A stretch of DNA of 64,000 nt, taken from NCBI GenBank assembly GCA_963514005.1, contig OY740816.1, positions 21,576,001-21,640,000 of the forward strand, given 5' to 3'. Source of the DNA: Raja brachyura. Lineage: Eukaryota. The translations under genes were made by a program, and so were the position numbers. Of the stretch, positions 1-64,000 are shown in pieces. How positions within the stretch are numbered: position 1 is the stretch's first letter; every line of letters begins with the position of its first letter. The notes under the pieces were generated by a model. That model did not search any database. It saw only the letters and a program-made list of their open reading frames with translations, and was not told the DNA's origin.

Positions 1-13194: not shown

Positions 13195-13984
13195 AGATAG
13201 GAAAAGCAAACTAGCCCAAGTACCTGTCTACCGCATTGGAGACCCTCGGGCTATCTTTAATCGGACTTTATCTTGCACTAAACATTATTCACTTTATCAT
13301 GTGTCTGTACACTGTGGACGGATCAATTTTAATCATGTATAGTCTTTCCACTGACTGGTTAGCATGCAACAAAAAGCTTTTTCCTGTACATCAGTACATA
13401 TGACAATAAACAGAAAATTGTTCGGTCTAATTCCCAATAATTTGTTTCCCTGAAGTCTCTTCCATGGGGTCCTGAAGTCTTTGGGTCATCAACTCTGGTC
13501 TCTTTGAAGCATTTGGGAGGTGGGTAGGAGCTACAATACAAGGCAGGTGGGCCCTTTCTTGATGGGATAAAAGATCAGCAGCTCATGCCTGCTGTACAGT
13601 TGCCATGTGTGATTACGTGAGAACCTTACTCAAGAAAATCTCTGACCCTGCATGATAGATTACCCAGCCTGGTAGTACAGGCCATCTACATCTGCAACTT
13701 TGAATGCATCACCTGACCTAGAGTTCCTCCACTAGAGTTTTTCTTCAAGACAAACACCTGATGCTTATCGTCAATGGGCCAAAATCCTAGAACACTCTTC
13801 TCAGCAGCACTGTAGAAGCATCTTAACTAAGGGAAGGACAGTACTAGAAAGCAGCACAGCACTGCGGTTCCAGGGAGAGTTAGGAATGGTCAATAAATGA
13901 TCCCTTTCCCATAAATAAATAAAAACATCCTCTTTCTTCTCCCTTAACATGGCCATTTCTACTCCTTTCTTAAAGGGCTGTAAG

Positions 13985-14272
13985 ACTTAGTTTAGAGATA
14001 CAGCGTGGAAACAGGCCCCTCAGACTACCGAGTCCGCACCGACCAACAATCACCTATACACTAGTTCCATAATACACACTAGGGACAATTTACAGTAGCC
14101 AATTAACCGTCAAACCTGCATGTCTTTGGAATGTAGAAGGAAACCGGAGCACCCGGAGAAAACCCACGCAGTCACAGGGAAAATGTACAAACTCTATACA
14201 AACAGCACCCATAGTTGGGATAGAGTCTTGACCTCTGGCGCTGTAAGGCAGCAACTCAACCACTGTGTCGCC
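13985..14272 (-). mobile_element. tRNA-derived V-SINE (HE1-like)
   Basis: Full-length copy with an (aaact)-type tail. Confidence 0.75.
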
Positions 14273-15368
14273 CTTGTGACTTGTCCTCCAGGGTCCATCT
14301 GATCTCCTAGAACATGCCAGAGACTGAGCTTAGTTGTAAATCCTGAGGCTACATTGAAAGCCACCTTCAGTGGAGGAATAGAGTGAGGTAAGGGGGCATT
14401 CATGGAGAGGTCTGACTGGATCCTGGGCCCTGCAGAACTTCAGAGTACCCACTTCCCTTTGTTCCACACCCTTTGATTTTTGTTTGGTTTCATTTGCAAT
14501 TATTAAGCCTTAAGTTAACAATTGGAACCCGAGTCCCAATCCCTTAAAGTGCCAACATTCCCTGCCACCCATAAAATGGCAATGGCCAGGAATCTTGGCT
14601 AACATGGGTAGGAGACTCCAGCAGAATATATGCAATTCTGACTTATAAAGGATGGATGGAAGGAAAGAAAGGAAGCACATTTGGAAAACTAACAAATTGA
14701 TTAGACTACAAAGGCACTCAGAGCTTCACACACATAAAAAAAACATACACTCCATTTTGCACTGGGCAGGTGGTCATGTTGCCAGCGTTGGAATGTCTGG
14801 CACAGAGTGATTCCCCTGTCCTCTGTACCTCTCGCCCATCGCAGTGAGGCACCCCTCCCCCCCACCTTCAATCTACAGGGATCGAAAAAGCAGAATTACA
14901 AATAAAATGGAAATGATCTCAGGCGAGTTTGTAGGGAGTTAGTTGCCTCCCTCAGATGCTCCCCAAACCCCTTCCCCACACACCACCACCCCTCCCCATC
15001 CCCAACCCCCCAACAACATATGCACATTAAATCAAAGTGCTCTCGGTCACAACATGCTCTTTATATAGCGAGAGAGGGAGAGGGAGAGGAATCCATGCTG
15101 TGGTGGACCGTTCTGATGAGGCTGAAGGCCAGGCCGCATGGTGACCACCGTTGCTTAGTAACCGCTCCTCCTGCGGCCTACACACCGCCAGGCAACCTAA
15201 ACACCCCCTTCCCCCCCTCCCAGGCCCATCACACCCGAGGCAAACAATACCAAATAACATATTAGCAGGTAATGGATGATAAAACTCATCGATAAAACCC
15301 CCAAACGCTTTTCCCTCCCCCTCAAAACAGGGTCTCGTTTCCCGCTCAATTGAGCCAAGCACTAGGCC

Positions 15369-15412
15369 GGGCCGCCATTTTGACTCCTCGGGGCCGCCAT
15401 TTTGACTCCTCG
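15369..15412. repeat. Perfect 22-bp tandem duplication; each unit carries a YY1 consensus (GCCGCCATTTTG)
   Basis: gggccgccattttgactcctcg occurs twice in a row. Confidence 0.85.
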
Positions 15413-15670
15413 ACGCCCCTCACACGCACACCTCAGTAAAGATTGGTTTAAATTGCCCCTCCAACCTCATTCCTTCTTCGATTTATGTTCGTGTGTTTGT
15501 GTGTGTGTGTGTTGGGTTTTTTTTTTTGGAAGGCTACAGAGCTCCTCAGAAGAGGCCCGGAGACTCTTGGCTCCTCCGGCTCGCTTGGCAATGTAAGAAG
15601 TATGGAGGGGGGGTTTTTTTGTTTTGTTTCCCGGGGGTGAAGGTTATGAGGAGAGGGGGGGAGGGGGGGG

Positions 15671-16157
15671 CTAGCACCAGTCGTCCTCGTCGGTCTCACT
15701 GTAGGGTTCGTGCATCCCTTTCCTTGCGCCGGGCCCTCGCGTTTTGTTCGGGCCCAGGTTGTGGTAGTACCCGTTGGGCACCCGGCGCCCGTGTCTGGGG
15801 AGGGACACAGAGGAGGAGGACGACTGCGGCGCCCGACAAGTCCTCGGCGACCTCCCGGCACACGTCGCCATGGCCACCTCGAAGGTCAGAGTCTCCTCCC
15901 TCGACGCGACGTCGTAGTCGGCGCTCCGGTAATAGTCATCGTCGTGGCACCCCAGGTAAGGCTCGGACAGGTGGGAGCTGGGGGTGGACCACTGGCCGCT
16001 GCTCTGGCGGTGGAGCCGGGGGGAGCCGTTGCGAGGGGCGCTGCCTCTCTCCGTGCCGGGGGACCTGCCGCTGCTACCGTGCCTCTCGCCCCTGTGGTGC
16101 TCCAGGGGAGGGGGTGAGTACCGGCGTGGCACGGGGGTCGGTGTCCTGCCCTGTTGC

Positions 16158-16198
<41 letters not shown>

Positions 16199-16357
16199 TT
16201 GCTGCTGCGATGTGTTCATGGCCTTGCGGACCACGGGGGAGTAGGTGACATGAGGCCTAGGCGTGGAAGGAGTCTGGGGGAGTTGCCTACGTCCCCTCCT
16301 CGGTGTGCTGGTACCAGAAGTGGAAGGAACTGGACTCCCACTCACAGAACTACTGCC
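15671..16357 (-). CDS. CACNA1A: CACNA1A exon 47 coding part (long C-terminus with polyQ, SH3 ligand and PDZ ligand DDWC), 687 nt including stop
   Basis: ttcatctag|GGC AGT AGT TCT GTG...; [45 protein letters not shown]...Q19...RRVPNGYY...[20 protein letters not shown] (RIM-BP ligand) and the terminal DDWC (Mint1/RIM PDZ ligand) are Cav2 hallmarks. Confidence 0.97.
15680..16320. promoter_or_regulatory. CpG-island-like segment over the terminal coding exon
   Basis: Visibly GC- and CpG-rich against a CpG-poor background; not computed. Confidence 0.6.
16151..16207 (-). repeat. Coding CAG/CAA repeat encoding Q19
   Basis: (CAG)2(CAA)4(CAG)3(CAA)3(CAG)2(CAA)2 CAG CAA CAG, 57 nt counted directly from the sequence. 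Confidence 0.97.
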
Positions 16358-16359
16358 CT
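16350..16359 (-). promoter_or_regulatory. Tandem 3' splice acceptors AG|GGCAG|TAG (long versus short Cav2.1 C-terminus)
   Basis: The first AG (16359-16358) opens exon 47 in frame. The second AG (16354-16353) puts TAG (16352-16350) in frame right after exon 46. Confidence 0.9.
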
Positions 16360-19300
16360 AGATGAAAATCGAAACAAAGCAAATAAAAAATAAAAAATCA
16401 GGTGCAAAAAACACAGACAGGAACAAACCATCGGAGAAAGCAAAGAGGTAACACAGGGGAAAAGGAAGCAACGACCACAGAACCAACAAAAGTCAAAAAG
16501 GAAAGTAAAAAGAGAAATTGACGTCTGTAAGTCAAGGGGTTGAGAAAGAGCAGGCATTGTGCTTTAGATATCATGGGTTTAAAAGCGCATTGTAAGGCCA
16601 TACACATTAGACAACTTGGAGACTATGCTCGTAGTCGAACTTGGAAATGCTCGCACTGATGGAAGTCTGAAGCCTAAACCGAAAAGGTTGGGACTCCAGA
16701 GGCCCCATGGTGAATGAAAAGATGGGTTTAATGTTTACGGGGGTACACAAAAAGCTGGAGAAACTCGGCGGGTGCAGCAGCATCTAAGGAGCGAAGGAGA
16801 TAGGGGACGTTTAAGGTCGAGACCCTTCTTCAGACTCGACGGGCTTTGGCCCAGGCTGCTGAAATCTAGGGTGCGAAATTGACCAGGGGTAGGTAGGGTT
16901 AAATGCAAGTTGCATACTGTACCCTACTCTTGAAAAAAATATTATATTGAGTTTGAGTATTGAGGAATTGGTGCACACCATGTAGCGATCACAGTGTTAA
17001 TGATCAATAAATTATTTTCACACCAATGGCGCCCTCCCTCTGGGGAACTATGTGTCTAATAGTGATAGGAAACGATGGCCATTGTATCCTCAATAGCATC
17101 TTAACCTTCCCAGAAAAGTTAAAATAAGTGTCTCGACGCGTCACCCATTCCTTCTCTCCAGAGGTGCTGCCTGTCCCGCTGAGTTACTCCAGCTTTTTGT
17201 GTCTACAGTTTAAACCAGCATCTGCCGTTCCTTCCTACAACGTTAAATGGTTGCACCTCTTCTCAGAACTTGACTGACCAGTTGTGTGGAAAAAAATACT
17301 TCAGTTCTCTTATGCCTTTCTTGTCGATGTCAGGTTGCCCCTGAGTGTTGGAGTGTATATCAATTTCTGGAGTTTACTGTTGAAATACGATAGCTACTAG
17401 ATTCTGACAAATAGTAGGTATGTTTTATATAAATACTAACTGGGGTGTTGCTGACATCCCCAGAGAACTCCAGTGTTTTTTTGAAACAGTGATGTCGTTT
17501 TTAACCTGAGGATGCTGTCAGAGCCTGTGGTACGAACAGGGAAGTGCTCAGCTGAGATTTTTCTGTGTGTTTTGGAGCAGTTAGCAAAATCATTCAATTT
17601 TCTTGTTTTAGTTAAGGGCTTTAGCTGAAATACGGACAGGAATATGGTTGGTTGCAGTGAAGATTAGAAAATGATCACAAATTAAGCCACTCTGATCTCT
17701 TTGCTCTTAAGTTAGTGGAGGTTGTTGTTATTTTAGTTTATCAATTGCCCACTGCAACCCAATGTCTGAATGTCTGAGCCCAAGTTATCCAGTGTGTCTA
17801 GCACCAAACTTCCTTGTTCAATCAATAAACCTCCGCTTGCAACAAATCTCAAGGACTTCTCTATGATCGGTATAATCACGAGCTACATTTTCCATCAAAT
17901 GGATGGAATTGAATATCTATGGTATTGAGTATGTACAGTAATATCTAGGTGAAAAATGGACAAGGTATGCTTGTCCCACATTCGATCAAACACCTTTTTT
18001 CATTAGATGTATTCTATTGCTCTGGGATTATACTATACTAACAACCCCTACCTCCCGGAATGACAAGGGCAGTGGCAGGGAACATCACCTCCTGCAACCT
18101 AATGTTGAACCACCTACTGCTGAATGAATTACCATTGGAGATCTTAACAATTGCGGACTTTAAATCCAAATAAATGTCAATGTTTTTCAGGGATGCTGCC
18201 CAAACCGCAGAGTTACTCCAGCACTTTGTGTCTTTTTCATATGAATGTTATGCCTGGGTGAACTCTCGTTACTTCTGGCAGAGAGTAAGGAAACGGTAGC
18301 TAATGAAATCATGTCCCACTAGGGTACAAGCACTGTGCTGGGAAGCATTTGATAACCAAGATGTGTAATCTGTATGGCCTCTCAGCTCGTTAGAACGCAA
18401 CAACCAGAGAGAAATATGCTTCACAATATATTTTTTTTGTGTTTCAATAAAAGATGACCAGTAATCTTGCAATACATTCTTTCAATTTGGAAAAGCTACC
18501 TGCTTCGCACAAAATTTGCAAAGGTTAGTTGCCCCTTTGGTTCAGAACACCAACCCTGGCTTAAAGTAGATAATTCTGCTGGTTATTGCATGAAAAGTTA
18601 GTTAGCATCACTTTCAGAACAAAGCATTGTGCATGTCACCAGCAGCCACCTATCATGCCCCATAAGTAGACAAAAAATGCTGGAGAAACTCAGCGGGTGA
18701 GGCAGCATCCATGGAGAGAAGGAATTGTCGAGGTTTCGGGTCGAGACCCTTCTTCAGACCCGACACGTCGCCAATTCCTTCTCTCCATAAATGCTGCCTC
18801 ACCTGCTGAGATTCTCCAGCATTTTTTGTCTACCTTCGATTCTTCCAGCATCTGCAGTTCTTTTTTAAACATGCTCCATATGTTGACAGCCACATGCACT
18901 AATCCAATTGCTGGTCTATTTCTTTCTTCCTTCTGTAGATCAGTGGACCAGGGCCTGGTGGAGGATCTGTACTGCCATCTCACGAGCGGCTGATCAAAAA
19001 TGATGGCTCTCAGCAAAATTCTACTGTTGAAGCTTTGCAGTTTTGGCATGTCATTTTTAATCTTCCTGCCCCCACCAGATACATCAGATACAAAATGGTA
19101 ATTGTTCAATTGCACAAAATTTCTTTTGATTAGAACCATCGCCTGCTACCAGCTTCTTTCAGCGAGTGAGATTTGATTCACTTTTTACATTGGAACCAAT
19201 TTGCGAAAGCCTCCAGATCATTTATTTTTCTGTAATGGATATTTAGCATTCATCAGGAATTAAATAGGATGGCAATGCAGACTAAATCTAGAACAGTGAA

Positions 19301-19496
19301 GCACAGGATCAGGCCCTTTGGCCCGTCGTGTCTGTACTGACGTTGATGCCAATTTAAACTGTACTTGCCTGTACATGGATCATATGCCTCCATTCGCTGC
19401 TTGCTCATGAGTCTGTTTAAATGCTCTTAAACTACACTATGGGATAATGAATAGTCCTCGGTATCTCATTAAAATTACATATTAATCAAATAATTT

Positions 19497-19803
19497 GTGT
19501 TTAGTTTAGAGATACAGCGAAGAAACAGGCCCTTCAGCCCACCGGGTCCGTGCCGACCAGCGATCTCCGCACACATTAACCCAGTAGGAACCATTTTTAC
19601 ATTTACCAAAGCCAATTCACCTACAAACCTGTACGTCTTTGGAGTGTGGGAGGAAACCAAAGATCTCGGTGAAAAACCCACGCAGGTCACGGGGAGAACG
19701 TACAAACTCCGAACAGGCAGCACCTGTAGTCAGGATCGAACCCGGGTCTCCAGCGCTGCATTCACTGTAAGGCAGCAACTATACTGCTGCGCCACCGTGA
19801 CCA
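19497..19803 (-). mobile_element. tRNA-derived V-SINE (HE1-like)
   Basis: Head gtcacggtggcgcagc...gggttcgatcctgact on the minus strand. Confidence 0.8.
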
Positions 19804-20133
19804 CAGTTAACCCTAAACTGTGTGGCACCGTGCTTGAATCTTTCTGAACAAAGTTTTAAGGGATCGGCAAAACCTGTCGGGTCTAGGATAAAAGTAAGTC
19901 ATTTAATACAAGGTTGACTAATAATATTGAGGGGGGGGGGGGATTGAGGTTGTAATTTAGGGAAAGATGGTGTTTCTATAAGGTGGTACATCATGGAGTT
20001 CAGGATATCACTAATATATTTTTCTGCAACAAAGGTTGAATGATTTCTACTGGGTCATCCCACTTGTGGCCGCAGCGACACAATTGTCTAGAGTTCTTTG
20101 AGTAGCCACGGTGTGTGAAGCCTGCAGACCCAC

Positions 20134-20375
20134 CTGTCTATGGGGAACACACTCGCGCCCTGCACTCGGTGACCGAGACCACCGCCTGTCCCTTGATCGA
20201 GGTCTGCTGTACTCGTGCCGCTCCTGGGAATAACGCTCCTTGTCGGACGGCGTGTGGTGGTGGTGGTGGTGGTGATGGTGGTGCTTCCTGTCCTTGGTCC
20301 TTCCTCGCTCCCGGTCCTTCTCCTTCGGAGGGAGGTCGCCCGACTGTGTGGTCGTGCTGAGGTCTGTTCCGAGCC
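20134..20375 (-). CDS. CACNA1A: CACNA1A exon 46 (poly-His), 242 nt
   Basis: tgacatag|GG CTC GGA ACA GAC...AGA CAG|gtgggt; (G)[31 protein letters not shown]10[40 protein letters not shown]. Phase 1 to 0. Confidence 0.96.
20254..20283 (-). repeat. Coding CAC repeat encoding H10
   Basis: (CAC)2 CAT (CAC)7. Confidence 0.95.
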
Positions 20376-21607
20376 CTATGTCAATAAAAGCTGATCATTT
20401 AGGCAAAGAAAAAGAAATCGGAAAATGTTTAGAAAGGAAGACTTGCATATAGAGCAGCTTAATATTTATCCAAGTAACTAAATATTTCTAAACATGTTAA
20501 ATACAAAGAATGACATTGACAATTGACATGTAGACCACCTATTTTGCACAGTGATTTCCTAAGCCATCCACCTTTGACTACTGCACCTTGAGATAATGTC
20601 GGTGCCCAACATGTTGCTTAACACAGCTGTTATGACTTTTATTTATGGATGAGGGTGTAACTGGCGAAAGCCAGCACTTATCGACCATCCCAAGCAACCT
20701 GTGAGAAGTTGGCGTTGAGCCACCATCTTGAACCATTGGCGTCTATTTTGAAGGTAATCCCACAGTCACCCTTATCAATGGAGTTCCAGGATTCGAACCC
20801 AGTGAAGATGAAGTAAGAGCTACATTTTCCAACACAGTTTTACGTGTCTTGGAGGAAAACCAATGACTGGTGGTGACTGAAAGGAAGGGAGCAGATAATA
20901 GGCAATAGACAATAGGTGCAGGAGTAGGCCATACAGCCCTTCAAGCCAGCACCGCCATTCAATCTGATCACAATCAGTCATCCACAACCCGTTATTTTTA
21001 AACCGTGGCTCCTGGACTTGGAAAACCCCTAGTTCTGGATAATGAATTTGGCGGTACGTTTTTTCAAGATTTCATATCTTCTGACACATATTTCAGCTGA
21101 TGATCTGCCACCATTCTCTTCCAGAAGCTGCCTGATAAGCTGAGTGTCCAGTATTTCCATTTGCAGCATCTGCAGTTTGGTTTTTGCTTTTCAGTCATCA
21201 CCTGTAAATTCCTCTTCAAGTCACACGCCATTCTGACTTGGACATGTTTATCACCCTTCCTTCACTGTTGCTGGGTGGATATCCTGGAGGTCCCCTCCCC
21301 AAAGGCTCTTTGGAAGCTCTTTCAGCAGTGGGAGAGTTGCAGTTCAACAGGCACCCTCACCACCTCAAAGATAATTAGATATTGGTAATAGATGATGGTC
21401 TTGCAGAGAAAAAAAAATCCATGATAGTAAGATGCCATATAACATCTTATCCTCAGAGGTCATTATCCATAGGTCAATCTACTAAACGATAGTCGCACAG
21501 GAAGAATGTATTGTGCTTTGACTGTGTGCAATACAAATCTATTAGAATTATACCTGGGCTGAAAGGGTTAAATCACAAGGCAATAGACAAATCAGGTCAG
21601 TTTGGAA

Positions 21608-21894
21608 CAGGGGTGGGGAACCTGTGGCCAAAGAGTAAAAGAAGATTCAACAAAATAATCCTCCCCGACTGACGGCCACAATTAAAACATTAGTAAGTCA
21701 TGAGGGGTATTTTATTGCTACGAAGAGTTACTCGCTTTGGGCACTCTTACGGGTAGAACACGAGGACGATTTCTTCAACAACTTTCAAGATAAATGTGGT
21801 GAAGTATATCTAATTGAGGTTTCTTGGATGCGGCCTTATTAGATTACAGCTAACTTAAAGTGGCATTCCAACATGGAAAGGTTCCCCATCCCTG
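21608..21894. mobile_element. hAT-type MITE
   Basis: TIRs caggggtggggaacct and aggttccccatccctg; 8-bp TSD gtttggaa/gtttagaa with one mismatch. Confidence 0.8.
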
Positions 21895-22459
21895 GTTTAG
21901 AAGGTTAAGAGGCATTTAAGGAAGAATATATAATTGGGGTGAATGTAAACTACTTCTGCCAGAGCTAACAGCTCAACGGAATAAACATCGAATTCGCCAA
22001 TTTTAGGTAACCTCTAACTGACCCCCGCCCCAAAACTTTTCCCTTTCTCCCCGCCCCTATCCCTGTGCCCCTCCTGGTCTCCCGCCTATTTCACCGCTGC
22101 ACTACCCGCTGCTTTCCTCTCTCTCTGGCTTCACAATTCGTGACTCTTCAGTCCTGTCTCCCACATTGACGTTTTTGCTCCAACTATCTGCATATTAAAA
22201 CCCACCTCTCTCTTGTCTCCAGTTACTGCCTGCCATGTTTTGTCCTGTGACTCCGCTCTTCCAGCTTTCCTCTCCACCCCCTCTCTCTCCCCCCCCCCAT
22301 AATTAGTCTGAAAAAGGGTCGCAAATCAAACTGACACCTATCCATGTTCCCCAGAGATGCTGCCTGACCCGCTGTGTTCCTCCAACACTTTGTGTCCTTT
22401 TAGGTTACAAGTTGACCATGCTCTCGTAGAATAGCTGAGGGCAACAATCATCTCCGTGG

Positions 22460-22796
22460 ATTGTCATCTTGTCGTGGTGGAGAAGCTTGTGTGGTCCTGA
22501 GATCCTGAGAGCGATGCCGTCTGGAGCTACGCTCCTGGTAGGGCCACCCATGGCGGTAAGGTCGAGGGGGAGGTCTCTGACAAAGAGCCAATCCAACCAA
22601 GACCTCAACGGTGGAACAGGCGGAGGACGATGGCTGACCTCAGTGGAACGTCACAACGGCTGGGAAGGCGGATGAAGGCTGCGGCAGAAAACGGTCTCCG
22701 GTCGTCTTGGACTCCATGCCACTGGATCCTGACCCAGATCTGTCAAGGACTGTGGGGGTCGCTGTCTGTGCACCAGTCTCCCCAAGTTAAACAAAT
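22460..22796 (+). mobile_element. RTE-clade (BovB/Rex3-like) 5' UTR-derived element
   Basis: The pattern cttgtcgtggtgg...cctggtagggccacccatggc...tgacaaagagc resembles RTE 5' ends (recognised from memory). Confidence 0.55.
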
Positions 22797-23084
22797 GAGG
22801 GGCTGCAATGACCTCTACAAATTCCCCAAGTTCCAATTCACTTCCAGGAGAAGTGCATCTCACTCAAATTCATTCCTGACCTAAAGTTAAATTCACTCAA
22901 CCGGACAATAATAAATCACAGTGTGGCAATCAGGAGTCAGGTTGCTTGTTGATTTTTGAACCACTACAGACCTTCCTTGCACAATAGGTTGAATAATAAT
23001 CCGGTGAACTAAATCTATTTTTGGACTGAATCATAATCTGAGCCCGAGGCGTGCTTGCACTGTTTGGGTCAGTAATGTTTAGTT

Positions 23085-23340
23085 TTGTTTTAAATTTTAG
23101 AGATACAGGGTGGAAACAGGCTCTTTGGCCCAACGAGTCCACACCAACTATTGATCACCTGTATATTAGTTCTATCCTAGACACGGGACAATTTCAGAAG
23201 CCAATTGACCTGCAAGTCTGTGACCCGCAGATCACAGGGTGAACGCACAAATTCCGTACAGACAGCACCCATAGTCGGGATCCAACTTGGGTTGCTAGGG
23301 CTGTAAGGCAGCAAATCTACCACTCCGCCACTGTGCTGCC
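23085..23340 (-). mobile_element. tRNA-derived V-SINE (HE1-like), internally deleted
   Basis: Same family motifs as the other V-SINE copies. Confidence 0.7.
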
Positions 23341-23487
23341 GTAAGGTGGTGTGGTTAGCATCCAAAGGAAATTCCACTGTTAAATATTTGAACATTATTG
23401 GGATATGAAATAAATTGCACTCAGACATGAACCATAACTCTACGCTGAGTATGTTGCCTGACTTCCTCATGGAATGTCTTTTTGCAT

Positions 23488-24058
23488 AATAGACAATAGG
23501 TGCAGGAGTAGGCCATTCAGCCCTTCACTGTGATCATGGCTAATCATCCACTATCAGCACCCTGTTCTTGCCTCCTCTCCATATCCCCTGACTCCGCTAT
23601 CTTTACGAGCTCCATCTAACTCTTGAAAGCATCCAGAGAATTGGCCTCCACTGCCTTCTGAGGCAGAGAATTCCACAGATTCACAACTGGGTGAAAAAGA
23701 TTTTCCTCATCTCCGTTCTAAATAGCCAACCCTTTATTCTTAAACTGTGGCCCCTGGTTTCAATACGATCCCCTCTCCTAAATTCCAGTGTATAGAAGCC
23801 CAGTCGCTCTATTCTTTTAACATATGACAGTCCAGCCATCCTGGGAATTAACCTTGTAAACCTACGCTGCACTCCCTCAATAGCAAGAATGTCCTTCCTC
23901 AAATTAGGGGACCAAAACTGCACACAATACTCCAGGTGAGGTCTCACTTGGGCCCTGTACAACTGCAGAAGGACCTCTTTGCTCCTATACTCAACTCCTC
24001 TTGTTATGAAGGCCAACATGCCATTCGCTTTCTTCACTGCCTGCTGCACCTGCATGCT
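23488..24058 (-). mobile_element. CR1 LINE 3' fragment
   Basis: ORF 23681-24055 reads QVQQAVKKANGMLAFI..LYRA.VRPHLEYCVQFWSP. Confidence 0.9.
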
Positions 24059-24894
24059 TCAACAGGCTAGCAATAGCCTTTCAATGACTCTTTGTGTTCC
24101 TGTAAGCGAGTAATCAAGAGGGCTCATGTCCTAACAAAAAGCACAACACTGAATAGACTTATCGAAACCTGAAATGAAATAAGGACATGTTGGAAGCAAC
24201 AGACCAGGCAGCATCTGTGGAGAGAAAGAGTTGACACTTTAGGCCGATGACCCTTCATCAGGTTCTAGCAAACTCATTGACCGGAAACATCAACTCTCTT
24301 TCTCAGTCCTATCTGGACTAGAGATCTGGACACACAAGTTCAAATCCCTTCAAGCAGCAGCAGAATTTAAATTTGGTGAAATACATATGGCACAAAAAGC
24401 TCATGTCAGTTAGGCTGACTATAAAACTAAAAAAACATCTGGTTCATTCGTAACTTTTCGAGAAGGAAATCTATCCAGTTTCCCACCTACCTAGTTTCCT
24501 TCAGGCAAATGAACAATCCTACTGTAACCAGAAAGCAGTGCTGAACTACTATCTACCTCATTGGTGACCCTCGGACTATCTTTGATCGGACTTTACTGGC
24601 CTTACCTTGCACTAAACGCTATTCCCATATTGTGTATCTGTACACTGCGATTGGCTCGATTGTAATCATGTGTTGTCTTTCCGCTGACTGGTTAGCACAC
24701 AGCAAAAGCTTTTCACAGTACCTCGGTGCACGTGACAATAAACTAAACTGAACCATTCTTACATGGCCAAACTTGCATGTAACTCTAGTCTCATAGTGAT
24801 GTGATTGTCACTTATGTATCATCTCAACTGGCCAGCAAGGCACTCAGTTTAAAGGCAAAAGGCCATTGCTCGATGAGTAATAAAAAGGGCTGAC

Positions 24895-25087
24895 CTGTGT
24901 CCGCATCCGTGTATCGACTCAACGACCTCTCTGATGTCCTATGACCTCTCTCCCTGCGGCGATGGCTCCGTTGTGACTCCTCGGGAATGACCCTCTCCAG
25001 CGAGTAGTCATCCAGTCGTATGCCCTTGGGGCGCTGATGGCCCAGAGTGGACGCCGATCGCCTAATTGGGCTTGTGTCTTCGATGGT
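24895..25087 (-). CDS. CACNA1A: CACNA1A exon 45, 193 nt
   Basis: tcacatcag|ACC ATC GAA GAC...GAC ACA G|gtcagc; [64 protein letters not shown](G). Confidence 0.95.
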
Positions 25088-25746
25088 CTGATGTGAGACA
25101 AAATGTGCATCATTCAAGGAGACACTCTTTTTGTAAACGTTGTTACACAGCTAATGTGAGTGTGTGAAAAGTAAAGGTTTTATTAAAAACAAAAGGCACA
25201 ATGTCTGTACAGTTGTTGAACCCAACTGTACTGAATCTTCCATCATCAAAGTGCCCTGTTCTGTCCTCAAACGTGATAAAATAACAACTTATGCATGCAT
25301 TGCCATACATACATGCATGCACTTCTTGCACACAAAAGATTACTAAATATGTCAATGTCTGATCTTCCTACCATTGTCACTTATTTTATGCAGTTGTATG
25401 ATCATAAATTCCGAATTACTAGACATTCATCTGTGGAAATATGTTTCTTAAATTATACCTTCCTCCACCGGCAATGTAATTAGTTCACACATTCTCCATT
25501 ATAAATTCTTAATGTTCGTAATAAAACAGCAGGAACAAGTTTATATGAACCATAAATCTATTAAAAACATCCTACTGTTCGCAAATGCAGTTTAGAGCTA
25601 GTCAGCGTGGATATATATAAGTTATTTATGTACCTCAAGCTGTAGCTGTAAATATTTTTACAGACAATCTTTAAGCAATAACAAAATAATTTAAGAAACA
25701 TGACTTAGTAAAATTATTAATAAATCTTTCTGGAGTATTTTCTAGA

Positions 25747-26056
25747 GGGCGGTACGGTGGCGCAGCGATAAATTTGCTGCCTCACAGCTCTTTAAGCGCC
25801 AGAGACCTGGGTTTGATCCTGACTATGGGTGCTGTCTGTACGGAGTTTGCACGTTTTCCCCGTGACTGCGTGGGTTTTCTCTGAGATCTTCGGTTTCCTC
25901 CCACACTCCAAAGACGTACTGGCTTGTAGCTTAATTGGCCTGGTATAAATATAAATTGTCCCTAGTGTGTAGGATAGTGTTAATGTGCGGGGATCGCTGG
26001 TCGGCGTGGACTTGGTGGGCCGAAGGGCTTGTTTCTGCGCTGTGTCCCTAAACTAA
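25747..26056 (+). mobile_element. tRNA-derived V-SINE (HE1-like), full length
   Basis: gggcggtacggtggcgcagcg head through to a ctaaactaaa tail. Confidence 0.8.
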
Positions 26057-26410
26057 AAGTAGCTAAAAATCTGCACTGCCTACAGAACATTCACAGCTCC
26101 TCTTCACTAATTAGAACCGCCTTCATTCCACATTCCCACACTGACGTCTCCGTTCATGACTCCCTGAAGTATCCCGATGAAGCTCAAAGTAATGTGTAGG
26201 AAGGAACTGCAGATGCCAGTTTCCATCGTAGATAGACACAAAATGCTGGAGTAACTCAACGGGACAGACTGAGCTACTCCGGCATTTTGTGTCTATCTTC
26301 GAAGCTCAAAGTAAGTTTGAAGAACAGCTTCTCATCTTCTGATCAGGCAAAGCACAACCTTCCAGAGCCAACAATGGATTCAGCAATAACAGGGAATACT
26401 TCAGGGGGTA

Positions 26411-26622
26411 GACACAAAATGTTGGAGTAACTCAGCGGGACAGGCAGCATCTCTGGAGAGAAGGAATGGGTGACGTTTCGGGTCAAGACCTTTCAACAAA
26501 CGGTCGAGACCCGAAACGTCACCCAGTCCTTCTCTCTAGAGACTCTGCCTGTCCCGCTGAGTTACTCCAGCCGTTTGTGTCTATCTTCGGTTTAAACCAA
26601 CATCTGCAGTTCCTTCTTACAC
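26411..26622. mobile_element. Penelope-derived fold-back mini-element
   Basis: Inverted arms with a 16-bp TSD aatacttcagggggta (26395-26410 and 26623-26638). A shorter neighbouring copy at 26193-26300 has a 14-bp TSD gaagctcaaagtaa. Confidence 0.8.
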
Positions 26623-27172
26623 AATACTTCAGGGGGTATTGAAGTCCACAAACTACTTGCATATACAGTATCTATGTAATCCATAGACATGAGATGTTAG
26701 TTTTAACTAAACACTTGACAGCTGTTCCACTGTTGGGCAATATGTTGTCCCAATGTCGATGTTCGTGAGCGGCAGAATTGGGCAGAATGGAAAACCAACC
26801 AACTAGGTTTTTTTTCAATACAATGCACACCTTTGTCAAACCTGGACATCACATTTTTGTGCACCCTTTGACCTGCTATAACATCCCAGATTTAGCATTA
26901 TATATTCAAATGTTCGCAACATGCAGTATGTAGTTACCAAATTGCTGACACTATTTATCGGCATGTACATATTCTATATGTAAAGAAAATATATTATGTG
27001 TACATATATCAACTATCTGTCAATGTGCTCTCTATATATACAGCTAAGCAGTGTGTGTACAAACTGGAACATATATATATATATATATATATCACAATCA
27101 AAGATACCCTCTATATACAGTATATGTATTCACTTGTCCAGTTACAGGATTTTTTGTGCATTCCCACAGTCA

Positions 27173-27430
27173 AGGGTGGCGCGGTGGTGCAGCCTGAGAG
27201 ACTGTGGGCGCTGTCTGTACGCAGTTTGTACCCTCTCCCTGTGACTGTGTGGGTCTTCTCCGGGTGCACTGGTTTCCTCCCACTCACAAAAGACGAGGAA
27301 TGTTTGTAGGTCAACTGGCTTTGGTAAAATTGCCCCCTGTGTGTGGGAGAGTGCTAGTGTATGGGGTTATTGCTGGTCAGCGCGGACTCGGTGAGCCAAT
27401 AGGACTACCTTTGCTTTCTACCTCTAAAGT
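27173..27430 (+). mobile_element. tRNA-derived V-SINE (HE1-like), deleted
   Basis: Same family motifs as the other V-SINE copies. Confidence 0.7.
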
Positions 27431-28324
27431 CTACAGCAACTAAAGTAAACCAGCAGGAGCAGCCCAATATCGACAATGCCTCTCTGCGTCTATCAACGAA
27501 CAGCAGGTGAGCATCCACCAGCTAATACCACCATGTCTGTGTGTCTCCACAATCTATTAGAAGCAAGTGTGCTTTCACTGTTCAATGTAGGATTGCATTT
27601 TTTTTGTGTGCAATTCTTACATTTTCAATGAAGATGCCTCCAGCGCAAACATAATGTTCATTCAGAATTCCCAGAAGATGTCAGTTGCCTATAATCAGCA
27701 TTGATATCAAACTAACAATCCCTTTTCAGTATAGTAAGATCCCAAAGGATAATGCCTTATGCTGCCTATGACTTATTTCCAGACACTGATTGGGAAGGAT
27801 ATTGCCTTTTCTAATTTTTTTCGAACAGTGCCAATCAGGGTGGTAAAGTTGCAATTGACCACAATCCAGCAGAAAGTTGCCGGCATTCTCACTGTGACTT
27901 CTCAATAATAGAAAACACTTGTAGACCAAGGACACCACCCTTTATCGCAATTGAGATGAACCATTCTGGCATCAGTCTGTGGTTAGCATACAAATTGAAT
28001 GCCGTTTTCTCTCTCACAGTGTGGCAAGGGTTTGCCCTTAAATCAAAACAATTCTTCAGGCAGTTAATGGTTACAACACATGCTTACTCGTGCCGGGTTT
28101 TCAATGCAGATTCATTCCAGGAACATGCAATCCTTCAGCCTCTGAGCGGGAGCTAGACCCTTGGCACGCATGCTACTGGAAGGGCATGTTCAGTTGTCCT
28201 CAGTACTGGCCTCAAAACATTTTACTACAGATCCCACAATAGTTCAGCGGACGAGGATTTTGGCGGACCTGGTGTGATTATTGCCAAGAAGGTGCCAACA
28301 TTGGGGGGTGGACCTCATTGAACC

Positions 28325-28685
28325 TCACCGGATGGTGAATGGCCTGGACGTGGAAAGGATGTTTCCACTAGTGGGAGAGTCTAGGACCAGACGTCATAGC
28401 CTCAGAATTAAAGGACGTTCCTTAGGAAGGAGATGAGGGGGGATTTCTTTAGTCAGAGGGTGATGAATCTGTGGAATTCATTGCCACAGAAGGCAATGGA
28501 GGCCAAGTCAGTGGTTAATTGTAAGGCAGAAATAGATACATTCTTGATTAGTACGGGTGTCAGGGGTTATGGGGAGAAGGCAGGAGTGTGGAGTTAGGAG
28601 GGAGAGATAGATCAGCCACGATTGAATGGAAGAGTGGACTTGATGGGCCAAATGGCCTAATTCTGCTTCTATCACCTATGAATTT
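28325..28685 (+). mobile_element. CR1 LINE 3' fragment
   Basis: ORF2 end and 3' UTR. Confidence 0.8.
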
Positions 28686-29357
28686 GTGAACATTTGGTCT
28701 ATGCTGTGTTATCTTGATCGGCGAGACTGGGACCACAGTCACTGCTCAGGGCACACGGCCAGGGAGCAGATTAGGACCCACTTAGACAACAGACCCTTTG
28801 GACAAAAATTTGAGATGAGTAAATGGAGGTCACAATACCGTTGACATTTCTGCTAAACAGAACTCCTGTCGCAGAAATTGTTTAAATAACTTAATTATAT
28901 GTACCATTATATATTGGGGAGAAGGCAGGAGAATGGGGTTGAGAGAGAGAGATAGATCAGCCATGATTGAATGGAGGAGTAGACTCGATGGGCCGAATGG
29001 CCGAATTGTGATCCTATCACTTATGAACTATTAATATTTAAACACAACTTTGAGGGGAAAAAAAAACCCTTTACAGTCAATTGAAGGACCATTCTATTCA
29101 TGAGGAAAATTTGTGGTGGCCTTTTTATTCTTTGGGGAAGGATTATGTAATTTTTGCATCACCACAGATGTTATCAACTATTAGATGTCTGCATGGAATT
29201 ATTTGGTGAAATATTGTGGTCATATTCCCCCTTCTGCCAGATAGTTGCACCCTCAACAAATGAACATGTCCAGCACATGCCAGAATCGACTAAATGAAGC
29301 CTTGAGGCAGACAAGAGTAATTGAAACACAAAAGAGAGACTAAGACAGGGTACATAC

Positions 29358-29393
29358 ACTAAGGTTATTCCCACGGTTCCGCACTTTTCTCCT
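29358..29393 (-). CDS. CACNA1A: CACNA1A exon 44, 36-nt mini-exon (a cassette exon in mammals)
   Basis: gataacag|AGG AGA AAA GTG CGG AAC CGT GGG AAT AAC CTT AGT|gtatgt = RRKVRNRGNNLS, compared with mammalian RRRGRPRGNNLS. Not shown in the ORF track. Confidence 0.92.
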
Positions 29394-29716
29394 CTGTTAT
29401 CAGCCACACAAGAGAGTGCATATTAAAAGGGCAGGAAGTAAAAAGACACAAGACAGGAGAGAAGGCAGTGACAGGACAGACGTGACAGAAAATGGCCGCA
29501 GGAGGACCCCCACATCGCAAAGGCGGCAACGAGATGTCCAGGGTTTGGGAAGAAGCCACAGGTAAGGACACAGTTGGTTTTATTGTAAGAAATAAAAAAC
29601 GTGGTAGAAGGAAAAAGCACAAAGATATAACAGTTATACATTAAGCAGATAGAAAGAGCAGAATAGAACACACCAGATGATTTCAATGTCTTTATAGAGC
29701 AGTGGATTGTCCAGAC

Positions 29717-29932
29717 TAGGGGTGGGGAACCTTTTCATGTTGAATGCCACATTGTTAGCTGTAATCATTTTAATTCATTTTAAGATTAAAATAAAAATAA
29801 TAAAAGACGAACAAAAACATATTAATAAAAATAAAAGGATTTGTTCTACAAAATTTGGATTAGTTCAAAAGGCCGCACTTAATGGCCTAGAAGGCCGCAT
29901 GCAGCCTTAAGGCTGCAGGTTCCCCACCACTG
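29717..29932. mobile_element. hAT-type MITE
   Basis: TIRs taggggtggggaacct and aggttccccaccactg; perfect 8-bp TSD gtccagac. Confidence 0.85.
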
Positions 29933-31227
29933 GTCCAGACTAACGGGATTTCCTTACGATGGAAGAATGACTCTTTCTGGGGAGGGTGGGAAAAGGTGAA
30001 GTTCTAGGATTTAGATCTATGGAATCATTGACGTCTCCCGGAGAGAACAGAGAGGGGAGATGGAGAGAGCTGGGAGGGGCAATATTATTTGAGTTCAACA
30101 CTCCCATAACTTGTAGAACAGGAGGTGAGGTCACCAGGCCAAACAGTTTGGTATATCTTTCTCCACCAGAAAAAAAGTTTTCCCTTGCTGCTCTGCCTAA
30201 AACATGACAGTCACCACACACCCCTCACCCCTGTTAGACCCTGGACTGCCAAAGGTTAAGGTCTCCTACGTTTACGAGGAGCTTTGCCATTTAGTTGACC
30301 TTACACTATGATTTACCAGCTGATACTGGCACTGTGCTATTGAACAATCAACGAGAAAGTCTGGGGCAGGCAAAATGCTGGAGTAACTTAGCGGGACAGG
30401 CAGCATCTCTGGAGAGAAGAAATGGGTGACGTTTCGGTTCGAGACCCTTCTCTATTGGTACAATGTCACTTCCAGCTCTGGGTTCAACATATTAATACAG
30501 CCTTCAGGGTGGCTGCCAAAGTTTCCAAATATTTACTCATGTTCTTTTGAATTAGCCTGCAGATTGGTTGGCCCCCTTACTGTCTGATTCCCCACCTTAG
30601 TGTATGATTCGTACTAACACCAACACCAACATCCTATACTAGTCAGTCTTGGAAGCGGTAACGATTAACTAACAACTAACGACCTGCTGTACCGCTATAA
30701 TAAGGGTACTGATTAAAGATGATCTTGAACTCCAGATTGTGCAGTTTGCTTATTTACATAGCCAATTTGGAATTATACCCTGCAAGCAATTCATTTGTAC
30801 TGGCCTCTTATATTTACTGAAGTAAATACCCTCAAGTGCTAATGAAGGAAAAATAATTCACATCAGTCTTTCAGAATAAAACTAATTTCAAAATAATTTG
30901 CATCAGAATTCCACAACACTTAGCAATATATATTTTGGTTATGAATGCTTCCAAGTTTTAAATTAGGTAATTATTTTAAAATATTTTCAAGCATACTGCT
31001 AAAATATTATAAAGTTAAGTCTGGTGTTTTGACCTGTGGCAATGCATATATGTAAAGGATTGATGAGAACTTAGCATCCTTGGAAGCCCCGTTATTAAGA
31101 TGTATTCCATGTATGATTAAACACAAACAATTTCACAGAGCAGATGGATCCTTTGATGATTGGGCTTTCCCTGTCCCCCCACCTACTCCTCCCTGCAGGT
31201 CCCTCTGGTTGGCACTTGTTCTCCTCG

Positions 31228-31565
31228 GCCTAGACACGCTAGAGGCAGCAAACATGTTCCCGATGTTGGGGGAGTCCAGAACCAGGGGCCACAGTTTAAG
31301 AATAAGGGGTAAGCCATTTAGAACGGAGATAAAGAAAAAAGTTTTCACCCAGAGTGTTGTGAATCTGTGGAATTCTCTGCCTCAGAAGGCGGTGGAGGCC
31401 AATTCTCCGGATGCTTTCAAGAGCGAATTAGATAGCGGAGTCAGGGGATATGTGGAGAAGGCAGGAACGGAGTACTGATTGTGGATGATCAACCATGATC
31501 ACAGTGAGTGGCAGTGCTGGCTTGAAGGGGCCAATGGCCAACTCCTGCACCTATTGTCTATTGTC
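31228..31565 (+). mobile_element. CR1 LINE 3' fragment
   Basis: GLDTLEAANMFPMLGESRTRGHSLRIRG. Confidence 0.85.
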
Positions 31566-31997
31566 TCTGTCTTGGCTTGCCTCTTGTGGCCTTGCACCTA
31601 AATCCCCCAAGACCTGTCCACTGGGTATGGTTGCTGGCTCCAATCAACACTTTGCTGACTTCTCGTTACTCATGGTTAATACTTCTCTCCTTAAAACTGC
31701 TGGAGTAATTCAGCCGATCAGACAGCATCTCTGGGGAACATGAATAGGAGATGTTTTGGCTCAGGACCAAAAAGGTTCCCAACCCAAAACAACACCTATT
31801 GATGATTAAAGTCCGATGAAGGGCTCCAAGCTGAAAATTCACCTGCCCATGTTCTCCAGAGATGCTGCCTGACCAACTGAGTTACTCCAACACTCTGTGT
31901 CTTTATTTGTAAACCAGCATCTGCCGTTCCTTGGGTCTCCACCTCTCTCCTCAATCTCAATTGCCATTTAATTCTCATCAAACCTACACATAATTTG

Positions 31998-32470
31998 TAG
32001 GTAGACAAAATGCTGAAGAAACTCAGCAGGTGAGGCAGCATCTATGGAGCGAAGGAATGGGTGACATTTCGGGTTGAGACCCTTCTTCAGACTGATGTGG
32101 GGGTGGTGGGGGCTGGGAAGAAGAAAAGAAGAGGCGGAGACAGTGGGCTGTGGGAGAGCTGGGAAGGGGAGGGGAAAGAGGGAGAGAGCAGGGACTTCCC
32201 GAAATTGGAGAAGTCAATATTCATACCGCTGGGGTGTAAACTACCCAAGTGAAATATGAGGTGCTGCTCCTCCAATTTGGGGTGGGACTCACTCTGGGCA
32301 TGGAGGTGGCCTAGGACGGATTTGGAATGGGAGGGGGAGTTGAAGTGCTGAGCCACCGGGAGATCAGGTTGGTTATTGTGAACTGAGCAGAGGTGTTGGG
32401 CGAAGCGATCGCCAAGCTTACGCTTGGTCTCACCGATGTAGAGCAGCCGACACCTAGAGCAGCGGATACA
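31998..32470 (-). mobile_element. Penelope-like element 3' fragment with GIY-YIG endonuclease remnant and terminal repeat
   Basis: CIRCSRC.LLYIGETKRKLGDRFAQHL...VAQHFN...EEQHLIF.LGSLHPSGMN, directly followed by the hammerhead-like unit at 32090-32063. Confidence 0.88.
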
Positions 32471-33162
32471 CATAATTTGTGATCCCCCCCACCCTTTAAA
32501 CAAGTGGGAGCCATATTATTGGAGCTCACGGTTTGCAGGTGGCGTAGGGTCTAGGCAGAGTTTGGCAGGGCTGGCGTTTGAGTTGAATGAGTAATGGTGG
32601 CACAATCCAGCTACTCTGTACAACCCAGACGCAAATTGTAGCATGTAAACGAATTGCTAAGGCCACACGAGTCCACTAAAAATGTGCACTTGGAATTCAT
32701 GGAGCAATTTGCAAACCTATTAGGATGATGCCGCTGTGGAAAACGGCACCACAGAGCCCAATCTCTCAGCTTTAGGTTCCAAATCCTTGACCCAACATTA
32801 TAACCATCATCGCTAAAAAAAACATTTGCAGAAAATGTCGTGAAATGCAGCCACTAAACAAGAGGTCACCATAATTTACATTCCGTTTAGCCCCAGGTTT
32901 AAATAATGCCAAAATAACGCCGTGATTTGTTAGACCACTGTCTCATCACTGAATCAGAAAATGATGGGTTCAAGATCAGCTCCCCAGATTTGACTACAGT
33001 GCCACAGCTTCAGTTGCCCGGATACCCATAGATATTTAGCTCCTGCTCTTCATATAAATCAGTACCACTGAATTTGTACTCGGCTTCTTAAGTTCTGTTC
33101 CACTCGAAACAAAACATGAAACTTCAGAAGTGAAAAACAAACTGCTGGAGGAACTGCCACTA

Positions 33163-33842
33163 GGGGCGTCACGGTGGCGCAGCGGTAGAGTTGCTGCCTT
33201 ACAGCGCCAGGGGCCCGGGTTCAATCCTGTCTACGGGTGCTGTCTGTACGGAGTTTGTGCCTTCTCCCCGTGACCTGCGTGGGTTTATTCCCGGGAGCCC
33301 ACACTCCAAAGACTAAACAGGATACCAATGCTGATATGAACCCATTGGACCTATACCCGAATAGAAAATTCTGCTGGGATGGCAACTGTTGGCAGGAAAA
33401 GGTACCTCTGACATGTGCCCTTCATCCCTTGGGGTATGCCCCATGGCCATGCCCTGAGACTCGGGGTCAGCAGGATACTGACCCGTCTTGGTCTCCGCCT
33501 CCAAGAGGGAGACCTGTAGCAGCTCTGTCAACTGGCGCTGCTGGTGCGGCCTGCAGAGGTGGAACATCTGGCTCAACCATACCATCAGAGTCGGGGTCAG
33601 AGCTAAGATGACCCATGGCTCGCGCCTCCTCATCCATGAGGGTGCTATCAAACAGCTCTCTACTAGGTGCTGCTGGCGCCTTTTTGTTCAGGGTGGCTAA
33701 CAGGTGTGTGGGTCAACTGGCTTGGTAAAATTGTAAATTGCCACCACTAGTGTGTGTGTGGGATAGTGTTAGTGTGCGGGGATCGCTGGTCGGCGCGGAC
33801 CCGGTGGGCCGAAGGGCCTGTTTCCATGCTGTATCTCAAAAA
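33163..33842 (+). mobile_element. V-SINE (HE1-like) split by a ~390-bp unrelated insertion
   Basis: SINE 5' half spans 33163-33312 and the 3' half spans 33701-33842. Confidence 0.75.
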
Positions 33843-34493
33843 CCAAGAAACTTAGTAGGTTGAGCAGCATCTATGGAGACAAAGGGATAGTGACCATTTT
33901 GGGGGTCGGGGGGGGGGGGGGGTTGTGTGAGACCCGATGTGCGGTCTCAACCTGACACTTCAACCACCCTTTTCCCTCCACAGATGCTGCTTGACCTGCT
34001 GAGCTCTTCCAGCAATTATGTTTTTGCTGCAGATTACAGCACCTACAGATAGAACAAGATGCTGGAGTAACTCAGTGGGACAGGCAGCATCTCTGGAGAG
34101 AAGGAACGGGTGACATTTTGGATCGTAACCGAAACATCACCCATTCCTTCTCTCTAGAGACGCCGTCCATCCCGCTGAATTACTCCAGCTTTTTGTGTCT
34201 ATGGTGTAAACCAGCGTCTGCAGTTCCTTCCTACACATTCCAGCACCTACAGTCTCGTGTCTCCAGATTTCAGCAGTGGTTTGCAACTTGAGGCTTCTGC
34301 CATAATGCTAGTCATTGGGGGCAAATGTTCCCCCATTTGTTACTTGTCCAATTTGCGTGGGCCTATTTGGAACCTATCGACGTCGACTGTGATATTTTAT
34401 GGGTGCAAATTTGTTGGTACAGATCGCATTGAAGGAGTTTAGGGTGATGGCACGCGGTGCGGGGCGCAGCAGAGTAAGTCTCACTGAGCTCAC

Positions 34494-34607
34494 TTGATTC
34501 CCTGCTGCCAGTCGTGGCATGGAGGATGCTCGACTCTGGCCTTCCATCGGGAGGTAATGGTCGCTGTCGGAGTAGGCGTCCCTCCCCATTTCTTGCATCT
34601 CCACAGC
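34494..34607 (-). CDS. CACNA1A: CACNA1A exon 43, 114 nt, frame-preserving (a cassette exon in mammals)
   Basis: tcttgcag|GCT GTG GAG ATG...AAT CAA|gtgagc; [38 protein letters not shown]. Phase 0 to 0. Confidence 0.95.
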
Positions 34608-35846
34608 CTGCAAGACAAAGCCAAATTTGGGGGGAGTATTAAAAAGAAAGGAAGCATCGGCCACAGCTGTACTCGAGCGAGCTAGCAGGCTCCTCGTACT
34701 CGGCTGCTGTGAGACTGCGGTGTGAGATCTAACACCCACCCAATATCTTCACAGAAATAAATGTCTAAGGAGAAGGGGGGGGGGGGGGGGGGGTTGGTTT
34801 TGGCTTCCACCAAATAGTTAGCCTGACCGTTGATGGTTTAATTTGCTTTCAAGAGAGAGTTAGATAGGGCTCTTAAAAATAGCGGAGTCAGGGGAGAAGT
34901 CAGGAACGGGGTACTGATTGGGGATGATCAGCCATGATCACATTGAATGGCGGTGCTCTCTCGAAGGGCCCAATGGCCTACACCTGCGCCTGTTGTCTAC
35001 TTTCAACATTTATGGAACGATGGCACTTTTGACATGACCTGCATTAATTGGCATTCGTTCATAGGTTATGGGAGCAGTAGGCTGCTCAGCCCATTGAGCG
35101 TTCCCCACCATTGCCAGGGCTTTCAAGCCTTTACTTGTAAAAACATGTGACCTAAGTCCATGTACCTCATCAAATTCAGAGGGCATCTAAACTGCCTTTG
35201 CCCCCCCCCCCCCCCCCTCCATTTCCTTAATACTTTTGAATATAGAAAATCCATGGATTCTTCATGTTAAATTGACTGCATTTGTTAAATTCATGGAATG
35301 GGAATCTGGAAGCACCAGGATTTGCTTCATTGAGGTTGGTTAGATTGCTGGAGGAAGACTGAGCAGAGAGAATGGTTGAAGTGGGCCACTGTCGAGAAGG
35401 CTGCGTTGAGATGCTTTCTTGAAATATTGCAATGCCAGGGTGCTGATAACGTTACCGTTATATTAATTTGATGACCGTTTGTTTGTAAAACCGTCAATAT
35501 AGGCAGACACAATATATAATTGTGTTAATTTGTATGTTTATTTTTATTTTTTGAATTAAAAGTATAATTTAAAAAGGGTGAGGATAATTCCACAAACTGG
35601 TATCTCCAGGGTTACGTTTGGAATCGAGATAGGGAAGTGTGAAAGAGAACTTTCTCTGAAGCAGTGATACTAAATGACTTTGAAATCAATGTTTTCAACA
35701 TCTTGTGCCCTCACAGTCACCATTTCATTTGTGTGTACGAGCAGCTGTAGGATTTGCCCATCGCTCTCACCACTAAGATCTTGGTATTATTAAGTGGGTT
35801 CAACATTTACAGTGGATGATAAACTTGTAACCCGTTGGCTGTGTTA

Positions 35847-36259
35847 AGGACCTGTCCCATTTTCACGACAATTCAAAACCTCTGCCGAGTTTAAAGGACC
35901 TAAAAAAAAAAAATCAGGATTGTGGTAATCTACGAACTCCTATGACCTTCCACGACTATGTTCACGAACTCCTATGAGTATGTCTACGAATTCCCACGAC
36001 TATTTCGATGCCCTCCTTACGAGTAAAAAGTTGCGATTTCTTTCATCCCAACCCTTTTGTTTTACTCGTGGACATTTTTTACCGGGCTGGAAAAAATGCC
36101 CCGACTTACCTGATGCCCCGAGTACGTACGGCTGGCATAACGAGCCGCTATGATATATCTACAAATTCCTATGGACTCGTTACGAACATTCTGCGAGATT
36201 GAATCAAGGGGAAAACTCGGGAGAATTTGTGAATAGCTTGTGAACGTGGGACAGGCCCT
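35847..36259. mobile_element. MITE with CCTGTCCCAC-type TIRs (PIF/Harbinger-like)
   Basis: TTA|aggacctgtccca...tgggacaggccct|TAA with imperfect long inverted arms. A partial inverted copy lies at 56270-56411. Confidence 0.7.
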
Positions 36260-36714
36260 TAAGGCTGTTTGGTCTGGGAGAAGGAAATTTCACCAGCTGC
36301 TGTTCTCGGTGAATCTGAAGCAATTCCAGGTGAGGCCAGACAAGGTTTTAATTTGGAATTAAGCTCCCTTCCTTTATGAATCTACCCCAATTGCCAGTCC
36401 CATCACCCACGTGTCCACTTTTCTTCACTGGTGTTAATCTTAGCTCAATTGCGTAGAAGATCTCACAGGACTAGTACGGAGAATGCCAAAGGGGCTTTCT
36501 GCATTGTCTTGCGCCAATGATTATTCCTTTACAAAAACTGACCATCTGCATCTGTCCTTCAGTTCCCAGTCCTGAATTGCCACCATCACCTTCTGAAGGG
36601 CAGCTAGGGAACGACAATAGGTGCTGGCTTCACCAGTGACTCACACATCCCTGGAAAATGAATAGTTACGAAATGCCTGCCGCATGTCATACAAAACCAG
36701 TGACTGCGTTTGTG

Positions 36715-37830
36715 TGAGTTATGTGCGAATGCTGTTTGTGGATTTGCGTTCAGCATTCAACACAATTATCCCTCAGCACCTGATAAGCAAACTGGTTCCA
36801 TTGGGCCTCAGCACCCCCATGTGTAACTGGCTACTGGACTTCCTCACTGACAGACCCCAGTCAGTGAGGGTTGGAAATAACACCTCTAACACCATCTCTC
36901 TGAGCACCGGCTCCCCTCAGGGCTGTGTCCTGAGTCCACTGCTGTTTACACTGATGACCCACGACTGTTGTGCCAGGTTTAGTACAAACCACATCATGAA
37001 GTACACAGATGGCACAACAGTGGTGGGCCTCATCTGGGACAACAATGAGCTGCCTTACTGGGAGGAGGTGAAACAACTGGTGGACTGGTGCAATACAAAC
37101 AACCTGATCCTGAATGTCGAAAAAACAAAGGAGGTCATCGTCGACTTCAGGAAAAACCGGCAGAGTCAGTGACAGCGATGTGGAGGTGGTCAGTAGCACT
37201 AAGTTCCTGGGGGTGCAGATCACTAACAGTCTGACCTGGTCAAATAACATCTCATCAACAGTTAAGAGAGCGCAGCAGCGGTTGCACTTTCTGCGCCGGA
37301 TGAGAAGAGCTCACCTCCCCCATCCCATCCTCACCACTTTCTACAGGAGCACCATAGAGAGTATTTTGACCAGCTGTATCTCTGTCTGGTTTGGGGACTG
37401 TAAAGCTTCTGACTGGAAGTCCATGCAGAGAGTGGTGAGGACAGCGGAAAAAATCATCGGGACTTCTCTCCCCTCAATCCGGGATATTGTGACCAAACGT
37501 TGCGTGTCTAAGGCCAGCAGTATTATAAAAGACCCCACACATCTCCATCACGGACTGTTCACTCTGCTGCCCTCAGGCAAAAGATATCGCAGCATAAGGA
37601 GCAGAACATCAAGGTTCTGCAACAGCTTCTTCCCACGAGCCATCAGACTCCTGAATGCCATGTAATGGGCTGCCACCATTGTCTATTTATCCTTTTATCC
37701 ATTTTATCCATGTCTATCCTTCTGTTAATTATCGTGTTGCACAGGGAGCCAAATGAAACGGAATTTCGTTTGGAATTGCATATATTGATGTATTTCTAAA
37801 TGACAATAAAGTTCGTTTGACTTTTGACTA
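36715..37830 (+). mobile_element. Rex1/Babar LINE, 5'-truncated, RT C-terminal half
   Basis: [31 protein letters not shown] and degenerate KYTDGT (YADD), ending NSFFPRAIRLLN. It has a frameshift near 37165 and a 3' AATAAA plus (ttgact) tail. Confidence 0.9.
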
Positions 37831-38877
37831 GATTTTGCATTTCACGAGCACTTCAGTGGGTGTCGAATTCTTTGGTTGTTAAAATTGCTGCAGAAATTCA
37901 GTCTTTCCTTCTTACCGCACGTTCCACACACCCTCCACCATAAATAATCTGCTGGAGGGATTCAGTGAGCCGACCAGCTGAGTTCTTCCGGCAGATTGTT
38001 TGGTGCTCCAGATTCCGGCATGTGCATTCTATTGTGATTCAAGGAAGCTGTAGGAGGCCGATTAGCCTTGTACCATTCATTTACACAATGGGTGGGGGTC
38101 AAGGAAAGAGCGGCCCTGTTTCCACCAATCTTTCCACCACAACGCACAAGGAGCAACAAGACAGACACCATTGTATGCAGATGCCAGGAAGTGTGTTCAG
38201 GTCTGGCTGGACAACTTCTAATCTTGTGCGTGGGACTTGATAAGAAGAAGAGCATGGATGATCTTGTGCCTAGCTGTCAGTTTCCTGTACTAAACCCTAT
38301 ATACCAGCCATCATCACATTGACAGCGGTGCTGTCTCGAAGGGCTGAATGGCCTACTCCTGCACTTGTTGTTTATATTGTCTATATCTCTTGTTTCCCGT
38401 ACGATCCAAAAACACTCCAATCGTCATCTTAAATCCACCCAAGTCTTTACTGTCCTCTTGAGTAGTCAATTCCAAAGATTGTTATTCCTCAATAGTACAA
38501 ATTCCTTGTCATCTCTGTTCTGAATTGTCAACGACTTATTTAGGAACTGCAACCCATGGTGCAGGCAGCTTACCGATCACTGCATCTACGTTGTCAAGCT
38601 TCCAATCTGTATGTTTCAGTGATCGTGTTTGTAGATTGGCCGTGTGTTCCAGTCGACACATTACAATGTAATCTTCACGTCTACTGATATTCCCCCTGGA
38701 TCGCCTACCTTCTGCCCAGAGCCCAGCTGACATTGGTGTAGAGGGCCTCGGAGGGCCACTGAGAACAAAGAGGGACCCGGCGTGGGGGGTTGGGGGGGGG
38801 GGGGGGGGGTGGGGAAGGCTGCCAAAAGAACAAAGAGAGACCGGGCATGGGGGAGCTGCTAAAAACAAAGAGGGACC

Positions 38878-39350
38878 ATAGAAACATAGAAAATAGGTGC
38901 AGGAGGAGGCCATTCGGCCCTTCATGCCAGCACCGCCCTTCATTGTGATCATGGCTGATCGTCCGCTATCAATAACCCGTGCCTGCCTTCTCCCCATATC
39001 CCTTGACTCCACCAGCCCCTAGAGCTTTTTCTAACTCTCTCTTAAATCCATCCAGTGATTTGGCCTCCACTGCCCTCTGTGGCAGGGAATTCCATAAATT
39101 CACAACTCTCTGAGTGAAAACAATTTTTCTCACCTCAGTCTTAAATGGCCTCCCCTTTATTCTAAGACTGTGTGGCCCCTGGTTCGGGACTCACCCAACA
39201 TTTGGAACATTTTTCCTGCATCTAGCTTGTCCAGTCCTTTTATAATTTTATATGTTTCTATAAGATCCCCCTCATTCTTCTAAACTCCAGTGAATACAAG
39301 CCTAGTCTTTTCAACCTTTTCTCATATGACAGTCCCGCCATCCCAGGAAT
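38878..39350 (-). mobile_element. CR1 LINE 3' fragment
   Basis: CR1 tail and ORF2 end, antisense. Confidence 0.85.
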
Positions 39351-39377
39351 CCATTCGGACCACATTGAACACTGTAA

Positions 39378-39532
39378 GGGGCCTGTCTCACTTCGGGGTC
39401 ATTTGCGTGTCACGCGGATGGCACGCAAAGATTTTGTACATCCCGAAATCCTGGGGCACCGCGCGTGACCGTGTGTCATTGCCTACGTTGTGCGTCGTGA
39501 TGCGTAAATGATGCCCAAGTGGGACAGGCCCT
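39378..39532. mobile_element. Short MITE of the same CCTGTCCCAC TIR family
   Basis: TAA|ggggcctgtctcactt...aagtgggacaggccct|TAA. Confidence 0.75.
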
Positions 39533-39581
39533 TAAGTTTTCCGGTGTCCTAGACGTGGCAACTCTTCGCATACCTTATGTA

Positions 39582-40151
39582 CAGTGGCTTGCAAAAGCTT
39601 GCGTACCCCTTGAACTTTTCCACATTTTGTCACGTTACATCCACAAACGTAAATGTGGAAGGAAAATGAAAATGGAATGGTTTAGATCAAAGCATATTCA
39701 TGTGTTAGAATGGCCCAGTCAAAGACCAGACCTAAATCCAATTGAGAATCTCTGGCAAGACTTGAAAATTGCTGTTCACAGACGCTCACCATCCAATCTG
39801 ACTGAGCTTGAGCTATTTTGCAAAGAGGAATTTGGCAAAAATTTCAGGCTCGAGATGTGCAAAACTGGTAGAGACATACCCCAAAAGACTTGCTGCTGTA
39901 ATTGCAGCGAAAGGTGGTTCGACAAAGTATTGACTCAGGGGGGCTGAATACTTTTGCACACCACACTTTTCAGTTTTTTATTTGTAATAAAATTTGGAAA
40001 TCATGTATCATTTTCCTTCCACTTCAAAATTATGCGCCACTTTGTGTTGGTCTATCACATAAAATCCCAATAAAATACATTTACGTTTGTGGTTGTAACG
40101 TGACAAAATGTGGAAACGTTCAAGGGGTATGAAAACTTTTGCAAGCCACTG
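39582..40151 (+). mobile_element. Internally deleted Tc1/mariner transposon
   Basis: TA|cagtggcttgcaaaag...cttttgcaagccactg|TA, with transposase remnant [22 protein letters not shown]. Confidence 0.92.
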
Positions 40152-40269
40152 TATATGGTGAGCAAAACTAAAAACCTCACTGTGACATGAAATATGCGAC
40201 AACAAAATATCAATCAATCAATCAATCAATCAAGGCAGAGTTCCAAATCTGAAACCATGTGAATTTTAG

Positions 40270-40630
40270 TGAGAAAGAACTGCAGATGCTGGTAAAATCG
40301 AAGGTAGACACAAAATGCTGGAGTAACTCAGCGGGTCAAGCAGCATCTCTGGAGGGGAGGAATGGGTGACGTTTCGGGTCGGGACCCTTCTGCAGACTGA
40401 TGTGATGTGAGGGGAGGGTTTCGCTTGGGTAGTTTACATCCCAGCGGTATGAACGTTGACTTCTCTAACTTCAGATAGCCCTTACTTTATCTCTCCATCC
40501 CCTCCCCCTTTCCCAGTTCTCCCACCTACTGTCTCCGACTACATTCCATCTCTGTCGCCCCCCCCTCCCCTCGCATCAGTCTGAAGAAGGTCTCGACTCG
40601 AAACGTCGCCCATTCCTTCTCTCCAGAGAT
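40270..40630. mobile_element. Penelope-like inverted pair with a GIY-YIG C-terminal stub
   Basis: Inverted terminal units at 40270-40400 and 40575-40630 flank FRLGSLHPSGMNVDFSNF coding sequence. Confidence 0.8.
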
Positions 40631-40929
40631 TCTCCATGTGAACTTTATCCTGCTCACCACATTCCTCGTGGTCGTTACGAGCGGAAAACAGCCATTGTCT
40701 ATCACGTGTACATAAAACAAATCTTATATTTGCTGCCTGATAACATTCAGTGCATTTCAAAATAATTCATAACACCTGCAGCACTTTCATGTTTCTAAAC
40801 AATGCGATAAGGTGCAATATAAATGCAAGTCTTTAAATAAGAAAATACCACAAGAGTCAACGTGTTGGAAAACATTGACAACACCAAGATGGTGCCCAAC
40901 CCAGGGGATTCTTTGTGTGTTATAACCAG

Positions 40930-41620
40930 AAAACATATAACCATATAACAATTACAGCACAGAAACAGGCCTTCTCGGCCCTTCCAGTCCGTGCCGACCA
41001 TTTATTTTCCCCTCGTCCCATCTACCTGCACTCAGACCATACCCCTCCATACCCTTCCCGTCCATATACCTATCCACTTTACTTTTAAATGTTAAAATCG
41101 ATCCTGCCGCCACCACTTCTGCTGGAAGATCATTCCACACAGCCACCACTCTCTGAGTAAAGAAGTTCCCCCTCATGTTACCCCTAAACTTCTGTCCCTT
41201 AATTCTCAAGTCATGCCCTCTTCCCTACCCTCAATGGGAAAAGCTTGTCCATGTCAACTCTGTCTATCCCTTTCATCATTTTAAAGACCTCAATCAAGTC
41301 CCCCCTTAACCTTCTGCGCTCCAAAGAATAAAGACCTAACTTGTTCAACCTTTCTCTGTAACTTAGTTGCTGGAACCCAGGCAACATTCTAGTAAATCTC
41401 CTCTGTACTCTCTCTATTTTGTTGACATCCTTCCTATAATTAGGCGACCAAAATTGTACACCATACTCCAGAATTGGTCTCACCAAAGCCTTGTACAATT
41501 TTAACATTACTTCCCTACTCCTATATTCAATGCTCTGATTTATAAAGGCCAGCACACCAAAAGCTTTCTTTACCACCCTATCTACATGTGATTGCACCTT
41601 CAGGGAACTATGCACAGTTA
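40930..41620 (-). mobile_element. CR1 LINE 3' fragment (second subfamily)
   Basis: ORFs 41211-41681 and 40952-41209 contain LKLYKALVRPILEYGVQFWSP and NFFTQRVVAVWN. Confidence 0.9.
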
Positions 41621-42208
41621 TGTCCCTGTCCCACTTAGGAAACCTGAACGGAAACCTCTGGAGACTTTGCACCCCACCCAAGGTTTCCGTGCGGTTCCCG
41701 GAGGTTTTTGTCGGTCTCCCTAATGGTCGAAAGTGGTTTCCGTTTCTTCTATGTTCCGGCGATTACTTCACAAAATTCAAAACTGGCCGCAACTAAAAAT
41801 AGGTTTCCGTTTTAAAAATCGGTAATTTTTTAGTCGAAGCCGGTTGCGATGCTAGTTGAAGGTGGTTGCCGGAGGTTGCAGGTAGTGGAAGGTAAGACTT
41901 TTTTTCACCCAGTTTTATTCCACCAGGGAGGTCTTACCTTCCACTACCTGCAACCTCCGGCAACCACCTTCAACTAGCATCGCAACTGCCTTCGATTAAA
42001 AAATTACCGATTTTTAAAACGGAAACCTATTTTTAGTCGCGGCCGGTTTTGAATTTTTTGAAATAATCGCCGGGACATAGAATAAGCGGAAACCACTTTC
42101 GACCATTAGGGAGACTGACAAAAACCTCCGGGAACCGCACGGAAACCTTGGGTGGGGCACAAAGTCTCCAGAGGTTTCCGTTCAGGTTTCCTAAGTGGGA
42201 CAGGGACA
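41621..42208. mobile_element. 588-bp fold-back MITE (278-bp arms, 32-nt spacer)
   Basis: 41621-41898 is the near-perfect reverse complement of 41931-42208. The termini are tgtccctgtcccactt/aagtgggacagggaca, flanked by TTA and TAA. Confidence 0.9.
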
Positions 42209-42580
42209 TAAGTCACAGAAGTGGATCTGCAATCATAATTGCTCCACTATTTTAAACCTTTACTCCTACAGCAATATTTCTTACTTTAATTATGATCTTC
42301 TTATTCCCTTTGTCATGTATCTGTACACTGTAAATGGCTCGATTGTAATCATGTATTGTCTTTCTGCTGACTGGTTAGCACGCGACAAAAGCTTTTCACT
42401 GTACCCCGGTACACGTGGCAATAAACTGAACTAACTAACTACAATAGCCAGTACTTGGCATTTCAGCATTTGATATAGCTTGACAGTTCACCCCTGCCAT
42501 TGGGAAGAAGGTATAGGAGCCTGAAAAATGTTATGGCCAGTAAGCTTAAGTACAGTACATACTCTCATTATTGATATTAG

Positions 42581-42938
42581 NNNNNNNNNNNNNNNNNNNN
42601 NNNNNNNNNNNNNNNNNNNNNNNNNNNNNNNNNNNNNNNNNNNNNNNNNNNNNNNNNNNNNNNNNNNNNNNNNNNNNNNNNNNNNNNNNNNNNNNNNNNN
42701 NNNNNNNNNNNNNNNNNNNNNNNNNNNNNNNNNNNNNNNNNNNNNNNNNNNNNNNNNNNNNNNNNNNNNNNNNNNNNNNNNNNNNNNNNNNNNNNNNNNN
42801 NNNNNNNNNNNNNNNNNNNNNNNNNNNNNNNNNNNNNNNNNNNNNNNNNNNNNNNNNNNNNNNNNNNNNNNNNNNNNNNNNNNNNNNNNNNNNNNNNNNN
42901 NNNNNNNNNNNNNNNNNNNNNNNNNNNNNNNNNNNNNN
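42581..42938. other. Assembly gap (358 N) in intron 42
   Basis: Run of N. Confidence 1.
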
Positions 42939-43367
42939 TGGATAGAGAGTTGGATAAAGATAGCGGTGTCAAGGGATTTGGGCAAAAGGCAGGAACGGGG
43001 CACTGATTGTGGGTGATCAGCCATGATCACAGTGAATGGCGGTGCTGGCTCGAAGGGCCAATGGCCTACTCCTGCACCTATTGTCTATTGTCTATATATC
43101 TATATATACACACACACATTGACTTTTTTCTTGTATATTGTTTACAGTGTACTGTGTTGACACATTCTGTTGTGCTGCTGCAAGTAAGAATGTCATTGTT
43201 CCATCAGGGATATATGACAATAAAACACTCATGCCGCTTGGATGTCAGTGCAGGAACCCATTCTGAATGTACAACTAACAACCTGCACGACACTTGCAGA
43301 AAGCAGCCGTGCCTGGATTATGCTAGTAATAAGATGGCTGCAAGCAACAAAAGTCGATGCCATTATT

Positions 43368-43595
43368 TGTAGCGGAACCTACAGGCGCACGCAGATATTG
43401 AACCCGGCGCTCAGAAGCCGCGGTCACGTGACGCAGGAGGGGCTGCTTGTTTTCGCGCGGTTTTGCTTTGGCGCGGTTAGTTCAGCGCTGACCACCGTGT
43501 GGCCAGACGTGTCTAGAGAACCTGTGTACTGAAAACCGAGCTTGCGAATAAAGATCTGTTTAAAACTTCAGTTGTCGTTCTTGAGACTGCCAACA
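43368..43595 (+). mobile_element. Probable solo LTR (Gypsy-like)
   Basis: TGT...ACA termini, CpG-rich, with AATAAA in the 3' third. The TSD is not clean. Confidence 0.5.
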
Positions 43596-44039
43596 TTTAC
43601 CATTATCACCCTGACTGTGACTGTGGCTTTCTGATGCATGTGGTGAATAATTCAGAAATGCCAGCATTACTCTGAGTGATTCAGCATTCCTTGCAGGCTG
43701 TGCTGTTTGCAGCCGTCTGCTCTGCAATCAAATGAAATCTCTGGGAATTTCCAAACTAGACCCACAATTAAATGATAAGTCCCACAGAGTTTACAACCCA
43801 GTGGTATGATATTGATTTCTCTAATGTCAAATAACGCTTGCATCCCCCTTCCCTCCATCCCTCCCCTATCCAAGTCGTACTGGCGTCTTGTTGAGTCTCA
43901 TCGTCAGTAACCCGTTTCCACCTAGTCCCTGGCTAGCAATGGCCTGTCTCCTTTATCATCCCTACTTTTTAGCATATCTTTCATTCGTTTGTTCCATGGT
44001 TCGACCTGTGGTCGAACTATGAAAGGACAAGTTTATAGG

Positions 44040-44945
44040 AACATAGAAAATAGGTGCAGGAGTAGGCCATTCGGCCCTTCGAGCCTGCACCGCCATTCAA
44101 TATGATCATGGCTGATCATCCAACTCAGTATCCTGTACCTGCCTTCTTTCCATACCCCCTGAATCCTTTAGCCACAAGGGCCACATCTAATTCCCTCTTA
44201 AATATAGCCAATGAACTGGCCTCAACAACATTCTGTGGCAGAGCATTCCACAGGTTCACCACTCTCTGTGTGAAGAATGATTTTCTCATCTCGGTCCTAA
44301 AAGACTTCCCCCTTATCCTTGTGACCACTTGTTCTTGTCTTCCCCAATATCGGGAACAATCTTCCTACATCTAGCCTGTCCAACCCCTTAAGAATTTTGT
44401 AAGTCTCTATAAGATCCCCCCTCAATCTTCTAAATTCCAGCGAGTACAAGTCGAGACTATCCAGTCTTTCTTCATATGGAAGTCCTGGCATCCCAGGAAT
44501 CAGTCTGGTGAACCTTCTCTGTACTCCCTCTATGGCAAGAATGTCTTTCCTCAGATTAGGAGACCAAAACTGTACGCAATACTCCGGGTGTGGCCTGACC
44601 AAGACCCTGTACAACTGCAAGAGCAGTAGAACCTCCCTGCTCTTGTACTCAAATCCTTTTGCTATGAATGCCAACATACCATTCGCTTTCTTCACTGCCT
44701 GCTGCACCTGCATGCCTACTTTCAATGACTGGTGTACCATGACACCCAGGTCGCGCTGCATCTCCCCTTTTCCTAATCAGCCACCATTCAGATAATAGTC
44801 TACTTTCCTGTTTTTGCCTCCAAAGTGGACAACCTCACATTTATCCACATTATACTGCATCTGCCATGCATTTGCCCACTCACCCAGCCTATCCAAGTCA
44901 CCTAGCAGCCTCCTAGCATCCTCCTCACAGCTAACACCGCCCTCC
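44040..44945 (-). mobile_element. CR1 LINE 3' fragment (~0.9 kb)
   Basis: ORFs 44125-44989 contain LDRLGEWANAWQMQYNVDKCEVVHFG and QRDLGVMVH. Confidence 0.9.
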
Positions 44946-46114
44946 ACTGCAGAGACTAAAGGTGGCCCATAATGATGACACGAGAACACTGCTAAGGAAA
45001 CCTAGATGGTGTAGTGATAGTAACATGTTTGTGGCTGCAGGAGTCAGTACTTTAGAAGCTCTCCTAAGAAATCATATGTATAAATTCATTTGCAGGATAA
45101 ATGACTCAAAGAATGTGCTTATTGTGGCCTTGTCATAGATAAGGTTTAGCACTACACACTCCGAATCCCAGTGGAGACACTGGTATCGTTGTCTCGTTGT
45201 AGGACATTGATCATTCTTTTATTCTGGATTTTAATTCATGTATTGTGTTTTTTTCTTAATATATAAGTTATGATGCTTTTCACATGTGATATACTAAGAT
45301 TTTATATGTACTTTGTGGTTTTTTAATATGTGATGTATTTTTATGTAATGTCTGGGCCTTGAGTCCGAAATAAAGTTTATTAATAGTATTATTATATCTC
45401 TCCATATCACCGTCTATATCTCTCGTTTGTCTTTCCCCTCAGTCTGAAGAAGGGTCTCGACCCGAAACGTCACCTCCCTATGCCTCCTCTCCTCTGACCA
45501 GCCGAGTTACTCCAGCTTTTTGTGTCTATCTTCGGTAAAAATGTTACAACCGAGCTGAAACTGAAATCATAATCACATTCTAAACCTCGCCCTGCCAGCC
45601 AAAGCATCAGACCCAAAAATCCAATTTGAAGCATGTGGATTTTAATTCCCTGACGTACAAAACCCGAACAATAGTTGTTGACGATATTTCAGCATTTCTG
45701 CAATCTACGCTTGACACTTTACCTTGTGCTCTGAAAAAATGTTTTTAGATTAATAAAACACATTGTGATTTTGCTATAAAAATAGAAAATGTTTGGGATA
45801 CTCAGAAGATCAAATGAAAGATAATTGAACTGAAATATTAAATCTTCTCTCCACACAGATGCTGCGTGATCAGCTACGTATTCCCAGCACATTATTTTTG
45901 TTTGTTTTTCAATTATATGGAATTTTTTGTTGACTGTTTGCAGTCTGTACAAATTTTTTAATTGGATAGCCAGTGAACTTATACTTATAATGACATAGAT
46001 AGGTCTGTGTCAGCTCCCAGGGAGTCATGTTAGTTTGCGTGATGGAGTCATATTGGTCAGTCATTCAGCTAATCCTAAAGCCATCCTGGGGGATTCTAGG
46101 AGATGTAGTTAGAG

Positions 46115-46905
46115 ACATAGGAGTCACACAGCGTGGAAATAGGCCCTTCAACCCAACTTGCCCACACCGACCAACACGTATGTCCCATCTCCACTAACCC
46201 CACCTGCCTGCGTTTGGCCCATATCAATAGACAATAGTCAATAGGTGCAGGAGTAGAGGCCATTCGGCCCTTCGAGCCAGCACCGCCATTCAATGCGATC
46301 ATGGCTGATCATCCACAATCAGTACCCCGTTCCTGCCTTCTCCCCCCATATCCCATGATTCCGCTATTTTTAAGAGCCCTATCTAGCTCTCTCTTGAAAG
46401 CGTCCAGAGAACCGGCCTCCACCGCCCTCTGAGGCAGAGAATTCCACAGACTCACCACTCACTGAAAAAAAGTGTTTCCTCGTCTCCGTTCTAAATGGCT
46501 TACTCCTTATTCTTAAACTGTGGCCCCTGGTTCTGGACTCCCCCAACATCGGGAACATGTTTCCTGCCTCTAGCGTGTCCAAACCCTTAACTATCTTATA
46601 TGTTTCAATAAGATCCCCTCTCATCCTTCTGAACTCCAGAGTGTACAAGCCCAGCTGCTCCATTCTCTCAGCATATGACAGTCCCGCCATTCCGGGAATT
46701 AACCTTGTAAACCTACGCTGCACTCCCTCAATAGCAAGAATGTCCTTCCTCAAATTAGGGGACCAAAACTGCACACGATACTCCAGGTGTGGTCTCACTC
46801 GGGCCCTGTACAACTGCAGAAGGACCTCTTTGACCCGATATTCCTCTAAGCATGTCCTATCCATGTACCTGTCCAAAAGTTTCTTAAATATAGTGATAGC
46901 ACCAG
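46115..46905 (-). mobile_element. Nested CR1 fragments (a younger CR1 at 46225-46831 inside an older CR1 tail)
   Basis: ORF 46379-46876 fuses two CR1 subfamily segments, and the older tail resumes on both sides. Confidence 0.8.
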
Positions 46906-47396
46906 CAACATTGCGATAGTAACTGCAAGCTCCATCACTTTACTCCTTATTTACTGTACTCCTGGCTTATTTTCTCTCAAACATGCCCATCAACACCCCT
47001 TTGATTCGTAGTGCCGGTAATGTACACTAAAGGGCTTGATCACATCACAGTCACTGAGCACAAGGGATTGTCTTCAATCTACACCGGATCACATAAGGAG
47101 TTGGAAACAGGAAAATCTATACCAGAAGACCTCCGGTATAGTTGTGGGCAAGTTTTTTTGTTTGAGCTCAGAGATGTTGTCCTGTTTCCTTGATCAGCCA
47201 TGATCACATTGTATGGCGGTGCTGGCTCGAAGGGCCGAATGCACCTATTGTCTATTCCTTATTACTGACTGCAAATTCTGCGCAACAGAGGCCAGTCCAT
47301 TCAACGGCACTCGATATGAGCTGGTTTCAAACTCGGTTTCAATGTGGATGACCATTCATTGCCGAACACAAAACAAATAGCCACCAGACACTAGAG

Positions 47397-47591
47397 CAGT
47401 GATTCTGAACCTGGGGGGGTCGGGACCCTCATGGAGGGGGTATTTGGGGCTTTACCGGGGGACATGAAGGGGTCATAAATAACATATCGATTTGTTGAGC
47501 CCATGTTTAGGAACCTAACAAAGGTACGTACCACATACAGTATTTTGTCCGTGTATGCGCGTACGTATGCCAAAAAGGTTAAGAACCACTG
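47397..47591. mobile_element. hAT (Charlie-like) MITE ~70 nt into intron 42
   Basis: TIRs cagtgattctgaacct and aggttaagaaccactg; perfect 8-bp TSD cactagag. Confidence 0.88.
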
Positions 47592-47662
47592 CACTAGAGT
47601 TTGCTCATTAACCACTGCGGTATTAAGTAATGCAACATTGAGGTATGTTTTGTAGCCTGTAC

Positions 47663-47798
47663 CTGAGAGTTTGGCCGAATGTCTTCTATATCCTCTGATC
47701 GACCTCTTTCAGGACTCCACGCCCCTGTCTGCTGAAACATTTTTTGAGCTCGATCGGTCACCCAAGATTGGCTCTCCTTCATAATCCCATCTTGTGGT
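47663..47798 (-). CDS. CACNA1A: CACNA1A exon 42 (CBD region), 136 nt
   Basis: ctgcccaaag|A CCA CAA GAT...TCT CAG|gtacag; [45 protein letters not shown]. The acceptor was chosen by phase (AAG), so the 5' boundary is less certain. Confidence 0.88.
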
Positions 47799-49374
47799 CT
47801 TTGGGCAGAGGAATAACGCAATTAGTAAACCTATTATTTCATACAGCGACGAAAGTAGTCAATAGTTGGCAGAACATCTCAGTGCCAGAACATCACCTAG
47901 CCTGCGAAGTATTAACCCTGAATATAGACACAGAATGCTGGAGTAACTCAGCGGGACAGGCAGCATCTCAGTAGAGAAGGAATGGGTGACGTTTCGAGTT
48001 GAGACCCTTCTTCAGACTGGTTAAAGGATAAGGGAAACGAGAGATTGTTTCCCTTATCCCGAACCTGTCTGAAGAAGGGTCTCGACCCGAAACGTCACCC
48101 ATTCCAGAGATGTTACGTCCCGTTGAGTTACTCCAGCTTTTTGTGTCTATCTTCAATTAAATGTATCGGAGTGTGAAAACGCACACCTCCAGATTCAGGG
48201 ACAGTTTCTTTCGGGCTGTGGTTAGGCAACTGAATCATCCGACCACAACCAGAGAGCATTCCTGAACTACTATCTACCTCATTGGTGACCCTCAGACTAT
48301 CTTTGATTGGACTATACTGGCTTTACCTTGCACTAAACGTTATTAAAGCAAAAAATCACACTGTTTCGGAGAAATAAACTGGTGAGTAGGTGGAATTAAT
48401 TCCTATAGGGAGTGGGGCAGAGGGCTTGAGGTGTGAATGGTGGAGTGTATTCAAAGAGTAGCGTGGTAAACAGTGAAGGGTGAAAAGAATAGAGGGCTAT
48501 GTTGGTGGGGTGCGATGTATGGAACAAGCTCATGTTAATCGTAATTGAGTGGAATTGTCATCTGAATATCTGACTCCACTGATACTGAATAACTATTCCA
48601 ACTAACTCCGCAAGAACATTGAGACATGTCGATTAAACAAAGTCCAACATCAACAACATGTGTAATTCGACTCTTAAATAGGAATCAAATGATATCCAGT
48701 CCCAACTTGAAATGGGTATGTGATCCAACTGAGTTCAAATCCAAATCTAATCTTGGATAATTTATCCAAAACCGGGATCGAAACTGCGTACAGATCCTGG
48801 TACAATTATGTACCTGTGCCTAAACCCAAACTTGGAAGGGATGTAAATCTAATTCCAATTGGGGTTGCAGTATCCCAGTAAAACTCAATCTAAAATGCCA
48901 ATAGCAAACTGGAGGACAATAACAAACAGTATTCCCAACTATCAGAGCTGGACTCAATTTATGGTAGATTCCTAAGAGCTTAGACGTCTGAGAATGATCT
49001 CAGTGCAGATAATTGTCAGGGACTGGAGTTAGGAGTAAATGTCCTTCTACCATCTAGCCTGTGAATCCTGCAGAAGGTTAAATTGTGATATCAATCAATA
49101 TAGAGCAAATTGGCTCAGTCTCTGGACTCTAGAGTACAAATCCAATGGGTTGAGGCAGATGAAAGCAAAATTAAAGAAATAAGTTACAGCAATAAACTTT
49201 AAAAGTACATATAATTTACACATTTCACTGACTGCCATTTCACGAGCGATTCTTCTGCATAACTATTTCTATAGGGATTTATTGGGGCTTTATATAATAA
49301 CCTCACAATTTTGCAGCATCAAATCCCTATAGCCTGTTAAATCCAAGGACTCAAGTACTTTATGAATTAACTCA

Positions 49375-49857
49375 TAGAGTAATGGAATGATACAGTGTGG
49401 AAACAGGCCCTTTGGCCCAACAAGAGCTAGATAGGGCTCTTAAAGATGGCGGAGTCAGGGGATATGGGGAGAAGGCAGGAGCGGGGTACTGATTGGGGAT
49501 GATCAGCCATGATCATATTGAATGGCGGTGCTCGCTCGAAGGGCCGAATGGCCTACTCCTGCACCCATTGTCTATTGTCTATTGCCCACATTGGCCAACA
49601 TGTCCCAGCTACACTGGTCCCACCTGTCTGCATTTGGCCCATATACCTCCAAACCTGTCCTATCCATGTACCTGTCTAACTGTTCCTTAAACGTTTGGAT
49701 AGTCCCTGCCTCAACTACCTCCTCTGGCAGCTCGTTCCATACACCCACCACCCTATGAGTGAAAAAGTTACCCCTCAGATTCCTGTTAAATCTTTCCCCC
49801 TTCACCGTAAACCTATGTCCTCTGGTCCTCGATTCCCCTACTCTGGGCAAGAGACTC
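49375..49857. mobile_element. Nested CR1 3' fragments in opposite orientations
   Basis: A minus-strand CR1 tail is interrupted by a plus-strand CR1 tail at about 49421-49583. Confidence 0.8.
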
Positions 49858-49874
49858 TAACCCATGCATTCTAT

Positions 49875-50200
49875 GATGTATGTGATAGAATGAGCATATG
49901 TTATGTCTTGTGCGAGGGGACGCATGTGCTGGGGGAGACTCAAGGTGGCGTCCTGGAATAAAGAAGCTTGGTAGTTTACTCCCGTATCTGAGTGTTCTTT
50001 TAAGTCAGTCGCAAGCACCTATTGGCGACGAGGATGGGATAGAGTTTGTGAACTCATCCTTTAAATACAGTGCAGGACTGTTTTGCATCACGCAGGATTG
50101 TTTAACAGTTTAAACAGTAGATATGGAGTTGTGTGGCAGATGTTTGCGAGCTGGACATGAGAGGCCTGCAGATCCCTCTAAGCAGGGGACTGTAGTGTAA
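49875..50200 (+). mobile_element. LTR retrotransposon remnant with an intact primer-binding site
   Basis: An LTR-like segment with AATAAA is followed by tggcgacgaggatgggat (50023-50040), complementary to the 3' end of tRNA-Ser(GCU). A purine tract and TGTAGTG lie near 50181-50197. Confidence 0.65.
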
Positions 50201-50380
50201 GACATCAGCTGTACAAGTCGGCGAGTTTGTCAGGCTATCTCTATGTTGTGTCTACGTGGCAAGATGTTGTCCTTTGGATTGTTACATATTTTAGACTAAG
50301 TCAGTTCCAAGCACCCAAATACACAACAAATTCCTCTGGTGATTTGACACACTCATCAACTCGTTGGCATTGGAACTTAC

Positions 50381-50490
50381 AGGGCGTCCCCAGTCACGAG
50401 CTGCTGCTCCGGCAAGGCGCTCTGCCCCGGCTCCATCTCCTGGGTAGGTGACGCTGGTTCCATGCGCTGAAATAGTAATGGCGTTCGGTT
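50381..50490 (-). CDS. CACNA1A: CACNA1A exon 41, 110 nt
   Basis: ctcacacag|AAC CGA ACG CCA...GCC CT|gtaagt; [36 protein letters not shown](L). Phase 0 to 2. Confidence 0.93.
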
Positions 50491-53400
50491 CTGTGTGAGA
50501 TATAACATGGCCTAGTGCTGGCATCAGACAGACTTATGGGAATGAAGAGATCAGATTCAGAATATGGTGCTGAAGAAGATTCATTTACTTCCCCGGCCAC
50601 TCCAGATGTTGGGAAGCAGGAGGTCATTTAACACCGTAGCTCCGTGAGATTAAACATGTATGGGTTGCAACCCGGTAATACTGCGTATCAATAATATGAC
50701 GAACCTAATCTAATTCCAATTGGACATTCAGTATCCCAATAAAACTCAATCGAAAATGCCATAGCAAATTGGAGGACAAGAGCAAGTATTATTCCCAACT
50801 ATCAGAGATGGACTCAATTGATGGCTTTAATAGATTAGGCGACTGAGAATGATCTCATTGGAGATAACTGTCAGAGACTGGATGAGTGAAAGATAGGAAT
50901 AAATAGTTTCGGTCCCAATATTTTCAAAATGCTTTGGGAAAGATTATTCTTTACTTTTGCATTTTTTAATCTGAAATATTCGTTTAGTCTTTTTTTGGAG
51001 TTTAAACTGAGGTAGTGGAAAATCTGAGGTAGATAAAAATGCTGGAGAAACTCAGTGGGTGAGGCAGCATCTATGGAGCGAAGGAATAGGCGACGTTTCA
51101 GGTCGGGACCCTTCTTCAGACTGATGTGTGTGTGTGTGTGTGGGGGGGGGGGGGGCTGGGGAGAGGGACAATGTGATCAGGCAGCCTGTAGTCTAGGGCT
51201 GGAGATTTCTCTTCCCACAGGGAGGAATAGACAATCAGAGCTACTCATGCAAACCTCAACTAAGGTGTTCTCAAACTTTAGAAGACCTCAACTGCCAGAG
51301 AGAGGAGAGAGGAGAGAACAGAGCGAGAGAGAGAGACAGAGAGAGCGGGCAGGAAGTTGTAGGGAAAAATATACCAAAGACTTGTCGCCTTAAAAATATT
51401 AACCATGGTATGTTCTTTAAAATAGCCCCCCAAAGAATATTGTTGTATAAATGGTCATGTCATTTCTGACTGACTGCCCAGGGGCATGAGTTCAATTCCA
51501 ACTTAATTTCAACTAAATAGATCTTACATAAACGTCCAATGCCAGCAATAGCAGATTGCTGTAAAAGCCCATCTAGTTCAGTTGCCCCAGGGCCATCTAC
51601 CAGCTGATCTGCTCTGGTCTAATTGTGACTCCAGCACCCAAACTTTCTCGCTGAGGATAATTTAAGGATGGATAATAAATGCTGGCCGTGCCACATGTAC
51701 CTGCAGCCCACGATTACATTGGGGAAAGGTTATCATTGCCAATAGAGTTTAAACTGGATGTTTAACAATGACGGGCTTTCAATATATTGCCCTGACGTGT
51801 TGCCATGGGCATGGCCATAGCATGCTTGCTATTCCCATTCGCATTTGCTGTAACTAGTATCCATGCTGCCAGGGAGACGCCTATCTCACACCAACAGCCT
51901 GCCTCAGAGGAGAATTCAGAGCCACATTGGTAGTGGACAACTAGCTGGGCACTCGCCCAACGACCCAGGATTTAGGATAAATCAAGTAGAAATGGGATAC
52001 AGTTGGATTCCTAGAATCCCTATGCCTGGATAAATTGATTGGAAGAGGCCTGCCAGTGAAATAATATTAAAAAAATTAAATATATCAAATGTGTCTTCCC
52101 AGGATTTCACAACCTGCTCACAGATCCAATGTTGAATGACCCCCTTAGTAAATGAATGTCATCTGAACCCGAAGCATTCATTAAAAAAAAAAGATCATGC
52201 GGGCAATGAGCATCTTTTCAGAGCTTTGAAGGCAAGAGGCAGCAATGAGGTCCGGGGGTAAACCATTCCCCATCATTTTCGGAATTCTTCAAGATGCGAC
52301 GCCGTCTTCCTTTATTGACCACGTACACCGGGGGAAACAAAAAAGAGCACACAAACTTCCCCCTTGACACCAATGTGGAAGAACGTCACTTGGGATAAAA
52401 TTCTGCTCCAAAGTCCCCCTAACCAATGAGCCAAAGTGAATGCAGGTGCCAGCCAGAAGCAACAAAACAAAATTAAAAAACCAGCCACAACACTGGGGCA
52501 ACTTCGCTCAATTAATCTACAATCACAATTCCAGATTGTAACAACACTTTCATTGGCAGGAAATTGGACGACCAGCTCAAAAAAACGTTTTGATGGTTTT
52601 CAAACAGGGTTTTGCTTTTCCTTCTCAGGGCAGACTCTGCCCTAGACATTATCATGAGTGCCTTGTAAAATTCCCTAGCAGCACGGACCATCGCACCACC
52701 CCTACATGTTGGGCTACATCCACAACTGGAAGAGACTGAGCCCTCTAGATTCATTTGCTCTGAGCCTGTCACTGGACCCCCCTCTTCCCCCAGTTTTCTC
52801 TGCTGTTTTCCTCAAGGCATTGATTTGCACCATGCTGTTCCCTGGAGCGTACCACGCGAGATCTGGTTTTACCTTCATCCCAAGGGCAACCACAATTTTA
52901 AAGCACTTAAATGATTTTAAAGCTCGTTGGGATGTCCAGAGAGGGGCATGAACGATGCTTAAAATAGGTGAGACCTCCTTTAGTGAAATATGGGAGAATG
53001 GCTGATTTTAGATGATCATATTGAATGGCGGTGCTGGCTTGAAGGGCTGAATGGCCTCCTGCACCTATTTTTCCATGTTTCTATCTATGGCCATTTGCTT
53101 CAATGTGTTTTATGTATAAATAACACTGCATATTGTTGGACAGCCTGGTTGATGGATGACTTCACCAATGTGAACTGACTGAAGGCCGAGAGCAGCAACC
53201 GGCCCAGTCTCATACATGTGTCCAGAGTGAGACCTCAGCGTGTTCACAATAGGAGGGAACACGATACGGAAGACATTAACCACAGCAAACGAGCTGGTGG
53301 GAAATACATGGAAACCCCACATGGAGGCACCAATATATCAACTGGGAAAATTCAGCGGTTGTTTCAACAATGGACGTTCAGAAACTCAACAACACTCAAG

Positions 53401-54384
53401 AAGCTTGGTCTATAGTATATAGACACAATGAACTTTTATCTCCTGTTCTGTATTATGTTTACATATTCTGTTGTGCTGCAGCAAGCAAGAATGTCATTGT
53501 CCTATCTGGGACACATGACAATAAAACTCTTGACCCTTGACACCAGTTGCTTGACTGACATCCCAACTATCACCTTAAACACGGGTTTCCTCCACCAACA
53601 GAACGTCATGAAACAAAAATCAATAAAGTCCAAACATTAGTTAAATATTAGTTTAGCTCCAGCCTAAGGAGGTGAAGAAGTGCTCAGAATGTTTAATCTT
53701 CAATGGTATCTAACTATGGATCCTCAGAAGCAATAAATCTTCAGGTTTTCACTTGGCTGTCTGTGTTAACCGTGGCATACAGTGGCGGCTGTACAGTTTA
53801 TTCCACTGGTGCCCATGGAACTGATTGTCAGCAGGAGAGGACAATGTACAGCGGAGTTCTTTGCACAGTGTGAAGTTAATTATCTACCCCTCAGAGCGTT
53901 GAATCTTCTCCCATTGCATCTCAAGGTGCTGATACCAACTGGTGCAGTGCAGTGCAATGCAGTTCAGCACTTGGGGTGACCCCGCTTCCAAACCTCCGGG
54001 GCACCGGAGGGGTCAAGCACCACAAAGCCTGCCAGTACCACCAGATAGAAGAATGACGAGGAACCAGATCGGGGGCTCGACTGACGCGAGCCACGGTTTG
54101 GAGACCCCAGGTTTGCTCAGATCAGATGCAACAAAATAACCAGGTTGTAAGCTCAATATTGCCAAAGAAAAGTTCCATTCTCTGCCACTGTGACATCTAA
54201 GGTGAGGACCAATGGATGGGAGCGTGCAAGAAGCAAGCATCACAAAGCAAAAACTGTAAGCTGATTAAGCAAGGCTTTGTCCTTTCTCTGGGTGAGTCTC
54301 TGCTTTGCATTCCTCTCTTTTTGTTTTGGGATGCTGTCTGATAAAGTTTGTGATTGAATGGGTTACTCTCCACTACACTAGTAC

Positions 54385-54485
54385 CTGCTCCTCGTGGAGT
54401 AACTGGAGTTTTTTGGCTTTGCTCTGCCGGTAGTATTCCATGATCATCATGGCTGCGTAGATCTTCCCTACGGTCAGATCCGTTG
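54385..54485 (-). CDS. CACNA1A: CACNA1A exon 40 (IQ-like calmodulin-binding motif), 101 nt
   Basis: ctactgcag|CA ACG GAT CTG...GAG CAG|gtacta; (S)[33 protein letters not shown]. The IM-type IQ motif is typical of Cav2.1. Confidence 0.97.
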
Positions 54486-55049
54486 CTGCAGTAGAGGGGG
54501 GCGGGGGAGAGAAGGCGAGAAGATGAATTAGGTAACAGGAAAACATACAGTGCGGAAACAGGCCCTCGACCCAACTTGCCCACACCGGCCAACATGCCCC
54601 AGCTACACCAGTCCTCCCATTTCTTCTCCCAACCTCTGTTGCTCTCCACCCATCCTGTCCCCATCTGTTATGTGCCACTCATAAGGTCATAAGGCATAGG
54701 AGTAGTATTAGGCCATTTGGCCCATCAAGTCTACTCCATGGCTGATCTATCTCTCCCTCCTAACCCCATTCCTCTATAAGGAATATCCACAAAGTATCCA
54801 CTTATCGCTTCCATCCTTTGCCCCAACCACCCTCACCTTCAGACTGAATATTTCCCCACCCCCGACTCTTTCAGTCTAGATGCAGGAACTTAACCCGAAA
54901 CGTCATCTGTTCATTTCCCTCCACAGAATCTGCATGGCCCGCTGAGATCTCCAGCTGCTCGCCTATATTTTGCGAGAGATTCCAGCATCTAGAGTCTTGT
55001 GCCAACAAAGTGCATGCCAACTACACGGCTCGGGGTCATGTAAGTCTTA

Positions 55050-55548
55050 CTCACAGAGTGATACAACGTGGAAACAGGCCCTTCAGCCCAACTTGCCAAC
55101 ACCGACCAACATGCCCCATCTACACTAGTCCCACCCGCCTGAGTTAGGCCCATTCCCTCCAAACCTGTCCTATCCATGTACCTGTCTAACCTCTTAAATG
55201 TTACGATATTACCTGCCTCAACTACCTCCACTTGCAGTTTGTTCCATACACCCACCAACTTATGTGTGAAAAATTACCCCTCAGGTTCCTAATACATCTT
55301 TCTCCCCCCACCCCCACCTTAAACCTATTTCCTCTGGTTCTCAATTCCCCTACTCTGGATAAAAGATTCTGTTCATTTACCCTATCTATTCCTCTCATGA
55401 TCTTATACACCTCTATAAGATCACCCCTCATCCTCCAAGGAATCCTTCAAGGAATGAAGTCCCAAGCCTGCTCAACCTCTCCCTACCGCTCAGGGCCGTC
55501 GAGTTCCGGCAACATCCTCGTACATCTTCTCAGCACCTGTTCCAGCTT
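55050..55548 (-). mobile_element. CR1 LINE 3' fragment in intron 39
   Basis: RGDLIEVYKIMRGIDRV and VGVWNKL. Confidence 0.85.
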
Positions 55549-55649
55549 GGACCCCTTTTCCAGGGACGTTTCAACGTGTTGGAACTTGGTTGAAACATCA
55601 GGGAATGACGAGGAGAGAGTTACGGTAAATAGAATAATGCTGGACTTAC

Positions 55650-55757
55650 ATTTATGAGGTGTGACCAACAGATCGATTGTTTTTTGGGAGAGGTTGGGCC
55701 AAATGGACATCATCTCTTTCCTCAACTCACGGTCCATTTGGTGCTTGTCAGCCCCTC
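55650..55757 (-). CDS. CACNA1A: CACNA1A exon 39, 108 nt
   Basis: tttactag|GA GGG GCT GAC AAG...CAT AAA T|gtaagt; (G)[35 protein letters not shown](S). Phase 1 to 1. Confidence 0.96.
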
Positions 55758-56447
55758 CTAGTAAAGAGATAGGCAGCGTCGAGTTGATAAGTACCTTTCA
55801 TGCAGGTTAAGCCATCACAGCTGCAAGAAGTGTCTCTATGGACAGCCCCTGAGATTTTCTCTACCACAATATTAAAATCTCATGTATCTGTACACTGTGG
55901 ACGGCTCGATTGTAATCAGGTATTGTCTTTCCGCTGGTAGACAAAAATGCTGGAGAAACTCAGCGGGTGAGGCAGCATCAGCGGGTGAGGCAGCAAAGAC
56001 CCAACTTAGGTTGAACAAGTTGGGTCTTTATTCTTTGAAGCACAGAAGGTTAAGGGGGGACTTGATTGAGGTCTTTAAAATGATGAAAGGGATTGTAACA
56101 TTTAAAAGTAAAGTGGATAGGTATATGGACGGGAAGGGAATTGAGGGGTATGGTCTGAGTGCAGGTAGATGGGACTAGGGGAAAATAAATGGTCGGCACG
56201 GACACGTATCTTTTTTTTTAAATTATGTAATTGCTTCTGATTAATAAAAAAACAACAAAAAAAAGGAATTCATAGACATACTCGTAGGAGTTTGTGAACA
56301 TGGTCGTGGAAGGTCTTAGGAGTTTGTAGATTACCACAATCCTGATTTTTTTTTAGGTCCTTTAAACTCGGCAGTGGTTTTGAATTAAGTCGTGAAAGTG
56401 GGACAGCCCCTTTAGGAAGTCGAGGCGTTGGTGTGCTTTCTGTATCA

Positions 56448-56597
<150 letters not shown>

Positions 56598-57294
56598 CTA
56601 GCCCAGAGCACCATCAGCTGCCTGCCTGGTGCACAGTGGAGACCATCCAGGTTCCTTTCAAATATCGCCTCAAACAAGTCATTCCATTTTTTTCCAATAC
56701 AAAACTCAAGCACTTTGGACACGATTGCAATCGGACACGAGGCACGCACGCACGTTACACATACACAAACGCTCACAGAATCCGCGGGACATGACACAGT
56801 GCAGTGGGCATTCCCAGGTTCACTTGAGGCACTGACATCCAAATACCAAACACAGACGGATGCAGACACATGCAGCATGCTCACAGGGATCCCCACAGAA
56901 CAAGCAAGGCAGTTACACCGGACATACACAAGCAATCTAAGGATAAGACGCTGGATTCCATTCGCAGCTATGCTAATGCTTAAAATCTGCTCCTCCAGTG
57001 CGAGGGAGCGTCATTCAGAGATCATTAACAGCGGCATCCAGAAATCCCCCAGTAAATCTGGGGTGGTGCATTGTATTGGCTGCAATCAGAACGATGGGAT
57101 GGTTTCAAAGATATATTTTCTTTCAGAGGAGTTTAAAGGCAGTAATGGAGAGAGGGAAAGGGGAGAGCGAGAACGAGATAGGGGGGGAAGGGAATGGAAA
57201 GAGGCGAGGAGCCATGAGTGAGGTGCAAGAAGTGACAGAACTTCACTGGTGCTGAGTGAGGAATGGCGGAGACCATTTCGGGAACATTTTTTTT

Positions 57295-57705
57295 TGTGTT
57301 TTAGAGATGCAATGTGGAAACAGGGGCCTTCAGCCCACCGAGTCCACGCCGGCCAGCGATCAACCGTCAACAAGTTCCACGTTATCCTATTTTTACACGT
57401 TACAAAAGCCAATTCCCTGACACGCCTGCACGTCTTTGGAATGTGGCAGGAGCCAAGAGCCACCCGGAGAAAGCCCACACTATCACAGGGCTTGTACTGT
57501 ACAAGTGCCCCGAAGGAGGGTCTCGACCCGAAACGTTGCCTATTTCCTTCGCTCCATAGATGCTGCCTCACCCGCTGAGTCTCTCCAGCATTTGTGTCTA
57601 CCTTGTACTGTACAGACTTTGCACAGGCAGAGCCCATGGTCAGGATGGAACCCGGGTCTCTGGCGCTGTGAGGCAGCAACTCTACCGCTGTGCCAACGTG
57701 CCATC
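57295..57705 (-). mobile_element. V-SINE interrupted by a 98-bp Penelope-derived unit (57504-57601)
   Basis: 13-bp duplication cttgtactgtaca at 57491-57503 and 57602-57614. Confidence 0.78.
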
Positions 57706-60349
57706 CACTAATGCTGACTTGTTCTAAAAGATCTATCTTCAGGACCCATCTACCGACCAACCCTGTCTTCCTGCTTCCCCTCCACCCGCCAACACGCCCT
57801 CTAGCTCTACATTTTAATCCTTTCTCACTGCATTCCACCATTTGCACTCCCACTTATCACTTGGTTGCTATCTCCACCCTTCCCCCCGCCACATGGACTA
57901 TTTTGAACACTTCCATAACTTCGTTGGCACCCATCACGTGCTGACTCTTGCATGCACGTAGTCTCGTTTACTTTAGCTATAACACGGAAACAAGCCCTTC
58001 GGCCCACGCCGACCAGCGATCCCCGCACATTAACACTACCCTACACACACTAGGGACAATTTTACATTTACACCTAGCCAATTAACCTACAAACCTGTAC
58101 GTCTTTGGAGTGTGGGAGGTAACCGAAGATCTCGGAGAAAACCCACGCGGGTCACGGGGAGAACGTACTAACTCAATAAATCAATCAATCAATGAATCAG
58201 TTGTTTAAGGAGGAACTGCAGATACTGGAAAAATCGAAGGAAGACGAAAATGCTGGAGAAACTCAGTGGGTGAGGCAGTATCTATGGAGCGAAGGAAATA
58301 GGTGACGTTTCGGGTCGAGCCTTCTTCAGACCCAAAACGTCACCTATTCCTTCGGTCCATAGATGCTGCCTCACCTGCTGAATATCTCCAGCATTTTTGT
58401 CTACTATCAATCAATCAGTCTTATTATCTTGCAGTCTTCCTCTTAGAATATGCAGACGTACTGAATTAGGCAGTACATTAGATTCTGCCTGCATTCAGAA
58501 GATGCTCAGACCCAAGATAAAGTGATCGTCAGCTGTGAACAAATGCCAAGGTGCTTACTCGGACAGGGAGGTAGGGCTAACTCTCACCGTGAATATCACT
58601 AGCGTCAGACTTAAGTCATACAACAAATCCACATGTGTGTGTTACCACAGTAGCTCAGAAATGGCTTGCAAAAGTGTCAATAGGTCCAACAAACCATTCT
58701 TCCCACCAGCACAGAAACCTCCTGGCACTCCTTGTCACCTTGTGGTCTGGAAGGACATGAAATGTCAAAGAGGATGAAGGTTAGGAAGAGAGCGGGGAAG
58801 CCCATGGATAGAGCGGGGTAAAGATACGGAGGAATAGACACACAGAGGGTGAAATCAGAGGAAGAAGGTCAAAGGGCAGCTCGTTTCAAAAATATATAGA
58901 TTTTGTACCCATCGGGATGTAACGTGGTTTTGATTTTGGACGATCAGCCATGATCATATTGAATGGCGGTGCTGGCTCAAAGGGCCGAATGGCCTACTCC
59001 TGCACCTATTTCCTATGGTTCTATGTAAGTGTGATATGTACTTCTCACCAGTCTCTTTGCAATCTAGAAATGAAGGGCTCTGATGTTTGTGCAATTTATC
59101 AATGGGAGTTTTATAAAAACTTGGGCCTGTCCTCCTGCTTAAGAATTTGGATCGATATCGCAGTGGAGTAGACAAAGTGTTAAAGAAGGAACTGCAGATG
59201 CTGGAGAATCGAGGGTTACACAAAAAGCTGGAGAAACTCAGCGGGTGCAGCAGCATCTAAGGAGCGAAGGAGATAGGCGACGTTTCGGGTCGAGAGGAAT
59301 TTGGATCACTAGCTGGATACAGGCGTGCCTAATGTTAGCATCATCTCCTGCTGTTGTTTTTCAGGAGCAGTTCTTGTCTTTTCTGGCTGCTTTGAATTTT
59401 TCAGCCTCATACACAAAGTGCTGGACTAACTCAGCGGGACAGGCAGCATCTCTGGAGGATGTGGATAGATCTCTCTGCCGGTTTGCCCCAGGGTCTGGCC
59501 AAGATGGCCATCCAAGAATCCAGGGCTGTCGAGGGACCTGCCAGAGTCGACTGCTGCCCCTCTTCCGGGGTTTAGCCCCTGTGGAGGGAGCATAAGGTGT
59601 CCACAGGGACTTTGGAAGCCTTCGGTCGACGCTGGTCACCACGAGATCTCAAGCGCGTCTTGGATATGAATGACCAATGTTTTAATTTAATAATTGATGT
59701 TTGCAAACTTGCAATACAGTTTTGATCCTCGCGGTTCTTTGCAACTGTGATTGTGCAATAAAAACTCCTAGTTGAGGTGAAACAAAGTGTACGTTCACCA
59801 AGTGTGAAGGAAGGGACTGTAGGTGCTGGTTCACACCGAAGATAGACACAAAATGCTGGAGTAACTCAGCGGGTCAGGCAGCATCTCTGGAGAAAAGGAA
59901 TAGGTGACGTTTCGGGTCGGGACCTTTCTTCAGACACTTCTGACACCTGATCTACAGCGTCGAACCAGAATACAGAGGCAGGGAGAGGGAAGGAATGAGA
60001 ACGCTACTGAAAAACGTAAGTACTAACCATTGCTTAGTTTCCAGTGTTTAACAGGGTTAACAGCTAAGGAGCAATAGCAGTGGGTGGGTAGCATTCAGTG
60101 GTGAATGGGGGGGGGGGGGGGTTGTATATGGACCATCCAGGGCAAAGGGGTGTAAGAGGGGAGGGGTGGACAGTTTCCACGGGGGAGGTTGCAAGGTCAG
60201 ACACTACTGCTCATAAACCCGCTGCCGATTTAAAACATCTCCTTGAAAGGGGCTCGACACAAGTTGCTGGAGTTGCAACTCAGCGGGTCAGGCAGCATCT
60301 CTGGAGAAAAGGAATGGGTGACGTTTTGGGTTGAGACCCTTCTTCAGAC

Positions 60350-60795
60350 CCTTGAAAGAGGAACCAGCAAAGAAGGACAGGAAGGCTCTGCAGAGAGTAG
60401 TGCGTTCGGACAAACGCACTGTGGGAACTACACTCGCCCCTCTGCAGGACCTATAGGTGTAGATCCAGAGCCAGCAACATTATGGGGGACCCCTTCCACC
60501 CCAGCAACGGACTGTTCCAGCTGCTACGGTCAGGCAAACGCCTCCGCTGTCACGCTGTGAAAACAGAGAGGATGAGACGGAGTTTCTTCCCACAGGCCGT
60601 CAGGACTGTAAACCTTTATCTCACCAGGGACTAATTTACTGTTGTGTTGTGTTTCTTGAAAAAATATATTTTCTAATGTAAATACTGATTCTGTTCTGTT
60701 CTGTAGTTTTTGCACAATCCGCAGGCATTGCCTCTTTCATTTCACTGCTCATCTTGTATATCTTGTACAAATAAAGTTGACTTGACTAGACTTGA
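60350..60795 (+). mobile_element. Rex1/Babar LINE 3' fragment
   Basis: LQRVVRS...HPSNGLFQLLRSGKRLR...SFFPQAVR with a (cttga)-type tail. Shorter Rex1-type 3' ends lie near 13225-13410, 24500-24750, 42295-42435 and 48165-48345. Confidence 0.8.
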
Positions 60796-61004
60796 ATGGG
60801 GTAAAGACCTCTTGGCAAGTGACTTGGCAAATGTGAACCCCAGTTCCTCTCACACACCCATCTGCTCTTTGAACCAACAGTTTACCAAGTCCTTGAGCAC
60901 GACCCCACCTCAGAGTGTTGGCTAACAAACTATATGGGAAACTTAACAGCTACTAACGAGATAATAGGTGCAAGGTGATCACCATACTAATGTGATTCTC
61001 AATT

Positions 61005-61340
61005 CTGTTAACTCTTGCTGTCTCCTCCCCTTCCCACCTCTCCCTCAGCCCTGGGGCCCTGGCATTCCCTCTCTCTCTATCTCTCCCCCACCCAAGTCGC
61101 ACTAGCTTCTCATTTTCACACTACAAACAGCTTACAATGGCCTGTTTCCTTTATCATCGATACTTTTTTGCATATCTTTCATTCATTGTTCTTTATCTCT
61201 CCACATCACCGTTTATATCTCTCGTTTCCCTGATCCCTGACCAGTCTGAAGAAGGGTCTCGACCCGAAACGTTGCCTATCTCCTTCGCTCCTTAGATGCT
61301 GCTGCACCCGCTGAGTTTCTCCAGCCTTTTGTGTACCCCC
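61005..61340 (+). mobile_element. Penelope-like terminal repeat with hammerhead-like core at 61246-61273
   Basis: A pyrimidine-rich 3' region is followed by ctgaagaagggtctcgacccgaaacgtt and the shared terminal unit. Confidence 0.75.
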
Positions 61341-64000
61341 CATTCTTCTTCTGGATCTTTGTTTTTGTCTAAAATTCTCTGTCTTTCCCTTTAAATGAAG
61401 CAGACCAAGGAGAATGTTTGGGATAATGAGGAACTGCAGATGCGTAGGAAAGAACTGCAGATGCTGGTTTATAAGATAGACACAAAACTTTGGTGGAACT
61501 TAGCGGGTCAGGCAGCAGCCCTGGAGAACATGGGTAGGTGACGTTTCTGGTCGGAAGCCTTCTTCAGACGTCAGCTATCCACGTACTCCAGGGATTCTTC
61601 CCGGCCCGCTGAGTTATTCCAGCATCTGGTGTCTTTCTTTGAGAATTTGGGGGAAATGGGTAACCCTGTGATGTTCTGCTTCAGTTGGGGTAAATTCAGC
61701 TGTGGGGTAAATCTTTACAATCTCCCGCAGAAAGCCGGGATGAAGGGTAGTTCGGAGAATTCAGGATCAACAGATGAGAGGCAGGGATCAGAAGATCCGT
61801 GCAGCAAGGAAAGCCTGTGGAGCTACAGGAGATCACTGCCATAAATGGAAACCTTTATTCATCCATCGATGATAATATGCACAGTACGGGTGTCAGAGGA
61901 TATGGGGAGAAGGCAGAAGAATGTGGTTAGGAGGGAGGGATAGAAGAGCCATGATTGAATGGCGGAGTAGACTTGTTGGGCCAAATGGCCTAATTCTGCT
62001 CCTATGGCTTATGACCTTATGGCCACAAGACCATGAAGGCCACCATCACAACCTAATCTCTGCTGCTTAAAAAACTGGGCGCGTTGTGTCCAAGTGTTAA
62101 AAAAAAATTGAGCTTTGGGAAGGAAGAGGAAACAGGAAAGAAGGGTTATCCATGGGCCGGAAAAGAGAGAGAAATCATGAATTCATGAGACTTTTAAGTG
62201 AAAAAATCATGCTTCAGTTGGTGCCTTGTTGCGCCAACATTGAAACTTTGAATAAGATATTCTGTTCTTATTTAATTACTGGACAATAGCGATTCCAGTG
62301 ATCGTGTTTGCAATTCAATGATAAATTAACGGGTTTGGTGTTAAATATGCGGTTGTATGCACAACTGTGTTTGGTTTTAAATATGCCATCACACACACCA
62401 TTTTATTTGGTGTTAAGTAAATAAGTAAGTACGTTTGTTGGCCAAGTATTCACATACAAGGAATACATGTTGTATTATTAAATATATTATACATTAAATT
62501 TGTTATAATATGTGCAACACCAATTTGTCTACCACATTTGGCTGGAGTTTGGGGTTGCCCCATTGCTTGGCACACGACTTGCCTATCAATGTTGGCACAT
62601 CTCGACACCGCAGCATGCAGGATGTGGGTCAAGCATTCATGGTAAACTAGGTGTGTGATGTGGAGGGAATAAAACGGACCAATACAGGTTAGAACTGCAT
62701 TGACAGAAAGGAAAAAAAAAAAAAAAAAAAGGTCAAAGCTGGAAAAGTTAGTAACAGCTAAACGTTGAGAGGTGGTGAACTGGGAGAGGAATTTGTAGCT
62801 CTCCTTCAGCCTAAATACCTGAAGATAAATTGAACTGCCCTCTCTGTAACACACAACGAATGTCATGCAACCCGCAGGAAGGGGAGTGTGCTCTCTGTTC
62901 AACAACTTTAGTTATTTAAAAGTATTTAAAAATTATATTGTTTGGATCCATTAAATGAATGGTATCTCTTGCCCCTCCGTCACAATTTAGATTTGGCAAA
63001 GCTACCTCGAGCGGGCTGGATTTAAACTGTATTTATATTCAGAGTGCCAGGGCTGTTTTAGGGCAGGGTGGGGTAAATGTTACTGTTTCCATCTATCATT
63101 CAGGTCTCACGGCCTCTCTGGGTCTCTTTACATCCCAAGAGGAGATCCTCCTGTGTAGGCCCGTGCTGGGCCCGCAGCACATCCTAAATGCACGCGCTCC
63201 AGAGATTATTCAATGGTTGAAAGCCACACCCAGCAGAAGGATGCGGGTGGCTCTGAATCTCTCGAGCAAGACCCTCTCTGACGCTCACACCGTTAAAGGT
63301 TGGAATTGGTTTAAGGGGACAATGTTCTATCAAGGACCAGTGAGCAATGGCACAGACTACCATGATACAGAGGACACGGTCTAACCTTGTGTTATGGTTA
63401 ACACCTAATGGAAACAGCTATGATTTTGGTCTTGGATTTCCATTCAGTGACCAATATTGGGCCACGCATGTCAACACCAGGCAGGGTCAGGTCTGATGCC
63501 TCTGGCTCATCCCTTCAGCCCACTGATCTGCCAATACTCTAGACTAGGCTGACTTCAGATGGATAGCCAAAAGGCATGATTAAGGCTAGCAGGCCAATAT
63601 TATCATTGTGACCTTTACGTTTCCATCCATGGACTAACCTCTCTAACTGGGCAAGTTATTATGGTCCGTGGAGGAAGGAACTGCAGATGCTGGTTTACAC
63701 AAAAGATAAAGACAAAATGCTGGAGTAACTCAGCGGGACAGGCAGTATCTCTGGAGAGAAGGAATGCGTGACGTTTCAGGGCCTTTTTCACGGGCCGAAA
63801 CGTCACTCCTTCTCTCCAGAGATGCTGCCTGAGTTACTCCAGCATTTTGTGTCCATCTTATGGTCCCTTCATTGTTGGTGGAACTCTCTTCCCAACGGTA
63901 CTGTGGGAGCTTTTTTCCCCAGAAGGTTAGCGGAAGACCAAGTAGGTGGCCCACCAAAACCTTCTCAAGGACAATTTGGGATGAGCAATAAACGCTGGCC

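What the first reader, a model, noticed from the sequence alone, without database searches (positions are those of the whole stretch)
16151..16207. SCA6-position polyglutamine (Q19) in a cartilaginous fish, encoded by a CAA-interrupted ladder
Seen: 19 Gln directly after [12 protein letters not shown], encoded as (CAG)2(CAA)4(CAG)3(CAA)3(CAG)2(CAA)2 CAG CAA CAG, with no pure CAG run longer than 3. Known: human Cav2.1 carries its polyQ after YSPVIRKAGGSGPP. Human alleles up to 18 are normal, 19 is intermediate and 20 or more cause SCA6, while mouse lacks a comparable tract. Inference: either the tract is ancestral to jawed vertebrates and was lost repeatedly, or the site is a convergent expansion hotspot. 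The mixed codons suggest an old tract selected at the protein level and tolerated at the human threshold length.
Basis: partly seen in the sequence, partly recalled or inferred. Interest (0 to 1): 0.75.

Follow-up and report, generated by a model that had tools for sequence, protein, structure and literature searches.

The report
Ray's independent long glutamine tract, CACNA1A
A ray, probably a skate, has a run of 19 glutamines in its P/Q-type calcium channel at the same spot where a slightly longer run causes the human ataxia SCA6; its shark and ray relatives have only two or three there, so the run grew separately in this lineage and is not an ancient shared trait.

Summary
The tract is real: 19 Gln at 16151-16207 (minus strand), with the codons as stated. 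The gene is CACNA1A (Cav2.1) of a batoid, probably a skate (tree 100/100 batoid, 94/94 with Rhinoraja). The tract lies in exon 47, between the same anchors as the human SCA6 tract. It is not ancestral: 6 of 6 sharks have Q2 and 5 of 5 other rays Q3, and against Pristis it is a clean 16-residue insertion. Long tracts at this site appear separately in placental mammals (Q4-11) and in Anolis sagrei (Q9 in a 17-Gln patch), all on a short Gln/Pro seed. The human AG|GGCAG|TAG splice switch that decides whether the tract is translated is conserved. Selection is not shown: codon order is random-like and the CAA share does not differ significantly from the rest of the tail. Tolerance of Q19 is unsurprising, since human 19 is only intermediate and Q30 knock-in mice show no motor deficit. 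Length could not be checked in reads, and no other skate exon 47 or chimaera was in hand. Verdict: a real convergent expansion, not found in ten library searches, most likely near-neutral slippage in a disordered linker.

The parts
16151..16207 (-). Q19 tract, 9 CAG and 10 CAA codons, longest CAG run 3, longest CAA run 4
   Evidence: 16-residue insertion against Pristis, Hypanus and Narcine
15671..16357 (-). CACNA1A last coding exon (human exon 47), long form, 228 aa plus stop; carries RQLPQTP upstream of the tract and the terminal DDWC
   Evidence: 197 of 207 aligned residues identical to Pristis, 136 of 223 to human
16350..16360 (-). Tandem acceptor TAG|GGCAG|TAG. The upstream acceptor adds GGCAG and opens the tract's frame; the downstream acceptor puts TAG straight after exon 46
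   Evidence: long 603 aa ending DDWC, short 375 aa ending HRQ; human switch described in PMC2841749
20134..20390 (-). Exon 46 equivalent, ending in phase 0 at ...CAG|GT; holds a His10 run at 20283-20254
24895..25087 (-). Exon 45 equivalent
29358..29393 (-). 36-nt optional exon (human exon 44 equivalent; exon number recalled), RRKVRNRGNNLS
   Evidence: present in some shark and ray models and absent in others
34494..34607 (-). Upstream C-tail exon
47663..47798 (-). Upstream C-tail exon
50381..50490 (-). Upstream C-tail exon
54385..54485 (-). IQ-region exon holding MIMEYY, the motif recalled as the start of human alpha1ACT
   Evidence: the label is recalled and was not tested
55650..55757 (-). 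Upstream C-tail exon
56465..56570 (-). Most upstream CACNA1A exon mapped in the window

Best explanation
A lineage-specific polyglutamine expansion in exon 47 of a skate-like batoid's CACNA1A, convergent with the placental (SCA6) tract. Shown: elasmobranch relatives carry a Q2-3 seed at this position, and 16 Gln codons were added after the split from the other sampled rays. Shown from sequence: the tract is translated only when the upstream GGCAG acceptor is used, as in humans. Inferred: it grew by replication slippage of CAG, CAA and mixed blocks, in a low-complexity linker between the PxxP motif and the terminal DDWC that tolerates insertions. Inferred: the mixed codons (no pure run over 4) now damp further slippage, and the tract is close to neutral. 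It lengthens a flexible spacer and is below any length that harms the animal within its lifespan.
For: 6 of 6 shark species Q2 and 5 of 5 other batoids Q3, with near-identical flanks. Window nested in batoids 100/100 and inside the alpha-1A clade 96/98. Of 34 hand-picked non-placental entries only 2 have a run of 4 or more (coelacanth Q5, Anolis sagrei Q9); 12 of 15 placentals have Q4-11. The same gap holds polyPro in Gekko and Dipodomys and varies from 10 to 45 residues, so it tolerates indels. Codon order is random-like. In mouse calyx, deleting the exon-47-type tail left presynaptic Ca current unchanged (PMC5548488 passages). Two knock-in lines at Q28-30 were healthy or had no motor impairment.
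Against: Inserted vertebrate polyQ are usually CAG-rich (about 3:1), whereas this one is 53% CAA. That fits the proposal that CAA interruptions fix a useful length (PMC7247214, PMC8763233 passages; neither passage set mentions cartilaginous fishes). All 4 laid runs, from 4 organisms, have contig ends inside this repeat, a hint that a long tract is shared by several related species and so has persisted. One Q28 knock-in line and a Q27 transgenic did show motor deficits (PMC7990448 table). Neutrality itself was not tested. One skate-like sequence carries the whole inference on timing.
Confidence: 0.72

Rival explanations
1. Convergent expansion maintained by selection. The skate tract tunes the long Cav2.1 tail or an alpha1ACT-like product (spacing or binding of active-zone or nuclear partners), and CAA substitutions were kept because they lock the length.
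For: High CAA share for an inserted tract (PMC7247214, PMC8763233). Gln rather than another residue expanded at this site in three lineages, with Q5 in coelacanth. Contig ends inside the repeat in 4 of 4 laid runs. The splice switch and DDWC end are conserved.
Against: CAA excess over the gene's own background is not significant (P=0.23). Gln seeds already sit there in most lineages, so Gln is what slippage would amplify. Anoles gain amino-acid repeats proteome-wide (PMC4751654 abstract), which weakens that case. Eleven other elasmobranchs manage with Q2-3.
Confidence: 0.2
2. A long tract is ancestral to jawed vertebrates and was shortened repeatedly.
For: The position is shared with the human tract, and short Gln runs occur there in sharks, rays, lungfish, coelacanth, salamanders and turtles.
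Against: It needs separate contractions in sharks, other rays, ray-finned fishes, lungfish, amphibians, turtles, geckos, monotremes and marsupials, against three gains. Only the Q2-3 seed looks ancestral.
Confidence: 0.02
3. The length of 19 is an assembly error, or one allele of a polymorphic tract.
For: No laid contig spans the repeat. In one run the contig ends only 18 letters into the tract, as two differing haplotypes would cause (inference).
Against: The frame is open through the tract to DDWC, and the irregular codon mix is not what homopolymer or stutter errors give. Flanking contigs of the best run match the window with 0 differences on both sides (records 1 and 2). A 9-nt Q3 would not break contigs. 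Polymorphism of a few codons would not change the main conclusion.
Confidence: 0.06

Closest known systems
Human CACNA1A exon 47 CAG tract (SCA6)
   Same: Orthologous gene, same exon, same gap between YSPV[IV]RK and the GR...PRRY anchor, and the same GGCAG/TAG acceptor switch. The length equals the human intermediate allele (PMC11849522, PMC4329791).
   Different: Independent origin. 10 of 19 codons are CAA, whereas human normal and disease alleles are uninterrupted CAG (PMC7990448 table). Flanks are MNTS/GRTP instead of GSGPP/AVARP. The two human database entries have Q11. No disease is known here.
CACNA1A of other rays (Pristis, Mobula, Hypanus, Narcine) and sharks
   Same: 84-95% identity in exon 47 outside gaps for the four compared; near-identical flanks.
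   Different: Q3 in rays and Q2 in sharks, against Q19.
Anolis sagrei CACNA1A-like XP_060615822.1
   Same: Gln-rich expansion in the same gap: run of 9, 17 Gln in 45 residues.
   Different: Impure (Leu, Ala), followed by polyPro; in a genus known for many gained repeats (PMC4751654 abstract); two geckos lack it.
'Inserted' (length-unstable) polyQ class of Mier and Andrade-Navarro 2020 (PMC7247214)
   Same: Gln columns against gaps in orthologs; long protein; Pro-rich downstream context.
   Different: CAA-rich, whereas inserted tracts of amniotes are the most CAG-rich class.

Membership tests
CACNA1A (Cav2.1) ortholog | Groups with alpha-1A and apart from alpha-1B and alpha-1E | tested here: met
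   C-tail tree of 32 rows: alpha-1A clade 96/98, elasmobranch 100/99, batoid 100/100
CACNA1A (Cav2.1) ortholog | Collinear C-tail exons with AG/GT borders giving one open frame to DDWC | tested here: met
   9 exons, 603 aa open
CACNA1A (Cav2.1) ortholog | Pore domains and conserved synteny | not testable with these tools
   Outside the window; no whole genome is held
SCA6-type tract | Lies in exon 47 at the position of the human tract | tested here: met
   Same inter-anchor gap. Codon-level homology of the seed Gln cannot be shown, because the gap is indel-rich.
SCA6-type tract | Translated only with the 5-nt GGCAG insertion | tested here: met
   From sequence. A Rhinoraja gene model ends at HRQ (short form); 15 of 18 elasmobranch entries carry the long form. 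Use in transcripts is only hinted.
SCA6-type tract | Uninterrupted CAG repeat | tested here: not met
   9 CAG, 10 CAA, longest CAG run 3
SCA6-type tract | Common descent with the human long tract | tested here: not met
   Intervening lineages have Q0-3, coelacanth Q5
SCA6-type tract | Length at or above the pathogenic threshold (20-21 or more) | tested here: not met
   19 is the human intermediate zone (PMC11849522 abstract and first part; PMC4329791 passages)
SCA6-type tract | Length polymorphism, aggregation, Purkinje-cell toxicity | not testable with these tools
   The read tool skips the repeat; no assay possible
Bicistronic alpha1ACT | IRES upstream of the internal Met and a separate C-tail product | not tested
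   The MIMEYY motif is present, 519 aa from the stop; its role as the start is recalled, and IRES activity was not examined

The most novel reading that the evidence does not exclude
Skates independently evolved, and keep by selection, a CAA-locked polyQ at the SCA6 site, and some species or alleles reach 20 or more Gln. They would then be wild vertebrates expressing a disease-length Cav2.1/alpha1ACT tail in the cerebellum without harm, a natural test of whether SCA6 toxicity needs glutamine number alone, pure-CAG RNA, or the mammalian flanks.
Probability: 0.15. Interest if true: 0.7.

Novelty: new variant of a known kind. Interest (0 to 1): 0.4.

Why it matters
It is a counter-example to the published generalisation that disease polyQ tracts are absent or very short outside mammals and longest in humans (bioRxiv 10.1101/2023.04.05.535742). 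Q19 is longer than every tract among the 319 database entries that carried the anchor (longest Q11, human). It shows that the SCA6 site has expanded at least three times from an old Q2-3 seed, and that the splice switch governing its translation is shared by cartilaginous fishes and humans. It offers a natural, CAA-interrupted, threshold-length allele in a non-mammalian flank for SCA6 context experiments. It shows no new mechanism, and lineage-specific homorepeat growth is common.

Tried and rejected
Whole genome: none is held, so no synteny and no genome-wide count of how common long CAA-rich tracts are in this species. Runs: no RNA holder listed. Laying 4 of the 20 listed runs gave no tract length, since the repeat is skipped and no contig spans it; joints at the exon 46/47 junction were not displayed because the table was crowded by intronic repeats. 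Run X15, labelled 'RNA? (probably DNA)', had no cover in several unique intron bins; I do not count that as evidence. Another skate's exon 47 and any chimaera sequence were not found: three protein searches (only 120 of 289, 120 of 1051 and 101 of 101 hits were listed), the representatives search (53 hits) and two cluster look-ups (11 of 26 members of the shark cluster were never listed). The only skate entry, Rhinoraja X9, is the short form. Three of 18 elasmobranch entries lacked exon 47 and were left out of the Q counts. A 'ladder' or block pattern in the codons was rejected: runs test P=0.32. RNA hairpin: none of note (-5.5 kcal/mol, z -1.36); no pure-CAG control was folded. Paralog (alpha-1B, alpha-1E) was rejected by tree. 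Earlier scan findings: none returned. No structure or complex job was run, as the region is low-complexity. Supplements of the bioRxiv repeat survey are closed; its OrthoDB tables might already list a skate value.

Full report
Observation. It lies in a 228-codon frame from 16357 that ends DEDDWC-stop. No other run of five or more Gln codons exists in the window.

Gene and organism. tblastn with database channels maps nine collinear exons on the minus strand from 56570 to 15671. With AG/GT borders they give one open frame of 603 aa. A maximum-likelihood tree of this tail with 31 hand-picked database proteins puts the window inside the alpha-1A clade (96/98), inside elasmobranchs (100/99) and inside batoids (100/100), next to the skate Rhinoraja (94/94, just under the starred level; that entry is a short isoform). 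The gene is therefore CACNA1A of a ray, probably a skate. XP_072925446, whose species name was cut off in the listing, is counted as a ray because it groups with Mobula and Hypanus (99/92).

Is the site the SCA6 site? Yes at the level of anchors. The human entries read YSPVIRK-AGGSGPP-Q11-AVARP-GRAATSGPRRY, and the window reads [13 protein letters not shown]19[11 protein letters not shown]. The gap between the anchors is indel-rich (10 to 45 residues), so individual Gln codons cannot be homologised between fishes and mammals.

Ancestral or convergent? Of 18 elasmobranch entries examined, 15 carry exon 47: 8 shark entries (6 species) all have Q2, and 7 ray entries (5 species) all have Q3; 3 entries lack the exon. 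Against Pristis the window differs by a clean 16-Gln insertion, with 197 of 207 other aligned residues identical. In a hand-picked panel of 49 orthologous entries: lungfish Q2, coelacanth Q5, sturgeon, paddlefish, bowfin and four teleosts Q0-2, three salamanders Q1-2, four turtles Q2-3, two geckos Q0-1, one bird Q0, platypus Q3, two marsupials Q1-2. Anolis sagrei has Q9 within a 17-Gln patch. 12 of 15 placentals have Q4-11, while the three non-squirrel rodents (degu, chinchilla, kangaroo rat) have Q1-2. Among all 319 of 431 stored proteins that carried the anchor (redundant isoforms and some alpha-1E paralogs included), the longest run was Q11. The simplest reading is a short Gln/Pro seed in the jawed-vertebrate ancestor and three separate expansions: placentals, an anole and this ray. 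No chimaera and no second skate exon 47 were available, so the gain is dated only to after the split from the other sampled rays.

Splice switch. Exon 46 ends in phase 0 (…CAG|GT at 20134) and the acceptor reads TAG|GGCAG|TAG. The upstream acceptor gives the 603-aa form with the tract, and the downstream one stops at once (375 aa, ending HRQ). This is the human arrangement, in which a 5-nt GGCAG insertion at the intron 46/exon 47 junction makes the extended tail (PMC2841749, passages). A Rhinoraja model ends at HRQ, so both forms appear in elasmobranch annotation. One weak hint of use: in run X15 of a related organism a single contig covers exon 46 plus one further base that matches the long form's first base (G) but not the short form's (T). 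Its remaining 178 letters would end at 16179, the point where two DNA contigs also end. The joint itself was not displayed, so this remains a hint.

Reads. The tool skips the repeat, so length is unverified. Flanking contigs of the best run match the window with no differences. In 4 of 4 laid runs (4 organisms, out of 20 runs listed) no listed contig spans the tract, and contigs end 18 to 35 letters inside it, whereas one X15 contig spans the His10 repeat without a gap. A 9-nt Q3 would not break contigs, so a long tract is probably shared by these relatives. This is inference from coordinates, not from letters.

Do the codons show age or selection? Not on their own. Nine runs are seen against 10.5 expected from shuffles (P=0.32), and a longest CAG run of 3 or less occurs in 64% of shuffles. 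CAA is 10 of 19 in the tract and 9 of 29 in the rest of the tail (Fisher P=0.23). A half-CAA inserted tract is thus atypical, but slippage of CAA and of mixed blocks explains it without selection (inference). The transcript region forms no notable hairpin.

Is tolerance surprising? Human normal alleles are 4-18, 19 is intermediate and 20-33 are expanded (PMC4329791, passages). A 2025 cohort puts 19-20 in an intermediate zone and full penetrance at 23 or more (PMC11849522, abstract and first of four parts). Mouse lacks the tract, and Q13/Q28 knock-ins were viable and healthy (PMC3461215, passages). A Q30 knock-in had no motor impairment, although one Q28 knock-in and a Q27 transgenic did show deficits (PMC7990448, table passage). 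Removing the exon-47-type tail did not change presynaptic current at the mouse calyx (PMC5548488, passages), and chicken is reported to lack the exon (PMC7456537, passages). Q19 in a fish is therefore not paradoxical.

Mechanism. Shown: orthology, position, 16-codon gain, dependence on the GGCAG acceptor. Inferred: growth by slippage from a Q3 seed in a disordered linker between the RQLPQTP (PxxP) motif and the terminal DDWC ligand, damping by mixed codons, and near-neutral effect (0.72). Selection for a tuned length is the main rival (0.2). An ancestral long tract (0.02) and a wrong length (0.06) are unlikely.

Novelty. Ten library searches listed no paper on a skate, ray or lizard CACNA1A polyQ; the library lacks most subscription journals. 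A vertebrate survey states that such repeats are absent or very short in non-mammals (bioRxiv 10.1101/2023.04.05.535742, whole text; supplements not seen), and this tract contradicts that for CACNA1A at the protein level. PMC10676324 (passages) covers paralogs only. Anoles are known to gain many repeats (PMC4751654, abstract), which lowers the weight of that third case. The tract may well be present, unremarked, in public skate annotations; I could not check this. Verdict: a new variant of a known kind, interest 0.4.

Noticed in passing
window 20254-20283 (-): His10 run in exon 46, nearly pure CAC (9 CAC, 1 CAT). Sharks have H8 (Stegostoma H5), other rays H9-11, coelacanth H11. A pure-codon repeat of modest variation beside a mixed-codon one.
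   Followed up: partly
window 20376-20392 (-): Two acceptors 15 nt apart at exon 46; the upstream one adds AFIDI. Both forms occur in shark and ray gene models, and contig 16 of run X15 extends to the upstream one.
   Followed up: partly
window 29358-29393 (-): 36-nt optional exon RRKVRNRGNNLS, included in some elasmobranch models and skipped in others.
   Followed up: partly
P0334 (XP_060615822.1, Anolis sagrei): Independent Gln-rich expansion (17 Gln, run of 9) at the SCA6 site, plus polyHis and polyGly runs in the same exon.
   Followed up: partly
window 15369-15412: Exact 22-bp tandem duplication in the presumed 3' UTR; each copy holds GCCGCCATTTT, recalled as a YY1-type motif.
   Followed up: no
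window 16104: A/G difference at half depth in run X1, 47 bases from the tract: a likely heterozygous site; G in the other three runs.
   Followed up: no
window 42581-42938: Run of 358 N (assembly gap) inside an intron of the gene.
   Followed up: no
window 41214-41762, 44300-44776, 46382-46939, 23684-24058 (-): Several fragments of one retroposon reverse-transcriptase tail (…RPHLEYCVQFW…; CR1-like label recalled) in introns and downstream.
   Followed up: no
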